From the IMG/VR virus record IMGVR_UViG_3300037743_000227: a stretch of DNA of 64,000 nucleotides. One strand, given 5' to 3'. This document shows, one piece after another, positions 1 through 64,000 of the stretch (position 1 is its first letter; the number at the start of each line of letters is the position of its first letter). The notes beneath the pieces are model-generated. The model was given only the letters and a program-made list of their open reading frames with translations. It did no database searches and was not told where the DNA came from. The translations under genes were made by a program, and so were the position numbers. Source of the DNA: an uncultured virus (IMG/VR IMGVR_UViG_3300037743_000227) (taxonomy: Duplodnaviria > Heunggongvirae > Uroviricota > Caudoviricetes).

Positions 1-642
1 CTGTACCACGGCCTCCACTCCTTCGACCCTGGCACCGCTCTGTCGACAGCGTTCGCATCGATCGCCGGCCCCGGCGTGTGGGACCTCCACGAACACGGCC
101 GGATCCGCAGGCGCGACGGCGTCCTCACTCGCCGCGAGCGGAAGGCCGCCGAGAAAGCAGCGAAGCAGGCCGCCGCCGAGCAGGCCGCCGAGGAAGCGCG
201 CCGGCGTGCGGAGAAGGAGGCCGCCGACAAGGCCGCTACGGAGGCCGCGCAGCAGCTCGCCGAGAAGCGCGCCAAGGAGTTCCCGAAGGTGTGGGAGCAC
301 GCGGATCGCCTGGCGGCGGACCTCGGTGAAACGACCGTCACCGACGCCATTTGGAAGCGCGCCAAGCTCGACGTCGACGGCGCGCTGCCCGGTGAATCCG
401 CCGAGGTTTTCCGCATGCGCAACGCCGCCGAGACGCGGGTCGAAGCCGCCCGTCAGAAGCGGTCCGTAAACGGATCATCACCGCAGGTGGCTTCGCAAGT
501 GCTCGGAGCGAAGAAGGCCCGCGTCTACAACCCGCCCGCACGGCGCGGAGTACGCACCCCAGGCGACACCCCGAAGCAGTCTCCGGCCGCTCGTAAGCAG
601 GCCTCCATCGCCGCCCGCAACGCCGCCCAGAAGGACCAGTGA
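1..642 (+). CDS. 5'-truncated membrane/coiled-coil protein of the conjugation module (DUF2637/Spd-like, tentative)
   Basis: Frame 1 is open from base 1 (LYHGLHSFDPGTALSTAFASIAGPGVWDLHEHG) with an Ala/Glu/Lys coiled coil; the stop overlaps the TraB start. Confidence 0.6.
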   Translation: MYHGLHSFDPGTALSTAFASIAGPGVWDLHEHGRIRRRDGVLTRRERKAAEKAAKQAAAEQAAEEARRRAEKEAADKAATEAAQQLAEKRAKEFPKVWEHADRLAADLGETTVTDAIWKRAKLDVDGALPGESAEVFRMRNAAETRVEAARQKRSVNGSSPQVASQVLGAKKARVYNPPARRGVRTPGDTPKQSPAARKQASIAARNAAQKDQ

Positions 643-2645
643 TGACGACCGAAGCCACCCCGGAGTTCCCCGCCGACTGGGACCTGGACAAGGTGATTCC
701 CGGTGAGCTGCATGTGCCCGACGACCTGTCCGATGAGGACATCGCGCCCGGCATCGTCGTCCCCTACGAGCCGCGTACCCCGGTCCTCGCCAAGACCGGC
801 TCTGCGGCGATGACCGTCGCCGCGGTCACCGGCCGGGCGTGCGGGCTGTCCGCGCGCTGGTTCTTCACCGGCGCAGGAGCGGTCGGCTTCCTCGGCTGGC
901 GCTACCTCCGCGCCCACGACCTCCAGGAAACCCTCGGCGGCATGTCGAAGAGCGCTGACTGGAACAAGGTCGACATCGTCCGCAAGAAGCGGTGGAAGTT
1001 CCTCGGCTGGACCGCAGGCATCACCGCCGGGCTCAACCTGGCCGGCTGGTGGGCGCTGGTGAAGTTCGGCGAGATGACGGCCCTCGACTGGTCGTGGATG
1101 ATCCCGCCCGCCACGACCGCGGCGATCGTCGCGACGCTGGTCGCCTTGTACGGGCGTTACCGGGTCAACCGGCCGGAGATCGGCCCCATGCAGATGGTCG
1201 CCGACCAGGACAACCCGGAGAGCGACGAGCCGTTCGCGCTCGCTCTGTGCACCTCGCCGGACATGGTTGAGGACTGCGTGTCCCGCGCCCTCGCCTACGA
1301 AGGCGTCGGCACCCGCGCGGTGCGGGCGCTCGGCTATCGCGGTTGGGGCTGGGAGATCGACGTTGTCCTGCAGGGCTCCACACCTGGCAAGGTCAACTCG
1401 GCTGCCGACCAGATGGACGCCCACTTCAACATCAAGCAGGGCGGCACTCTCATCGACCCCGACCCGCAGCAGTCCGCACACTTGGTCTTGCGCCTCGTCA
1501 CCGCCAACCCGTTCGAGAACATGCAGCGCCCCACGGTCCACGCCCCGAACAGCCTGGACATCTCCGACCCGCACAACTTCGGCCGCTGCATGGACGGCAA
1601 CCCACTCGACCTGGTCCTCGAAGGTCTGCGGATTCTCGCGATCGGCGTCTCCGGGTCCGCCAAGACCACCGGCGTACTGCGCGACCTCGCCGAGGTCATC
1701 ACCGCCTGCCACAACGCCATCGCCATCGAAATGGACCCCATCAAGGACGGTCTGCGCGAGTTCGAAGGCGCCATGGCGGTGCCACCCATCCGCGGAAACA
1801 AGGACTGCGAGAAGTGGCTCGCCCACATGGTCAAGATGGCCAGCGGCCGGAACGCAGTCCGCAACCGGCGCGGCATGGGCGACACCTGGCAGGCATCCCG
1901 CGACTATCCGGCCATCTTCGTATTCGTCGACGAGTTCATCTTCCTCAGCCAGAAGGCCAAGGAGTCGTTCATCGAACTCCTGCGCATCGGCAAGCAGTCC
2001 GGGATCTACCCGATCGCCGCAGGCCAGGACGCGACGAGCAACAGCATGGGCGACGCCATCGCCGACACCTTCACCCTGAGCATCATGCTCGCGGCCCGGC
2101 ACGCTGACATTCCCCTCGTCCTCGGATCGGGAGCCATCAACGCCGGCTTCCGTCCCGACCGGCTCGTCCCCGCCCAGAACAAGCAGCTCAAGAACGACGC
2201 CGGCCAGTCCTACATCAAGGGCCCCGGCCTCGACCGGCCGCTGCTGTACGGGTGGAACGAGCACAGCAACGAGGCGATCAAGCGGGCCGTTGCCGACCGC
2301 ATCGCTGCTGGCCGGCCGTGGTTCGACCGCGACACCCTCGCTGCTGCCGGTCTGCTGCACCTCGCCGACGGCGGGGCAGGGGACAAGCGCACCCCGGGTG
2401 ACCGCCAGATTGTGTTCGACGTCATCGAGGTCATGGCTGAGGCCGAGGCGGTACGCATCCGCCCGGAGCCCCTGGCCGAGGCGCTCGCCGACTTCAACCC
2501 GGACCTGTATGGCGATCTCACGGTTGCCGAGTTGCGGAAGCTGCTGAAGGACGTCGGGGTCGGCTCTCCGGTGCCGATCGGCGACATCGACGGCTTGATC
2601 AATCCGCGCGGTTACAAGCTCGAAGCGCTGACTGTTTTGACCTAG
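639..2645 (+). CDS. traB: FtsK/SpoIIIE-family DNA translocase, TraB-like conjugation protein
   Basis: N-terminal hydrophobic segments, Walker A-like GVSGSAKT, Walker B IFVFVDE, LRIGKQSGI and AAGQ motifs, C-terminal wHTH-like ...NPRGYKLEAL. Confidence 0.8.
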   Translation: MMTTEATPEFPADWDLDKVIPGELHVPDDLSDEDIAPGIVVPYEPRTPVLAKTGSAAMTVAAVTGRACGLSARWFFTGAGAVGFLGWRYLRAHDLQETLGGMSKSADWNKVDIVRKKRWKFLGWTAGITAGLNLAGWWALVKFGEMTALDWSWMIPPATTAAIVATLVALYGRYRVNRPEIGPMQMVADQDNPESDEPFALALCTSPDMVEDCVSRALAYEGVGTRAVRALGYRGWGWEIDVVLQGSTPGKVNSAADQMDAHFNIKQGGTLIDPDPQQSAHLVLRLVTANPFENMQRPTVHAPNSLDISDPHNFGRCMDGNPLDLVLEGLRILAIGVSGSAKTTGVLRDLAEVITACHNAIAIEMDPIKDGLREFEGAMAVPPIRGNKDCEKWLAHMVKMASGRNAVRNRRGMGDTWQASRDYPAIFVFVDEFIFLSQKAKESFIELLRIGKQSGIYPIAAGQDATSNSMGDAIADTFTLSIMLAARHADIPLVLGSGAINAGFRPDRLVPAQNKQLKNDAGQSYIKGPGLDRPLLYGWNEHSNEAIKRAVADRIAAGRPWFDRDTLAAAGLLHLADGGAGDKRTPGDRQIVFDVIEVMAEAEAVRIRPEPLAEALADFNPDLYGDLTVAELRKLLKDVGVGSPVPIGDIDGLINPRGYKLEALTVLT

Positions 2646-2652
2646 AAAGTCC

Positions 2653-2808
2653 ACTGCTCGCGGGGTGCTCGGCACTGCTCGACCGCAGGTCACAGCCGCT
2701 CGACCAGGTGCTCGGTGAACTGCTCGCCAAAATCCCGAGCACCTGCCGAGCAGTACTCCGAGCGGTTGTGACCTGCAACGGAGCACCCGCGAGCAGTAGT
2801 CGAGCACC
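2653..2808. repeat. clt-like locus: six 8-bp repeats facing six inverted copies
   Basis: ACTGCTCG/GGTGCTCG at 2653, 2664, 2674, 2707, 2719 plus GCCGCTCG at 2695; complements CGAGCACC/CGAGCAGT at 2736, 2747, 2790, 2801 plus variants at 2759 and 2780; directly downstream of traB. Confidence 0.8.
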
Positions 2809-2850
2809 TCTCAAACCAACTCAAACCGATCACCCGCCCGAGGAGTCCGT

Positions 2851-3630
2851 ATGCCGCCCGCGAAGCGCCAGCCGGCCCGCCGCAGCACCGCGGTGAAGCG
2901 CCGGAAGCCGTCCGCCCGCAAGCATCCCGCCCGCCGCGTCAAGATCCCCCGCAGCGGCCCGATCCACGCCCGAATCGGCGCCCGCATGGTCCTGTTCGCC
3001 GTCTCGCACCTCGACGACCACGGCGACGTCATCCGCTCCCGCAAGGACGCCGCGATCCTCCGCGCCACCCACCAGGGCTGCCCCAAGTGCAAGGGCAACG
3101 GGCAGATCTTCACCAAGGGCAAAGACGGCTCCTTCACCGGCTCCAAGCCGTGCCCCGCCAAGCCCACCAAACAGAAAGTCTCCAAGTGGGCCGTCTACAA
3201 GACGTCCCGGTTCGGCGCCGACAAGAACACCGGACTGGTCGGCTGGGCCTGCCCCTGCGGCAAGAAAGAGAAGCCCCGCTTCCGCGACGCCCGCGAGGCC
3301 ACCAAAGCACTGCGAAACCACGAGAAGCAGAAGCACGGCGGCAAGTCCGTCGGCGGCGCCTGGTACGCCCAAGCCAACGAAGGCGCAGCCCAGCCCGGCA
3401 AGGAACAGCAGCCGGCCGTGTCCAAGGTCGTCACCGACTCCGGCAAAACCGACGACGAATGGATCAAGCAGAACAAAGGCATGCCCGTCGGCAAAGCCAT
3501 CGCTGCAGGCAAGTGCTGGAAATGCTCCGGCGACGGAAAGCTCCACGCCGTCTTCGGAGATGAGCAACTCCTCGTCGTCTGCCCCGAATGCACAGGCACC
3601 GGCAAGCCCGCCGTCGCCACTGCCAGATGA
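2851..3630 (+). CDS. Basic zinc-finger protein (CxxCxGxG motifs)
   Basis: GAGGAG RBS; CPKCKGNG, CWKCSGDG, CPECTGTG. Confidence 0.75.
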   Translation: MPPAKRQPARRSTAVKRRKPSARKHPARRVKIPRSGPIHARIGARMVLFAVSHLDDHGDVIRSRKDAAILRATHQGCPKCKGNGQIFTKGKDGSFTGSKPCPAKPTKQKVSKWAVYKTSRFGADKNTGLVGWACPCGKKEKPRFRDAREATKALRNHEKQKHGGKSVGGAWYAQANEGAAQPGKEQQPAVSKVVTDSGKTDDEWIKQNKGMPVGKAIAAGKCWKCSGDGKLHAVFGDEQLLVVCPECTGTGKPAVATAR

Positions 3631-3645
3631 AAGGAACCCCACCAG

Positions 3646-4131
3646 ATGCTCGACCTGCCCGAGCCGAAGCCCACCGCCACCGCGGCCGGGCAGGCCCGCA
3701 ACCCGCTCACTGACTCCGTCATCAGCGCCGCCGTCGACGACGCCCTCCGTCAGACTTTCCACCGCGACGACAGCCTCGTACCGAAGATCGGTACCGCCCC
3801 GCCGATCGCCCAGCCCGGACGGGCGCCGATGAGCTCCAAGGCAGTCGACGACAGTGTCCGCATGCTGTCCGCGAGCGTCCTCATCGCCACCGGCGGGGGA
3901 GCGACCACCGCCATCCTCTGGGCATCCGGGTATGCCAACCCCGCCGTCATCGCTGTCGTGTTCGGCGCCCCCACCGCCCTTGTGCTCGCCCTCGGTCGAC
4001 TCGCCAAGCGGGCCAAGCAAGCGATGCCCGACGAGCACCACCACCACTACACCGGCACCGTCATCCAGGACCAGCGCCACACCCACACGTCGACCCGCGG
4101 TGTGTGGGCGAAAACCACCAACCAGCAGTGA
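3646..4131 (+). CDS. Two-TM membrane protein (Spd-like, tentative)
   Basis: AAGGA RBS, two hydrophobic helices, HHHHY motif, located in the tra module. Confidence 0.7.
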   Translation: MLDLPEPKPTATAAGQARNPLTDSVISAAVDDALRQTFHRDDSLVPKIGTAPPIAQPGRAPMSSKAVDDSVRMLSASVLIATGGGATTAILWASGYANPAVIAVVFGAPTALVLALGRLAKRAKQAMPDEHHHHYTGTVIQDQRHTHTSTRGVWAKTTNQQ

Positions 4132-4335
4132 TCAGCCAGCAGAAGGGCCCCGGCCGGATTCCTCGGTCGGGGCCTTTGTCGTGGCCGCGGGTACGGCGCG
4201 TGCGACCCAGCCGCGGCCGACACTGTCCGACGGCAGCAGTGTCGGCACCGCACCCAACAGCCGGCACAAACGGTCCAACTCCCGCTGGCAGGCCTGCTGG
4301 GTGCTACCGCGAACCATGTACACGACGTCGTCCAT
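4132..4335 (-). CDS. Small hypothetical protein (MDDVVYMVRG...)
   Basis: Short ORF filling the intergenic gap; internal ATG chosen as start. Confidence 0.45.
   Translation of the reverse strand: MDDVVYMVRGSTQQACQRELDRLCRLLGAVPTLLPSDSVGRGWVARAVPAATTKAPTEESGRGPSAG
4143..4178. terminator. Intrinsic terminator hairpin
   Basis: AAGGGCCCCGGCCG...CGGTCGGGGCCTTT. Confidence 0.7.
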
Positions 4336-4419
4336 ACCCGCAGTGTGACGGGGTGGGGGGGGAGCGGGGCGGAATCCGGGAAGCGGGCTAGTCGGAAACC
4401 GCACGGCACATGTTGGCGT

Positions 4420-4656
4420 TCACGCGCTCTGCTCCTTGGTGCGGCGGCGGCGGGCTTCGCGGACAGCCTCGGCGGCTTCCGGGTTGAGGATCCGGCGGAC
4501 CGTCTCCCGTGTGTATCCGGTGAGGTCGCAGATGTCCTTCTGTGTGCGGCCGTTGGCGAGCGCGTCGCGGATGGCGGTGGCGCGTTCGGTCTCTGCGGTG
4601 GCGATGGCGGTTTCGTAGCGGGTGCGGATGGCTTTGAGGTCGGCGTTGGTGGTCAT
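4420..4656 (-). CDS. Small HTH transcriptional regulator
   Basis: GRTQKDICDLTGYTRETVRRIL helix-turn-helix. Confidence 0.8.
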   Translation of the reverse strand: MTTNADLKAIRTRYETAIATAETERATAIRDALANGRTQKDICDLTGYTRETVRRILNPEAAEAVREARRRRTKEQSA

Positions 4657-4673
4657 ACCCCCATGGTGCCTGA

Positions 4674-4722
4674 CCGGGTAGGCCTAGTCTAGTTGACATA
4701 GCTATCCGGGTAGGCCTACCAT
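4674..4722 (+). promoter_or_regulatory. Sigma70-type promoter with two operator repeats
   Basis: TTGACA (4693-4698), 18 nt, TACCAT (4717-4722); CCGGGTAGGCCTA at 4674 and 4706, each containing the palindrome TAGGCCTA. Confidence 0.75.
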
Positions 4723-4760
4723 GTAACTACAGCAAGACGGAGCCACCAAGGGGGACCACA

Positions 4761-5144
4761 ATGAACGCCGCCACCCGCACCCGCCGCAACACCCTCCACG
4801 CCGCCACCGCCACCGCCAAGGCCCTCGGCTACCGCACCCTCTCCGGCATCATCGCCGCACACGTCGAAACCGGCCGGCTGATTCGCACCGGCGACTTCCT
4901 CGACCGCATCGGCGGCAGCGACCTCAAGGACGGCCAGAAGGCCTGGTTCGGCCGGCATGTTGCGAAGGCGTACCGGGCGCAGCACGGCGGCGACACCGTC
5001 AAGGTCTGGACGCAGCACCGCACCACCGGCAAATGGATCCACGTATTTGCCTACGGGGTCGTCGACGACGCCCTGTACGAGGGCCTCCACTCCTACAAGG
5101 CCACGAGGCACCTGCTCGCCGACATGTACGCGAGGTGCGCATAG
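4761..5144 (+). CDS. Hypothetical phage protein
   Basis: GGGGGA RBS, high-GC3 codons. Confidence 0.75.
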   Translation: MNAATRTRRNTLHAATATAKALGYRTLSGIIAAHVETGRLIRTGDFLDRIGGSDLKDGQKAWFGRHVAKAYRAQHGGDTVKVWTQHRTTGKWIHVFAYGVVDDALYEGLHSYKATRHLLADMYARCA

Positions 5145-5201
5145 ACCAACTACACGGCGCAGCAGACGACCCACACCAGCACCACCCGCAAGGAGAACGC
5201 G

Positions 5202-5837
5202 ATGACCGGCCAGCCCACCGCCCCGATTCGCACCGTGTGGACGTACAAGGTCAACGGCGAGGCGATGGGCACGTACACCGAGGACTACGCCCGCAGCATG
5301 TACAACACCCTGGCCAGCCTCCACCCCGCCTCCCGCGTGCAGCTCGTGCGCTTCGACCACTATGCATCCGACTTCGCCACCACCGGCAAGAACTGGACGA
5401 GCGTGCCCACCGTCGTAGAGGACACCCACCCGGAGCCCACCCCCGAGCCGAAGAACGAGACCACCGCGATCGAACTGCTCGACCCGCTGCGCCCCTGCCG
5501 CCGCTGCAAGGGGACCGGCACCTTCCACATCTGGAGCGGACCCGTCGGGTGCCGCAACTGCAACGCCACGGGCAAGGTTCCCTCGGCCCGCGACCGCCGC
5601 CGCATCCAGGAAGCCGACCAGAACTACTACCGACTGATCAAGGCCATGCGCACGCGGGCCGAGGAGCGCGACGGCCGCCGCAACGGGCGGATCGAGTTCG
5701 AGTCGCACCAGGGCTTCGGCCTGCTGGAGCAGAACGAGCCGCACCGCCTTCCGGCCCTGTTCCAGTCGCTTGAGGCCGGACGGATCGACGACGTGATCGA
5801 CATGCTCATCGCCTACCGCAACGCGCACGCCAACTGA
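5202..5837 (+). CDS. Hypothetical protein with DnaJ-type zinc finger
   Basis: AAGGAG RBS; CRRCKGTG...CRNCNATG. Confidence 0.75.
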   Translation: MTGQPTAPIRTVWTYKVNGEAMGTYTEDYARSMYNTLASLHPASRVQLVRFDHYASDFATTGKNWTSVPTVVEDTHPEPTPEPKNETTAIELLDPLRPCRRCKGTGTFHIWSGPVGCRNCNATGKVPSARDRRRIQEADQNYYRLIKAMRTRAEERDGRRNGRIEFESHQGFGLLEQNEPHRLPALFQSLEAGRIDDVIDMLIAYRNAHAN

Positions 5838-5915
5838 CCACCGTCACCGTCCTCTACCCCGTCGACCACCGCATCGCCGCCCACATCCTCAGCCTCGCCG
5901 CCTAAGGAGCCCCAC

Positions 5916-6158
5916 ATGATCACCCTCACCAAAGACGCCGTCACCCTCTACGACATCGAAGAGAACAAGACCTGGCGGCAGATGAGCGCCCGCGACGGCG
6001 AGTACGAAGTCCAGCTCTGCTACGGCCTCGGCGACACCGTCCAGGAGTACGAGACGACCGACCGCCACGGCAACCCGCTCCGCGTCGTCCTCCAGATCGT
6101 TGCCCCGTCGGAGTACAGCAAGCCCGACCAGGGCGGCGTCTACATGTTCACCCGCTGA
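5916..6158 (+). CDS. Hypothetical protein
   Basis: AAGGAG RBS, codon bias. Confidence 0.75.
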   Translation: MITLTKDAVTLYDIEENKTWRQMSARDGEYEVQLCYGLGDTVQEYETTDRHGNPLRVVLQIVAPSEYSKPDQGGVYMFTR

Positions 6159-6203
6159 CCCCGTCGACTGCCCCATCACCGCCTGACCCTGAAGGAGACC
6201 CCC

Positions 6204-6638
6204 ATGGACTTCCACACCGCCCTCAACCAGGTCGTCGCCGAACTCACCCCCCAGCCCTGGGACTACACGGCGTCGGACGGGACGACGCTCACCGTCATCC
6301 CCGCCGGCCTCCCCGACAACCCCGGCATGGCCGAAGTCCTGATCCGTATCACCACCCCCGGCGCCGACCCCATCGAATTTGGCATCACCACCACCGACCT
6401 GGCCGCCGTGATCGACGCGCTCACTAGGAACAAACTGTGCTCCGACGGCACGATGACGGACATGTGGTACCGCCTGTCTCCGTCCGGTGGTGGCGGCATG
6501 ATGCTGACGCTGGAGGAGGGCCCGGACGCCGAGGAGGCGGCGGCGCAGATCCACGTTCCGGAGGAGCAGCGTCTGCCGTTCGCGTCCGCGCTACGCCGCG
6601 CCCTCGACGTCGCCCGCGGCTGGGAGGACCCGGCGTGA
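6204..6638 (+). CDS. Hypothetical protein
   Basis: AAGGAG RBS, codon bias. Confidence 0.75.
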   Translation: MDFHTALNQVVAELTPQPWDYTASDGTTLTVIPAGLPDNPGMAEVLIRITTPGADPIEFGITTTDLAAVIDALTRNKLCSDGTMTDMWYRLSPSGGGGMMLTLEEGPDAEEAAAQIHVPEEQRLPFASALRRALDVARGWEDPA

Positions 6639-6769
6639 CCGTCGAGCACGCGCCCGACGTGCCGCCGCCCGTCGTCCCCCGGGCCCGCGACTGGGACGAC
6701 GACCCCCACACCGCAGCCAGGTACGACGACCGCTACTGGGACAGCCTGTACGACCGAGACGAGGACTGA
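6635..6769 (+). CDS. Small acidic hypothetical protein
   Basis: GGAGG RBS, GTGA overlap upstream and TGATG overlap downstream. Confidence 0.55.
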   Translation: MTVEHAPDVPPPVVPRARDWDDDPHTAARYDDRYWDSLYDRDED

Positions 6770-6987
6770 TGGCCACCGCCAGCCAGCCCACGACCCCGGC
6801 CGCCGAGTTCCCGATCCGCCGGGTCCGGTTCGTCAACGGCCGCACCTGGCACCGCACCAGGCGCCCCGCCGAATGGCACCACCAGCTCGAAGCCGCCTGC
6901 GGGAAGACCGGATACCTCGCGAGCGGGTACGGGCTCGGACCCGTCGGCGACTGCCGCGGATGCCAGAAGGCCATCGGCGCCAGATGA
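6769..6987 (+). CDS. Small Cys/His protein
   Basis: Translationally coupled; TWH...ACG...CRGC. Confidence 0.65.
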   Translation: MATASQPTTPAAEFPIRRVRFVNGRTWHRTRRPAEWHHQLEAACGKTGYLASGYGLGPVGDCRGCQKAIGAR

Positions 6988-7001
6988 CCCGCCGCACAGC
7001 A

Positions 7002-7039
7002 GAGAGCCCGCCCCGGAACCACCCGGAGGCGGGCTTTCG
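7002..7039 (+). terminator. Intrinsic terminator hairpin
   Basis: GAGAGCCCGCCCCGG...CCGGAGGCGGGCTTTC. Confidence 0.7.
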
Positions 7040-7126
7040 CTGCGTGCGTGCGCGATACCGTGGTACCACCACGCGGGTCACCCTCCGACACACCCCGGGC
7101 GCCCCGCACAGGCCGTAGGAGGAACC

Positions 7127-8164
7127 GTGCTCCCTGCCGGACTCGCCACCGTCACCGTCACCGGCACCTGGCTCAACCCCGACGGCACACCCCGCACCGG
7201 CAACATCACCCTCGAACCCGAACCCGCGATCCTCACCAGCGCGGAGCACGGCGTCCTCATCCTCGGGCCGATCACCGCCAGCCTCGACGGCGCCGGCAGC
7301 ATCGAAGTCGAGCTGCTCGCCACCGATGACCCTGACGTCACCCCTACCGGCTGGACCTATCAAGTCACCGAGCGCTGGCCCGGTATCACCAGCCGCTCCT
7401 ACCCGCTGTCCCTGCCTCTGGCCGCCCCGGACGTGGACTTGGCCGACGTCGCCCCCGCCGCGGCAGCGTCCGAGGGTGACTTCCTCGTCATCACCGGGCC
7501 CACCGGACCGGCAGGCCCTGAAGGGTCGGAGGGACCTGAAGGCCCCCAGGGTCCGCAGCCGCCGCTCGGCGACGCCGGAGACGGACCAGACGTCGCCCTC
7601 AGGAGCGATGACCCGACGACCGCAGACGCCCGCACGCCCCTCCCGCACGCCGCCAGCCACGAAGACGGCGGCGCCGACGAACTCATCCTCACCCAGGCAC
7701 AGATCACCGGGCTCCTTGACGCGCTCGCCGCACTGGCCCCACTCGCAGGAGCGACATTCACCGGCGCGATCACCGTAGACGGCGCCGACCTCGCCATCCT
7801 CGGAGACGACAAGGGCTACCGCTTCCGCCGCGGTGGCGGCGCACTCGACCTCGAAGGCACCGGGTCTGATCTGCTGATCTCGAACTGGTCCGGGACCGAC
7901 TTCGACGGTACCCAGCGCTCGTATTTCCGCCTGTCCGCCGATGCCCAGAACATTCAAGTAGCCGGCCGAGCCGAGTTCGTGGCCGGGCTGTTCGGCGGTG
8001 CCGTGCACACGATCGACGGCGATGCGGACCAGCTCGGTTTCCATGGCGCGGCTCCGGTCGGCCAGCAGACGGTGACCGGGTCGCGGGCCGATGGCACTGC
8101 GCTGGCCAGCCTCCTGACTGCGCTCGCCACGCTCGGCCTGATCGTCGACAACAGCACCGAGTAA
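7127..8164 (+). CDS. Putative tail fibre/minor virion protein with short collagen-like segment
   Basis: AGGAGG RBS; N-terminal VTVTGTWLNPDGTP...GWTYQVTE domain typical of actinophage fibres; GPTGPAGPEGSEGPEGPQGP; HAASH motif. Confidence 0.65.
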   Translation: MLPAGLATVTVTGTWLNPDGTPRTGNITLEPEPAILTSAEHGVLILGPITASLDGAGSIEVELLATDDPDVTPTGWTYQVTERWPGITSRSYPLSLPLAAPDVDLADVAPAAAASEGDFLVITGPTGPAGPEGSEGPEGPQGPQPPLGDAGDGPDVALRSDDPTTADARTPLPHAASHEDGGADELILTQAQITGLLDALAALAPLAGATFTGAITVDGADLAILGDDKGYRFRRGGGALDLEGTGSDLLISNWSGTDFDGTQRSYFRLSADAQNIQVAGRAEFVAGLFGGAVHTIDGDADQLGFHGAAPVGQQTVTGSRADGTALASLLTALATLGLIVDNSTE

Positions 8165-8240
8165 CAACAGCGTCACAGGGGCGAGAAGCCTCTACGGCAC
8201 CGGTACGCTCGCCCCTCACACGCGCACTTTGGGGGGCAAC

Positions 8241-8969
8241 ATGCACATCCGTACCACCACCGCGATCACCGCCGGGCTGCTACTCGCACTCACCGCATGC
8301 GGCAGCAGCATCAACGACAAGTCCAGCGGCTACAACGCGGACAACCTCACCCAGGCCGAGACCCGGTTCATGGACGTCGTCTACGACATCTCCACCGACA
8401 AGAACAAGATCGAGAACTCGACGGCCGGGGAGATGGCTTCGACGGTCAAGGCGTTCCGGCTGTTCTGCCTGGCCGACGAGGACGGGCGCGCCCAGAAGAT
8501 GGACGACGACGGCAAACTGTCCGCCGCCGATCACAAGCAGCTCAACAAGGCGTTCGCCGATCACCTGTGCACCGGCGACGAGGCCGACCCCGCCGGAGGA
8601 GAGGCTCCCGAAGAGGGCAAGGAGCCTGCGAAGAGCGCCCACGACAAGGACGTCAAGGTCACCGGTCAGGGCCCCAAGACGGAGTACGACTTCACCACCT
8701 ACCGCATCGCGTTCACTGTCACCAACAGCGGCAGCGAAGCCGCGAACTACTGGATCACGCTTGAGGCATACGACAAGGACGGCGACTTCCTCGGGAGCAC
8801 CGGGTCCTCCGTCGAACGGCTCGGCCCCGGCAAGACCAAGACCGACGAAGTCGACCTCTACGACGAAGAGATCGAGAACGGCAAGCTGTCCGACGTCGAC
8901 ACCGTGAAGGTGAAGAAGGTCGAGTACTGCGACGGCAGCGACGGGGACCCGATCATGTGCCAGATTTGA
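8241..8969 (+). CDS. Lipoprotein with C-terminal FxLYD-like beta domain
   Basis: Lipobox LALTAC; VTNSG...YWITLEAYDKDGDFLG...LGPGKT. Confidence 0.75.
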   Translation: MHIRTTTAITAGLLLALTACGSSINDKSSGYNADNLTQAETRFMDVVYDISTDKNKIENSTAGEMASTVKAFRLFCLADEDGRAQKMDDDGKLSAADHKQLNKAFADHLCTGDEADPAGGEAPEEGKEPAKSAHDKDVKVTGQGPKTEYDFTTYRIAFTVTNSGSEAANYWITLEAYDKDGDFLGSTGSSVERLGPGKTKTDEVDLYDEEIENGKLSDVDTVKVKKVEYCDGSDGDPIMCQI

Positions 8970-8972
8970 GTC

Positions 8973-9251
8973 ATGAGTACACCGACCGAAGGCGCCGGCA
9001 CCGAGGGTGAATCCACCGAAGCCGACGCGCTGCCCTGGAACCGGCGCGCCACGCCCGCAGGGCAGCGGCCTCCGCGCAGCCGCGACTTCCCCGACCCGCC
9101 CGCCCGGCGCCCCGACACCGGCGAACGAGGCGAGGAAGAGGGCAACCGGAGAGCCGACAGGGAGCAGCGCGGCCCCCTGCTGCCCCGCCCCGAGCCGCCG
9201 GCTGCCGAGCACGACGAAGAAGAGCAGCCCCGCAGCAAGCAGCATCGCTGA
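8973..9251 (+). CDS. Low-complexity hypothetical protein
   Basis: Follows the lipoprotein stop; disordered composition. Confidence 0.35.
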   Translation: MSTPTEGAGTEGESTEADALPWNRRATPAGQRPPRSRDFPDPPARRPDTGERGEEEGNRRADREQRGPLLPRPEPPAAEHDEEEQPRSKQHR

Positions 9252-9298
9252 CCGCGCGTCCGTAAAGCCGCCAAGGCAACCGAGAGAGCGGTCAAGCC

Positions 9299-10042
9299 TC
9301 AAGACTCCAGCGGAGGCCCGCCTCGGGGCGCCTCAACGGCGCTCCTTCTCCCGGACGCCTCCGGGGCGTGTTCGCGGACGAGCTGGAGCATGCGTGAGCG
9401 GGACCGCCCGGCCCGCTTGTAGAGGTCGGTCAGGTGCTTGCTGCCGACACTTCCGACAACACGGGAGATCCGCGGCTGGGGCTCGTGCCACAGGTGCCAC
9501 AAGATGCCCCTCAGACGCCGGTGACGGCCGACCAGCGTGTCGGCGGCCCTACCGAAGGACGAATCCTCGCCGCCCCAGCCCTTGAAGCGCGGGTCGAAAC
9601 CGCCGCACGCCTCCCAGTTGCGGCGCGTGATGACGATCAGGCCACCGCCGGGGACGCCGCGGTAGGCGCCCCGGACCTGTGCGAGGTCCCCGCGCTGCCC
9701 GGTCATGAAGGAGTCCGTGGCGTCCCGGGTGAGGCGTCGCACTTCGCGGTGGGGCACGACCCAGGGGATGCTGCGGTTCACGTCCCGGACGGCCCGGTGC
9801 AGCGTGCCGGGAGCGGGGTCGAGCCAGATATCGGCGTCGGCGATGATCAGGATGCGGGCGGTGCAGCCGCCCAGGGCCGTTGCGGTGGCGTGGGCCTTGA
9901 TCCAGGTGCCTTCGGTGTGCAGGCCGATATAAACGGGCCAGTCGGGGTAGTGGGTCTGCCACTGCTGGCGAAGCCACGCCCAGTGGCGGTCGCGGGAGGC
10001 ACCGTCGGGGCGGAAGGGGACGATCACCGCGACATCGCTCAA
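9299..10042 (-). CDS. Glycosyltransferase, GT2/GT7-like GT-A fold
   Basis: TTG start after GGAGG, overlapping the upstream TGA; VAVIVPFR, IIADADI (DxD), GGFDPRFKGWGGED, LWHLWH. Confidence 0.88.
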   Translation of the reverse strand: MSDVAVIVPFRPDGASRDRHWAWLRQQWQTHYPDWPVYIGLHTEGTWIKAHATATALGGCTARILIIADADIWLDPAPGTLHRAVRDVNRSIPWVVPHREVRRLTRDATDSFMTGQRGDLAQVRGAYRGVPGGGLIVITRRNWEACGGFDPRFKGWGGEDSSFGRAADTLVGRHRRLRGILWHLWHEPQPRISRVVGSVGSKHLTDLYKRAGRSRSRMLQLVREHAPEASGRRSAVEAPRGGPPLES

Positions 10043-10677
10043 GGCAGGGCCTCCACGAGCTGCTTTTGTATCTGGTCGATGGGGCGGTCGACCGCCGAGA
10101 TGTGGTCGATCCATTTGAAGTCGCCGCCGCCCACCCGGGGGTGGGGCAGGCGCATGGCGGGGATGCCGTATGACTGGGCGGCGATCAGGCCGTGCAGGGA
10201 GCTGGAGGCGATGGCCGAGCAGGAGCCGATGGCGGCGATGACGGCGTCGACGGGCTGGCGGACATCGATGACGAGGTCTGCCTCCGGCCACGTGCGGGTG
10301 TCCACGTAGTGCGGTACGACGCCGAGACGGTGCCGGACTTTCGGGCGGTCCCACAAGGCGGAGACCAGCAGACCAGGGTCGCCAAGCGGTACGCCGTCGA
10401 TGCCGAGGCGGGCAGCGGTGTTGCGGCCGCGCAGCGCCAGCACCCGCTTCGGCTTTACCGGGAGTCGGCCGGGGCGCATCATGCCCGAGCCCCATACCGC
10501 CGTGGCGGGGTTGGTGAGCATGTGGAGGATGGAGCCGCACGCGACCAGCTCGGCGTCGCCGACCGGCACTCGACGCACCCGACGGCCGAGGCGGGCGAGG
10601 ATCGCGGGGCCGAGTTCGTCGCCGAAGTTGGTGAAGCCCTTCGGACGCCACCACCACATGCCGAGGCTGCTGTTCAC
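10039..10677 (-). CDS. Polysaccharide pyruvyl transferase family protein
   Basis: NFGDEL, CGSIL, VWGSG, ALRGRNT, LGDPGLL, GVVPHY, SSSLHGLIAAQSYGIP. Confidence 0.88.
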   Translation of the reverse strand: MNSSLGMWWWRPKGFTNFGDELGPAILARLGRRVRRVPVGDAELVACGSILHMLTNPATAVWGSGMMRPGRLPVKPKRVLALRGRNTAARLGIDGVPLGDPGLLVSALWDRPKVRHRLGVVPHYVDTRTWPEADLVIDVRQPVDAVIAAIGSCSAIASSSLHGLIAAQSYGIPAMRLPHPRVGGGDFKWIDHISAVDRPIDQIQKQLVEALP

Positions 10678-11447
10678 GGGTGGGGCACCAGCTTCCGCCG
10701 GCCGAACTCGGCGCGGGTCATGCCCTTGGAGGGTGCCCAGCCGGTGACCTCGACGGTGCGGACCGGCTCGACGTCGCGGAGGTCCTGGGCGAGCCACTCC
10801 GGGGGCGTGCCGCCGAACATCGCGTCCAGGGCGCGGGTGGTGAGGAGCTGGTCCCACACCAGGTGCGCCCGGTCCTCGCTGCCGTTGTTCTCCGCGCCGT
10901 GCACACAACCATTCCCGAAGAACCACACCGCCCCGGCCGTGAAGTGGAGCAGGTGGCCATCGGCGAGCATCAGCGCGTCCGGATTCGTGACCAGCGGCAG
11001 ATGGAACCGGGCCCGCAGAGCCACACAGTCTGATCCGACGGGGCGCGGCAGGTGCTCCTCGTGCGGCGACAGCGCCGCGCCGGGCGAGATGACGTTGAGC
11101 CGCAGGTTCACCAGGTCCGGCAGCCCGCCGGCCAGGCGCACGATGCCGGGCAGCGGCAGGGGGCGCTTGCGGGCGAGGTGCTGACCGTAGGTGAAATCGT
11201 CGCTGGTGTCGTCGGTGCGGCCGTGCCGGTTGAACAGCGACCACTGCCGCACCTGCCCCTTGGGTCGCGTCCAGCCCGTCACATGTTGCCCGGCCTTGAC
11301 CACCGACGGCGGATACTCCCCAATGAGCGTGGCCAGGTCGACGCGGAGCAGCTCCATCAGGTCCGGGTCCGCCGCGCCCAGATGCAGCGCCCGCAAGCCG
11401 TCCGGCTCATGGAAGTTGCCCGCCGCAATGCGTTCGAGGATCGTCAC
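10674..11447 (-). CDS. Aspartyl/asparaginyl beta-hydroxylase-like 2OG-Fe(II) oxygenase
   Basis: LRLNVISPGAALSPHEE (HxE), RFHLPLVTN, VHGAENNGSEDRAHLVWD. Confidence 0.8.
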   Translation of the reverse strand: MTILERIAAGNFHEPDGLRALHLGAADPDLMELLRVDLATLIGEYPPSVVKAGQHVTGWTRPKGQVRQWSLFNRHGRTDDTSDDFTYGQHLARKRPLPLPGIVRLAGGLPDLVNLRLNVISPGAALSPHEEHLPRPVGSDCVALRARFHLPLVTNPDALMLADGHLLHFTAGAVWFFGNGCVHGAENNGSEDRAHLVWDQLLTTRALDAMFGGTPPEWLAQDLRDVEPVRTVEVTGWAPSKGMTRAEFGRRKLVPHP

Positions 11448-12061
11448 TCGGTCACCGCCAGGCGGCTGACAGCGAGCCGTCCGCCCTCGATGACCGGCTC
11501 CGTCAGCACCCCGGCCTCCACGAACGCGGTGACGGCGGCACGGACACCGGACCACGCCTTGCGGTAGTCGTCGAAGGCCAGCACCGCGCCGGGCGTCAGG
11601 TGCGGCAGCCATGCCTCGACGTCGGCCCGCACGCCGTTCTCGGAGTGGTCCCCGTCGATGTGCATCAGCCCCACCGGCGGGCCGTCCCAGCGCTTCCCCA
11701 CGGCGGCGGAGAAGTCCTGCACGAGGGTGACCTGGTCGGCGAGGCCGAGGTCTTGGGCGTGCTGGTGGGCGTCGAGGCGGGTCTGCGGGTCCTGCGCAGC
11801 CTGGTTCTTGGATGAGCGCGGCCGGTCGATGTGGGTGTCCCACAGGTCCACGCCCCACACATGGGCTCCGTGGCCCGCGCGGGCTCCAGCCGCCATCCAG
11901 CACAATGTCCGCCCGCGGTACACGCCGAGTTCCACGATGGCCTGGGACGCGGGGACGGCTCGGGCGTAGCGGTAGAGGACCCGGCAGGCTTTGGGCCACA
12001 TCAGGCCAGGCACGGCGTCCAGCGCCGCGAGTTCCTCGTCCGGGATATGGGTGGTGGGCAT
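11444..12061 (-). CDS. Class I SAM-dependent methyltransferase (Methyltransf_24-like)
   Basis: IVELGVYRGRT, VWGVDLW, MHIDGDHS, LTPGAVLAFDDY. Confidence 0.88.
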   Translation of the reverse strand: MPTTHIPDEELAALDAVPGLMWPKACRVLYRYARAVPASQAIVELGVYRGRTLCWMAAGARAGHGAHVWGVDLWDTHIDRPRSSKNQAAQDPQTRLDAHQHAQDLGLADQVTLVQDFSAAVGKRWDGPPVGLMHIDGDHSENGVRADVEAWLPHLTPGAVLAFDDYRKAWSGVRAAVTAFVEAGVLTEPVIEGGRLAVSRLAVTE

Positions 12062-12669
12062 CAGTAGCGGCCTTTCGTCGTGCCCCAGTGGTGGGTGCCG
12101 TACACGGGTCCGTCGTAGGCCGGTGCGCGGCGGCCGTCGATGCGGACGGGGAGGAACGTTGCGGCGGGCAGCAGTTGCACGCCGTGCGGGTGCTGGTGGA
12201 TGACCTCGGTGAGGAGCAGTGCCCCGGTCTTCTTCCAGGAGGGGTGCAGTTCGGTGACTGAGCTGAGGGCGTCCTGGTAGGCGGCCATGGTGGGGTGCTG
12301 TGGTGTGCATCCCATGACGGCGTTGCTGACGCGGCCGTTGGCGGTGTTCGGGGTGTAGGGCACGAACATGCCCGCCTGCATGAACGGTGCGTCGCCGAGC
12401 GGCTGGAGGCATTCGGTGTCGGCGTCGATGTACACCCCGCCGAACTTCAGCAGGATTTCGACGCGTGCGATGTTCGCTGCGCCGCACCAGCGGCCGTCTG
12501 CCCGGTACCGGTCGTACAGGTGACGGTGAGCCAGACCCAGCTCGTCGAGTGCTGGCTCGTCCCACATCCGGTACTCCCATCCGGGGTGGGCGCGGCGCCA
12601 GGTGTCGGTCCAATGCTGCGGGGGCGGCTTGGGGCCGATCCAGATCTGGTGGATGGTCTGGGGAATCAT
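12061..12669 (-). CDS. Glycosyltransferase family 32 (DxD sugar-binding)
   Basis: MIPQTIHQIWIG, HPGWEYRMW, ARVEILLKFGGVYIDADT, KTGA, HHWG. Confidence 0.9.
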   Translation of the reverse strand: MIPQTIHQIWIGPKPPPQHWTDTWRRAHPGWEYRMWDEPALDELGLAHRHLYDRYRADGRWCGAANIARVEILLKFGGVYIDADTECLQPLGDAPFMQAGMFVPYTPNTANGRVSNAVMGCTPQHPTMAAYQDALSSVTELHPSWKKTGALLLTEVIHQHPHGVQLLPAATFLPVRIDGRRAPAYDGPVYGTHHWGTTKGRY

Positions 12670-12682
12670 CGTCAGTGCTCTT

Positions 12683-13240
12683 TCACAGGAGGCGGCTGTA
12701 CAGCAGCCGGGTCTGGGTGGGTCCGCCGCGGAGGATGGTCTCCTCGGTGACGCTTCGGTTGGCGCCGAATCGCCAGACCACGTCTCCGTCGGTGCCGCCG
12801 ATCGTGATCGTGCCCCGGTCGTAGGCGGAGTGGAAGTTGGTGGGAGGTGAGGCGGCGTCGGTGCCGCCGCAGATTTGCAGGGTGGCTGTCGCGGGCCGTC
12901 GCATGATGACGGCGTTACCGGTGTTGAGGCCGGTGCCGGGAGTGCGAGGAAAGCTGGTGGTGAAACGGTTGACGGCGCTACCGGACGGTACGGACCAGTT
13001 GCAGACGAGGGCAGACCCGACGTCTGGGCCGTCGGTCTCCCGCACCGCCGAGTAGGCGATGCGCAGGTCGTATTCGTAGATCGCTCCGGCTTCGGCCGGG
13101 ATGACGATGTCGCTGTCCAGCATGGTGGTGCTGTTGGTGATGGTGACGTCCTCGGACTGCTCCACCAAGATGAGGTTGCGGGCGTTCAGGGTGTTCGCGA
13201 GGAGCCGCTGCCCGGCCCGGATGCGTGGGAATGCCGCCAT
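12683..13240 (-). CDS. Minor tail protein
   Basis: AAGGAG RBS; N-terminal IRAGQRLLANTLN typical of actinophage minor tail proteins; follows the large tail gene. Confidence 0.7.
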   Translation of the reverse strand: MAAFPRIRAGQRLLANTLNARNLILVEQSEDVTITNSTTMLDSDIVIPAEAGAIYEYDLRIAYSAVRETDGPDVGSALVCNWSVPSGSAVNRFTTSFPRTPGTGLNTGNAVIMRRPATATLQICGGTDAASPPTNFHSAYDRGTITIGGTDGDVVWRFGANRSVTEETILRGGPTQTRLLYSRLL

Positions 13241-13249
13241 AACCGCTCC

Positions 13250-16200
13250 TTACAGGGGCACGATGGGTGGTCGGGCGAGCCGTGTATCCGTGCCCGCGCC
13301 GTGGTCGATCTGGACGCCGTTGATGCCGCGCTCCACCGTGGCTTCCTGTGGGGTCACCAACTGGTATTCGGCGAAGTGCAACTCAGGGTTGGTGTTGGTG
13401 TTGCCTCCGAAGGCGGACGCGGCGAGCCCGATCGCGCCGGAATCGATGGTGCCCTCAGTGGTGACCGTCTGGTCGTTGTGCCAGATCGTGACGGGCTCAA
13501 TCCGGTCCACGGGCCACACCCGCATCAGCACCCGGTGCCCGATCAGCCGTACCCGCACCCAGAATTCGTCATCCGCGGTGTACGTCCACGGCAGCGTGAC
13601 CGTGCTGCCGATCTGCGTGGTGTTGCGCGTGACGCTCGTGAACATGTTGCCGCTGGTGCCGAAGTGGACCCGGGCCCGGTAGTAGTCCCCCGATGCCCGC
13701 AGGAGCACAGCAGACAGCAGCGAATCCCCAGTGGCGACCTGGTCCACCCACACGCGGGTCAGGACCTCGACGTCTTCCAGGTCCTCAACGACGAACTGGA
13801 ACCGGATCGTGGAAGGGGCCGACTGCAAGGTTACGACGCCTGATTCGCCGTCCACGGACCGGTCGGAGGCGTCCCCGCCGGCGGCTGTGTCCCAGGCGTG
13901 GCCCGAGTCGGAGGCGCCCCAGCCGTCTGTCTCGGTGCGCGCGAACACATCCCATACCAGGGGCTCCATGCTGGCCACGCGCACCACTTCGCCGGAGGAT
14001 CCGCCGCGCGGTGACAGGCGCAGGTCGAAGGGCACTTCCTGCGGCTCCGACCACTCTTCGACCGGCCGCAGCCATACCTCGTCGGCGAACAGCACATCGG
14101 TGGGCGGCGGGAAGTCAGGGACGGTCGGGGCCAGGTTCGCGTTTTCGGCACCGGCCGGGGCCTCCGCGGTGACCTCGAACCACGTCCAGGTGTCGGCCTG
14201 AATCGTCTTGTCGTTGGTGCTCACATCCAGGAAGTTGAAAGCGCCGTCAAACCAGTTCAGGTTCAGGCTGACGCGCCGGGTGGTGGCACAGCGCAGCCAT
14301 CCGTTCAGGACATACGTGCGGCCCTCTGTCACCGGGACCATGTCCGACCCCGCGTTAGGGAATTCTTCCACTCCATCAGGGGTGATCTGCAGCGACCACG
14401 CCCCGCCGAACTGCGCACCCTCAGGCGTGAGGACCCGTTCGATCTCGGCACCGTTCCCCACCCAGCCGGACAGGTCCGTCTCGAAGTCTCCGTTGCTGCT
14501 GATGGGCTGGGCGGAGCCGACCCATTCCGCAGAGAAGAAAGTCACCGGCTGGCGCGTATGGACCACGAGGTCCGTGTCGTCCTCGTCGACGTCGTACACC
14601 AGGACACTTCCCGCAGTGTCGGCCCGGTCCGGGAGGTCCGGCCCGGACACGACCATGGAGAACACCACGTCGTCGATGAACGCCGCGTCGGCGCCGTCCG
14701 ACACCGCCGCGTCTTTCTCGTACCGGAAGGTGACCGTGGACGCTGTGGTGACGTCGAGGTCGCCGGAGTGCTGCCAGTCCACATCCCCCGACACCGTCAG
14801 CACCTCGACATCGCCGACGAAGACCCGGAAGAAGTCGAAGCCCTCCTCGCTGTCGACCTTGTACCAGAAAGACAGGGCGACGGCCTGGTCCGGCACTTCG
14901 ACGATCGCGTCGGACGTCTGATCGTCGAGGATCTCGCCTGACCGGAAGGACCAGTCACCGAACCGCGCCTCCGTGTTGGTGCGGACCCATGGCTCGTCTC
15001 CGCCGTCAGTGATGGCGATGGACCGGTCGGCGTCCTCGAAATCGTCGGACAGCAGCGTCCCGGTCTGCGTGACGTGAGCGATCGTCCAGGGTGAGGCAGG
15101 TGAGCAGGTCAAGGTGACCTCCCACAGAAAAGCGTTCAGCCGCTCCTCATAGCCCTCGACGATCAGGTCGATATCGTCGGCAGGCAGCCAGTCGGGCGGG
15201 TTGATGATGCGGATCAGGTCGCCCTCGCGGACCCGCATCACGTCCTCGATGAGATCCCGCATCCGCTCGTTGCCCAGCTTGAGGGTGATGCGCGGGTAGC
15301 GCAGCTCATCGACCGTGCCCAAGTGCAGCCGCCACCCGGCCTGATCGGGTAGTTGGTCGTCGTCGGCGACGTTGATGGTGGGCGTCGAAGGGTAGCGGCC
15401 GACCCCGTCCGGGTCCTGCTCCGGGTTTTGGGTGTTGAGCTGCCCGGTCTCCTGGATGGCCTCGGCGAACGAGCCGCCTTTCCGGGTGACTGTGACGGCG
15501 TTGCGGGTGCGCTGGTCGTCATCGGTGGGGTCGATGGGCGGGAAGATCTCACCATTCGCGTAGTCCAGCACCAGGACGGGCTCCTGGTTGTAGAGGGTCT
15601 CGCGTGCCCGCATCGCCACTGCGACGGCCTCACGCTGCTCCCCGAGGAGTGCCAGATCCGCCTCTGCGGGCTCACGTAGCAGCTCCGCGAAGTCACCGGA
15701 CGACTGCGACCCCATAGGCGTCTGAGCAGCACCGGTGATCAGGCTGGGAATGCCCTCCTCGACCAGGAGGCGGCGCGTCCGCTCACGGGCCGACTCGCCT
15801 TCAAAGCCCAACGTGGCGTGCAGGCCGGTCAGGGCGTTGGAGTAGGCGCCGGAGCCGCCGGCATTGCCCCACGCCGACAGGTGCCCGAAGCGCATGCCGG
15901 CCAGGTCCTGCCCGAAGGTGGTGGAGATCCGCCTGAAGTGCCCGGCGGCGCCGGCGAACGTGTTGCCGTTGTCGTGGCCCGCCGAGCCGTCCAGAGTGCG
16001 CCACCCGAACTCCCAGTCCACGTTCGCGCCGTCCTGGAACACGCTGACGAAGAAGACCCGCCAGTCGTCGAGCATCGTGGGTTCCCCGACGCTCAGTGCG
16101 CCGTCCCGTGAGGCGATCTCGGTACCCAACTGGACGCCGTCGCTGTCGAACACGCGCAGCCGCAGCCGTGGGTTGTCGGACACCGTGGACGCCGAGACGA

Positions 16201-18304
16201 TCCACTCCGAGGCGGTGCCCGTCGTGAAGAAGCGGAGCAGTTGCTGCTCCTCGGTGCCCTCCGGGAAGTCGTCGGTGGGCATCCGGAGCAGCATCATCAC
16301 CGACCACGCCTCGGTGTCCACCGCGGGCACGGTGGCCCCCCGCATGAATGGGGCGTCGCCGAACTGTGCGGTGCCGGCGCCGGTCGACTCCAGCACCATC
16401 GGCAGCGGGTCCGAGCCGGGGACGTCGCCGTCCTCGCCGAATTTGAAACCGCCGATGCGCAGCGACTGGCCGCCCGCCACCGCGGTCACAGCGCGCCGTG
16501 CGCCCGTCGTGCCCGTCTCCTCGAAGCTCCAGTACGCCACCGGGAACAGTGAGGGGATGTAGCGGCGCAGCAGGGAGCGGATGGGGTAGTCGCCCTGGTT
16601 GAGGCGCCGCAGGATGCCCTGGGCGTCGACAGGCACCCATACGTCAGTGTCTGAGATGTCCCAGCGGGCGGGCCACTCGGAGATCTCTCCGGCGTCACGG
16701 ATCGTGTCGTCCAGGCCGGTTGGCTCACGCACGGACAGGTCACCGAAGTGCACGGTGACCGGGACATCGGTGTGGGAGGCGTTGATCTGCGCGAAGCACG
16801 CGATCTCACCGGACTGGGTGACGAGGTCGGTGTGGGCCTGGCTGTGCCACACCGCGGGCTCCTGCTCCCCGTCGGCCCACACCCGCATCCGCACTTCGGG
16901 CCCTTCGACCTGGATGCGGATCCGCAGCGGCTCGTCAACGGCGTAGACCAGGTTGGGCACGACGGTGCCCTGCGCGATGTCGGTCTGTACCCCGTCGACG
17001 ACTGCGATGATAGAGGTGGCGACGCGCAGCCCTTGACCGTCCGGCAGCCCGGAGTCACCCGCGAACCACACGAGGCAGCCGAGGAAGGTGTCGGATACGG
17101 GGTCGACGCGGACGAAGAGGCCGCCGAAGACTGCGGCGAGGCCGAAGCGGGTCAGGGTGCGCTGGTCGGTCGCCACGGTGAAGGTGGCGTCCACGTCCTC
17201 AAGGTCGACGCCTGTGGTGCGGATGGCCCGGATCTCGCTGGTGGTGGGCATCGACATGCGTCCGGTGCCGCCGGTGACCGAGTAGTCGGCGGCAGGGGTG
17301 GCGCCCGCGAAGTCGTAGATGACCCAGTCCTGGCCGGTGTCTGCGGCGCCCCAGCCGTCCGATTCGGTGCGGTTGAACGTGTCGACGACTGTTGGGGCAG
17401 GTTCGGTCACGGTGATCGCCTCGACGTTGTCGAAGCGCAGCTCCGGGGCTGTGTTGGTGTTGCCGGTGTTGCTGAATGACCGGGTGCCCACGTTGGCGGC
17501 GGCCGTCAGATCCTCGTCGATGGCCTCCACATGCCACACGCTCGGCTCTGTGTCTGTGGCAGCCCATATCCGGGCCCTTAGCGTTGTGCCGTTCGCTTGG
17601 AAGCGCACCCTGTAGAAGGTTTCGGCGGTGTGCGTGAGTGTGGTGGTGAATGTGGCGAGCTGGGTTTCGACGTTCGCTACGCGTTTCCGCAGGGTCAGTA
17701 CGATGCCTGCGCTCGTTGTGAAGTCGACTCGCGTCATGTAGAAGTTGGCGTTGTTGACAGCGCGGAGGAGAGGCCCGCCGAACAGGCTGGCGCCCGTGGC
17801 CAGTTGGTCGGTTGCCACGTCTACAGACAGGTCGATGTTCGCGCTCGGTGCTGGCACCAGGGTGAGGTGTGCGATGCCCGTGGCCGGCTGGCTGACCGCC
17901 CCGTAGCCGCCGCCCACGCTGAAGTCGGCCGCTGCGCCGGTGGTGGTCCACGTCTGACCGGTGTCTGTGGTGCCCCAGCCGCCGGACACGTTGCGCGTGA
18001 ACGTGTCCACCAGCTCGGGGACGGGTGCGCCGACTTGGAGCAGGATCGGGGTGTTCTTCCCGATCTTCCCGAACAGATCGGAGCGTGGGTTCTTCGGGCT
18101 GTAGCGGCCGGACACGTCCGGGTTCACGCGGGAGCGGCCGTTGTTGAGGCGCAGCTTCAGGCTGGAGGGGTCGGCGCTGGATGCCTCGTCAGGGCGGCCG
18201 AGGGTGATGACATGGTCCTCGGTGAGCCGCGCATCCGGCGTGATCTCGTTCCACTGGCCGTCGTAGAAGAGCCAGAAGGAGATGTCCGGGGGGAACGTGG
18301 TCAC
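13250..18304 (-). CDS. Large multidomain tail-tip/baseplate protein with lectin/CBM-like domains
   Basis: Directly after the tape measure gene; GRPDEASSADPS...LNN...YSPKNPRS N-terminus; three D-x-F-x-R...GWG...D[TS]G..W repeats; NGDFETDLSGW CBM-like module. Confidence 0.85.
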   Translation of the reverse strand: MTTFPPDISFWLFYDGQWNEITPDARLTEDHVITLGRPDEASSADPSSLKLRLNNGRSRVNPDVSGRYSPKNPRSDLFGKIGKNTPILLQVGAPVPELVDTFTRNVSGGWGTTDTGQTWTTTGAAADFSVGGGYGAVSQPATGIAHLTLVPAPSANIDLSVDVATDQLATGASLFGGPLLRAVNNANFYMTRVDFTTSAGIVLTLRKRVANVETQLATFTTTLTHTAETFYRVRFQANGTTLRARIWAATDTEPSVWHVEAIDEDLTAAANVGTRSFSNTGNTNTAPELRFDNVEAITVTEPAPTVVDTFNRTESDGWGAADTGQDWVIYDFAGATPAADYSVTGGTGRMSMPTTSEIRAIRTTGVDLEDVDATFTVATDQRTLTRFGLAAVFGGLFVRVDPVSDTFLGCLVWFAGDSGLPDGQGLRVATSIIAVVDGVQTDIAQGTVVPNLVYAVDEPLRIRIQVEGPEVRMRVWADGEQEPAVWHSQAHTDLVTQSGEIACFAQINASHTDVPVTVHFGDLSVREPTGLDDTIRDAGEISEWPARWDISDTDVWVPVDAQGILRRLNQGDYPIRSLLRRYIPSLFPVAYWSFEETGTTGARRAVTAVAGGQSLRIGGFKFGEDGDVPGSDPLPMVLESTGAGTAQFGDAPFMRGATVPAVDTEAWSVMMLLRMPTDDFPEGTEEQQLLRFFTTGTASEWIVSASTVSDNPRLRLRVFDSDGVQLGTEIASRDGALSVGEPTMLDDWRVFFVSVFQDGANVDWEFGWRTLDGSAGHDNGNTFAGAAGHFRRISTTFGQDLAGMRFGHLSAWGNAGGSGAYSNALTGLHATLGFEGESARERTRRLLVEEGIPSLITGAAQTPMGSQSSGDFAELLREPAEADLALLGEQREAVAVAMRARETLYNQEPVLVLDYANGEIFPPIDPTDDDQRTRNAVTVTRKGGSFAEAIQETGQLNTQNPEQDPDGVGRYPSTPTINVADDDQLPDQAGWRLHLGTVDELRYPRITLKLGNERMRDLIEDVMRVREGDLIRIINPPDWLPADDIDLIVEGYEERLNAFLWEVTLTCSPASPWTIAHVTQTGTLLSDDFEDADRSIAITDGGDEPWVRTNTEARFGDWSFRSGEILDDQTSDAIVEVPDQAVALSFWYKVDSEEGFDFFRVFVGDVEVLTVSGDVDWQHSGDLDVTTASTVTFRYEKDAAVSDGADAAFIDDVVFSMVVSGPDLPDRADTAGSVLVYDVDEDDTDLVVHTRQPVTFFSAEWVGSAQPISSNGDFETDLSGWVGNGAEIERVLTPEGAQFGGAWSLQITPDGVEEFPNAGSDMVPVTEGRTYVLNGWLRCATTRRVSLNLNWFDGAFNFLDVSTNDKTIQADTWTWFEVTAEAPAGAENANLAPTVPDFPPPTDVLFADEVWLRPVEEWSEPQEVPFDLRLSPRGGSSGEVVRVASMEPLVWDVFARTETDGWGASDSGHAWDTAAGGDASDRSVDGESGVVTLQSAPSTIRFQFVVEDLEDVEVLTRVWVDQVATGDSLLSAVLLRASGDYYRARVHFGTSGNMFTSVTRNTTQIGSTVTLPWTYTADDEFWVRVRLIGHRVLMRVWPVDRIEPVTIWHNDQTVTTEGTIDSGAIGLAASAFGGNTNTNPELHFAEYQLVTPQEATVERGINGVQIDHGAGTDTRLARPPIVPL

Positions 18305-21300
18305 AGATGGTCCACCCTCTCCAGCTTGCGGATGAGGCGTTTCATCTCCTCCGGCCCGGACAGCACGATCTCGACGCGCTGGGTGTCCATGCGGGAGCGG
18401 ACGTCGGGCCGCACTGTGGCCTGCACCTGCGTGCCGCGCATCACGTCCCGTATGGAATCGCGCAGCATCTCGTCCAGCTTCGACAGCGGCGCGACCGCCT
18501 CTGCCTCACCGCCTTCGCCGATCATGCCCATGGTGGGGCGGGTGACGATGCCGCCGTTGGCGAACCCGGTCATGGTGAAGATGTCCTGCGGCTTGAACGC
18601 CTTCGTGGCGGTCGACGCGCCCCGTGCCACGGCGCTTTGGTGGAACAGCTTCGCGATCGTGGCCCCGTAGCGTTCCACGTCCTTGGACATGCCCTTGAAG
18701 GTGAAGTCCTCGAAGACCATCTTCCCCCGCTTGATGGCCTTTTCGATCTCGAAGACCGCATTCCAGAAGCCGTCAGCGATGCCGCTGTGGAACTTCTGGA
18801 AGTTCTTCGACATGCCCTGGAAGGAGACGTCCTCGAAGAGCAGCGACCCGCCCTTCTTGAACCGCCCGGACTCCACCAGCTCACGCAACTCGCTCACGGC
18901 CCGGTCCATGCCGGAGCGCTTCGGCGACATCGCCTCCGCCGCACCGCGGGCAATGGCCTCAGCCGCCCGCACCACATCCGCTTCAGACGCACGCAGCCCC
19001 GCAGCCAGACCCTCGCCGATACGAGCACCGGCCAGGCGCGGCTCCCCATGCCCCGACAGCGGGCCCTCCTTCACCGGAGAGCCTGGGAAGAACCCCTTGA
19101 CCCTGCCCGCGATACTGCTCGCCGCGCTCGCGACCTTCCCCATCTGGGACAGCATGCCGCTGACGAGGCCGCCGATCAGCCTGGCGCCGGCGCCGGACAG
19201 CGATCCGATCCTCCCCAGGATCCTGCTCGCAATCCTGAACGGTATCGTCGCCACGAATACGAGGATCTTCGGCAGCGCCCTGATCAGCCCCGTCAGGAGC
19301 GCGCCGAGCAGCCGTAGCCCCGCTGCGGTGATCTTCGGCGCGTTCTTGATCAGAATTGCGGCGACCTTGAGCACGATGTCGATGGCGAAATCCATGATCT
19401 GCGGCTGCGCCTTCACCAGACCAGCAAGGAGCGCATTCAGGATCTTGATACCCGCGTCGATGATCACCGGCAAGAACTCGACCGCCGCCTCGACCAGCAG
19501 CGGGATCAGGGTACGGCCCAGCTCCAGCAGGTCCGGCAGCATCTCCACCAGACCCTCGATCAGCGCGACCAGAAGATCAGCACCGGTCTCCAGGATCTTC
19601 TGCCGCTGCTCCACCACAACCTCGATGAGCTGCGGGACCAGCCGCATCGCCACCTCGATCAGCAGCGGCAGCGCCTGCAAGATGCCGTCCACCAAGGCGG
19701 TCAGCAGCCGCAACCCGGCGTCGACGAGTAGCGGCAGTTGCTCGATCAGCGTCGTCAGGAGGGCCTCGACCAGCATGACGATGCCTTCGAGGACGATCGG
19801 CAGCACCTGAGCGATCGCGGTGACCAGGCCGGTCAGGAGCGTCACCGCTCCGGCGATCAGCAGGGGCAGCGACATGACCAGCGTGTCCACGATGGTGCGG
19901 ACCAGGTTCTGGAGGCTCTCGACGATCCGCGGGAGTGCCTGCACCAGGCCGGTGACCAGGCCGGTGAACAACTGAAGGGCTGCCTCGACGACCAGCGGGA
20001 TCGCCTGGAGCAGGAAGTCCACGACCTGGAGGAGCAGGGTGATCAGTTGCGCGACCAGCGGCGGCAGGATCCGCGGCAGCGCCTCGACCAGCGCCCCGAA
20101 GAGTTTCAGGGCCGCGTCGAGGAGCTGCTGGCGGATCGCCAAGACCGCGTCGATGATCTTCGGTGCGTTGGCGCCGATCCACGTGATCAGCGGCCCCAGC
20201 GCCTCCTTGATCACGGCCAGGAACTTCGGCCCCAGATCCGCGAGTTCCGTCTTGGCCTGACGCAGGGCCCCGGTCAGCCCTCCGGAAGAGAACGCGAACG
20301 CGACACGCGTGACCGCTTCGCTGAGATCGTCCGACAGGTCCTTGAGGCCCTTCATCCGCGACAGGGTGTCGCTGACCGCGTCGCCGAGGCCGTCCATGGC
20401 CTTGATGGCGCCGGATCCGGCGTCGCTGGTTTTGGTCATGGTCTCGCCGAACGGGGCAGCGGCCTGCGTGAGGCTGCGGTACATGTCCACGCCGCGCTGC
20501 ACGGCACGCCACAGCTCGGCGAAGACACCGCGCAGGGTGGCCGCGGCGTCCTTCACGAGACCGAAGCCCTCGGTGACTTTCTGGCGGAACTCGTCCGACT
20601 GCTTCCAGGCAAGAACGGCTGCGGCGGCGAAGGAGCCGAGCCACACCACTACGGCCGCCAAGGCACCCAGGAGTACCGTGCCGATCACAGCGGCGGCCAG
20701 GGTCATCTGGGAGATCAGGAAGCCGACAACGACCAGCACGGGGCCTACAGCGGCGGCGAGCGCAGCGAACGCGATGACAGCCCGGGTGATCCAAATGTTG
20801 GCTTTGGCAAGCTCGGAGATCTTGTTGAGGATCTTCGCCAACAGGTCGACGAGGACTTTCAGCGCGTTACTGAGCCCAGCATCCCGCATGACAGTGAGCT
20901 GGAATTCTTCCCACGCCGACTGCAAGCGTTTGAACGCGCCTTGGAGGTTGTCCTCCATGGTGGCAGCCATTTTGGCGCCAGCGCCTTCGGTGTCTTCCAT
21001 AGCCGACTGGACAGATCTCAGCTTGTCGTCAGTGAGACCAAGAACCGACGCAAATTTCGGCCCATGGTTGAGGCCGAACGCTTCGATGATGTCGTTGTAC
21101 TCAACGCCGGCCTCCTTCGCGTCCAGCGTGATGTCGGACAGGCGGCGCATGCTGCCGTCCGCATCCCGCAGCTCCACCCCGTACTTCTTGAAGAGGTCGG
21201 CGCCCTTCGATCCCTCGGTATTCAGCGCGCCCAGGATCTTGTTCAGGCCCGTGCCGGCCGCAGTGCCGCGGAAACCAGCCTCAGCCATGAGGGCTACGGC

Positions 21301-21921
21301 TTCGGTGGCCTCGTTCACGTTCAGCCCGGCAGCCTTGGCCGCCGCTGCGGAGCGCGCGAAGGCGAAGCCCATCTGGTCGACGTTCGTCGCCGAGCTGGTG
21401 GCGCCCTTGGCCAGCGCGTCCGTGACCTGGCCGAGGTCTTTCGCCTCCAAACCCATCGTATTCATGATCGTGGAAGCGATGTCGGCGGCCTTCGCCATCT
21501 CCAACTGACCAGCCGTCGCCAGTTGCAGGACAGGCGCGAGGCCCTGGACCGACTCTGCCGCGGAAAAGCCCGTCTTCCCCAGCTCCGCGAGCGCGTCAGC
21601 CGCCTCCGTTGCCGTAAAGCTGGTTCCCTTCGCCGCGTCCCGAGCCGCCTTCTCCAGCATGCCCAGCTCTTTGGCCGTGGCGCCGGTGACCGCCTCCACC
21701 ACGGACATGGACTTGTCGAAGTCCGCGGCGGTCTGGATGGCTGAAGCGGCAGCAGCGCCGAGCGGCTTGGTGAGCCCGTCGGTAAGACTCCTGCCGAGGC
21801 TGCCCACCCGGTCGCCGGCGCGGGCGATCCGCGAGAACTGCCGTTCAGCATTGGATGCGGCGCGCCCCACATCTCGGTCATCTATGCCGATACGGACCAG
21901 GAGTTCCTCAAGCGTCGCCAC
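18301..21921 (-). CDS. Tape measure protein
   Basis: 1206 aa, MATLEELLVRIG start, TP901-type core (AADFDKSMS...GTAAGTGL), long amphipathic repeats, FANGGIVTRPTMGMIGEGGEAEAVAPL. Confidence 0.95.
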   Translation of the reverse strand: MATLEELLVRIGIDDRDVGRAASNAERQFSRIARAGDRVGSLGRSLTDGLTKPLGAAAASAIQTAADFDKSMSVVEAVTGATAKELGMLEKAARDAAKGTSFTATEAADALAELGKTGFSAAESVQGLAPVLQLATAGQLEMAKAADIASTIMNTMGLEAKDLGQVTDALAKGATSSATNVDQMGFAFARSAAAAKAAGLNVNEATEAVALMAEAGFRGTAAGTGLNKILGALNTEGSKGADLFKKYGVELRDADGSMRRLSDITLDAKEAGVEYNDIIEAFGLNHGPKFASVLGLTDDKLRSVQSAMEDTEGAGAKMAATMEDNLQGAFKRLQSAWEEFQLTVMRDAGLSNALKVLVDLLAKILNKISELAKANIWITRAVIAFAALAAAVGPVLVVVGFLISQMTLAAAVIGTVLLGALAAVVVWLGSFAAAAVLAWKQSDEFRQKVTEGFGLVKDAAATLRGVFAELWRAVQRGVDMYRSLTQAAAPFGETMTKTSDAGSGAIKAMDGLGDAVSDTLSRMKGLKDLSDDLSEAVTRVAFAFSSGGLTGALRQAKTELADLGPKFLAVIKEALGPLITWIGANAPKIIDAVLAIRQQLLDAALKLFGALVEALPRILPPLVAQLITLLLQVVDFLLQAIPLVVEAALQLFTGLVTGLVQALPRIVESLQNLVRTIVDTLVMSLPLLIAGAVTLLTGLVTAIAQVLPIVLEGIVMLVEALLTTLIEQLPLLVDAGLRLLTALVDGILQALPLLIEVAMRLVPQLIEVVVEQRQKILETGADLLVALIEGLVEMLPDLLELGRTLIPLLVEAAVEFLPVIIDAGIKILNALLAGLVKAQPQIMDFAIDIVLKVAAILIKNAPKITAAGLRLLGALLTGLIRALPKILVFVATIPFRIASRILGRIGSLSGAGARLIGGLVSGMLSQMGKVASAASSIAGRVKGFFPGSPVKEGPLSGHGEPRLAGARIGEGLAAGLRASEADVVRAAEAIARGAAEAMSPKRSGMDRAVSELRELVESGRFKKGGSLLFEDVSFQGMSKNFQKFHSGIADGFWNAVFEIEKAIKRGKMVFEDFTFKGMSKDVERYGATIAKLFHQSAVARGASTATKAFKPQDIFTMTGFANGGIVTRPTMGMIGEGGEAEAVAPLSKLDEMLRDSIRDVMRGTQVQATVRPDVRSRMDTQRVEIVLSGPEEMKRLIRKLERVDHL

Positions 21922-21924
21922 AGG

Positions 21925-22356
21925 TCAGCCCTCCTTCTTACGCGCCGGCCGGGGGCGCGAGCGGGGCCGGGGAGCGGAAGCGCCACGGTTCTGTCTCCCT
22001 CCGCTCGGTGTCTGCTTCTCGTGTGCTGCGCGTTGCTTCTCTCGGCGTTGCTGCGCTGCCTGCTTCCTGCGCTGGGCGGCTTTCTCCTGCCGCTTGAATT
22101 GCGCCGTGATGTTCTGGGCTGCCGCGAGGATGTCTTGGGGTGTCTGGGTCTGCTTTTTCTGCCCCCACATCACCTTGTGGTCTTCGAGCTTGGTGCTCTT
22201 GCCCTTCTTCAGGTGCGGGGCGATGACGTCCATGCCGAGCCGGGCGAAAAGGATGTCGAGGCGTTCCGGTCCTGGTGGCCCGTAGAGTTTTCCGTAGGCC
22301 ACCATGCGGATCATGTCCTCCTCGGAGAACCGCTCCATCACCTCGTCCGGCGGCAT
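21925..22356 (-). CDS. Tail assembly chaperone, T part (probably reached by -1 frameshift)
   Basis: The frame stays open upstream as RRRPELKLLYDLAVDFRMPPDEV, back into the G gene. Confidence 0.75.
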   Translation of the reverse strand: MPPDEVMERFSEEDMIRMVAYGKLYGPPGPERLDILFARLGMDVIAPHLKKGKSTKLEDHKVMWGQKKQTQTPQDILAAAQNITAQFKRQEKAAQRRKQAAQQRREKQRAAHEKQTPSGGRQNRGASAPRPRSRPRPARKKEG

Positions 22357-22388
22357 CCGGAAATCTACGGCCAGGTCGTAAAGGAGCT

Positions 22389-22796
22389 TCAGCTCTGGCC
22401 GTCGTCGAAATCCTCCTCAGCTTCCTCGACCTTCTGCCCGAACTCCTTTTCACGGTCGGAGAGTTTCTGGCACAGCACATACAGGCCGTTGATGACTCCG
22501 GCGCTCTTCCCTGCGAGGAGCTTGATGTCTGCCGGGGTATCGGTGAAGATCCGCAGATCCGTCTCCGGGTCGAACAGGGCGTGGACCAGCAGTGCGGCGC
22601 GCTGGTTTTCCGGCTTCAGCTCCAGCGTGTCGGAGCCCTGCTTCATCTGGATCCGGTGGAGCTTCCGCTCGTACCCTTCCCACACCCCGGCCTTGACGGC
22701 TTTGACGCGGATCTTGATGTCTCCCCATTCGGGGATTTCCACGTCCTCCCACTTGAGGTCCTGCGCCTCGCGGATGAGGTTCTTGAGGGATGACAT
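22389..22796 (-). CDS. Tail assembly chaperone, G part
   Basis: EDVEIPEWG...DPETDLRIF; lies between tail tube and tape measure genes. Confidence 0.85.
   Translation of the reverse strand: MSSLKNLIREAQDLKWEDVEIPEWGDIKIRVKAVKAGVWEGYERKLHRIQMKQGSDTLELKPENQRAALLVHALFDPETDLRIFTDTPADIKLLAGKSAGVINGLYVLCQKLSDREKEFGQKVEEAEEDFDDGQS
22407..22413 (-). other. Candidate -1 ribosomal slippery site G GAT TTC
   Basis: A -1 shift here joins the G and T ORFs without an intervening stop. Confidence 0.6.
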
Positions 22797-23227
22797 CAGC
22801 TCTCCTCACCCGCCACGAAGTCCGGGATACCGGAGAGCTTCCACGTGAGGGACGCGGCGAGCTTGTCGTCATGCGGGGCATCCGGTTCGAACCCGATGAG
22901 GCCCGCCTTGAATGCCCATACGGTCTCGGCCGGGTCGGGCCACACGATGCGGTAGTTGCGGGGCTCCGAGGTGGAGAAGTCGCCCTGCAATACGCCGTCG
23001 TGCTCGGTCGGGTCGTAGTTGACATCAGCGGACAGTTCGCCGGTCCGCTTGATGCCGAACACGAACTCCTCCCACTGCTCCGGAGAGTCGTGCGAGGTGA
23101 CGTCGATCTGCTCGCGCGTGACGCCGGGGCCGCCGAGGGAGGCGATGTTGGCGATGGCGACGAAGTCTTCGGCGTCGATGGTCTCCTCGCGTTCGAGGAT
23201 CACACCGAATGCGTCAAGTCCGGGCAT
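22796..23227 (-). CDS. Major tail (tube) protein
   Basis: IDVTSHDS...WEEFVFGIKRTGELSADVNYDP...WKLSGIP. Confidence 0.88.
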   Translation of the reverse strand: MPGLDAFGVILEREETIDAEDFVAIANIASLGGPGVTREQIDVTSHDSPEQWEEFVFGIKRTGELSADVNYDPTEHDGVLQGDFSTSEPRNYRIVWPDPAETVWAFKAGLIGFEPDAPHDDKLAASLTWKLSGIPDFVAGEES

Positions 23228-23649
23228 TATGCACCTACTTCCGTGGTTTGCTCTGTCGTGATCCGGTACGAGACCGGGACGTGGCGCAGCTCCGGGCGCG
23301 GGTCGCGCAGAGTGCGGGTCATCTCATGCCGGATGGCCACCACCCGGTGGCCGTCCACCTCCAGCGCGTCGCGCCGGTGGTCGAGGAGCCGGGTGAGCTC
23401 GTCGGCGATCTCCAGGGCTTCGGTGAAGCCCTCTGCCTGGGTCCAGATGTGCAGCGTGTGCAGGGTCTCGGAGCCGTAGCCGCCGTGGTCGTTGTCCGGG
23501 GTCTCGGTGGCCTCGCCGAGCACCACGTAGGGCTTCGGGGTGTCCTCGGTGACGAAGTCCACGACGGGCACCGACAGTTCGGCGTCCAGCAGGTCGAAGA
23601 TCGCCCGCTGAAGGGGCAGCAGCGGCGACACCGCGATCGGCGTGCTCAT
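23227..23649 (-). CDS. Tail terminator (DUF3168-like)
   Basis: LQRAIFDLL...PYVVLGE...TLHIWT; synteny. Confidence 0.85.
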   Translation of the reverse strand: MSTPIAVSPLLPLQRAIFDLLDAELSVPVVDFVTEDTPKPYVVLGEATETPDNDHGGYGSETLHTLHIWTQAEGFTEALEIADELTRLLDHRRDALEVDGHRVVAIRHEMTRTLRDPRPELRHVPVSYRITTEQTTEVGA

Positions 23650-24011
23650 CACAGCTCCGCCCGGATCGCGTTACCGATCGTCTTGCCGACCTTGCTGCGC
23701 TCCATCTCGACCGCCGGGCGCACATATGGCTGCGCCGCCATGTTGCTGGTGCCGAACTCCACGAACTCCGCGTAGGGAATCTCCGCTCCGGGGCCGACAT
23801 CGAACACCAGGCCCTTGACGCGCTCCTGGACACGGATCGAGGCGACCAGGGCACCGGTGTCGATCGGCGCGAACTCCACCATGAGGGCCCTGAACCGCTC
23901 CGCGGACTCCCGGGCCCCGGCGCGGCCGCCGCGCCGCATCGCCGTCACGGTCTGCTTCAGCCGCTTGTTGATGCGCTCGCGGCCCTTCACAGTCACCTTC
24001 ACCCTCGGCAT
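23649..24011 (-). CDS. HK97 gp10-family tail completion protein
   Basis: APIDTGALVASI...YAEFVEFGTSNMAAQPYVRPA. Confidence 0.9.
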   Translation of the reverse strand: MPRVKVTVKGRERINKRLKQTVTAMRRGGRAGARESAERFRALMVEFAPIDTGALVASIRVQERVKGLVFDVGPGAEIPYAEFVEFGTSNMAAQPYVRPAVEMERSKVGKTIGNAIRAEL

Positions 24012-24391
24012 CAGGACTCCTCCGCCTCGTTGGTCGGCTCGGCCTGCAGCAGCTCCGCATCCGCGCGCACGTACACGTCCGGGCCGGTCGCCCGTTGGGT
24101 GCCGATCACCCGGTACGTCTCGCCGTAGGTGCCGTCACGGAGCTCGTCGCCACGCAGCAGATCCGCGTCAGCGTCCGCGTAGACGATGTGCGTCACCCGG
24201 GCATCGGCCTGCATCGGACCGATCTGCGAGCGCACGATCCGCGTCTCGTTGATCCGCGCCCGTGACACCCGCACGTCCAGGTCGTGGGAGAAGACGCGCT
24301 CGGTCACCCAGCCGCCGGCGCCGTCGGGCGTGCGGGAGTTCCGCCAGACGGCGATCTGACGGTTGAGGAGGTGGGTGACGGTGACGGACAT
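24011..24391 (-). CDS. Head closure (head-tail adaptor) protein
   Basis: PDGAGGW...DLLRGDEL; synteny. Confidence 0.8.
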   Translation of the reverse strand: MSVTVTHLLNRQIAVWRNSRTPDGAGGWVTERVFSHDLDVRVSRARINETRIVRSQIGPMQADARVTHIVYADADADLLRGDELRDGTYGETYRVIGTQRATGPDVYVRADAELLQAEPTNEAEES

Positions 24392-24394
24392 CGG

Positions 24395-24922
24395 TTACTC
24401 GCCGCCGTTGTGGGCCTGCTTGTAGGCGTCGATGACGTCCTCGGAGATCCGCCCCCGTGCGCTGACTTCGATGCCCTGACCCTTGGCCCAGGCTCGGACG
24501 TCGCCGATGGACGGCTCCGGCGCCGCCTCGTCCTGCGGATGGCTCGGGGCGTCCCCGCCAGACTCGGCCGAGGTGGTGGTGACACTGCCGGCTGCGTCCT
24601 CGGGCTCAGGCGGGGCCGGTGTCTTGGCTGCCTCGCCGGGCGCTGCCGCGGTGTTCGCTGCGGCCAGCCGGTCACTCACCAGCGCGTCCAGCTCCCGCTG
24701 CACGGCCCGCCCGGGACCTGATGTGGGCGCGGGCGCTGGCCGCTGCTCCGGGCTGGAGCCGCCGTCGCCGGGCACCCACCGGTTGGACTCACCCAGCGCC
24801 GTCAGGAGCTTCTCCTGACGGCGGCGAGCCCGCTTCGGGGCGCTGGACCGTGCGGCGGCCTCATCCGGCGTCGGCACCTTCACCGTCCTGCCGGTGCGGG
24901 TGTTGTGGTAGGTGAGCGGCAT
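24395..24922 (-). CDS. Protein with C-terminal Lsr2 DNA-binding domain
   Basis: DVRAWAKGQGIEVSARGRISEDVIDAYKQAH, including the RGR AT-hook. Confidence 0.85.
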   Translation of the reverse strand: MPLTYHNTRTGRTVKVPTPDEAAARSSAPKRARRRQEKLLTALGESNRWVPGDGGSSPEQRPAPAPTSGPGRAVQRELDALVSDRLAAANTAAAPGEAAKTPAPPEPEDAAGSVTTTSAESGGDAPSHPQDEAAPEPSIGDVRAWAKGQGIEVSARGRISEDVIDAYKQAHNGGE

Positions 24923-24923
24923 G

Positions 24924-25364
24924 TCAGTCTCCTGAGATATTTACGGGGAAGGGGGCGATGTCGGCCTCCAGCAGGAGGCGTTCGGGCATGTCCCCTTCGA
25001 GCGTTATGTGGCCGATCAGGGAGCGGTCGACGGCGGCGAGGATCAGCCGTTCCTCCTCCGCCGTGGCGTAGATGGCCTGGCCCGCTGCGGTGTACGCGTA
25101 GTCGCCGATCCGCTCCGAGGTCAGCCCGCGGGGGTTGGCCAGGCCGCGGTTGACCATCGAGGTGACGATGGGCTTGATCAGATCCGGGACGTCTGTGTGG
25201 TCCACGTCGTCCAGGTCTGTCTCGTCTTCGTCGCTGGTGGCGGCGATCCGGCGGACGATGGCGGAGGCGTCATCGAGGTACGCCTCCACCTGCGCCTTCT
25301 TCAGGCCGGTGAAGGAGCGGCCCGCACGGGCTTCGTACTGCTCCAGCGACAGCAGCGGCGCCAT
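24924..25364 (-). CDS. Head-tail connector/adaptor
   Basis: YLDDASAIVR...NPRGLTSERIGDYAYT. Confidence 0.85.
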   Translation of the reverse strand: MAPLLSLEQYEARAGRSFTGLKKAQVEAYLDDASAIVRRIAATSDEDETDLDDVDHTDVPDLIKPIVTSMVNRGLANPRGLTSERIGDYAYTAAGQAIYATAEEERLILAAVDRSLIGHITLEGDMPERLLLEADIAPFPVNISGD

Positions 25365-25373
25365 GACTGTGGA

Positions 25374-26237
25374 TCAGCTCTCGTCGTCCTGGCCGAGAAC
25401 CACGACACGGTCGGCGTCCACGAGGACGGCGCCGGCGTAGGTGGACAGCACGGACTGGGTGACGAGGTTGGCGTCGACCTGGAAGACGTGCCGGATCGCG
25501 ACGCCCTCCTCCGAGATGGTCGCGGAGTCGATGGTGCCGGGGATGTCCGCGGGGAGCATGTTGGCGTAGGCGAACGCAGACTCGTGGTAGGCGAGTGCCT
25601 TGTAGCCGGTGAGGCGGGGCGCCTTGACGACGATCATGCCTCGGTACTCGCCGAGGATGCCGCGGCGCAGCGCCTCGGTGGCCACCTCGCCCTGGTAGTC
25701 CGTCAGGCTGGCGCCGTTCGGGGAGGTGAGCCGGGCCGCGAACTGGGGGGACACGGCGAGCCAACGGTCCTCCATCGGGTTCTCGGCGTCATCCAGGTCC
25801 GCGACCGCGTCGGCGACCTCGTTGTCGAGGTCGGAGCCGTCCAGCGCCACAAGCCGGTCCACGGGGAGGCCGTTCATGACCTCGGCGAGCTGAAGCTCCG
25901 CGCCGGCGGCGACCGAGCGCACCTGCGGGCGGGTGACCTGACGGCCGAAGTCGACGATGTCCAGCGACCGCTGGTGCTCGTTGACGGTGGCGGCGTCGTA
26001 GACGTGCTCGATCTGGAACGGGACCTCGTCCTCGTCGATCTCGGAGTACGTCAGCGTGCCGCCGCGCTCCTGGACGAGGGCGGTGCGGGGGACGGGGACG
26101 CGGAGGATGGTCTCGCCGCCGCTGGGCGGGGCCACGTCCATGCTCGGGACCTGGAGAACAGTGCGGGCCAGGGACAGTTCGGCGGAGAGCAGGTCTACGG
26201 CGAGGGTGGAGACGCTCGCTGACGTCACGAATGCCAT
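25374..26237 (-). CDS. Major capsid protein (P22-coat/HK97 fold)
   Basis: Follows the scaffold gene; GETILRVP, DRWLAVSPQF, ALRRGILGEYRGM. Confidence 0.85.
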   Translation of the reverse strand: MAFVTSASVSTLAVDLLSAELSLARTVLQVPSMDVAPPSGGETILRVPVPRTALVQERGGTLTYSEIDEDEVPFQIEHVYDAATVNEHQRSLDIVDFGRQVTRPQVRSVAAGAELQLAEVMNGLPVDRLVALDGSDLDNEVADAVADLDDAENPMEDRWLAVSPQFAARLTSPNGASLTDYQGEVATEALRRGILGEYRGMIVVKAPRLTGYKALAYHESAFAYANMLPADIPGTIDSATISEEGVAIRHVFQVDANLVTQSVLSTYAGAVLVDADRVVVLGQDDES

Positions 26238-26279
26238 GGGTCATTCCTCTTTTCTGCGCCCACGGCACTCGTGGGCTGG

Positions 26280-26879
26280 CTACTTACGGCTCTTGCCGAG
26301 GACGGCGGCGAGGACGTCCTCGCGGGACATCTCGCCCTTGCCGCTGCCTGCCGCGCCGGAGCGGAGCTTTTCCTTCGGCTTCGCCGCCGGGGCGGCTGCC
26401 GGCTTGTCGGGGGTCTTGCGCTTTTCGAGTTCGGCTTCGGCGTAGGCGAGGAGCGCTTCGGCCTGCTCGTTCAGCTCGTCTTCCGTGGTGGCGGACAGGA
26501 GTTCGGCGGGGACACCGGTCGTGCGCGCTACCTCGGAGCGGAGGGCCTTGACCTTGTTGGTCTCGTTCTCCGCCTGGAGTTCCTGGAGTTGCTCGGCGAG
26601 CTTTTGCAGCTCGGACTTGTCGGCATCCGCCGCGTCCTTCTTGGCCTGCTCCAGTGGCTCCAGTTCCTTGACTCGGAGCCTGTAGCGCTTGGCTTCGTCG
26701 TTGGCTTTCTTCAGCGCGGCCTGCATCTTGGCGATGTCGTCCGCTGCGCCCGTCTCGGGCTTGGGCTGCGCCCCGGCCGTGTTGGCGTCGTCGGGGGTGT
26801 CGCCGGTGCTGGTGTTGGTGGGCTCTTCGGTTTCGGGTGTCGCGCCCTCGTCCGTCGTGCCCTCGTCGGTGTCGGCCAT
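26280..26879 (-). CDS. Capsid scaffolding protein
   Basis: Acidic N-terminus, coiled coil EAKRYR...KSELQK, GVPAELLSATTEDEL. Confidence 0.85.
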   Translation of the reverse strand: MADTDEGTTDEGATPETEEPTNTSTGDTPDDANTAGAQPKPETGAADDIAKMQAALKKANDEAKRYRLRVKELEPLEQAKKDAADADKSELQKLAEQLQELQAENETNKVKALRSEVARTTGVPAELLSATTEDELNEQAEALLAYAEAELEKRKTPDKPAAAPAAKPKEKLRSGAAGSGKGEMSREDVLAAVLGKSRK

Positions 26880-27167
26880 CGCGGCCTGCTCCTTGCTGGT
26901 GGTGGCTCGTCATCGCGGCGGGCCGGGTGTCAGGCGTGTGTGGGGTGTGGGTGGTTGGCTGCCATCACTGCCCCTATTCGCGCACGCCTTTTGCGTATGG
27001 ATCTATTCAGAGAATACACGCGAGGTGAAGCCTGAAGCCTGCCTGACCTGCTATTACTTCCTTGTTCCGTTTGTTGCGCATAAGCCTTCCAGTGTTGTCG
27101 TGCGGGCGCCGAAAGGCGGTATCTTTCCTGTACCGTGACGGTGAATAGGAAATAGAAGGGGACGCTG

Positions 27168-27446
27168 ATGGTGAATACCGCACCGCCAGACACGGCGCGC
27201 TCCAACCTCGCAGAGCGGGTGCGCGCATCCCGGCTACCAGCCCCCGCAGACCGGGCACGGATACGCCGCACCGCCCGCGCCACGCTGAGGGATTTCGCCG
27301 CCGAACTCGACGTCAGCGCGGCCACCGTGTGGCGCTGGGAGCAAGGAGCAGAGCCCCGCCTCGACCACGCCATCGCCTACCGGGGGCTCTTGGATGAAAT
27401 CCAGGCCGCGACCGGGACCACACGCGGAGAGGGCGTTTCGCCATGA
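27168..27446 (+). CDS. XRE-family HTH regulator
   Basis: TLRDFAAELDVSAATVWRWEQGAEP. Confidence 0.85.
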   Translation: MVNTAPPDTARSNLAERVRASRLPAPADRARIRRTARATLRDFAAELDVSAATVWRWEQGAEPRLDHAIAYRGLLDEIQAATGTTRGEGVSP

Positions 27447-27838
27447 CCAGCCTCGCCAAGCCCACTCCTGACACCCCATGCGAGCACCCGGAACCCGTCG
27501 CCGTCACCAGCCACGCCGACCCAGGCCGCGTCGAGTACTGCTCAGGGTGCAGCAGCCTCATCACCACCGTGTACGAGCCCGCGATGTGGCCACGCCTCGT
27601 CGAGACCGGGCAGCGAGAAGAGCTGTGCGAGTGGCTACGGGCCAACGGCATCAACCCTGACTGTGTGCCCATCCACAACGAGATCAGCGTCGAAACCAGC
27701 GCCAACAGCACGGGACTTATCCAGTACACCGCCTACCTGCTCACTGCTGACGGCCACAAATACCTCGACCCCGAGACCGACGACGCTGCCCAGGAGCAGC
27801 GCACCGTGCCGCTCGTCGCCCCACCGGCGCACTGGTAG
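27443..27838 (+). CDS. Hypothetical protein
   Basis: ATGA overlap; CEH...CSGC; LCEWLRANGINP. Confidence 0.7.
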   Translation: MTSLAKPTPDTPCEHPEPVAVTSHADPGRVEYCSGCSSLITTVYEPAMWPRLVETGQREELCEWLRANGINPDCVPIHNEISVETSANSTGLIQYTAYLLTADGHKYLDPETDDAAQEQRTVPLVAPPAHW

Positions 27839-27852
27839 CCGGAGAGCATCTG

Positions 27853-28599
27853 ATGGCCTCCGACCGCATCCAGACCACGATCACCTGCCCGGCCTGCACG
27901 GAGGAGATCACCATCCCCACCCGGGCGCAGTGGCACGGCGACGGAACCGGCACGGTCACCTTCGACACATCCGCCGTCCGCGCCCACATCGCCCAGCACC
28001 ACACCGAACAGGAGCACCCCGTGACGCGATTCGCCCTGGATACCGAGTTCATCGAGGACGGCCGAACGATCGACCTCGTCTCCATCGCCCTCGTCGCCGA
28101 AGACGGCCGCGAGCTGTACGCCGTCAGCAGCAAGTTCAGCCAGGCCAAGCTGCTGGCGAACCCGTGGCTTGCCGAGAACGTGTGGCCGTCCCTGCCGACC
28201 GTCAAGCACGGCAAGGGAGTGACGTGCCGTTGCATCAACGGCAACAAGTACGGGCACCTCGACCTCGATCACCCGGACGTGCGGCCGCGCGCGCAGATCG
28301 CCCGCATGGTCCGCGACTTCGTCCTCGGCACCGACCCCGACATGCTGCCGCACGTCGAGCTGTGGGCCGACTACAGCGCCTACGACCACGTCGCGCTCGC
28401 CCAGTTGTACGGGCGGATGATCGACCTGCCGGAGGGCATGCCGATGACGACGTTCGATGTACGGCAGGCCGCCGCCTACAACACGGAATGGGGCAGCTCG
28501 CTCCCGGAGCAGCAGAGCGGGCTGCACAACGCGTTGGAGGACGCCCGGCACGTCATGGCGCAACTGCGCCACCTCGGCATCGTCGGGAGCCCCGCATGA
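27853..28599 (+). CDS. DEDD 3'-5' exoribonuclease (Rv2179c/RNase AS-like) with N-terminal CxxC extension
   Basis: ALDTEFIEDG...LVSIALV, AYDHV, HNALEDARH; second RBS plus GTG at 28021. Confidence 0.8.
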   Translation: MASDRIQTTITCPACTEEITIPTRAQWHGDGTGTVTFDTSAVRAHIAQHHTEQEHPVTRFALDTEFIEDGRTIDLVSIALVAEDGRELYAVSSKFSQAKLLANPWLAENVWPSLPTVKHGKGVTCRCINGNKYGHLDLDHPDVRPRAQIARMVRDFVLGTDPDMLPHVELWADYSAYDHVALAQLYGRMIDLPEGMPMTTFDVRQAAAYNTEWGSSLPEQQSGLHNALEDARHVMAQLRHLGIVGSPA

Positions 28600-28793
28600 G
28601 CGACCGCAGCACGCCGTCCCGTCGCCTGCCCGAACTCGAACCCGGCGAAGCCCGTCGCCACGCCGAAGACCACCTCGGACACGGCGACACCGACATCAAC
28701 ACCGAGCGCGCCACCGCCTACGCCCTGCTCGCCATCGCCGCCGAACTCGCCACCATCCGCCGCGAACTCCAGAGCCGCCGGAGGAAACCGTGA
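28596..28793 (+). CDS. Hypothetical protein
   Basis: ATGA overlap; ATAYALLAIAAEL. Confidence 0.65.
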   Translation: MSDRSTPSRRLPELEPGEARRHAEDHLGHGDTDINTERATAYALLAIAAELATIRRELQSRRRKP

Positions 28794-28939
28794 CTGACCG
28801 CCCGAACCGCAAAACCGACAGCCCCGCAGCACGAACAGCAGCCTGGACCCTCGTCTCGCTCCTCGGCGCAGTACTAGCCTCGGCGGGCGTCTACGCCATC
28901 GTCTGGATCTGGACCCGCACCCTCGCCATGGTCGGCTAA
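28790..28939 (+). CDS. Small single-TM protein
   Basis: GGAGG RBS, GTGA overlap, hydrophobic helix. Confidence 0.6.
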   Translation: MTDRPNRKTDSPAARTAAWTLVSLLGAVLASAGVYAIVWIWTRTLAMVG

Positions 28940-28942
28940 CCC

Positions 28943-30319
28943 TCACCCGGCCAGCACAGCCACATCCGGCACCTGCCGCGCCTCATCCCCGACACCCTCA
29001 GGCCCCGACTCCACGGCAGCCTCTGTCTCTTCACCGCCGCCTGAGACAACGGCTCGCATCTCTTCAATGTCGGCGCCACTGAACGGCAGATGATCCAACA
29101 GCGCCGCCGCAGGAATGGCCAGCTTGTCGGCCAACACGGCCAACATGTCGACCATCTGAATCGCCCGCAGATCCTGCGCAGGCTGCCACCGGACCCGCGC
29201 CATCGGGTCAAGCGGAACACCCAGGAGTGTGCCGGCCTGACCGAGGGCCTGTTCGTGAGACTCGCCCAGGACGATACGGCGCTCCTTGTTCTTCCTCGCC
29301 GACGATTCACGGGCTTCGACCAGGGCCTCGGCGGCAAGGTTCGCCACGACCCCCGTGAGCTCCGATACCGGGGTCTGGCTCAGCGTGGCGAGGATACGCA
29401 AGGCGGATTCCCGCGAGTCGAGGAACCCGGACATGTCGGCCTGCGACATCTCGTCAATCCGGACATCCTCGGGCGCGGCGTTGATCGTCATGATGCTGTT
29501 CGGTGACGCTTTGTGTAGCTTCTTCTCGATATCACCCACCATGCGGCTAATGATCACCCGGCGGCCATGGGCCGTGTAGTGCGAGCCCATCAACTGGTGG
29601 AAGGACAGCAGGTTGATCGTGTCCTGAAGCGGAAACAGCGGCTCGACGTCGCCGTGCACCGCATTGTCCAGATCCTCATCAGAGACGTACCGCACCACCG
29701 GCGTGACGTCCTGCTCGTGCGGCGCCTCCGTGCCCGGGATCATCTCGAACGTCACCGCCCGTCGGCCACCGCCGCCGCTGGACCGCACGCTGCGCTTACC
29801 GCGCCGTAGGTCGTAGGTGTGAGTGCTGTCGTACAGCCGCCACACCCCGTCATCCCGCTGCTCCAGAGCGAAACGCGGCCAGTCCGGGTCATCGCCATAC
29901 AGCGCAGTCATCTTGCGCGGGCTCACGGCGCGCAGCACGGGCACCCCGTTGTCGCCGGGCATCACGGTGACGTAGGAGACGCCGTAGGACGCTGCGGCAC
30001 GATGGACACCGAGCTGACGCCGATCCATCCGGTTCCGCTGCCACACACCCCAGACGATCTGCGCGTTCCCCTCACTCTCGGTGGCGTACCCGTCGACGAA
30101 GAGCTGCTGCACGCTGGACGACACCACCAGCGGCAGGACATTGACCTTGGCCATCTGTGAAAGCGCCTGGAGTTCGCGTGGCGCGCCGAGGGGCAGCCAG
30201 ACGAGGCGTTGGTCAGCGTCGAGGTATTCGCGGATGCGGTCGAGGCGCTTGCGGTCGCGGCTGCTCTCCTCGAAGGCTTGGCTGGCGATCTCTTCGGCCT
30301 CGCTCGGGCTGAGGGGCAC
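28943..30319 (-). CDS. Portal protein (SPP1 gp6-like)
   Basis: AGGAGG plus GTG; NVLPLVV...VDGY, WQRNRMD, GVSYVTV, TPVVRY, GDVEPLFPLQDTIN. Confidence 0.9.
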   Translation of the reverse strand: MPLSPSEAEEIASQAFEESSRDRKRLDRIREYLDADQRLVWLPLGAPRELQALSQMAKVNVLPLVVSSSVQQLFVDGYATESEGNAQIVWGVWQRNRMDRRQLGVHRAAASYGVSYVTVMPGDNGVPVLRAVSPRKMTALYGDDPDWPRFALEQRDDGVWRLYDSTHTYDLRRGKRSVRSSGGGGRRAVTFEMIPGTEAPHEQDVTPVVRYVSDEDLDNAVHGDVEPLFPLQDTINLLSFHQLMGSHYTAHGRRVIISRMVGDIEKKLHKASPNSIMTINAAPEDVRIDEMSQADMSGFLDSRESALRILATLSQTPVSELTGVVANLAAEALVEARESSARKNKERRIVLGESHEQALGQAGTLLGVPLDPMARVRWQPAQDLRAIQMVDMLAVLADKLAIPAAALLDHLPFSGADIEEMRAVVSGGGEETEAAVESGPEGVGDEARQVPDVAVLAG

Positions 30320-30336
30320 GGCCCTCACCTCCTTTG

Positions 30337-31908
30337 TCAGAACATGCTGAATCCGCCGACATCGGTGATGCCGACGGGCTTGGGGTTGAGGGCTTCGACG
30401 CCTTGGGCGACTGCGTCGATGACGTCGTCGTTGACGACGTTGGGGTAGGCGAGCGCTTGGTCCTCGAACTCCTGGACGTCGCCGTCGAAAGCGACCTCAC
30501 CGACCTGACACCTTTGGAGCAGCGCAGCGAACCGCACTTCCTTGTTGACCGACGTGTGCTCGGCGCGGATCGGGACCGGCATGCCGTGGAGCGCCACCTC
30601 GTGGAGGTCGCCGCCCTGGTTTGTCTCCACGACGATCTCCGACACTGCTGGGTGCGCGGCGAGGATGTCCAGGACGTAGCGGCGCATCGGCTCACCGTGC
30701 GCGATCTTCCGCCCTGTCGCGAAGTGCACCACAGCCTGCCCGTGCGGCCGGTGCTCGGCCGCTGCGCCCTGTGACACGACGGCGAACCCGGTGAAGTCCG
30801 AGGTGCCCTTCGTCGTCACCGCGGGATCCAGCGCTAGGACGGTCCGCAGGCTCACGCGGCCCTCGTCCGGCGCCTTCAGGTCCTCCGGCTTCCACCAGGT
30901 GCCGTCGCGGCGCATCGGCCGGTTCCGGAAGTTCATCGCATACGACACGGTGTGCTCGATGGACTCCAGGTAGGCAAGCGGCCACTTCGCCGGCCAGATC
31001 GACCGCCGCGTGCCGTCCGGGTTGGCTGGCGTCGGCTCGTGGTAGTGGATGCGAAACCGCTGCTCCGTGAGCCAATCCGCGTCGTCCTGGCCGAGTGCGG
31101 AGCGGGCGCACTGGTCCATGATGCTGCCCGACATCGTGACCGTGCCGACCAGGACGACGCGGGCGAGCTCGGACAGCGGCAGGATCACGTTCTGCACCGT
31201 GGAGAGCCGCTTGGCGGCCTGCTTCGCGGAGTAGTTGGCCTCACCCGGCTCGATGTCATCGAGGACGATGAGATCCGGGCGCTCCTTGCCGGCCTTAGCG
31301 CCCAAGTTCGCGGAGTCGGCGCCGCGGGCGGTGAAGGTGAACCCGGATGCGGACTGGTACATGGCTTGCCGGTCCGCGGTGGTCGCGCCGCGGCCGCGGG
31401 TCTTGGGCGCGCACAGGTCTGGATAGTCGGCGCGCAGCAGTGCGTTGTGCTCCAGCTCGTCTTTGAACGTCGCGAGGTGGCCTTCGGCCTGGGTGGCGGA
31501 GTCGGAGAACGCGGCCACGTACCGGATGTGGCCGTGGGCGGAGGCCCACAGCACGTTGAGCGTGAACCACACCGTGCTCTTACCCGTTTCGCGGGGGGCG
31601 AGGATCGCGTCGCGGCCGTCTCGCGGCTCGGTGACGGGGGCGGTCCAGGTGCGGGCCATGCGCGCCCACTCGAAGTGGCAGTCCGCGAACGTCGGCTCGG
31701 TGTCGCCTTTGCGGACGAGGTGGTGCCAGCCGTAGACGATCCAGAACAGGAACGGGTCGTCGCGGGTGAGCTCTTGGCGGGCTTCGCTGGTCTCGAACGC
31801 GGCCTCGCCGTACAGGTCGCCGAGGCGGCGGAGGTATGCGGGCAGGTCGAAGGTGGCGCCGTTCGCGAAAGGCGAGTACGGCCAGTTCACCCGCAGGCCG
31901 GCGTGCAC
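30337..31908 (-). CDS. terL: Terminase large subunit
   Basis: Walker A APRETGKST, RPDLIVLDD, VGT motif III, nuclease LALDPA and NDDVIDA. Confidence 0.92.
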   Translation of the reverse strand: MHAGLRVNWPYSPFANGATFDLPAYLRRLGDLYGEAAFETSEARQELTRDDPFLFWIVYGWHHLVRKGDTEPTFADCHFEWARMARTWTAPVTEPRDGRDAILAPRETGKSTVWFTLNVLWASAHGHIRYVAAFSDSATQAEGHLATFKDELEHNALLRADYPDLCAPKTRGRGATTADRQAMYQSASGFTFTARGADSANLGAKAGKERPDLIVLDDIEPGEANYSAKQAAKRLSTVQNVILPLSELARVVLVGTVTMSGSIMDQCARSALGQDDADWLTEQRFRIHYHEPTPANPDGTRRSIWPAKWPLAYLESIEHTVSYAMNFRNRPMRRDGTWWKPEDLKAPDEGRVSLRTVLALDPAVTTKGTSDFTGFAVVSQGAAAEHRPHGQAVVHFATGRKIAHGEPMRRYVLDILAAHPAVSEIVVETNQGGDLHEVALHGMPVPIRAEHTSVNKEVRFAALLQRCQVGEVAFDGDVQEFEDQALAYPNVVNDDVIDAVAQGVEALNPKPVGITDVGGFSMF

Positions 31909-31911
31909 CGT

Positions 31912-32379
31912 TCAGTCCTCGCTCTGTGTCTTGGCCCGGCGGATGCGCTCGAGGACTTCGGGGGTGGTCTGGGTGACGGTGGCTCGGACTTCCTGCGGCT
32001 CATCGAGTCCGAGGAGGCGCCGGCGTTCGGCGGACACCTTCAGGATCCGGTCGACGGCCGCGAGCTTGGGCCCGTCATCAAGGAGCAGGGTGCCGTCAGG
32101 GCCTTCTACGAGCCGCCCGGAGTTGACGATGTAGTGGTCGCGCTCGAGGACGGCGGCGGCTTCGGCGAGTGCGCGGTCGAGGCGGTCGACCTCGGTGGTG
32201 ATGAGGTGGTCGCGCTTCTCCTCGGGGATGGATTCGCGGACTTCTTGGATGATTTGGCTGACGCGGGATTGGGTGATGCCGTGTTGCTCGGCGATGCGTT
32301 CCTGTGTCCAGCCTGCGAGGTAGTGGTTCCAGATCGCGCCGTTGCGGCCCTCTAGGCGGGGGCCTGTGTGCTTCGCCAT
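31912..32379 (-). CDS. terS: Terminase small subunit (HTH)
   Basis: GWTQERIAEQHGITQSRVSQII; AVDRILKVSAERRRLLGLD; directly upstream of terL. Confidence 0.8.
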   Translation of the reverse strand: MAKHTGPRLEGRNGAIWNHYLAGWTQERIAEQHGITQSRVSQIIQEVRESIPEEKRDHLITTEVDRLDRALAEAAAVLERDHYIVNSGRLVEGPDGTLLLDDGPKLAAVDRILKVSAERRRLLGLDEPQEVRATVTQTTPEVLERIRRAKTQSED

Positions 32380-32418
32380 GGGGCCTCCTTGATGAGTTTT
32401 TACGAGTGCGGTGTGTAG

Positions 32419-33102
32419 TCAGCTCGTTGGGACGATTTGGATGTAGCAGCGGCACATCCAGTGAGATGGCGGGAAGCCGCGTAGCCCTTCCCATGCGGCG
32501 AGGTCGGAGGCGAAGCCTGGCTCGTCGGCGCTGATGGTGGTGCCCTCCAGCGGCAGACAGATTTCGCACACGTCGGTGTCCATGACGGTGATCCATCTGA
32601 GCCCGTAGCCGAGTTGGGTGGCGTACCAGCGGCGTGCGCGGTTGTAGGCGTCGGTGATGCGTGTGATGGCGAGGCGGAGGATGCGGGCTGCGGTTTGGGT
32701 GATGCGGGTGGGGAGGTTGTCGGGGCGGCGGGTGTCGATGGCAGTGGTTTCGCTGGTGACGATGTGTTGGATGTCGCCTGCTGGGTCGATGCCGCCGAGG
32801 AGGCGGTTGAGGGTGGCGTCGTCGAGGCGGGGTGTCGGGGTTCCGTCGGGTGGGGGTGCTTCGCGGGTGGCGCCTTCGAGGCCGTGGTGGGCGGCGTCGG
32901 CGAGTGTGCGGGTGAGGGTGTCGGTGAGGGCGGCTCTGGCTTGGCGGATGTGGTTGGTGGTGCGGGCGTTGCGTCGGGTGATGTCGGCGGGTGTGGTGGC
33001 GCGGCGGGCGGCTTCGCGGCGGGCGGGTGTGAGGGCGCGGTTGATGGTGGTTTGGAGACGTGCTTCGAGCTGTTGGAGCTCGGGTGGTGGGTTGTGGGGC
33101 AT
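32419..33102 (-). CDS. MuF-like minor head protein
   Basis: RWITVMDTDVCEICLPLEG...PPSHWMCRC. Confidence 0.8.
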   Translation of the reverse strand: MPHNPPPELQQLEARLQTTINRALTPARREAARRATTPADITRRNARTTNHIRQARAALTDTLTRTLADAAHHGLEGATREAPPPDGTPTPRLDDATLNRLLGGIDPAGDIQHIVTSETTAIDTRRPDNLPTRITQTAARILRLAITRITDAYNRARRWYATQLGYGLRWITVMDTDVCEICLPLEGTTISADEPGFASDLAAWEGLRGFPPSHWMCRCYIQIVPTS

Positions 33103-33130
33103 TGCGCGTCTCCTGTGGCGGGTGGCTTGT

Positions 33131-33176
33131 GTGCCATTCTGGAGCTATTCAAGATTGACTAGTTACAGAATGGCAC
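33131..33176. promoter_or_regulatory. Perfect 11-bp inverted repeat in the divergent morphogenesis/lysis control region
   Basis: GTGCCATTCTG, 24-nt AT-rich spacer, CAGAATGGCAC. Confidence 0.6.
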
Positions 33177-33212
33177 GCCTCGTCGGGGCGGGTCTCGATC
33201 GAGGAGGGGCCC

Positions 33213-33500
33213 ATGCAGCAGCCGAGCGTCGGGCGGATCGTCCACTACGTCTCTCACGGGACCCCGATCCGGGAGGACGGCACTCAGGCATTCGTGGCGA
33301 AGTGCCGCGCGGCCACCGTGACGGAGGTCAACGACGAGGAGCCGCTGCAAGTCGGGCTCTGCGTCCAGAACCCGACCGGCCTGTTCTTCCATCCGTTGAC
33401 CGAGGGCGGATGCTTCCAGCACGAGGCCCCGGGCGGGAGTTGCTCGCTTCCCCCGGGTGAGCGTCGCGGCGGCACGTGGCACTGGCCGGAGCGTGTGTGA
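33213..33500 (+). CDS. Hypothetical actinophage protein
   Basis: GAGGAGG RBS; PSVGRIVHYV...CRAA...GTWHWPERV. Confidence 0.8.
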   Translation: MQQPSVGRIVHYVSHGTPIREDGTQAFVAKCRAATVTEVNDEEPLQVGLCVQNPTGLFFHPLTEGGCFQHEAPGGSCSLPPGERRGGTWHWPERV

Positions 33501-33847
33501 TGGCCAGCGTCGAGGACATCGCCCGCGTCTGCCACGAAGCGAACCGTGCCTGGCAGCACGCCACCGGCGACCCGGCCCCGTCCCCGGCCTGGGATGACGC
33601 GCCGCAGTGGCAGCGCGACAGCGCCGTCGACGGCGTCCGCCACGCGCAGAACGGGGCGACACCCGAGCAGATGCATCAGGCCTGGTGCGACTACAAGACC
33701 GAGGCGGGCTGGACGCACGGGCCGGTCAAGGACGCCGAGGCCAAGACTCATCCGTGCCTGGTGCCGTATGCCGAGCTGGATGCGTCCCAGCACCGCAAGG
33801 ACGACCTGTTCGTCGCGATCGTCACCGCCCTGAGCGGGGAGGCCTGA
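33500..33847 (+). CDS. RyR-domain protein
   Basis: HQAWCDYKTEAGWTHGPVKDAEAKTHPCLVPYAEL...KD. Confidence 0.85.
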   Translation: MASVEDIARVCHEANRAWQHATGDPAPSPAWDDAPQWQRDSAVDGVRHAQNGATPEQMHQAWCDYKTEAGWTHGPVKDAEAKTHPCLVPYAELDASQHRKDDLFVAIVTALSGEA

Positions 33848-33850
33848 GCC

Positions 33851-34756
33851 ATGGCCTGGTATCCGGGCGCCACCAAGATGGAACTCCAGCCGGAAAGCGA
33901 CGCCCAACCAGCGATCCGGCCGACGCAGATGATCGTGCACAGCATCGTCGCCCCGTGGACCGCCCAACGACTCTACGAGTATTGGAAGTCCACCTCACTG
34001 GAGTCGCACTTCGGGCTCGGCTACGCGGGGGATCTCGCTCAGTACATCGGCACCGAGACGAGGGCTGACGCCAACGCTGGCGCGAACCGGCGTGCGGACG
34101 GCAGCGGCGCCGTATCCGTGGAGACGGCCTCCGACACGAAGGCCTCCGACCCGTGGACGGCCGCGCAGGTCGAGGAGCTCATCAAGCTCGGCGTGTGGAT
34201 GCACCAGAAGCACAGCGTTCCGCTCAGGGTCTGCCGCTCCCATTCCGATCCCGGGTTCGGCTACCACTCGCTGTTCCCACAGTGGTCCACGTCCGGCACG
34301 GCGTGCCCCGGGCCGGCCCGCATCCGACAGTTCCGCCAGGTGGTGTTCCCGGGAATCGTCGCTCGCGCCACCGGCACCACCACTGACCCCCAGGAGGACG
34401 ACGTGACCCCCGAGCAGGTTGAGAAGGCCGTACTCGACGTACTGAAGTCGCGGGCAGGTCAGGACGCGCTGTACAAGGGCGTCCTCAAGAACGACAAAAT
34501 GCCTGCCCCCCTGACGAGTACGACGCGGGACACCAACCCGACGTGGCAGCTCGCCTCGATCGAGACGGACACCAACAACGTCGTCCGGTCGATGAAGGTC
34601 AGCGTCGAGACGCAGGCGGCGACGATCGACCAGCTCGTGAAGACCGTCGCCACCCTCGCCGCTGGGCTCGGCGACCTCGACCCGGCCGCGATCGTCGCGG
34701 AGCTCACCGCTGCCATCGAATCCGTCACCGTCCGCCTGGACGTGGACGGCTCATGA
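33851..34756 (+). CDS. Endolysin, N-acetylmuramoyl-L-alanine amidase
   Basis: IVHS, ESHF, VSVET, GYH, TACPG Amidase_2 motifs. Confidence 0.9.
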   Translation: MAWYPGATKMELQPESDAQPAIRPTQMIVHSIVAPWTAQRLYEYWKSTSLESHFGLGYAGDLAQYIGTETRADANAGANRRADGSGAVSVETASDTKASDPWTAAQVEELIKLGVWMHQKHSVPLRVCRSHSDPGFGYHSLFPQWSTSGTACPGPARIRQFRQVVFPGIVARATGTTTDPQEDDVTPEQVEKAVLDVLKSRAGQDALYKGVLKNDKMPAPLTSTTRDTNPTWQLASIETDTNNVVRSMKVSVETQAATIDQLVKTVATLAAGLGDLDPAAIVAELTAAIESVTVRLDVDGS

Positions 34757-35175
34757 CCCGCGTTCAGACGGTGGCCGTCGACTTCGACGGCGTCCTCCAC
34801 AGCTACGAGAAGGGCTGGCACGACGGCACCATCTACGGCGACTTCATGCCCGGCGCTGTCGTCGCGCTGTCGCAGCTCATGCAGCAGTACGCCGTGTTCG
34901 TACACACCACGCGGGACGCAAAGCAGGTGGCCCGCTGGATCGAGCGCACCTCCGGATACGCCTTCGAGTGCACCACCCGCCTCCCGCGCACCTGGTGGGG
35001 CAAGCGACACCCCTTCTGGAACGAACAGGGCACGTTGCTGGTGACGAACCGGAAGCTCCCCGCCATCGCGTACATCGACGACCGCGCGGTGCGGTTCGTC
35101 AACTGGCCCGACGCGCTCACAGCCGTCGGCATCGAACCGCTCGCCACCGGCGAGAGAACGGAACCCACACCATGA
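34753..35175 (+). CDS. HAD-superfamily phosphatase-like protein
   Basis: VAVDFDGVLH (DxD), HTTR, KLPAIAYIDDRA. Confidence 0.75.
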   Translation: MTRVQTVAVDFDGVLHSYEKGWHDGTIYGDFMPGAVVALSQLMQQYAVFVHTTRDAKQVARWIERTSGYAFECTTRLPRTWWGKRHPFWNEQGTLLVTNRKLPAIAYIDDRAVRFVNWPDALTAVGIEPLATGERTEPTP

Positions 35176-35498
35176 ACGTCTCCCTCGATCAGGCCTACTG
35201 GCTGGGCCTCGCCATCAGCGTGCTCCTGCCCGTCCTCGTCGGCCTCGTCACCACCCGCGTCACCCACGCCGGAGTGAAGGCCGTTCTCCTCCTCGCGCTC
35301 ACCGCGGTCAACGGGTTCCTCATCGAGTTGCAGGCGGGCGGCGAAGGCTACGACTTCGGCACTGCGGTCACGTTGACGCTCGTCTCCTTCGGCACCGCCG
35401 TGCTCTCCCACTTCGGCCTGTGGAAGCCCACCGGAGTCAGCGGCAAGGCGCAAGACAGCCTCATCACCGCCCGCACCAGCCGCACTCTGGGCGCCTGA
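35172..35498 (+). CDS. Holin
   Basis: Three hydrophobic helices; LLPVLVGLVT, HFGLWKPTGV; next to the endolysin. Confidence 0.8.
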   Translation: MNVSLDQAYWLGLAISVLLPVLVGLVTTRVTHAGVKAVLLLALTAVNGFLIELQAGGEGYDFGTAVTLTLVSFGTAVLSHFGLWKPTGVSGKAQDSLITARTSRTLGA

Positions 35499-35532
35499 AC
35501 CTGCCCACCACGTGCGACCGGGAGGGCGCCCC

Positions 35533-35799
35533 ATGGATGCCGCCACGGTCACGGCCCTAGGCGTTCTCGGCAGCGCCGTAGTAGCCGGACTGGCAGCCAT
35601 GTACGGATCCCGGATCGCAGGAAGGGCACAGCGGGAAGGCAACGCGGTGAACGGCTTCAACTCGCTCACAGACCAGCTTCAGGAGGAGCGCAAAGAGCTG
35701 CGCTCCGACCTGGCCGCGCTGCGCCTGGAGCTGGCCACGGAGAAGGCGGAGACGGCACGCCTCAGGCTGCTGGTGCACTCCCTCGGCGGCCATCCGTGA
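35533..35799 (+). CDS. TM plus coiled-coil lysis-cassette protein
   Basis: GGAGG RBS, N-terminal TM, LTDQLQEER coiled coil. Confidence 0.75.
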   Translation: MDAATVTALGVLGSAVVAGLAAMYGSRIAGRAQREGNAVNGFNSLTDQLQEERKELRSDLAALRLELATEKAETARLRLLVHSLGGHP

Positions 35800-36458
35800 C
35801 CCGCACCGAGCGGGCATTCGTCCGCCGCCGCCACCTCATGTGGATCACCTGCGCCCTCCTGATGCTGACCGGGTTCGGGATCCTCATCTGGCAGCGCATC
35901 GACGCAGAGTCGGTGCGCGCCGCCCAACTCGCCAAGGAAGCCGACCTCCGCGGCACCGCCGTATCCACCCTCGCCGGAGATGTCCGCCAACTCCGCTCCC
36001 AACTGCAGGCCGCAGGCGAGAAGCCCGACGCACCCGACCCAGACCGGGCCGTCGACGACCTCCCGGCACGGGCCGAAGTGCCCGTGCCGATCCCCGGACC
36101 ACCCGGCCCCAAGGGCGACAAGGGCGACACCGGGAAAGCGGCCCCCACCATCACCCCATCGCCCGGAGCATCCGGCGCATCCGGTGAGCCGGGATCCGAC
36201 GGCATCGCCGGCCCTCAAGGCCCCCCAGGACCACAGGGTGAACCCGGCCCCGCCGGACCGCAGGGCGAGCAGGGGCCGGCGGGCGAGGACGGCACGGATG
36301 GCCGTGACGGGCAGACCTGCCCCGAGGGATACAGTCTCCAAGCGCCCGCCGACGATCCGGACGCCCTCATCTGCCGCCGCGACGGCGCCCCAGACCCGGG
36401 ACCCGGCAACAACCCGCAGGCTCTGGGTCTCGACCCGCAGCGCCGCCAGTACCCGTAG
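35796..36458 (+). CDS. Membrane-anchored collagen-like protein
   Basis: N-terminal TM, coiled coil, Gly-X-Y repeats, GQTCPEGY...LICRR. Confidence 0.85.
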   Translation: MTRTERAFVRRRHLMWITCALLMLTGFGILIWQRIDAESVRAAQLAKEADLRGTAVSTLAGDVRQLRSQLQAAGEKPDAPDPDRAVDDLPARAEVPVPIPGPPGPKGDKGDTGKAAPTITPSPGASGASGEPGSDGIAGPQGPPGPQGEPGPAGPQGEQGPAGEDGTDGRDGQTCPEGYSLQAPADDPDALICRRDGAPDPGPGNNPQALGLDPQRRQYP

Positions 36459-36465
36459 GAGCCCC

Positions 36466-36630
36466 ATGCCTGAAGCCATTCCCGTCACCCCGCGCCGCGA
36501 CGACACCGCCGCCGACATGCAGTCACTCGTCCAGCTCGGCCGGGTCGACGAACAGCCGGTCCCGGCACCCAGCAATAACCCGTTCCTCGCACCCGACCTA
36601 CCACCCCCGCCCGCCGACGAGACCGAGTGA
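36466..36630 (+). CDS. Small Pro-rich hypothetical protein
   Basis: AGGAG RBS; followed by a terminator. Confidence 0.6.
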   Translation: MPEAIPVTPRRDDTAADMQSLVQLGRVDEQPVPAPSNNPFLAPDLPPPPADETE

Positions 36631-36679
36631 ACGACGCCCCCGCCCCTGCCTCGTGCAGGGAGCGGGGGCGCTTCGTCGT
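36631..36679 (+). terminator. Terminator hairpin ending the lysis operon
   Basis: GCCCCCGC-CCCTGC...GCAGGG-A-GCGGGGGC-GCTT. Confidence 0.65.
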
Positions 36680-36723
36680 GCCTCCATCGTCCCTTGCGAG
36701 AGCAGATCCTGTACGGTCCGGCT

Positions 36724-37092
36724 ATGGCCCCACAGCAGCCCTTCTCCGCTTGGCTCGCCGAGAAGATGCTCAGGACCGGATACGACCTCAACCGGCACGG
36801 CGAACAAGCGCGCTTCGCCCGCGACGCCGGCCTCAACGACAGCATCGTCTCCCGTCTTCTACGCGGCAGCGCAGACCCTGACATCAGGAGTTGTGCCCCC
36901 ATTGCCCGAGTACTCGGCTGCAAGACCACGCACGTCCTCGCCGCCGCCGGGCTCATCCCCGATTGCGAGGTTGACGTGCCGCCGCGTCCCCTCACCCAGC
37001 ATGAGCATCTCGTCGGCCTCGTCGGAGACGACACCGCCGCACAAGAAGCCGTCATCGTCCTCCTCCGCGCCCTCGGAAAGTGGGCTCCATGA
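36724..37092 (+). CDS. XRE-family HTH regulator
   Basis: QARFARDAGLNDSIVSRLLRGSADP. Confidence 0.8.
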   Translation: MAPQQPFSAWLAEKMLRTGYDLNRHGEQARFARDAGLNDSIVSRLLRGSADPDIRSCAPIARVLGCKTTHVLAAAGLIPDCEVDVPPRPLTQHEHLVGLVGDDTAAQEAVIVLLRALGKWAP

Positions 37093-37345
37093 CTAAGCGA
37101 TGACGACAGACGAAGCGCCCCGCCCTCCTGCTACGGCAGGGGAGCGGGGCGCTGATCGGGTCGGGGCCGGTAAGGCACTTGGCCACGTAGTGATCGAAGA
37201 CGACTGTGAGTTGCTTCGCCAGAGTGTTGTTTCCGCCGGGGTCCTGAGGGTCGTACTCCTCGGCCGCAGCGAGGCGCTGGAGGTAGTCGAAGGGGACACC
37301 CGCCCGCTCTGATGCCTCGCGCAGGGCATCCACATCGTGAGTCAT
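37052..37345 (-). CDS. Hypothetical protein (leaderless start)
   Basis: TACGTT -10-like box 6 nt before the ATG; overlaps the convergent HTH gene. Confidence 0.5.
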   Translation of the reverse strand: MTHDVDALREASERAGVPFDYLQRLAAAEEYDPQDPGGNNTLAKQLTVVFDHYVAKCLTGPDPISAPLPCRSRRAGRFVCRHRLVMEPTFRGRGGGR

Positions 37346-37411
37346 AGAGAGAACGTACCACGGTGACCTGCACTGTTACATCTATGCCAAAAACTGTGTA
37401 CGGTTCTGGGT

Positions 37412-38218
37412 ATGACGACCTCCCGCACCCCCAGCCTCCGGCTGGTCATGCTGCTCCGGGTCTCCACCGCCGGACAACTCGACGGCTACGGGCTCGAGGC
37501 CCAAGAGAAGGACTGCCGGAAGTGGGCGCGCGCCGCCGGGCACCGCATTGTCCGCGTCTGCACCGATGGCGGGATCACCGGGAAGGCAGGCGACGACGAA
37601 CGACCCGGACTGACCGAGGCGCTCCAGATGCTCGCCAACGGAGAGACTGACGGGCTCCTCGCCCCGAACCTCGACCGCATCGCCCGACAGCTCACCCAGC
37701 AAGAAGCCATCCTCTCCGTCGTGTGGGCCCACGGGGCGCGCGCGTTCACCGCAGACCGGGGCGAGCACCTGCCCGACGATGACGACGACCCGATGCGCAC
37801 GTTCGTGCGGCAGGTCATGGGAGCAGCCGCGCAACTCGAGCGCGGGCTCATCGTGAAGCGACTCAAGGGCGGTCGTCGCACCAAGGCGGCGGCCGGCGGG
37901 TACGCGCACGGCGCGCCTGCTTACGGAGAGAAAGCCGTGAACAAGGAACTCACAGTGGACTCCGGCGAAGCGGAAGTTCTCGAGCGGATGCGGGAGTGGG
38001 AGGCCGAAGGTGTGAGCATCCGCGGCATCGCGGCCCGGCTGAACGAGCAGGGTGTCCCGAGCAAGCGCGGCGGCAAATGGCACCCGACCACCGTGGCCCG
38101 GCTGCTCAATCCGCAGGCGCGGGAAGCGGCACGGCGGCAGTCCGAAGCAGCTCGAGCAGCAGAGCGGCAGCAGACCAAGCGCAACCGCGCCGATCGCATG
38201 TTGTCCCGTCTGACCTGA
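37412..38218 (+). CDS. Serine recombinase (resolvase domain plus short recombinase domain)
   Basis: LRVSTAGQ catalytic Ser, RPGL, LDRIAR, AQLERGLI, SIRGIAARLNEQGVPSKRGGKWHPTTV. Confidence 0.92.
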   Translation: MTTSRTPSLRLVMLLRVSTAGQLDGYGLEAQEKDCRKWARAAGHRIVRVCTDGGITGKAGDDERPGLTEALQMLANGETDGLLAPNLDRIARQLTQQEAILSVVWAHGARAFTADRGEHLPDDDDDPMRTFVRQVMGAAAQLERGLIVKRLKGGRRTKAAAGGYAHGAPAYGEKAVNKELTVDSGEAEVLERMREWEAEGVSIRGIAARLNEQGVPSKRGGKWHPTTVARLLNPQAREAARRQSEAARAAERQQTKRNRADRMLSRLT

Positions 38219-38279
38219 CCGCCTCGTGCCACACCGCCCCCACGCCCGCCTCGCATCCGTCGAGGCGGGCGCTCGCGTG

Positions 38280-38591
38280 TCAGCCGGTCTGCTGCTGTTC
38301 GCGCTTCTGCTCCCGCAGTTCGTGGAGGCTGGCGGTGAGGGTGCCCTCCTGCTGCTCGTAGTGGGAGAGGGCGACACCGAGGCCGAAGAGGGTGGGTGCC
38401 CATTCGCCGACGAAGATGCCCCACCGGTCGGCGCGGGCGAGGCCGCGACCCCGCCGGAAGCCTAGCCCGCCGACGGGTTCGGCGGTGAGGCTTACCGCCC
38501 AGGTGGCCACGGACAGGCCGATGCTGCCGATGGCGGCCATGTAGGCGTGTTCGCTGCGTATGCCCATGTCGTGGAGTCGCTTGATGACCAT
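38280..38591 (-). CDS. Small membrane protein
   Basis: MVIKRLHDMG...ADRWGIFVGEWAPTLFGLGVAL, two hydrophobic segments. Confidence 0.75.
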   Translation of the reverse strand: MVIKRLHDMGIRSEHAYMAAIGSIGLSVATWAVSLTAEPVGGLGFRRGRGLARADRWGIFVGEWAPTLFGLGVALSHYEQQEGTLTASLHELREQKREQQQTG

Positions 38592-38773
38592 GATGGTGCT
38601 CCGATCGATTTGGGTGGATTTCCGGACGAAGTACCCGAAACCGGGGCGCCTACCCATGACTCTGACCTCACCCGCGTTGTCACCACCCGTCCGTAGACTG
38701 GCCGCATCATCCGCGTCTGCTGGCTGCGACACACACGCCCCGCCCCCTGGGGCAAGGGCGGGGCGCTCGACTG

Positions 38774-38974
38774 TCAGGCCGCCTTCACGATCTCCCCGCG
38801 CTCGGTTGCCGTGGCGACCGCCCACTCGGCGACCAGCAACTCGTACCGCTGCCGTGTCTCCCCGTACAGCCAGCCGCCCGCATCCTCAACCAGCGCCCGG
38901 ATCTCCGCGTTCACCACGGCAGCCGGGCGTCCGGACGGGCGCACAGAGCTGTCAGACAGGGGAATGGGGGGCAT
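38774..38974 (-). CDS. Small hypothetical protein
   Basis: AAVVNAEIRAL...RYELLVAEW; followed by a GC hairpin at about 38736-38766. Confidence 0.65.
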   Translation of the reverse strand: MPPIPLSDSSVRPSGRPAAVVNAEIRALVEDAGGWLYGETRQRYELLVAEWAVATATERGEIVKAA

Positions 38975-39007
38975 GCGGGCCAGTCTAGGCGGCGGGTCTG
39001 ACAGCGG

Positions 39008-39265
39008 TCAGCCCTCGGCGGGCGCCCGCTTGCTGGGGTCAACGACGTACAGCCCCATGCCTCGGACGGACTCGATGAGCCCTTCATCCTTCAGCAGCTT
39101 GGTCGCTTTGCGGAGGGTGTCGCGGGCCACCTCGTACTCCTGCTCCATCTCAACAGTGGAGGGGATACGCCGACCTGGGGGAATCGTGCCGTCCTCGATC
39201 TTCCGCCGGATGTCTGCGGCGATCTGGAGGTACGGGGGTACGGGCCCCTCCCGGTCGATGATCAT
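39008..39265 (-). CDS. GntR-family wHTH regulator (DNA-binding domain only)
   Basis: PYLQIAADIRRKI...PGRRIPS...GMGLYV. Confidence 0.9.
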   Translation of the reverse strand: MIIDREGPVPPYLQIAADIRRKIEDGTIPPGRRIPSTVEMEQEYEVARDTLRKATKLLKDEGLIESVRGMGLYVVDPSKRAPAEG

Positions 39266-39385
39266 GCTCGGACGCTAGTCCGCCACCCACGGCCCGCCAT
39301 AGCTACCCCCGGGGGTGGTATGGGGTAGTAAGGTCCAATGGCGTAACCAAGAACCCCCGCGACCGCTGCACCGCGGCCCGGGGGC

Positions 39386-39646
39386 GTGGCCGACGAGAGG
39401 ACCGTCGACGTGGACGAGCGTAGAGACCCGCCACCCGAGCCGGGAAGCGGCCCGCCAGTCATAGCGTCCGTCGCCAAGCTCAGCCCCATACAGCAGGCAT
39501 GGAGCGACTACGTCGACCACGGCCTGAAGTGCCCGAAGTGCCGGACCCTAGATGCTGGGCCCTGCGGCGAGGCAGAGCGCCTCCACAGCGCCTTCCAGGC
39601 GGCGGGCGACACGGCATTCGAGCGGCTGGCCGACGAGACACCGTAG
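39386..39646 (+). CDS. Small Cys/His protein
   Basis: HGLKCPKC...C; divergent from the GntR gene. Confidence 0.65.
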   Translation: MADERTVDVDERRDPPPEPGSGPPVIASVAKLSPIQQAWSDYVDHGLKCPKCRTLDAGPCGEAERLHSAFQAAGDTAFERLADETP

Positions 39647-39839
39647 CCACCGCCCGTCGCCCGGACCCCCGCGGCGGGACGGGTTACCGGCAAGAACGTT
39701 TGACCAAGACCCCACCTGCGGTTACGGAAACACACGGGGCGCAAACGGAACGTCAATGAATGTGCAGGGGGCACACTTCACAGATCAACAAAACTGGGCT
39801 TTACTCTCACGTACCTCTCGGCCCAGACCCCGCCGAGCC

Positions 39840-40472
39840 CTAAGGGCCAAGGCGCCGCAGTGGCCCTACCCGCACCAGCCAGCGGTCCACCGGGAGGACC
39901 AGATCAGAAGTCTCCAGCGGGCGCCCCGCATCATCGAACCGAGTCCGCACCAGCCGGTACGCAACCATGTCCACGAGCAGCCCCAGGGCATGCGCCTGGT
40001 CCGTGCTCAGCGGTGCCAGACCAAGCTCGGCAACATACGAGGCGTGCGACCGGCGCCGGCCACGCCACCACGTACTGATGAGCATCGCGGAACGCCCGCC
40101 CGGGTCGAGGCATTCGATGCTCTCGTGCTGCAAGGTGGTGCCGACGCGGACACGCAGGCGCTCAGCGAGCTCCGGGGTGGCGGGCCGCGGGCTGGTATCC
40201 GTGGTCTCGCTCGAGAACGGCCACTCGGCGTCGGCGTCCGTGAGGGTGCGCATAGCAGGAGGATGCGCGACCGTGACCTGCTTGCGCTCTTCCCCTTCAA
40301 GGATTCCCGTCCTGCGGAGCAGGGAGTAGGCGAGGTTCATCGTCTCGTGATGCACGCCGTACTCGGCGGCAAGCCGACGCCGGGAGGGGAGGGGCTCGCC
40401 GGGAGCCCATTCGCCGCGGTCGATGCGGCTGCGGATGTCAGCGGCGACGCGGCGGTGGCGCGCTTCTGCCAT
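39840..40472 (-). CDS. GntR-family regulator with degenerate UTRA-like C-terminus
   Basis: VAADIRSRIDRGEWAPGEPLPSRRRLAAEYGV...RTRFDDAGRPLE. Confidence 0.85.
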   Translation of the reverse strand: MAEARHRRVAADIRSRIDRGEWAPGEPLPSRRRLAAEYGVHHETMNLAYSLLRRTGILEGEERKQVTVAHPPAMRTLTDADAEWPFSSETTDTSPRPATPELAERLRVRVGTTLQHESIECLDPGGRSAMLISTWWRGRRRSHASYVAELGLAPLSTDQAHALGLLVDMVAYRLVRTRFDDAGRPLETSDLVLPVDRWLVRVGPLRRLGP

Positions 40473-40563
40473 CGAGACCCCTGGCGTTGATCATGACGTG
40501 AGGTCTGAAGCTACGAAGCACGCCGACTGCTGGTTACAACCAGAGGTTGCTGACTGCCCGGCA

Positions 40564-40825
40564 GGCGCCGGAGGAGAAAGGTTTCGGTGTCGCGGGGTTC
40601 AGGTCTCCGAGGCGCCGATTGGCCCACCGTGCGGCTGCGTACCCCTTTGGCGGTCGCGCGGTGGGTCGCTGCGCGGACCCGGCAACTTCTGCCAGGTATC
40701 CACCCGAACGAGTGAACTCGTGCCCGTTATTGACCGGCCAGACGCTCGTTGAGCACATAAGCCGGAGCCGGAGTCGGTCCCCATACCCCCAAGGTGTGTA
40801 AGACGACTCCGGCTCCGGTCTTTCT
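40564..40825 (+). ncRNA. Candidate structured non-coding RNA
   Basis: Several stems with G-U pairs that only work on the + strand, ending in a 15-bp hairpin plus TCTTTCT. Confidence 0.45.
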
Positions 40826-40868
40826 ATTACGCGGCATGCGGGGCCCAGACTCACCCCCCGCGACCAAA

Positions 40869-41104
40869 TGGGAGAAGGGTGGGAGATGATCAACGCGAGC
40901 AGGTGCAAGGATGCGCTAGAACTCGCGAGAACCTGCTATCTCGATTCGCGGTCGTTCGAGGTCAAAGCGCTGATCTGCAGGCCAGGACGCGGGCTCCGTC
41001 ACCTGGGGCGTGATGAACCTGATGAACGCCCCTATACCTCTGGCAACCCGCTGAACTGCGGCGCAGGGCCCGCCAGTTCCCCGTCTGGGAGAAGTTTGGG
41101 AAGT
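40869..41104. other. Putative attP with paired arm-type sites
   Basis: TGGGAGAAGGG-TGGGAGA (40869) and TGGGAGAAGTT-TGGGAAG (41086), both with 11-bp period, around the 3' end of int. Confidence 0.55.
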
Positions 41105-42396
41105 GGTGGCGTCCACACACCGCGCGCCAGCAACTTCTCCCACACGCCTTGCAGGTACTCGACGATACGCTCCTCCATCGCCTGGGTCACCATGCTGTAG
41201 ACGCCCTCGATGCCGGGCAGTTCGTGTCCCAGCCGGGCCTCCTTCGCCACCCGCGCGATGTCCGCCCCGGGCTCGTCCAGCAGCTCCCGGTGCCAGTGCC
41301 GCAGCCGGTACAGATCCTGCCCCGCCATCGCCTCAACCGCAGGCAGCTTCGGCCGGGCGAACCTCTCCCAGCCCTTTCGCGGATTGAGCTCGTCGCGCCC
41401 ATCCCGGATCGGATGCCAGTAATCCCGCGCGAATTGTGTGCCCAGCAGCGCCTTACCCGCCTTCGACGGAAACACCCACGGCTTGGCATGGGAGGCCAGC
41501 AGTGCCGTATGCATCTCGTGTAGGAAGGGCGGCACGACGAGTGTGCGGTGCGAGTCGTATTTTGGGGCGGCCAGAGTCGGCGCGCTGTCCACGTAGTACA
41601 GCTGGTACTGCACGCGCAGCGCATGCATGTCCTTGTAGCGCTCGACGGCTTCCTCGCGCCGCTCCGGGGCAGGGTCGGCGGCCGGCCAGCAGGCGGACGC
41701 GTAGCCGCGCTGAAGCCCGTACATCTCGCCAGGCGGGCGCATCGCAGTGAAGGCCACGGTCCAGATGTAGGTCCAGCCGGTGAAGCCCCACACCTCGTAG
41801 GCATTCGAGGCGAGCTGGTGCACGACCTCGATGGGCATGATGCGCTTGACCCGTCGGGTCTGCTTCTTCTCGTACCGGCCGCGGCGCCGCTGCTCGATGA
41901 CGGGAGACTCGGTGCGCATCTTGTACTTGAGGATCGCGTCGTCCATCAGCATCCGGAACAGGCCGAGCAGTTGGCCGGCGTAGTTGTCTGAATAGGCGGT
42001 ACGGACCCGCTTCTTCCACAGGTCGTATTCCAGGGCGGTGATGTCGCCGACGGGCCGCTGGCCCCAGTGCGGGACGATGACGGACCGGAGCATGGATCCG
42101 TAGGTGCGCTGCGAGTTGGGCCTCAGGTCGGCTGCCTCGTACCACAGCCAGCAGTACGTCTCCATGAGCGTCTGGGCCGAGGTGCGCGGGATGGCCTTGC
42201 CGTGACGGACCTCGTACTCACGGTCGAGACCGTACTTGCGGGCCTCATCCTCGTCCTGGAACGGCACGCCCGGTTCGGGCCCGGAGGCGGACTCGTAGCG
42301 CTTCGTCTTGGTGGGCTTGCCATCGTCACCGAGTTTGTACTCGCCGCCCCACCACTTGACGCGGATGCTGTTGCCGCGCACCTCGACGTAAGGCAT
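41032..42396 (-). CDS. int: Tyrosine integrase
   Basis: AFTAMRPPGE (R), APKYDSHR (K), LYRLRH, ARLGH...EGVY. Confidence 0.9.
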   Translation of the reverse strand: MPYVEVRGNSIRVKWWGGEYKLGDDGKPTKTKRYESASGPEPGVPFQDEDEARKYGLDREYEVRHGKAIPRTSAQTLMETYCWLWYEAADLRPNSQRTYGSMLRSVIVPHWGQRPVGDITALEYDLWKKRVRTAYSDNYAGQLLGLFRMLMDDAILKYKMRTESPVIEQRRRGRYEKKQTRRVKRIMPIEVVHQLASNAYEVWGFTGWTYIWTVAFTAMRPPGEMYGLQRGYASACWPAADPAPERREEAVERYKDMHALRVQYQLYYVDSAPTLAAPKYDSHRTLVVPPFLHEMHTALLASHAKPWVFPSKAGKALLGTQFARDYWHPIRDGRDELNPRKGWERFARPKLPAVEAMAGQDLYRLRHWHRELLDEPGADIARVAKEARLGHELPGIEGVYSMVTQAMEERIVEYLQGVWEKLLARGVWTPPLPKLLPDGELAGPAPQFSGLPEV

Positions 42397-42468
42397 TGCG
42401 TCCCCCTCGAGTGCTGGGCGCGGTAGTCCGGCAGGTACCCCTACCGCCAGGACTCCGCAGCCGACTGT

Positions 42469-42669
42469 TCAGGCACCGTCTCCCAGGGTGCAGTTCCGGC
42501 ACGTGATGCAGTCGCCTCCTCCGCGCTTCACGATCTCACGCATGGAGCGACGCCCTTCGGCGTCCTTCGCGATCTCGGGAGGCGCCACACAAACCATTCT
42601 CCCATCTACGGCCCCGGCCCATCCTGCGAACTTCGGGCCAAGGTCGGCTATGAGCAGAGTGCTCTGCAC
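42469..42669 (-). CDS. Small CxxCxxC protein
   Basis: AAAGGGGGA RBS; lies between repressor and int. Confidence 0.65.
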   Translation of the reverse strand: MQSTLLIADLGPKFAGWAGAVDGRMVCVAPPEIAKDAEGRRSMREIVKRGGGDCITCRNCTLGDGA

Positions 42670-42831
42670 AACGAGTTCCCCCTTTCGGGACTACGGGGAA
42701 CCCCCAAGGTGATGTCGAAACTCTGCCACGTTCAGGGCCTGTTGGGACCAGATGGGACCAAAGTGTTGTGTCGGTATCTGGTAACAAAGCTGTGAAAGCA
42801 AATGGTTGTACGGCTTTCGGGTGAACTTCGG

Positions 42832-43248
42832 CTAGATCACGCCACGTTCGCGCAGCTCCTTCAGTACGCGGTCGTTCAGCTCGAGGATCTCATCGCCCGT
42901 CAGTGAGCCCTTGGTTGCGATGGCTGCGGACGTGACGGCGTCGCCCACGGCTCGCTCAAGGACTGACTTCGGGATCTCGGCGACGCGCACATCCGAGCCC
43001 GGCTCGATCGGCTCGTTGATGATCGGCTCGTCGCCGTCGAGGATGCGTTGGCAACTGCGGGGCGCCCACTGCAGCGCCTTCTCGATGCCCGTGTATGAGG
43101 TCGCCCTGACGTTCAGGCCTGCCTCGACGCGCTTCCAGGTGTCCTTGCTCATTTCGGCAAGCTTGGCGGCCGGCTCGATGCCGAGCCGGAGCTGGGTGCG
43201 GCGCTGCTGTACGCGCGCCGCCAGGCGCTCAAGGTCAGGTGTGCCCAT
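42832..43248 (-). CDS. Immunity repressor (XRE HTH)
   Basis: RRTQLRLGIEPAAKLAEMSKDTWKRVEAG; divergent from the Cro-like gene; probably leaderless. Confidence 0.85.
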   Translation of the reverse strand: MGTPDLERLAARVQQRRTQLRLGIEPAAKLAEMSKDTWKRVEAGLNVRATSYTGIEKALQWAPRSCQRILDGDEPIINEPIEPGSDVRVAEIPKSVLERAVGDAVTSAAIATKGSLTGDEILELNDRVLKELRERGVI

Positions 43249-43403
43249 GGGGACATCTTGGCAGGACCCGCTAGGACCAGCCAGGACTGGGAGCAATCAG
43301 TCCGGATAGTGGTGGGTTGGTTGCTCAAAGTGAGCGAGTCGCGAGGGTCTAGTGAGGCTGAGGCCGACGGTTCACCGTGCGTAGATACGCAAGAACCGGC
43401 TAA

Positions 43404-43439
43404 TAGCCGCTAGACATAGCCGCTAACTCCCGCTAGGTT
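43404..43439 (+). promoter_or_regulatory. Early promoter with operator repeats
   Basis: TAGACA (43411), 17 nt, TAGGTT (43434), 6 nt before the ATG; TAGCCGCTA at 43404 and 43417. Confidence 0.65.
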
Positions 43440-43445
43440 CAGGGC

Positions 43446-43700
43446 ATGGAACAACCCCCTCCCACCTACCAGGTGAAAGGGGCGGAAATCCGCAAGCTCC
43501 GCATGCAGGCAGGGCTGAGCACCGACGAGCTGGCACAGAAGGCGCTCATCAGCAGGCGCTACCTCAACCACCTCGAAAACGGATACCGCACCCGCATGAG
43601 ACCCGGTCCCTATCAGCGGCTCCGCACTGCGCTCGGCCTGCCGGCCGACTCCACGCAACTCCTTCGAACGCCCCCACACGACCCCCCAGAGAAGAGGTGA
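43446..43700 (+). CDS. Cro-like XRE regulator
   Basis: IRKLRMQAGLSTDELAQKALISRRYLNHLENG. Confidence 0.88.
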   Translation: MEQPPPTYQVKGAEIRKLRMQAGLSTDELAQKALISRRYLNHLENGYRTRMRPGPYQRLRTALGLPADSTQLLRTPPHDPPEKR

Positions 43701-43701
43701 C

Positions 43702-44055
43702 ATGTCCCCCCGCAAGCCCACCCCCACTCCCGAGGGCTTCTACAACGTCAACCGGGCTGTCGTCCGGCTCGGACTCGCCAAGGACGAGGACGACACGACC
43801 GGGCGCCGTTGGCTCCGTGACGGCGCCAACCGCAAGCCCGGCGACAAGCGAGGCAAGCCGTTCCCCCACAGCCGCCTCAACGGACAGCTCGTCTTCAGCG
43901 AATCCGACCTCGCCGAGATCTACGCCATGCACCGCAACGCCCCGACCCGACGCGGTCGAGCCCGCGGCACACGGATAACCCGCAAGTCGCCGGCGTCGCA
44001 CACCGCCGACGTAGAGGCCTCGAGCGACCAGGTCGAGCTCCAGGCCGCCGCCTAG
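43702..44055 (+). CDS. Excisionase-like DNA-binding protein
   Basis: RWLRDG...FPHSRLNGQLVFSESDLAEI winged-helix pattern; follows cro. Confidence 0.6.
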   Translation: MSPRKPTPTPEGFYNVNRAVVRLGLAKDEDDTTGRRWLRDGANRKPGDKRGKPFPHSRLNGQLVFSESDLAEIYAMHRNAPTRRGRARGTRITRKSPASHTADVEASSDQVELQAAA

Positions 44056-44160
44056 TCGGCGAAAAGCCCCAACCGCCGGTCGACACACCGGCAGCCGGGG
44101 CTCCGCGGCCCGAGAGCCGCGCGATCCACCCCTAGAACCCTGAAGAAACAGGAGTGAACC

Positions 44161-44451
44161 GTGAGTTCATCATCCCAGAACCCTGATCGTGACCCCACCC
44201 GCCGCGAAGAGCTGCTGTTCATCCTCCGCCATGGCGGCGCAGCGACCGACGGGATCGCCAACCGAGCGGTCGACATGTTCGCCGGCGAGATCGCCGCCGA
44301 GCGTCACGCGCTTCAGGCCCGCCTGGACCGTGTGATGGACATCTGCGACGAGGCGGAGCGCGCCGGGATCTCCTCGGGCGGCTCGTTCACTGTCCGCCGC
44401 GTCCACGCCGCCGCTCTCGGCGACGACGTCCGCAAGGACGGTGCCTCATGA
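44161..44451 (+). CDS. Hypothetical early protein
   Basis: AGGAG RBS; coupled to the next gene. Confidence 0.7.
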   Translation: MSSSSQNPDRDPTRREELLFILRHGGAATDGIANRAVDMFAGEIAAERHALQARLDRVMDICDEAERAGISSGGSFTVRRVHAAALGDDVRKDGAS

Positions 44452-44717
44452 TCCCGGAGCCGCTCACCCCGTTCGACGAGATCACGTCCCGCATTCCGAT
44501 GCTGTCCCCGTTCCAGGCTCTGTGGAATGAGGCGGAGGAGATGCTCCGCGAGACGCGCCCTGACGGTTTCGAGGTCGAGGAGATCGGCCGGATCGCGTTC
44601 GAGGAGCTGCCTGCCGCGGAGAAGGCCGCCGCGTTGGACGAGCTGTTCTACACGTACTGGACGGGGACGCTCGCCGACCGCGAAACCCACGCCATGTGGG
44701 ACGGGGGTGCGGCATGA
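44448..44717 (+). CDS. Hypothetical early protein
   Basis: ATGA overlaps. Confidence 0.7.
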   Translation: MIPEPLTPFDEITSRIPMLSPFQALWNEAEEMLRETRPDGFEVEEIGRIAFEELPAAEKAAALDELFYTYWTGTLADRETHAMWDGGAA

Positions 44718-45301
44718 AGTGCGTCGAGCGGAACCCCGAGTCCAGCTACCAGGAGTGCGAGCTTGAGCTCGACCACTCTGGCAGCCACAGGTACCTGAGC
44801 ACGAAGTGGTCCCGCCCTGAGCCTGCCGAGCCAGACTGGGATGTGCAGGAGCTGCTCGACACCACGCTGCCCCGGAACGCATACGGGGTCGAGGAGCGCA
44901 GCTTCCCGATCGTCGTCGTAGAGACCGTCACCCGCGTCATCTGGGTGGAGGCGGAGACCGAGGATCAGGCGCTCGCCTACTGGGGCGACGACCCTACCGA
45001 CCTTTCGCTCGACGGTTCCGAGGTGCTGGACGGATCCCTGGAGTTCGAGCGGCCGGACAAGTGGCAGCGGCAGGCCGCCTTCCAGGCGAATCGCTTCCAG
45101 TCGAAGATCGGCCCGCTGGTGCTGTGCCCGGGATGCGGCGCGGAAGCCTTCCGCCGCAACTGGATCCACGCCCCGTACCGCAAATGCCACGGGCCGATCG
45201 AGTGGCGCGAGTCGCAGTCGTCGAACCCGCGGTTCCGGTGGCGCCGCGAGTTCCGGTCCACGCCGGTGTACGACGCCGACCGTCAGGCGGTGTCCTCATG
45301 A
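44714..45301 (+). CDS. Hypothetical early protein (Cys/His motifs)
   Basis: ATGA overlaps. Confidence 0.7.
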   Translation: MKCVERNPESSYQECELELDHSGSHRYLSTKWSRPEPAEPDWDVQELLDTTLPRNAYGVEERSFPIVVVETVTRVIWVEAETEDQALAYWGDDPTDLSLDGSEVLDGSLEFERPDKWQRQAAFQANRFQSKIGPLVLCPGCGAEAFRRNWIHAPYRKCHGPIEWRESQSSNPRFRWRREFRSTPVYDADRQAVSS

Positions 45302-45669
45302 CCGCCTTCGACCCCCGCGTGGCCGCCGCGATTGCCGAGTCAGGCATCCCGATGTCGGCGGACCTCGCCCAGGAAGCTGGGCGGGAGCGCGCCGAGGCTG
45401 CGGCCATTCTCGACCGGGCTGCCGACCACATCCGCCAGTTCGGATTGGACGAGGACCGCCACGTGATCGGGGCAATCGCCACAGTGGCCTACGGCGATCC
45501 GGCGGCCCCTATCTCCGCTCGGGGCGGCGCACCGGATCGTGCCCGGACCCACCTGTTCTGGCATTTGGGTGTGCCTGCGTTCGCCAACTCGCTGGCACCC
45601 ACGGCTGGCGACGCGGAGAGGGTGCTTCGCGATGCGGCGGCCGCCCTGCGATCGGAGGCCGCGTCGTGA
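45298..45669 (+). CDS. Hypothetical early protein
   Basis: ATGA/GTGA overlaps. Confidence 0.65.
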   Translation: MTAFDPRVAAAIAESGIPMSADLAQEAGRERAEAAAILDRAADHIRQFGLDEDRHVIGAIATVAYGDPAAPISARGGAPDRARTHLFWHLGVPAFANSLAPTAGDAERVLRDAAAALRSEAAS

Positions 45670-45851
45670 AGCCGTTCCAGTCTCCCGCCCCGCACATCAG
45701 CCGTGCGGACGTGCCGCTGTCGACGCTGCAGTCCGACCTGCGCCGCCTGATCGCCAAGCAGCGCGCCGACGTGGCAGCCGACCGCCTCAAGCAGCTCCTC
45801 GGCCCCAGCGCCGAAGCCGTCGACACCAACCAGCCCGGAGGCACCTCGTGA
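45666..45851 (+). CDS. Hypothetical early protein
   Basis: GGAGG RBS, GTGA overlaps. Confidence 0.6.
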   Translation: MKPFQSPAPHISRADVPLSTLQSDLRRLIAKQRADVAADRLKQLLGPSAEAVDTNQPGGTS

Positions 45852-46192
45852 CTGCAGCCCCGCTCCACATCTCCGAGGACGTAGCCCGCAAGTACCTGGC
45901 CCTGGCCCTGGAGAAGGACGTCCTTGTCCCCATGCAGGCGGCCGAAGCCTACGGCTGGCTGACCACCGTCCTGCAGGGCCTCCTCGACTCCCTGGAAGCC
46001 GAGAAGTCCAAGCCCGCCAGGTCGCAGCGGATCGACCCGCTGCTGCGCCTGTTCGTCTCCGACCTCGCCGACCGACTGCGGAAGGACGGCATGGGGACGG
46101 CAGCCGACCGGATCGTCGAGTGGACCGACCACACGATGCGCATCGCCGACGACTACCTGGCCGGGACCAACGCCCCGAAGGCGGTGGCCTGA
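45848..46192 (+). CDS. Hypothetical early protein
   Basis: GGAGG RBS, GTGA overlap. Confidence 0.7.
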   Translation: MTAAPLHISEDVARKYLALALEKDVLVPMQAAEAYGWLTTVLQGLLDSLEAEKSKPARSQRIDPLLRLFVSDLADRLRKDGMGTAADRIVEWTDHTMRIADDYLAGTNAPKAVA

Positions 46193-46193
46193 C

Positions 46194-46550
46194 ATGGCGA
46201 CCGTCATCGAGGCCCTGCCCCTGCACCCTCGGAAGGCGTCGGCATCCCGACGCCGACGCCACCAGGCCCGTCTGCAGCACCGACTGAACGAGATCGTGCC
46301 GGGCGCCGCAACCATCCTCATCACCCCCCTGTGGACCGACGCCACTGGTAAAGGGGTGCGCCACTTCCTGGCTCGCGCTCTCACCGGCGACGGGCAGGTC
46401 CTCAGGTTCCAGGCGGGCGGGTCGCGGCAGATCACCGAACTGCTTCAGGGCGCCTACCCGGTCGCGAACTGGGACCACCCGCAGACCTGGACCGCGGCCA
46501 CCGGTCGGCTCGTCGACCGGATCAGTCGGGCGGTGGCCAGCGATGCCTGA
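46194..46550 (+). CDS. Hypothetical early protein
   Basis: Operon packing. Confidence 0.65.
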   Translation: MATVIEALPLHPRKASASRRRRHQARLQHRLNEIVPGAATILITPLWTDATGKGVRHFLARALTGDGQVLRFQAGGSRQITELLQGAYPVANWDHPQTWTAATGRLVDRISRAVASDA

Positions 46551-46854
46551 GATCAAGGTTGAGATCGACGGCCAGTTGCTACCGCTGACGAACTGCGTGT
46601 GGATCACGTGGGCACCCTGTGGCTGCCCCTGCGGAGCCCTCACTGCCGCCTACGGCGATGAGGCGCACGCCACCAAGGAGCAGGCGTGGCGGGAGCAGTA
46701 CCCGCTGAAGCGCGAGCGCGAGAAGTACCAGCGCCAGGGCTATCGGCTGGAGCTCATGGGCTGGGACCGCTACCGCTCCGACATCGACCTCGCCGCCCGC
46801 TGCCCCCACACGAAGCGCGTCACCACGCAGCAGACCTTGGACGCCGCCTCGTGA
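46543..46854 (+). CDS. Hypothetical early protein (PCGCPCG)
   Basis: Operon packing. Confidence 0.7.
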   Translation: MPEIKVEIDGQLLPLTNCVWITWAPCGCPCGALTAAYGDEAHATKEQAWREQYPLKREREKYQRQGYRLELMGWDRYRSDIDLAARCPHTKRVTTQQTLDAAS

Positions 46855-47120
46855 GCGGCCGGGAGATCGAGTCGCAGACGCTGCTGCCCGTCGTCGCAGT
46901 CGCCGACAGGGCGTGGCAGCAGGCCGCGGTGAACGTGGCCGGCGGCCTCGCCGCCCACCACCCCCACGACCTGGACCCGAAGACAGCCGGCCGGGAGCTC
47001 GCCCGCAACCCGGAGATCGCCGAACCACTGCGCGAACTCCTCGGCTACCTCGGCTACCTCGAAATCGTCGTCGACGCCGAACGAGCCCTCACCGCCCGCC
47101 TCAAGGGAGCCACCTCGTGA
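46851..47120 (+). CDS. Hypothetical early protein
   Basis: GTGA overlaps. Confidence 0.6.
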   Translation: MSGREIESQTLLPVVAVADRAWQQAAVNVAGGLAAHHPHDLDPKTAGRELARNPEIAEPLRELLGYLGYLEIVVDAERALTARLKGATS

Positions 47121-47596
47121 CCCTCAACGACTTGATCCCCGGCCGCCGGCAGCCGAAGCCCCGGAAGTCGAACCGCGCCGAGACGAAGCTCGCCCGCACC
47201 GAGGCGCACCTCGCCGACGTGCAGGAAGACAACGCCCGCCTCCTCAACTTCAAGGCCGCCGCCGACGACTACTTCATGATCCAGGCCCAGTTCACCGCCG
47301 ACCTCGAAGCCGACGTCCGCCGCCTGACCGAGCAACTGGCCGCCGAGCAGGGCGCCCGTGCTGTCGCCGAAGCAGACGTCGAAGCCCGCGACCGCTGGAT
47401 CAAGGACATGGAGCGCGAGCTCGCCGACGCGCGCCGCCGCCTCGACATCGGCGTCCTCGCCGAAGCCGCCGCATCCCGCACACAGGAAATCGACATGCGC
47501 GGCCTAGGTGACCGCTTCGCCGCCGGGCCGGTCGTCACCCTGCAGAACTCGCCGCAAGCCGCCAGCCCCACCCACGTGCCCGAGCCGGCCACCTGA
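47117..47596 (+). CDS. Coiled-coil hypothetical protein
   Basis: GGGAG RBS, GTGA overlap. Confidence 0.7.
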   Translation: MTLNDLIPGRRQPKPRKSNRAETKLARTEAHLADVQEDNARLLNFKAAADDYFMIQAQFTADLEADVRRLTEQLAAEQGARAVAEADVEARDRWIKDMERELADARRRLDIGVLAEAAASRTQEIDMRGLGDRFAAGPVVTLQNSPQAASPTHVPEPAT

Positions 47597-47707
47597 CTTG
47601 CCGCCCCGCCGGATGCCACCGGCCGGCGCGGGCGGCGACCAAGAAGAAACCCCCGAGCGCACCAATCGCCCGGGGATCCGAGAACCAGCATCCCACGAGG
47701 AGAATCC

Positions 47708-48760
47708 GTGTCCGTCACGATCAACGCCCATCAGCTCGGTCGACTCATCGACAAGACCGCAGCGCACATGGACGGCGAGGACAACGAGGTGCTGTACGGC
47801 ATCCGTTTCGACGCCGACGCCCGCTACCTGCACGCCGTCGCCTCGGACCGGTTCACGCTCGCCGTCGCCCGATACGGCCTCAACCACGGCGACTGCGACC
47901 AGGAGCCGTGGGCCGCGCTACTGCCCGCCGAGCACGTCGAAACGGTCCGCGAGTGGCTCCGCGCCATGAAAGGCGCCGCCTGGATCACGCTCAGCCTGGC
48001 GAAGGACCGCCTCGTCTTCGAAGGCCCGCGCACCGACCTCAACATCGGCATCGAAGTCGGCATCGAGTACCCCGACTGGCGGGGCATCCTCCGCAAGCTC
48101 ACCGAGACCAGCTCCGACGGCGAGCCGTTCCCCTGCCTCGACTCTGGCTACCTCTCCCGCTTCGACACCGGCGACATCCTCCGCGCCCGTGTCACCGCTG
48201 ACCTGAAGCCCGTCCTGCTGTTCGGCGAGGACTTCATCGGCGCGGTCATGCCCGCCCGCTACGCCGGACTCGGCCTCGCCGAGCAGGAGTCCTTCGAGAC
48301 CGCCTTCAACGCCTGGCACTGGACCCTCGCCGCTGGAGCCAAGGACGCCGACATGGCGCACCTCCCGAAGCCTGAGCCGCGCGACTACGAGGCCACGAAG
48401 AACGTCGAGGAGACCGCCGAGGCACTTCTCCAGCAGGTAATGCACTCGACATCCGACATGCGCGGCAAGTCCAGCACGAACCTCGACGAGTTCATGGCCC
48501 ACGTGTTGGCAGGCGTCCACTCGTGGATGGCGTACCGCTTCCTCGACGCCCTGCACACAGCAGACCCGCGCCTGGCGGCCGAGGTCGTCGCGGACACCGC
48601 CGACGAACTCGACTCGGGGGAGTTGGGCGAGTTCGCGTGGGACGCCGCCGAGAAGGCTGGCCACAACCCGCAGAAGTGGCACGACGACTACGAGGACTAC
48701 CTCAAGAAGCGGGCTGAAGAGCGAGCCGCCGAGGCCGAAGCCGCCAAGACCACCGCCTGA
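47708..48760 (+). CDS. Protein with N-terminal DNA sliding clamp (DnaN)-like domains
   Basis: LYGIRF...LHAVASDRFTLA, EYPDWRGIL and FIGAVMPAR resemble beta-clamp motifs; extra C-terminal helical domain. Confidence 0.6.
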   Translation: MSVTINAHQLGRLIDKTAAHMDGEDNEVLYGIRFDADARYLHAVASDRFTLAVARYGLNHGDCDQEPWAALLPAEHVETVREWLRAMKGAAWITLSLAKDRLVFEGPRTDLNIGIEVGIEYPDWRGILRKLTETSSDGEPFPCLDSGYLSRFDTGDILRARVTADLKPVLLFGEDFIGAVMPARYAGLGLAEQESFETAFNAWHWTLAAGAKDADMAHLPKPEPRDYEATKNVEETAEALLQQVMHSTSDMRGKSSTNLDEFMAHVLAGVHSWMAYRFLDALHTADPRLAAEVVADTADELDSGELGEFAWDAAEKAGHNPQKWHDDYEDYLKKRAEERAAEAEAAKTTA

Positions 48761-48776
48761 CCAACAACCCCAGACC

Positions 48777-48858
48777 GCGGCGCGTCCGAGTTCCCCCAAC
48801 TCCGCGCCGCACAGGGCCCGCTCCCTCGGAGCACCCCCCGCCCGAGCGGAGCGGGCCC
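48777..48858 (+). ncRNA. 6C-RNA-like twin hairpin with C-run loops
   Basis: Hairpin 1 loop CCCCC (48793-48797); hairpin 2 loop ACCCCCC (48833-48839). Confidence 0.45.
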
Positions 48859-48887
48859 GACCTTCGTGCACCCAGAAACGGAGAATC

Positions 48888-49229
48888 ATGAGCACCAACA
48901 GCCCCACCATTCCACCGGAGACTGCACGCCACGTGCTGTGGATGTTCGGCCACGAGGGCGGCTACCAGCCCGGCACGTTCAGCCAGAAGCTCCTTGAGCT
49001 CCTCGCCTACGCCCCGCCCATCCAGATGGCGAAACTGGCCCTCGGCTACCCCGTCGAGACCGAAGCCGTCCGGCTCGCCAAGTACGACGAGGACGGCATC
49101 GCCAAGCTGAAGGCCGCGGCGGTCGCCCCGATCCGCTGCAACCGCTGCGCCGACGTCGACGGCCCGTTCGCGGCGGCCGGCCTGTGCGAGGGATGCGCCC
49201 GCCCGATGCCCCTGGACGGCATCGCATGA
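48888..49229 (+). CDS. Hypothetical protein with C-terminal zinc ribbon
   Basis: GGAG RBS; CNRC...CEGC. Confidence 0.75.
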   Translation: MSTNSPTIPPETARHVLWMFGHEGGYQPGTFSQKLLELLAYAPPIQMAKLALGYPVETEAVRLAKYDEDGIAKLKAAAVAPIRCNRCADVDGPFAAAGLCEGCARPMPLDGIA

Positions 49230-49708
49230 CCGCGGCTGTCGACGCAATGGACGTCGAGACCCGCCGCACCTTCCTCCTGGCGGTCGTGCAGAACAAGGGC
49301 GGCCCAGTCACCACCGGCCTGGCGCTTCGGATCTACGCGGTGTCGCCATGGAAGGACGTCAGCCGGAACACCGCCCGCCGCGACCTGCGGGATCTCGCCC
49401 GACGTGCGCGCCTCGTACCCGCCGAGCACCGCGGCACCCGCTTCTACCGGCTCAGCAACGACCCCTACCGCGGCCATCCGGTGCGCAACACCCGCCAGCT
49501 CGCCCTGGAAGCGATCCGCACGGAGGGCGGCGAGTGGACCACCGGCCGCATGAGGCGCACGTGGCACCAGATCGCCGGCACGCATGTCCTTCGCGCGAGC
49601 GTCCGCCGCTACCTCGCCGATCTCCACCGCGACGGCCACCTCGACCGGCACGGCGATGGCACCGCGCGCCGCTACTACACGCTCCGCCAGGAAGGCCAGA
49701 CCGCATGA
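49226..49708 (+). CDS. Tandem winged-helix protein
   Basis: Two repeats GGPVTTG/GGEWTTG...RRDLRDL/RRYLADL. Confidence 0.65.
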   Translation: MTAAVDAMDVETRRTFLLAVVQNKGGPVTTGLALRIYAVSPWKDVSRNTARRDLRDLARRARLVPAEHRGTRFYRLSNDPYRGHPVRNTRQLALEAIRTEGGEWTTGRMRRTWHQIAGTHVLRASVRRYLADLHRDGHLDRHGDGTARRYYTLRQEGQTA

Positions 49709-50586
49709 CCACCACCGTCGAAGCGCCCGCTGAGGCCGACACCGCGCCCGCCCTGGGCATGCACACCGACCTGACCAACGAGGCGTACCACGCCGATAAG
49801 ACGTCGCTGTCCTCGTCTGGCGCCCGCAAGCTTCTGCCGCCGTCCTGCCCCGCCAAGTTCCGGCACGAGCAGGACAACCCGCCCGCCCCCACCAAGACGT
49901 TCGACTACGGCAATGCCGCCCACAAAACCGTCCTCGGCAACGGCCCGAAGTTGATCCTCGTCGACCACCCCGCATGGACGACGAAGGAAGCCAAAGCCGA
50001 AGTCGCCGCAGCTCGAGAACAGGGTGGCATCCCGCTCAAGCAGCACGAGATCGACATGGTCAACGCCATGGCGGACGCGATCCGCAAGCACCCACTCGCC
50101 TCTGTCCTCCTGGACCCGGCCGTCGGACAGCCCGAGCAGTCCGGGTTCTGGATCGACGAGCCGACCGGGATCCGCCGACGGGTCCGCTTCGACTGGCTGC
50201 CGTCCATGGTGTCCGGCCGACTGATCATCCCCGACTACAAGACCGCAGCCGACGCCAGCAACCGCGTCATGGAGAAGGAGATCGAAAAGTACGGCTACAA
50301 CTGCCAGGCCGCCTGGTACGAGGAAGCCGCCCAAGCCCTCGAACTGGGCGGTGACGACGCGGAGATGCTCCTCGTCGTCCAGGAGAAGAAGCCGCCGTAC
50401 CTGGTCAACGTCATCGGCATCGACTTCTTCTCCCGCGAGATCGGCCGCGGCAAGAACCGCGCCGCCATCGAAACCTTCGCTGAGTGCATGAGCACCGGCT
50501 ACTGGTCCGGCTATGCCGACCACGAACCCAACTATCTCGCCCTTCCCGGCTATGCCGAAAACCGTGACAAGGAGCTTTACCTGTGA
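49705..50586 (+). CDS. RecE/exonuclease VIII-like PD-(D/E)XK nuclease
   Basis: YHAD...LSSSG, GNAAH, RVRFDW...IPDYKT, YNCQAAWY. Confidence 0.88.
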   Translation: MTTTVEAPAEADTAPALGMHTDLTNEAYHADKTSLSSSGARKLLPPSCPAKFRHEQDNPPAPTKTFDYGNAAHKTVLGNGPKLILVDHPAWTTKEAKAEVAAAREQGGIPLKQHEIDMVNAMADAIRKHPLASVLLDPAVGQPEQSGFWIDEPTGIRRRVRFDWLPSMVSGRLIIPDYKTAADASNRVMEKEIEKYGYNCQAAWYEEAAQALELGGDDAEMLLVVQEKKPPYLVNVIGIDFFSREIGRGKNRAAIETFAECMSTGYWSGYADHEPNYLALPGYAENRDKELYL

Positions 50587-51476
50587 ACTTCCCCGCCCAG
50601 CAGTCGCCCGTAGCGGGCCCCGATCGCGTCGGCCAGGGCACGGCCGTCGAGCAGTCCCGCGCCGTCGCCGAAGTCCAGGCCGCGATCTACGTGGCCCGCC
50701 AGTTCCCGCGGGAGATCGGCCGCGCCCGCAACGCCATGCAGTCCGCCTGCGCCTCCATGGCCCTCGCCGAGAAAGCCTTCTACAAGTTCCCCCGGGCTGG
50801 CGGCACCGTGTCCGGACCGTCCATCCACCTCGCCAAGGCGTGCGCGCAGAGCTTCGGCAACATCCAGTACGGCGTCACCGAGATGCGCCGCGACGACGAC
50901 TACCGCCAGTCCGAAATGCAGGCCTGGGCGTGGGACGTCGAAGCCAACACCCGCCACGTCCTCACGTTCATCGTCCCCCACGCCAAGTTCGCCAAGGGCA
51001 AGGTCGAAGCGCTCATCGACCTGCGGGACATCTACGAGAACAACGCGAACAACGGTGCCCGACGACTGCGTGAGGCGATCTTCGCAGTCATTCCCGACTG
51101 GTTCACCGAGGAGGCCGGGGAGCTGTGCCGGGAGACCCTCAACAAGGGTGACGGCAAGCCGATCGAGCAGCGCGCCGAGGGCGCCATCGCCGTCTTCAGG
51201 AGCCTCGGCGTCAGCGAGGAACGGCTGGAGCAGAAGCTCGGCCGCAAGAAGGCCCAGTGGACCGGCGCCGACATCGCGCAACTCCTCATCACCCACAAGT
51301 CGATCGACCGCCGCGACATCGCCGTCGAGGACGAGTTCCCGCAGGCCCGCATCACCGGCGCCGACATCAAGAGCAATGGCAGCCGCAGCAAGCAGCAGTC
51401 CACGCCGCCGCCGGGCGAGGATCCGTGGGCCGGCCAGGACGTCGCGCAGCCCGGCAGCAAGGGCGGTGCCGCATGA
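50583..51476 (+). CDS. Putative single-strand annealing/recombination protein
   Basis: Coupled to the RecE-like gene; ARQFPR...GPSIHLA...GNIQYG...AWDVEAN...ARRLREAI. Confidence 0.65.
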   Translation: MNFPAQQSPVAGPDRVGQGTAVEQSRAVAEVQAAIYVARQFPREIGRARNAMQSACASMALAEKAFYKFPRAGGTVSGPSIHLAKACAQSFGNIQYGVTEMRRDDDYRQSEMQAWAWDVEANTRHVLTFIVPHAKFAKGKVEALIDLRDIYENNANNGARRLREAIFAVIPDWFTEEAGELCRETLNKGDGKPIEQRAEGAIAVFRSLGVSEERLEQKLGRKKAQWTGADIAQLLITHKSIDRRDIAVEDEFPQARITGADIKSNGSRSKQQSTPPPGEDPWAGQDVAQPGSKGGAA

Positions 51477-51985
51477 GCATCGACGACTGCGCCCTCCTCA
51501 ACACGCTCGTCGAGCGCTGGCAGGAGGTCGCCGACGCCTACAAGAACGACCCGCCGCGCGACGACAACGACCGCACCTACAACGACTACCGGCACATCTA
51601 CCTGCGGAACATCCGCGACCTGAGGCACGTCGTCGACACCGGCCAGCTCCCGTGCTCGCTAATGAGCAACGAAGAGCGGCGCCGCGGCGACTGCGGGCGC
51701 ATCCACGACGACGAGCACGACAAGCACGGCAGGCCCGTGCCGGAGGACGGCTTCGACCCGTGGACTGCCGCCAGCCCGGCCGAGTACCGGCTGGGCGCGA
51801 TGGAGCCGGTCATCGTCGGCCACCTCGCCGAAGCGCTCATCGACAGCAAGGGCGAAGAAGTCCGCACCTGGGCCCGCAGCCTCGTCCACGAACTGCGGCG
51901 CGCGGGCGTCGACCTACGTGACCCCATCGGCGCCCGCCTCACCGAGATCGCACTCGGCCGGCTGGACGAAGAGCACCCCTTCTAG
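51473..51985 (+). CDS. Hypothetical protein
   Basis: ATGA overlap. Confidence 0.7.
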   Translation: MSIDDCALLNTLVERWQEVADAYKNDPPRDDNDRTYNDYRHIYLRNIRDLRHVVDTGQLPCSLMSNEERRRGDCGRIHDDEHDKHGRPVPEDGFDPWTAASPAEYRLGAMEPVIVGHLAEALIDSKGEEVRTWARSLVHELRRAGVDLRDPIGARLTEIALGRLDEEHPF

Positions 51986-52055
51986 CCCACCCCGTTCGGC
52001 GGCCGGCCGTACCCGAAATACGGCCGGTCGCCACCAGACAGGAGACCACACCGCC

Positions 52056-52310
52056 ATGACAGGACCCGAGCACTACCGCGAGGCCGAGCGACTCCTCGCC
52101 ACCGCCTACGAGGACAACCTCACCACCTACGAGGGAGAGAACCCCGCCGCCGCCCGGAACATCGCCGAAGCGCAGGTGCACGCCACGCTCGCGCTCGCCG
52201 CAGCGACCGCCCTCCCCGCTACCCGACCCGGCAGCGCCACGCAGATGGCGTTGGTTCGCACAGTCCACGGCATGGAGCAGCACGGCACGCCCGAGGAGGC
52301 GACCCGATGA
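52056..52310 (+). CDS. Hypothetical actinophage protein
   Basis: AGGAG RBS; MTGPEHYREAERLL...AQVHATLALAAAT. Confidence 0.75.
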   Translation: MTGPEHYREAERLLATAYEDNLTTYEGENPAAARNIAEAQVHATLALAAATALPATRPGSATQMALVRTVHGMEQHGTPEEATR

Positions 52311-52702
52311 AGGCACTCACCATCCGTCAACCGTGGGCGGGCGCGATCGCCCATCAGTCGAAGCGCGTGGAGAACCGCACGTGGAAGCTCCCCGCGAAGC
52401 ATGAGGGCGCCCGCATCCTCATCCACGCCGGAGCCGAGCGCGACAAGTGGGCGGTCGTGTACGGCCCGAACCTCGACGTGTACGGGGCGGCCGTCGCCGT
52501 CGCCACGGTGACCGGCTGCCACTACTCCGACGACGGCCAGTGCTGCGGGCCGTGGGGCGAGGAGAACGTCTACCACTGGACGCTCGCTGACGTCGTCGCA
52601 CTCGCGGAGCCGGTGCCCGCGAAGGGGGCGCTCGGCTTCTGGACGCCGAACAACGACGTGCTCGCCGCCGTCGAAGCGCAACTGCAGGCGGTGTCCCGAT
52701 GA
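52307..52702 (+). CDS. ASCH-domain protein
   Basis: MKALTIRQPWA...KRVENRTW...ILIHAG...KGALGFW. Confidence 0.88.
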   Translation: MKALTIRQPWAGAIAHQSKRVENRTWKLPAKHEGARILIHAGAERDKWAVVYGPNLDVYGAAVAVATVTGCHYSDDGQCCGPWGEENVYHWTLADVVALAEPVPAKGALGFWTPNNDVLAAVEAQLQAVSR

Positions 52703-53076
52703 CCGACTACCGCGCCGCAGCCGAGCGGTACTTGGAGACCGCTGCTCGACACCTCACCGAACTCCCCGGTGACATGCGCATCGCCGAAATGGCGGCACGG
52801 ATCGGCCAAGGCTACGCAACTCTCGCCCTCCTTGACGGCCAGCAGCCCGCAGGGGAGGAAGACGGACTGGCCAGCAAGAGCCGTCGCCGCCGCCTCACGA
52901 CCAAGCATCTCGAAGCCGTCGCCGCCATCTACCGCGAGGCGCGCGAGAGCGGCTTGGGCCCGACCCGCGCCGTTGCCAACCACTTCGACGTGCCGCACTC
53001 CACCGCCGCCAAGTGGGTCGGGCACGCCCGCAGCAACGGACTCATCCCCGCAACCGTGAAGGGGCACACCTCATGA
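52699..53076 (+). CDS. HTH DNA-binding protein
   Basis: PTRAVANHFDVPHSTAAKWVGHARSNGLI. Confidence 0.7.
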   Translation: MTDYRAAAERYLETAARHLTELPGDMRIAEMAARIGQGYATLALLDGQQPAGEEDGLASKSRRRRLTTKHLEAVAAIYREARESGLGPTRAVANHFDVPHSTAAKWVGHARSNGLIPATVKGHTS

Positions 53077-53447
53077 CCCGTCGTCTGTCTGTCGCCGAGC
53101 GTCTCGCGTCCACCGAGAAGGACGCCCTCCTCGACGACATCGCCACCCACTCCGAATGGGACCGGTTCCTCGTCGAGCAGGCCGTCCTCCACTTCGGGGA
53201 GAACATCGCCGAGTTCTCGTGCAACGACCTGCGGGATGTTCTCCCCGACCTCGGCCCCGGCTTCCTCGGAGCCGCCATCAACTCGCTGCGGTCCGCCGGG
53301 ATCATCGCCCACACCGACCGGATGGTGCCGTCCACGCAGGCCAACACCCATGCACATCGGATCGCGGTCTGGACGCTCACAGGCAAGGGGCGCGTCATCG
53401 CCGCTCAGCGCCGCAACGCCCGCGCCGACCAGAGGCGGGCCGCATGA
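53073..53447 (+). CDS. Hypothetical winged-helix protein
   Basis: ATGA overlap; FSCNDLR...VWTLT. Confidence 0.7.
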   Translation: MTRRLSVAERLASTEKDALLDDIATHSEWDRFLVEQAVLHFGENIAEFSCNDLRDVLPDLGPGFLGAAINSLRSAGIIAHTDRMVPSTQANTHAHRIAVWTLTGKGRVIAAQRRNARADQRRAA

Positions 53448-53530
53448 ACTTCGGCTACGTCTTCGTGATCGCCGTCATCCTCGGCGCCGCCATGGCCGCC
53501 ATCGAATGGGCCATCGGGAGGCGGACGTGA
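53444..53530 (+). CDS. Small TM peptide
   Basis: Overlaps at both ends; hydrophobic. Confidence 0.5.
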   Translation: MNFGYVFVIAVILGAAMAAIEWAIGRRT

Positions 53531-53772
53531 TGGGCGAAGTCACCCCCGAGCAGGTCAATGGCCTGGTCAACGCCTGGTTGTGGGCTGCAGACACCGTCGC
53601 CACCTACGGGCCCGGACTCGCCGCCGCAGGCATCGCATGGGCCGGCTGGTGGACGCGCCGCCGGGCCGCCGACTGGCGGGACCGACGGCGCGAACAGCGC
53701 GGCATCCGCCGCCTCGAGCACTACGCCAACCACCCCGCACACCGCACCCGGAAGGAGACAGACCAGCCGTGA
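53530..53772 (+). CDS. Small membrane protein
   Basis: GGAGG RBS; overlap with neighbours. Confidence 0.6.
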   Translation: MGEVTPEQVNGLVNAWLWAADTVATYGPGLAAAGIAWAGWWTRRRAADWRDRRREQRGIRRLEHYANHPAHRTRKETDQP

Positions 53773-54626
53773 GCACCGCCAAGCGCCCGCCCCACCACAA
53801 CACGCTGACTTGCTACACCAACTACGGCTGCCGTCTCCCCGACTGCGCCGAGCGCTACCGCGAATGGGACCGCAACCGCCGCGCCGCCCGCAAGGCAGGC
53901 CAGTGGCAGCCGCACGTCGAAGCCGAACCCGTCCGCCAGCACCTGCGCATGCTCAACGACCACGGCATCACCCTCCACCGGGCCGCCGAAATGGCAGGCA
54001 TCGGCCCCCGCTCCCTCCACCCCCTGTTCCAGCCGCAGACCGGACGCCGACGCCGCCACCAGCACACCGTGCGCACGGAAATCGCGGCAAAGATCCTCGC
54101 CATCCGGCCCGAGACCGTCACCCCCGGCAGGGTCGACCCCACCGGCACGGCCCGCCGCATCCAGGCTCTCGTCGCCATCGGCTGGCCCATGCGCTACCTC
54201 GCCGCACACTTCGGCATTGGCGACACCTACGTCCACCAGATCATCCAGCGCAGCACCAAAGACCACCTCGTCCTCGCCGCCACGGCCGAAAAGATCGCGG
54301 CCCGATACGAGCACGTCAAAACGCTGCAGCCCGCACGTCACGGCGTGCGTGCCCGCAACGTCAAGCAGGCCCGCAACATGGCAGCCTCCCGCGGCTGGCC
54401 GCCTCCCAAGTACTGGGCCGACCGCATGGACGTCATCGACGACCCCGACTTCGAACCGGAGTACCGGAAGCTCCGCGCCGAAATCCTCGCCGAAGAAGCC
54501 CACTGGCTGATGACCGCTGGCGGCCTCGACCGCGACCAAGCAGCAGCCCGACTCGGCATCGCCCGCTTCACCATCGACCGCGCCCTCCGCGAACACCCCC
54601 AAGACGAGCAGGAGCTGGCCGCATGA
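53769..54626 (+). CDS. Multi-HTH DNA-binding protein with N-terminal Cys/His cluster
   Basis: AAGGAG RBS; HNTLTCYTNYGCRLPDC; several HTH-like segments. Confidence 0.75.
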   Translation: MSTAKRPPHHNTLTCYTNYGCRLPDCAERYREWDRNRRAARKAGQWQPHVEAEPVRQHLRMLNDHGITLHRAAEMAGIGPRSLHPLFQPQTGRRRRHQHTVRTEIAAKILAIRPETVTPGRVDPTGTARRIQALVAIGWPMRYLAAHFGIGDTYVHQIIQRSTKDHLVLAATAEKIAARYEHVKTLQPARHGVRARNVKQARNMAASRGWPPPKYWADRMDVIDDPDFEPEYRKLRAEILAEEAHWLMTAGGLDRDQAAARLGIARFTIDRALREHPQDEQELAA

Positions 54627-56428
54627 GCCGCAACGACAACGACGCATTGACGGTCATGGATTGGTTCTGCGGGGCCGGCGGCTCCTCCCAGGGCATGCAC
54701 TCGATCCCGGGTGTCCGGATGGAGCGGGCGGCGAACCACTGGGAGCGGGCGATCGAGTCGCACGCCGCGAACTTCCCCACCGTCGACCACTACCGCGGCG
54801 ACATCCGCGAAGCACCCGTCGAGACGTGGCCCGCCACCGACATTTTCTGGGCTAGTCCTGAGTGCCCTCAGTGGAGCAACGCCCGCGGTAAGAAGCGGGA
54901 CTTTGACGCCTCTCTCCAGGGCGACCTCTTCGACGGCTTCGGGCCGTCGGATGAGGTGGAGCGCTCCCGCGCGCTCATGGAGGAAGTCCCCATGTACCTG
55001 CGCGGCGTCCAGGAGCGGGGCGGTCTGGTCAAGGCCGGGGTCGTCGAGAACGTCGTGGACGTCCGCGCTTGGGATCAGTGGGACCGGTGGATCGGCGAGA
55101 TCCGGAAGCTCGGCTACGAGACCCGCGTCATCGCCATGAACTCAATGCACGCCGACCCGCGCACGGTGCACAAGGCGCCGCAGTCCCGCGACCGTCTGTA
55201 CGTCGCCTACTGGCACAAGAGCCTGGGCCGCACCCCGGACTGGGACAAGTGGCTCCGCCCGCGCGCATGGTGCACCGGCTGCGACACCTGGGTGCAGGCC
55301 GTACAGCGGTTCAAGCAGCCCGGCCGCGACATGGGCCGCTACCGCCAGCAGTACGTCTACCGCTGCCCGAACGTGGCCTGCCGCAACCAGATCGTCGAGC
55401 CCGAGACGCTGCCCGCCGCGGTCGCCATCGACTGGGGGATCCCCGGCCAGCGCATCGGCGACCGCACCAAGCCCCTCGCCGACAAGACCCTCGCCCGCAT
55501 CCAGGCCGGCCTCGACAAGTTCGCCCGCCCCATCACCCTCGAAGCCGCAGGCAACACCTTCGAGCGTCGCCCCGGCGTCCGCACGTGGCCCGTCGACGCT
55601 CCGCTCACCACCCAGACGACGACGGCGACGAAGGCGATGGCCTACGAGCCGTTCATGGTCCCGGCCGGAGGGACCTGGCGCAACGACCCGTCCAGCGTCC
55701 TCGACCCGATGGCCTGCCGCACCACCCGCGAGAACGACGGTCTGGCCATACCGCCCCTGCTGATCCCGGTGGAGGGCCGGGAGGACAAGAAGCCGGCTTC
55801 CGCGCACGATCCGCTGCGCACGCAGACCGCCCGGAACGAGACCGGCCTCGCCTGGCTGCCGTTCATGGTCACCATGCGCGGCGGTGGCGACCAGCTCCGC
55901 GGTCGCTCCATCGGCGAGCCCGTCGGCACGGTGTCCGCGAACGGCAACCACCACGGCCTCGTCACCCCGAACCTGCCCGCGTTCGTGATGCGCAACAACG
56001 GCAGCAGCGGGGACGGCGGCGAACACTGCACCCGGGCTGATGAGTACTTCCGCACCATGACCACGGCTGGCCACCAGTCGCTCGTCACCTGGGAACACCT
56101 CCTCGTCCCCTACTACGGCAACGGCACGGCGAAGACGGTCCGCGAACCCGTCGGCACGCTCTCCACCCGCGACCGGTACGCCCTCGTACAGGGCGACGTC
56201 GACATCAACGACGTCCTCTTCCGGATGCTGGAGCCCCACGAGATCGGCCGCGCAATGTCCTTCGCCGACCAGTACATCGTCCTCGGCTCCAAGCGCGAAC
56301 GCGTCCGCCAATACGGCAACGCCGTCACCCCCAACTGCGCCGAAGTCATCGTCTGCGCCCTCGTCGAAGCCATCACCGGCGAGGACATCGAGCGGCACAC
56401 CGAACCCGCCTTCGAGGCCGCCGCGTGA
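54623..56428 (+). CDS. DNA (cytosine-5) methyltransferase, orphan
   Basis: Motif I DWFCGAGG, IV ASPEC, VI VENV, VIII PQSRDR, IX RML, X QYGNAV. Confidence 0.92.
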   Translation: MSRNDNDALTVMDWFCGAGGSSQGMHSIPGVRMERAANHWERAIESHAANFPTVDHYRGDIREAPVETWPATDIFWASPECPQWSNARGKKRDFDASLQGDLFDGFGPSDEVERSRALMEEVPMYLRGVQERGGLVKAGVVENVVDVRAWDQWDRWIGEIRKLGYETRVIAMNSMHADPRTVHKAPQSRDRLYVAYWHKSLGRTPDWDKWLRPRAWCTGCDTWVQAVQRFKQPGRDMGRYRQQYVYRCPNVACRNQIVEPETLPAAVAIDWGIPGQRIGDRTKPLADKTLARIQAGLDKFARPITLEAAGNTFERRPGVRTWPVDAPLTTQTTTATKAMAYEPFMVPAGGTWRNDPSSVLDPMACRTTRENDGLAIPPLLIPVEGREDKKPASAHDPLRTQTARNETGLAWLPFMVTMRGGGDQLRGRSIGEPVGTVSANGNHHGLVTPNLPAFVMRNNGSSGDGGEHCTRADEYFRTMTTAGHQSLVTWEHLLVPYYGNGTAKTVREPVGTLSTRDRYALVQGDVDINDVLFRMLEPHEIGRAMSFADQYIVLGSKRERVRQYGNAVTPNCAEVIVCALVEAITGEDIERHTEPAFEAAA

Positions 56429-56531
56429 CCGCCTCCCGCCAGCCGCGCGCCGGACAACCAAACGGACCAATTCCCTGACCAAAAGGTAATGCGGCCGGGG
56501 TCTGGCCAGTTCCACCGGACGCCAACACGAC

Positions 56532-56557
56532 AAAGGCCCCGCCACACGGCGGGGCCC
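56532..56557. terminator. Hairpin between convergent genes
   Basis: AAAGGCCCCGCC-ACAC-GGCGGGGCC. Confidence 0.7.
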
Positions 56558-56583
56558 GGAGGAAAGGAGGAGACGTGACGCAG

Positions 56584-56793
56584 CTAGGACTTCGGCTCGA
56601 CCAGGACGCGCTCTTCGCCGAGGGCTTCAAGGGCGCGCTCGTAGAAGTCCATGCCCACGATGACGGCGACGCGCTTCCCGCGGCTGGTCATGACGGTCGT
56701 CTCGTCGAAGTAGCGGGCGCGCTCGATCGCGTCGGCGAGCGAGTTACGCACGTCCGCGATCTTCTCCTGGTGCTCCTTCTTCGGCGCGGTCAT
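56584..56793 (-). CDS. Phd/YefM-family antitoxin-like protein
   Basis: IADVRNSLADAIERA...TVMTSRGKRVAVIVGMDFYE. Confidence 0.88.
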   Translation of the reverse strand: MTAPKKEHQEKIADVRNSLADAIERARYFDETTVMTSRGKRVAVIVGMDFYERALEALGEERVLVEPKS

Positions 56794-56815
56794 GTCCGGA
56801 GTGTACCTCACGATC

Positions 56816-56855
56816 ATGATGTACATGAGCGCGTTGAGCGCTATGATGTACATGA
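56816..56855. promoter_or_regulatory. Operator pair ATGATGTACATGA x2
   Basis: Exact 13-bp direct repeats at 56816 and 56843, each with the palindrome ATGTACAT. Confidence 0.75.
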
Positions 56856-56952
56856 ACCTGAACGGGGTTGGCACTCGGTGCAAGACGGCCGGGAGGGCTT
56901 GGTTCCGTGCGCCCCGATTCGACAGCGGACGCATGACGACCAGGGAGGGCCC

Positions 56953-57507
56953 TTGCTAGGAGATCTGAACGACCCGTGGTGGCTCGACAAGATCAAGTTC
57001 GGTTCTGGTGTCGCAAAGGCCATAGCGCGACGAATCCAAGCCAGCGCCGGCGGCAGCCAGGCGTGGCCCCTCGACTACGAAGAGATGGCCGACGAGTTCG
57101 AGTTCAGCATTCAGGAACTCCAAGACGCAGTCGCACTCATGACCGCCAGCGGGCACGCGCGCGTCGAACACAACTACCCAGGCCTCAACGGCACGTGGCT
57201 CTTGCTGCACACGCCTGAGCGGCTAATGACGGAAGCCGCCGCCGCGGAAGCCGAGCGAAAGAAGGCGGCTGCACGCGCGGCCAAGATCGCCCTGCGCGGT
57301 GGCCAGGTCCACCGCACGCCAATCCCGGAGGAGATCAAAACCTTCGTTTTCGAGCGCGACGGCCACGCCTGCCTCCGATGCGGCGCCACCGAGGACTTGA
57401 CCCTCGACCACGTCCATCCGTGGTCCATCGGCGGCGCCGACACCCCGGACAACCTGCAGGTCCTCTGTCGCCCCTGCAACAGCAGTAAGGGCGACCGGGT
57501 CGCCTGA
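56953..57507 (+). CDS. HNH endonuclease with N-terminal wHTH-like domain
   Basis: GGGAGG plus TTG; VFERDGHACLRCG...LTLDHVHPWSIGG...NLQVLCRPCNSSKG. Confidence 0.85.
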   Translation: MLGDLNDPWWLDKIKFGSGVAKAIARRIQASAGGSQAWPLDYEEMADEFEFSIQELQDAVALMTASGHARVEHNYPGLNGTWLLLHTPERLMTEAAAAEAERKKAAARAAKIALRGGQVHRTPIPEEIKTFVFERDGHACLRCGATEDLTLDHVHPWSIGGADTPDNLQVLCRPCNSSKGDRVA

Positions 57508-57548
57508 CCTGCCGCCACTCCGTGTAGTTCCGATTGAGAAGAGGGCTC

Positions 57549-58346
57549 GTGAGCCTCGACGCGCAGGACTGGGTTTGGGAGCACTCCGCTTCCAAGGGCA
57601 CGGCACGCCTCGTGCTGCTCGCGATCGCCGACAAGGCGTCCGGACCGGAGTGCTCGGCGTATGCCGGCACGACCCTGCTCGTGAAGAGGTCGAAGGCTGC
57701 CCGCTCCTCCGTCGTGGTCGCCGTCGACAAGCTCGTCGCATCTGGAGAACTGAAGGTCATCAAGGGGCGCACGGGACCCCGCGGCGAGACCTGGTATTGC
57801 CTTCCGAAGGCCGTCGGCCACCGTCGCGAAGGGGGTCCGAAATCCGGACCGGTCCGGAATCCGGACCCCTCCGAAATCGAGACCCCCACCGGTCCGGAAT
57901 CCGGACCCCAGGGGTCCGAAATCGAGACCCCCACCGGTCCGGAATCCGGACCCCAGAACACAAGGAACACAGACACACAACAGAACACCCATAAAGAAGA
58001 TCGCGACGAGAGCCGACAGGTCGACGACGAACGCGACTACCAGTGGCCCCGCTTCGGCGACTTCTGGCTCATGTACCCGCGGAGCAAGCAGATCGAGAAG
58101 GCCAAGACCGCCTGGCGCGAGGCCCTCGACCGCGGCGCCGACCCGGACCTGATCGTCAAAGCCGCCACCGCCTACGCCCATGAACGGCACGGCCAAGACG
58201 CCAAGTACACGCCGTACCCCGCCACATGGCTGAACAACGGCAGCTACGAAGACCAGCCCGACCCCGACCGACCAGCCGGCCAGGACGATTCCGGCCCTCA
58301 CCGCAATCCCGAAGACCCTTCCGACTACCACCAGGACTGGAACTGA
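57549..58346 (+). CDS. Replication initiator (lambda O-like organisation)
   Basis: N-terminal wHTH (ARLVLLAIAD), internal repeats, C-terminal FGDFWLMYPR...YPATWLNNGSYED; upstream of DnaC/DnaB. Confidence 0.85.
   Translation: MSLDAQDWVWEHSASKGTARLVLLAIADKASGPECSAYAGTTLLVKRSKAARSSVVVAVDKLVASGELKVIKGRTGPRGETWYCLPKAVGHRREGGPKSGPVRNPDPSEIETPTGPESGPQGSEIETPTGPESGPQNTRNTDTQQNTHKEDRDESRQVDDERDYQWPRFGDFWLMYPRSKQIEKAKTAWREALDRGADPDLIVKAATAYAHERHGQDAKYTPYPATWLNNGSYEDQPDPDRPAGQDDSGPHRNPEDPSDYHQDWN
57831..58000. repeat. Putative replication origin: iterons plus A-rich tract
   Basis: GGTCCG[G/A]AATCCGGACC quasi-palindromes; 42-bp exact repeat at 57870 and 57915; A/C-rich tract after 57957. Confidence 0.75.
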
Positions 58347-58348
58347 CC

Positions 58349-59062
58349 ATGCAGTGGACCCCGCCAATCAACCCGAAGCGGTACCACCTCGAGGAGCTGC
58401 TCGCCGCACGCGGCGTCGACCCGGTCTGGCTGAACTCCGGCGACACCGACCCGCACTGCCCCGCCAACGTCGCCCGCTTCTCCCTCGTCGCCGCCAGCAA
58501 GGTCATTCCCTTCCACTACCGCGACGCCATCACCGACAGCCCCGAGATCCTCGCCTGGCTCCAGGAGCTCACCGGCCAGGCCCGCGAAACCCAGGCCGAA
58601 CGCGGCGCCCCCGTCGCCTCCGTCAACCACGGCCGCTCTCTGCTGCTGCTCGGCCCGACCGGCACCGGCAAAACCCACCAGGCCTACGGTGCGATCCGCG
58701 ACCTTGCCCTCGCTGGCGTCGCCGCCTCATGGGTCATCACCACCGCCGCCGACCTGTACGCCGCCCTGCGCCCGCGCCACGGCATCGACTCCGAAGCCGA
58801 GTTCCGCCGCTACCGCGACGCATCCGTGCTCCTCCTCGACGACCTCGGCGCGGAACGGAAGCCCACCGAGTTCACCGAAGAGATCAACTTCCGGCTCATC
58901 AACTGGCGCTACGAGAACCACAAGCCCACGCTGATCACCTCCAACCTGGTGCCGAAGGAGATCAGCGCCCGCCTCGGCGACCGTGTCACCAGCCGGCTCA
59001 TCGAAATGTGCCAGCGCGTCGTGTTCAAGGGCCCCGACCGCCGCCGGGGTGAAGCCGCGTGA
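58349..59062 (+). CDS. DnaC/IstB-like helicase loader ATPase
   Basis: GPTGTGKTH, LLLDDLG, TLITSN, RVTSRL. Confidence 0.9.
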   Translation: MQWTPPINPKRYHLEELLAARGVDPVWLNSGDTDPHCPANVARFSLVAASKVIPFHYRDAITDSPEILAWLQELTGQARETQAERGAPVASVNHGRSLLLLGPTGTGKTHQAYGAIRDLALAGVAASWVITTAADLYAALRPRHGIDSEAEFRRYRDASVLLLDDLGAERKPTEFTEEINFRLINWRYENHKPTLITSNLVPKEISARLGDRVTSRLIEMCQRVVFKGPDRRRGEAA

Positions 59063-59453
59063 CGCGAGGAGCTGGCCGCAGCCGCGGCTACCGACCCCAG
59101 GACAACGAACTCCGCCCCGGCAAGGTCGTCGTCCCGTTCGGCGAGAAGACGACGATCTGCCCGGCCTGCCGCCAGCACAAGCACCACGCCTGCTGGGCGC
59201 ACACCGCAGCCCTCGGTATCGGCGGAGAGCCCGGATGCCCCTGCGGCTGCCACGTTCCGCTCGACGAGCCGCTGATGACCGACGAAGCGATCGACGACAT
59301 GGCCGCCCACGGGACGCTCGCCGACCACGTCAAGTTCCAGAAGTCGTGGGCGCTCGGCTCCGGATCCATCCACTTCGCCGACCCCTGCCGCCGCTGCGCC
59401 GCCATCGAGGCCGCGCGCACCGGCGCCCAGACCGAACTGCCGCTGGAGAGCAA

Positions 59454-59457
<4 letters not shown>
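59059..59457 (+). CDS. Cys-rich hypothetical protein
   Basis: GTGA overlaps; CPAC, CPCGC, CRRC. Confidence 0.65.
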
Positions 59458-60838
<1,381 letters not shown>

Positions 60839-60842
<4 letters not shown>

Positions 60843-61123
60843 ACCAGCCCACCGCCGAGGACATCGCCGCCCTGCGTGCCGACGGCGACCTCCACGACTA
60901 CCTGCTCGCCCTCACCGGCCGCACCCCCGCCCCCAAGCCGGCCCCGCTCGCTGCGGCTCCGGATCCCGGCTATCGGATCGCGCACACCGGCGGCTGGCCC
61001 ATCGGCACCGCCGCCACCGGGCCGACCCCGACGCACGGCCGCTGCACCTGCCCGAAGTGCGCGCAAGCCGACGTCGTCCAACTGCCCCAGCAGCACCAGC
61101 ACCAGACAGGAGAAGCCGCATGA
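60839..61123 (+). CDS. Hypothetical protein
   Basis: ATGA overlaps; CTCPKC. Confidence 0.65.
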
Positions 61124-62574
61124 CCAGCATCGAATGGACCGAGCAAACCTGGAACCCGACCACCGGCTGCGACCGCATCAGCCCCGGCTGCGATAACTGC
61201 TACGCCCTGACGATGGCCAAGCGGCTGAAGGGCATGGGGCAGGCCAAGTACCAGAACGACGGCGACGCCCGCACCTCCGGACCCGGCTTCGGACTCACCG
61301 TCCACCCCGACGTCCTCACGGATCCGCTGCGCTGGAAGAAGCCCCGCCGGATCTTTGTGAATTCAATGTCCGACCTGTTCCATGCCCGGGTACCGGACGA
61401 GTTCATCGCCCGCGTGTGGCAGGTCATGGGAGTCACTCCCCAGCACACTTTCCAGATCCTCACCAAGCGTGCCAAGCGTATGGAGTCCTGGACGAACCGC
61501 TGGTACTCCGGTGAGATCCCCGAGCCCTACGACGTCCGCTCGATCCCCGGATACGAGGGCTACAGCGTGACGACCCACGGGGAAGTCCTCGGTAAGCGCT
61601 CCGACACCCGCGGCGGCTTGAAGCTCGACGCCGGCGAGCAGGGGCACCTCCGCGCGCCGCTCTACCGAGCCGCAGGGCACTCGCCGAAGCGCGAACTCGT
61701 GCACCGCCTCGTTCTCACAGCCTTCGTCCGGCCGCCCCGCCTGGGAGAGCAGGCGTGCCACCGGAACGGTGACCCGTCCGATAACCGCCTCTCCAACCTC
61801 TACTGGGGCACCCAGGGCGACAACTGGCGCGACCGCCTGACCCACGGGAACGGCCGGTCGTACCAGAAGCTCTCCGAGCAACAGGTCTCGCAGATAAGGG
61901 AGCGCCACGCAGCGGGCCAATCCGCCTACTCCATGGCCAAGGACTACGGAGTCTCGGACACCCAGATCCGAAACATCGTGATGAATCGCCAGTGGGCGAC
62001 CGCGCACCTGGTCAAAGTGCCGACCCCGGCTCCGGCCCGCGTCGTGCTGGACAACTGCTGGTTGGGCACGAGCGTCGAGAGCCAGAAGTACGCCGACATC
62101 CGTATACCCGCCCTGCTGGGGGCCCCGGCCGCCGTCCGTTTCCTGTCGTGCGAACCCCTCCTCGGCCCGGTCCGCCTCACCCATCAGGACCACACGGACC
62201 ACGAGCGGGACTGGGACGGCGACTGGATCTGCCTCGGCTGCTCCACGGACGAGGAGCATGTCCCCTGGCGGACCGTTGACCGCCCCAGTCTCGACATCGA
62301 CTGGGTCATCATCGGCGGCGAATCCGGTCCCGGCGCCCGGCCGTTCGATCCCGAGTGGGCGGCCGACCTGATCAGCGACGCCCGCCGAGTCGGCGCGGCC
62401 CCGTTCGTGAAGCAGCTCGGATCGGCTTGGGCCCGCGACTACACCGTGGCCGGGAAGAGCGTGGCCGCCCATGGCGACACCAAGGGCGGCAAACCCGAGC
62501 ACTGGCCGGCCGACCTCCGAGTCCGCGAGTACCCCGTCACCGCTGGAACCGGGCTCCGAGGTGAGGCCGCCTGA
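61120..62574 (+). CDS. DUF5131 (Gp37/Gp68, radical-SAM-like) protein with in-frame NUMOD4-HNH insertion
   Basis: [72 protein letters not shown] insert at about 61531-61995. Confidence 0.9.
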
Positions 62575-62792
62575 TGTCGCCCGTTGATCCGCGACCGCGC
62601 TGCCAGGAGTGCCATCGCCCGCTGCGGCGCCCGTCCCGGTCGGGTTACGGCCCGGTGTGTGAGCGGCGCCGCAACGCCCGCCCCACACCCCCGCCAGCCG
62701 CGCGCAACCCGCCCGCTGCCGCAGCCCCGGCCATCCCGGGGCAGGTCGCCCTCCCGCTTCAGCCCTTCCAACCCACCCTGGAGAGCCTCTGA
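62574..62792 (+). CDS. Small zinc-finger protein (DUF6011-like)
   Basis: CQECHRPL...GYGPVC. Confidence 0.7.
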   Translation: MSPVDPRPRCQECHRPLRRPSRSGYGPVCERRRNARPTPPPAARNPPAAAAPAIPGQVALPLQPFQPTLESL

Positions 62793-63229
62793 TGACCACC
62801 CGAACCCACACCCCCGACCGCGCCAACGACGACGGCTCCACCACCATCCACGTCAAGCGCGCCTGCAACGGCTGCGGCCACCTGCTCGGCGACGTCGACA
62901 ACCGGGACATCACCGACCACGGCGGCCTCACCGACGTCCGCGCCGAATGCGGGCACTGCGCGCCGCTCGTCGCCTTGGAGGCCGCGGGCTGCCGCACCTG
63001 GCAGCTCACCGAGCGCAGCTACCCGCGCGTCGACCACGAGATCGACCGGCTCGGCGTCTTCGCCAAGCAGTTCACCGAGATGGTCGACGGCAAGGTCACC
63101 ACCGTCGGCATGCGCATCGGCGTCAAGCCCGGCCACGTCGTTGCCTGCTTCGGTGACTGGATCATCCGCCACCCCGACGGCCGCTGGTCAGTCCACCCGG
63201 CGCCCGCCGCGAAGGAGGCGCAGCGATGA
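62792..63229 (+). CDS. Hypothetical zinc-ribbon protein
   Basis: CNGCG...CGHC; FGDWIIR. Confidence 0.7.
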   Translation: MTTRTHTPDRANDDGSTTIHVKRACNGCGHLLGDVDNRDITDHGGLTDVRAECGHCAPLVALEAAGCRTWQLTERSYPRVDHEIDRLGVFAKQFTEMVDGKVTTVGMRIGVKPGHVVACFGDWIIRHPDGRWSVHPAPAAKEAQR

Positions 63230-63591
63230 GCGCCCCGGTGATCTGCCGTCCGCCGTCGTTCCCGATCCGCCGGATCCTCAACTGCCCGACCTGCAAGCAG
63301 CGCCGCCGCATGGCCGGGATCGACGGAGGGCCCTGGTACGGGCCGACGCTCACCTGCCTCGGATGCGGCGACTCCTGGTCGTGCGGCGAGATGCACGACC
63401 GTCCGTTCGTCCGAGGCTGGCGGCCCAAGAGCATCGCCGCGGCCAAGCGGGCGTGGAGCGAGGCGGGCCGCTACAGCCGCGGCGACCACAAGCAGTGGCT
63501 CGCCGAAGAACTTGCCGCCACGACAGCCGACTACGGCAGTGCGGTCGAGGACAACGAACTACCCGCCCCCGCCCGCGCCGCCGCCGTCTGA
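63226..63591 (+). CDS. Hypothetical zinc-ribbon protein
   Basis: AAGGAGG RBS; CPTC...CLGCG. Confidence 0.7.
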   Translation: MSAPVICRPPSFPIRRILNCPTCKQRRRMAGIDGGPWYGPTLTCLGCGDSWSCGEMHDRPFVRGWRPKSIAAAKRAWSEAGRYSRGDHKQWLAEELAATTADYGSAVEDNELPAPARAAAV

Positions 63592-63628
63592 GCGTCCACC
63601 CCCGCACACCCACCGAAGGAGCAGCACC

Positions 63629-63820
63629 GTGACCTACATCGCCCCGGCGTTCATGACCCACGCCGCGCCCGAAGCCATCGAGTCCGCCATCCGCGAAGCC
63701 GAAGCCACTCGCGACCGGTACGCGAAGAAGGCCAGCGTCCTGCGCGGGTTGCTCGCCACCCGCCACGACCAGATCGCCGCCGGAACGTGGCCGCCCGCCT
63801 ACGACGAGACCCCCGCCTGA
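63629..63820 (+). CDS. Small hypothetical protein
   Basis: AAGGAG RBS plus GTG. Confidence 0.65.
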   Translation: MTYIAPAFMTHAAPEAIESAIREAEATRDRYAKKASVLRGLLATRHDQIAAGTWPPAYDETPA

Positions 63821-63911
63821 GTCCGGTTCCGTCCGGCCCGCACACACCCAGCCCCGCTGTCAGTGCCACCCCCTACCGTCCCAACACACCACAAACCAGG
63901 AGGAAATGACC

Positions 63912-64000
63912 ATGGCCAACCCGCTGCCCCACGACCCGTACATCACCGCCGTCTGCGACGCCCTCACCGCCGCCGAACTGGAACTCACCGACCACTGCTG
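63912..64000 (+). CDS. 3'-truncated hypothetical protein (MANPLPHDPYITAV...)
   Basis: AGGAGG RBS; open to the window end. Confidence 0.6.
   Translation, partial: MANPLPHDPYITAVCDALTAAELELTDHC

Follow-up and report, generated by a model that had tools for sequence, protein, structure and literature searches.

Can a homing endonuclease live in frame inside an enzyme gene with neither an intron nor an intein around it? This question is raised by one gene in the window, by which we mean the whole 64,000-nucleotide stretch of viral DNA that was analyzed. The gene (61120-62574, plus strand) is a single open frame encoding 484 aa. Its start overlaps the stop of the upstream gene, its own stop overlaps the next start, and DnaC-like and DnaB genes precede it. 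The source is a temperate tailed actinophage (terminase, portal, capsid, tape measure, and integrases detected), and the nearest named DUF5131 relatives of the protein are from Streptomyces. The parts of the gene are collected in Table 1.

Table 1. Positions in the window of the DUF5131 fusion gene, its domains, and the motifs flanking its loop.
Feature	Position	Strand	Remarks
DUF5131 (phage Gp37/Gp68) radical-SAM-fold gene with in-frame nuclease	61120..62574	+	484 aa
Host N-terminal part, aa 1-117	61120..61470	+	Cys triad C17/C24/C27 at 61168-61200
Approximate co-converted tract, about codons 91-316	61390..62067	+	edges uncertain by several codons
Upstream conserved motif QILTKR	61453..61470	+	intact in phage gene; inferred family-B target
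Variable loop, 194 aa	61471..62052	+	between predicted helix 118-130 and strand 313-318
NUMOD4-like N-terminal part, aa 139-189	61534..61686	+	Pfam on relatives; I-HmuI sequence and fold match
HNH nuclease core	61696..61848	+	H214 at 61759-61761, N235 at 61822-61824
C-terminal helix-turn-helix (HTH), aa 247-292	61858..61995	+	weak Pfam HTH_38, model
Downstream motif N-C-W-L-G (N-V-W-L-G in insert-free alleles)	62053..62067	+	inferred escaped copy of family-A target
Host C-terminal part, aa 312-484	62053..62574	+	SCEPL, GGESG, VKQLG motifs intact

Is the fusion real? The first-pass annotation had named misassembly as an outcome that would overturn it. One contig of run X2 covers 61234-62298, through both junctions, with 0 differences, and contigs of runs X1 and X3, from other studies, span one junction each; one of these three runs may be the source of the window. 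These contigs of other runs, together with the recurrence of the same fusion in many proteins, rule out misassembly. The 76-kb genome has no second copy of DUF5131 or of the insert.

Elsewhere in the phage, a C5 cytosine methylase of 600 aa is encoded at 54626-56428 (plus strand), 5 kb upstream of the fusion, and no TcmP-like match was found among the scanned neighbor genes. An open reading frame at 56575-57507 (plus) ends in a Cys-rich HNH motif; a small one on the minus strand (56584-56934) overlaps it and looks Phd/YefM antitoxin-like by eye, with no match in PHROGs. There are two integrase-like genes (37412-38215, plus, and 41035-42396, minus; phrog_95, with an invertase match, and phrog_1), two genes on the opposite strand within the head gene cluster (27443-28596, plus), one with an RNase H family match, a 1,684-aa protein with a phosphodiesterase PHROG match adjoining the tape measure gene (13253-18304, minus), and an FtsK/SpoIIIE-like gene near the left end (639-2642, plus).

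We then asked what the enzyme surrounding the nuclease is. Pfam matches DUF5131 in two stretches (E = 4.8e-81), and the PF07505 score of 272 bits, versus a curated cutoff of 28.9, makes the host part a DUF5131 member. DUF5131 appears as a radical SAM cluster, Megacluster-5-2 of RadicalSAM.org, in the available text of PMC9477430. The phage protein has the three-Cys cluster motif C17/C24/C27 and a partial barrel fold, as expected of radical SAM enzymes. An AlphaFold2 model of the fusion, built on a 102-row alignment, reached a pLDDT of 91.5 and a pTM of 0.87; a single-sequence model of one insert-free allele reached a pLDDT of 35. The best fold match of the host part was spore photoproduct lyase (4fhc; Z 12.7, rmsd 3.0 over 195 residues, model residues 1-432), radical SAM structures occupied ranks 2-25 in the fold comparison of the fusion model, and the alignment of the host part to these barrels runs across the insert. 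The Cys triad columns are 97-100% retained in carriers. A regular-expression search recovered the triad in 100/108 full-length carriers versus 213/216 insert-free alleles and GGESG in 113/127 versus 210/216, the slightly lower counts being those of a carrier set that includes fragments and more distant subfamilies. The loop that holds the nuclease is hypervariable and 15-73 aa long in insert-free alleles, compared to 194 aa in the phage fusion. It holds many unrelated sequences; insert-free loops of P0098, P0038, P0071, and their kin (54-59 aa) have a CxC...H pattern and may bind metal.

The module in the loop resembles I-HmuI. Pfam HNH_3 matches residues 193-235 of the fusion (E = 2.4e-5) and scores 26.4 bits against a cutoff of 24.8 when the insert is scanned alone; HTH_38 matches weakly at 247-279. 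NUMOD4 gives no score on the phage copy and scores on relatives P0092, P0095, and P0082. The insert matches I-HmuI (1u3e) by sequence (phmmer, E = 6.6e-7) and by fold (Foldseek, E = 2.3e-7; VIA-align, Z 13.2, rmsd 2.4 over 104 residues, model residues 137-244). H214 and N235 align with the general-base His (H75) and the metal-ligand Asn (N96) of I-HmuI, and H214, N222, N226, and N235 are invariant in 127/127 carriers. The position of D74, described as a metal ligand of I-HmuI in the text available from PMC12724721, is Cys in 94/127 carriers (C213 in the phage copy) and Arg in 31/127. The insert thus lacks the metal-ligand Asp before the His, and its free-standing relatives also have Cys-His at this place. 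Some related ββα-metal nucleases use Asn as their only protein ligand and have no D74 equivalent. In four DNA pairs, the dN/dS of the HNH core was 0.06-0.13, with synonymous sites near saturation (pS 0.55-0.63); judged by these values, the core is under purifying selection. By analogy with I-HmuI-like phage HNH enzymes, as portrayed in excerpts of PMC2988022 and PMC3428280, the insert would be expected to nick DNA.

Copies of the module vary. Many carriers have an extra Cys-rich module within the NUMOD4 part. P0141 and P0142 are without the HTH, and these two, with P0181 and P0222, appear to be decayed, having lost the HTH or had host parts deleted or truncated. The closest free-standing relative of the insert, P0154 (165 aa), is 45% identical to it and has the same subfamily-specific motifs; it is a possible source or escapee of the insert.

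Is there any sign that the nuclease is removed by splicing? No Hint splicing domain was matched by Pfam in the fusion, the whole insert being accounted for by nuclease domains in the model and the fold comparison, and a search of 60800-62900 against Rfam gave 0 matches at E values up to 1 and no group I or II ribozyme core. Across 54 aligned carriers the junctions vary in their residues and the flanks in their length, with no fixed C/S/T and His-Asn junctions of the intein type. Synonymous divergence is equal in the insert and the host part (pS 0.55-0.63 versus 0.56-0.66 in the four DNA pairs), so there is no sign of an overlapping RNA structure. An intein was rejected for lack of a Hint domain and of conserved junction residues at a fixed site, and a group I or II intron because of the empty Rfam search and the host-like synonymous divergence. 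The fusion is predicted from these features to stay unspliced, with the nuclease as an extra domain.

The first-pass annotation had described a complete NUMOD4-HNH-HTH nuclease at about 61531-61995, in frame in a radical-SAM-like DUF5131 enzyme, with intact host motifs on both sides, no stop or frameshift, and too little space for Hint domains or a ribozyme core. This description holds up well. The open frame, the Pfam matches, and the likeness to I-HmuI in sequence and fold bear out the architecture, and the module was found at residues 139-292 (61534-61995). The Cys triad, QILTKR, SCEPL, GGESG, and VKQLG are all present, the triad and the predicted fold support the radical SAM assignment, and the Pfam and Rfam searches for splicing elements were negative in an open frame. 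The proposal to define the insertion site with insert-free alleles succeeded for the loop and failed for the codon: no single insertion codon is definable because the module sits within a loop of variable length, and the mobile unit is larger than the module, as described below.

How widespread is the fusion? The insert was present in 54 of the 121 top proteins (query and its own fragment included), and DUF5131 fusions made up 58 of the 150 best 50%-identity representatives. All proteins longer than 280 aa found with the insert (59/59) are DUF5131 fusions. Carriers with both host halves are split at one profile position, and more than 100 diverse proteins have this same-site fusion. A Streptomyces isolate and a Clostridia MAG are among the carriers with a name, and the nearest named hosts of one other carrier are mostly alphaproteobacterial. 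Carriers are nonetheless rare: two host-motif scans, each returning the best 80 of about 600 matches, gave one carrier in 151 parsed loci (8/159 unparsed). No cultured phage in INPHARED had the fusion, and none of its records spanned 80% of the fusion's length; relatives of the insert there were all free-standing, with 34-39% identity among the 30 matches listed. A scan of genome_contigs with the insert found nothing. In the literature, with subscription journals largely outside the scope of the search, we found no description of an HNH insert in DUF5131, and supplements may list one; the name DUF5131 itself occurred in a single paper. The fusion proteins are named only "gp37" or "DUF5131," so such elements escape annotation.

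To follow the insert through its hosts, we compared hosts and inserts separately, with identical sequences and the phage's own fragment (P0002) dropped from the rows. The 11 hosts nearest to the phage N-terminal part (85-90% identical) are all insert-free, and the closest inserts (85% and 80% identical over the loop) belong to hosts with 60% and 54% identity. A host tree was built from 325 of 348 rows, with loop and motif columns removed and 23 fragmentary rows left out. The insert label changes 39 times on this tree, at least 14 of these changes being forced by well-supported branches; the phage host falls in a supported clade of 39 rows, 37 of them insert-free. The phage insert is sister to P0003 and P0004 on the insert tree (support 98), and a grouping of the hosts of the three closest inserts was rejected (AU p = 0.0003, 40 chosen rows). 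For 84/104 carriers an insert-free allele is nearer than the host of their nearest insert, and the insert was found in 0/119 of the hosts nearest to the divergent carrier P0134. The survey across the DUF5131 tree that the first-pass annotation had called for thus returned a patchy distribution. Part of the spread is vertical, since host distances rise with insert distances (rho 0.34) and carriers cluster on the host tree (39 label changes versus 92 when shuffled). Taken together, these comparisons indicate that the insert is mobile among DUF5131 hosts.

The insert did not travel alone. DNA identity between the phage gene and carrier L001 is 44-66% over codons 1-90, rises to 64-91% over codons 91-315, and is 55% just after. 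The protein is likewise a mosaic, carrier-type from about V91 to the NCWLG motif and host-type elsewhere, and this co-converted tract is common to carriers whose hosts are otherwise distant. The mobile unit (about codons 91-316) is therefore larger than the nuclease module. Since GC3 is alike in host and insert (0.87-0.89 in both), composition is uninformative on a recent foreign origin.

If the nuclease is a homing enzyme, what does it cut? The first-pass annotation had overlooked an eroded motif flanking the loop and a second nuclease family, and both bear on this question. We defined the canonical downstream motif as N-[VLIAM]-[WH]-[LMIVF]-G directly after the loop, a class set after the first data had been seen. 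It was present in 210/216 insert-free alleles and in 1/123 scorable carriers of the phage insert's family, hereafter family A (4 unscorable motifs dropped). A second, distant host subfamily kept it in 94/109 insert-free alleles, in a sample with 10/119 unparsed, several of these non-canonical. The 127 carriers have 49 variants of the motif, and among 63 conserved host columns erosion is strongest at N312, which falls from 0.98 to 0.42; other columns also fall (N81 to 0.63, S84 to 0.65) in a carrier set that was actively sought and spans more host subfamilies than the first insert-free sample. A Pagel test on the insert tree gave an LR of 58.7 (p = 5e-12), and simulation under independence predicted 15-19 canonical tips where 1 was seen; an independent-pairs test on the same tree, with only 4 supported pairs, was not significant (p = 0.25). 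Of the carriers found after the hypothesis was set, all 5 new family-A members are non-canonical downstream. One family-A carrier, P0161, is an exception and keeps the canonical motif.

The loss follows a pattern. Either the N or the next residue is changed, the fourth rarely. When N is replaced and position 2 is aliphatic, the replacement is His, whose codon retains AY, in 11/13 insert-free alleles versus His, Asp, or Tyr in 0/71 carriers (3 regular-expression mis-hits dropped). Carriers have Ser, Cys, Gly, Trp, Phe, and others instead, never a codon ending in AY; the changes are varied, and no AY-NT codon pair is spared. This avoidance of His, Asp, and Tyr suggests a constraint at the level of DNA rather than protein. 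Avoidance of a DNA site around AAY GTN TGG would give such replacements; protein structure would not. The 76-kb genome has no full predicted target elsewhere, and one 9-base core match lies at 28177. Self-immunity is not obligatory in this class of enzymes, because I-HmuI cuts intron-containing genes as well as intronless ones (PMC3428280, in the text available).

A second HNH family (family B), 34% identical to family A, occupies the same loop in P0021, P0082, P0092, L136, L207, L208, and L209; the P0021 host is 84% identical to the phage N-terminal part. In these carriers the picture is reversed. QILTKR is altered to xCLTKR or xxLSKR in 7/7, forms found upstream in 0/216 insert-free alleles, and the downstream N-V-W is kept in 7/7; QILTKR is intact in most family-A carriers. 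All three new family-B carriers were canonical downstream and altered upstream. If each family has its own target, on opposite sides of the loop, the target would be readable from the substitutions of its carriers. Three family-A carriers (P0029, P0128, and L256) also have upstream changes of the family-B type, possibly by successive invasion or escape from both nucleases. P0263 has in the same loop an HNH of a third lineage, on a long branch, and neither of its flanking motifs is altered. On a Streptomyces californicus plasmid (NZ_CP070261.1; L202:3977-5388), a free-standing NUMOD4-HNH-HTH gene, 32% identical to both families, ends with its stop overlapping the start of an insert-free DUF5131 gene. 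Free-standing HNH genes adjoining DUF5131, here and in Gordonia phage EnalisNailo, were considered as an ancestral stage; this is not supported, because they are 32-39% identical to either family and the neighboring hosts keep both motifs.

We consider it probable, from these comparisons, that the insert is a splice-free homing element of the I-HmuI type, tolerated in the loop, spreading by nicking at N-V-W-L-G, and immune to itself through its mutated target. In this model, the nuclease would be made as part of one open frame that has no Hint or Rfam intron signal; more than 100 proteins have it at this site. The host gene would supply its expression, and the cost to the host would be small because the predicted barrel folds intact around the module. 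An insert-free allele on a co-infecting phage or a prophage would be nicked at or near AAY GTN TGG, 3' of the loop, and carrier-templated repair would copy the loop, about 25 codons of the 5' host flank, and the mutated motif. Insertion in a variable loop leaves the target unsplit, so codon-changing escape would be required, and only carriers whose motif has acquired amino acid changes would persist; the same has been proposed for the free-standing MobE. A second HNH family invaded the same loop and alters QILTKR upstream instead, presumably by the same mechanism. With less assurance, we favor a broader reading, homing without splicing, in which nucleases of at least two independent HNH families with opposite targets would act as permanent domains of a working enzyme, cutting their own gene family and gaining immunity from rewritten conserved residues.

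The first-pass annotation had left two readings standing, a homing element or a domesticated nuclease. The former fits every comparative test run (patchy distribution, tree conflict, co-converted flanks, conserved HNH, intact modeled host fold), and the latter fits less well. If domesticated, the nuclease would serve the phage as a cutting partner of a radical SAM domain that modifies or repairs DNA, or as a weapon against co-infecting phages, and its spread would reflect that benefit. Strong purifying selection on the HNH core, the exclusive occurrence of close relatives longer than 280 aa as DUF5131 fusions, the confident whole-fusion model, and the C5 methylase gene upstream would all suit such a role, and a weapon against the DUF5131 of other phages would likewise require a mutated target of its own. 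However, carriers are rare and scattered (the single locus among the best matches of the two scans), two unrelated nuclease families share the loop, flanks are co-converted, and copies such as P0141 and P0142 have decayed, and we regard domestication as unlikely.

Two further explanations compete with the homing element. Phage genes are mosaic, and the loop is hypervariable even without an insert. Could an ancient DNA-binding domain, perhaps a dead HNH with Cys or Arg at the D74 position, be swapped by ordinary recombination, the motif changes being structural? Inserts of family B, equal in size and placed in the same loop, leave N-V-W unchanged. The family-A changes fall at one or another of two or three positions, the conservative replacements His and Asp being avoided, and the catalytic His and Asn are invariant; such passive shuffling is quite unlikely. 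Mature host and nuclease might instead be separated by cryptic processing, through unrecognized RNA splicing, bypass, proteolysis, or an internal start. Hidden frames and unorthodox translation have been described for actinophage insertions (excerpts of PMC11855218), and a conserved Met (M121) lies ahead of the loop. Against this stand the negative Rfam and Hint searches, the variable junctions and flank lengths, the host-like synonymous divergence of the insert, and an HTH with no stop following it, which together leave cryptic processing very unlikely indeed.

If the homing element is what it appears to be, a selfish nuclease forces amino acid changes in a conserved enzyme motif over many phage lineages. 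By the usual view, a homing endonuclease within a gene is harmless only inside an intron or intein and splits its own target; the DUF5131 element seems to do without both. From the erosion of the motifs, the putative target can be placed to within a few codons in each of two families, for which the predictions are opposite, and the same screen could map the targets of other unspliced inserts.

How does the element compare with known systems, which are cited here from excerpts of the papers (general background: PMC3943268, PMC6083498, PMC10448857, and bioRxiv 10.1101/2025.01.02.630785)? Within DUF5131 (phage Gp37-Gp68, PF07505), the host part is a full member with its Cys triad and barrel motifs, and the protein additionally bears a 154-aa nuclease domain. 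With I-HmuI, the HNH homing endonuclease of the SPO1 group I intron, the insert shares domain order, sequence, fold, and the equivalents of H75 and N96. It differs in having Cys or Arg at the D74 position and in being read in frame between host halves, neither a separate open reading frame nor within an intron. The ShiLan domain, an insertion found in actinophage DNA methylases, is mobile and unspliced, has its HNH out of frame, and was proposed to loop out harmlessly (PMC11855218, PMC9957025). Both it and the DUF5131 insert are unspliced, leave the host frame open, and have a patchy, mobile distribution. However, the ShiLan nuclease has a start and a stop of its own in a different frame, whereas that of DUF5131 is an in-frame product, and ShiLan inserts between conserved codons, whereas the DUF5131 insert lies in a variable loop with the adjoining conserved site mutated.

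The lone LAGLIDADG of F-cluster phage methylases (Taj_79; PMC9957025) is also in frame, without a splicing element, and a modeled domain of its own. It is known from nine sequences whose monophyly was not rejected, with no evidence of transfer in the excerpted account, whereas the DUF5131 element is an HNH with over 100 diverse copies and its monophyly was rejected. Among free-standing enzymes, the codon nicked by T4 MobE is conserved but differs in carrier phages (PMC2790892), and insertions of MobE and MobA into genes split those genes (PMC2988022). MobE and SegF have a conserved coding target away from the insertion point and show co-conversion (PMC2790892, PMC2988022), as the DUF5131 element probably does. 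Its carriers present a pattern of this kind, an altered conserved coding motif and signs of co-conversion, around a putative cut site. Unlike MobE and SegF, the DUF5131 nuclease is not a separate open reading frame, its host gene stays whole, and it would target its own gene family. By the features tested, the element appears to work like an intronless homing endonuclease that falls outside the intein, intron, ShiLan, and free-standing classes.
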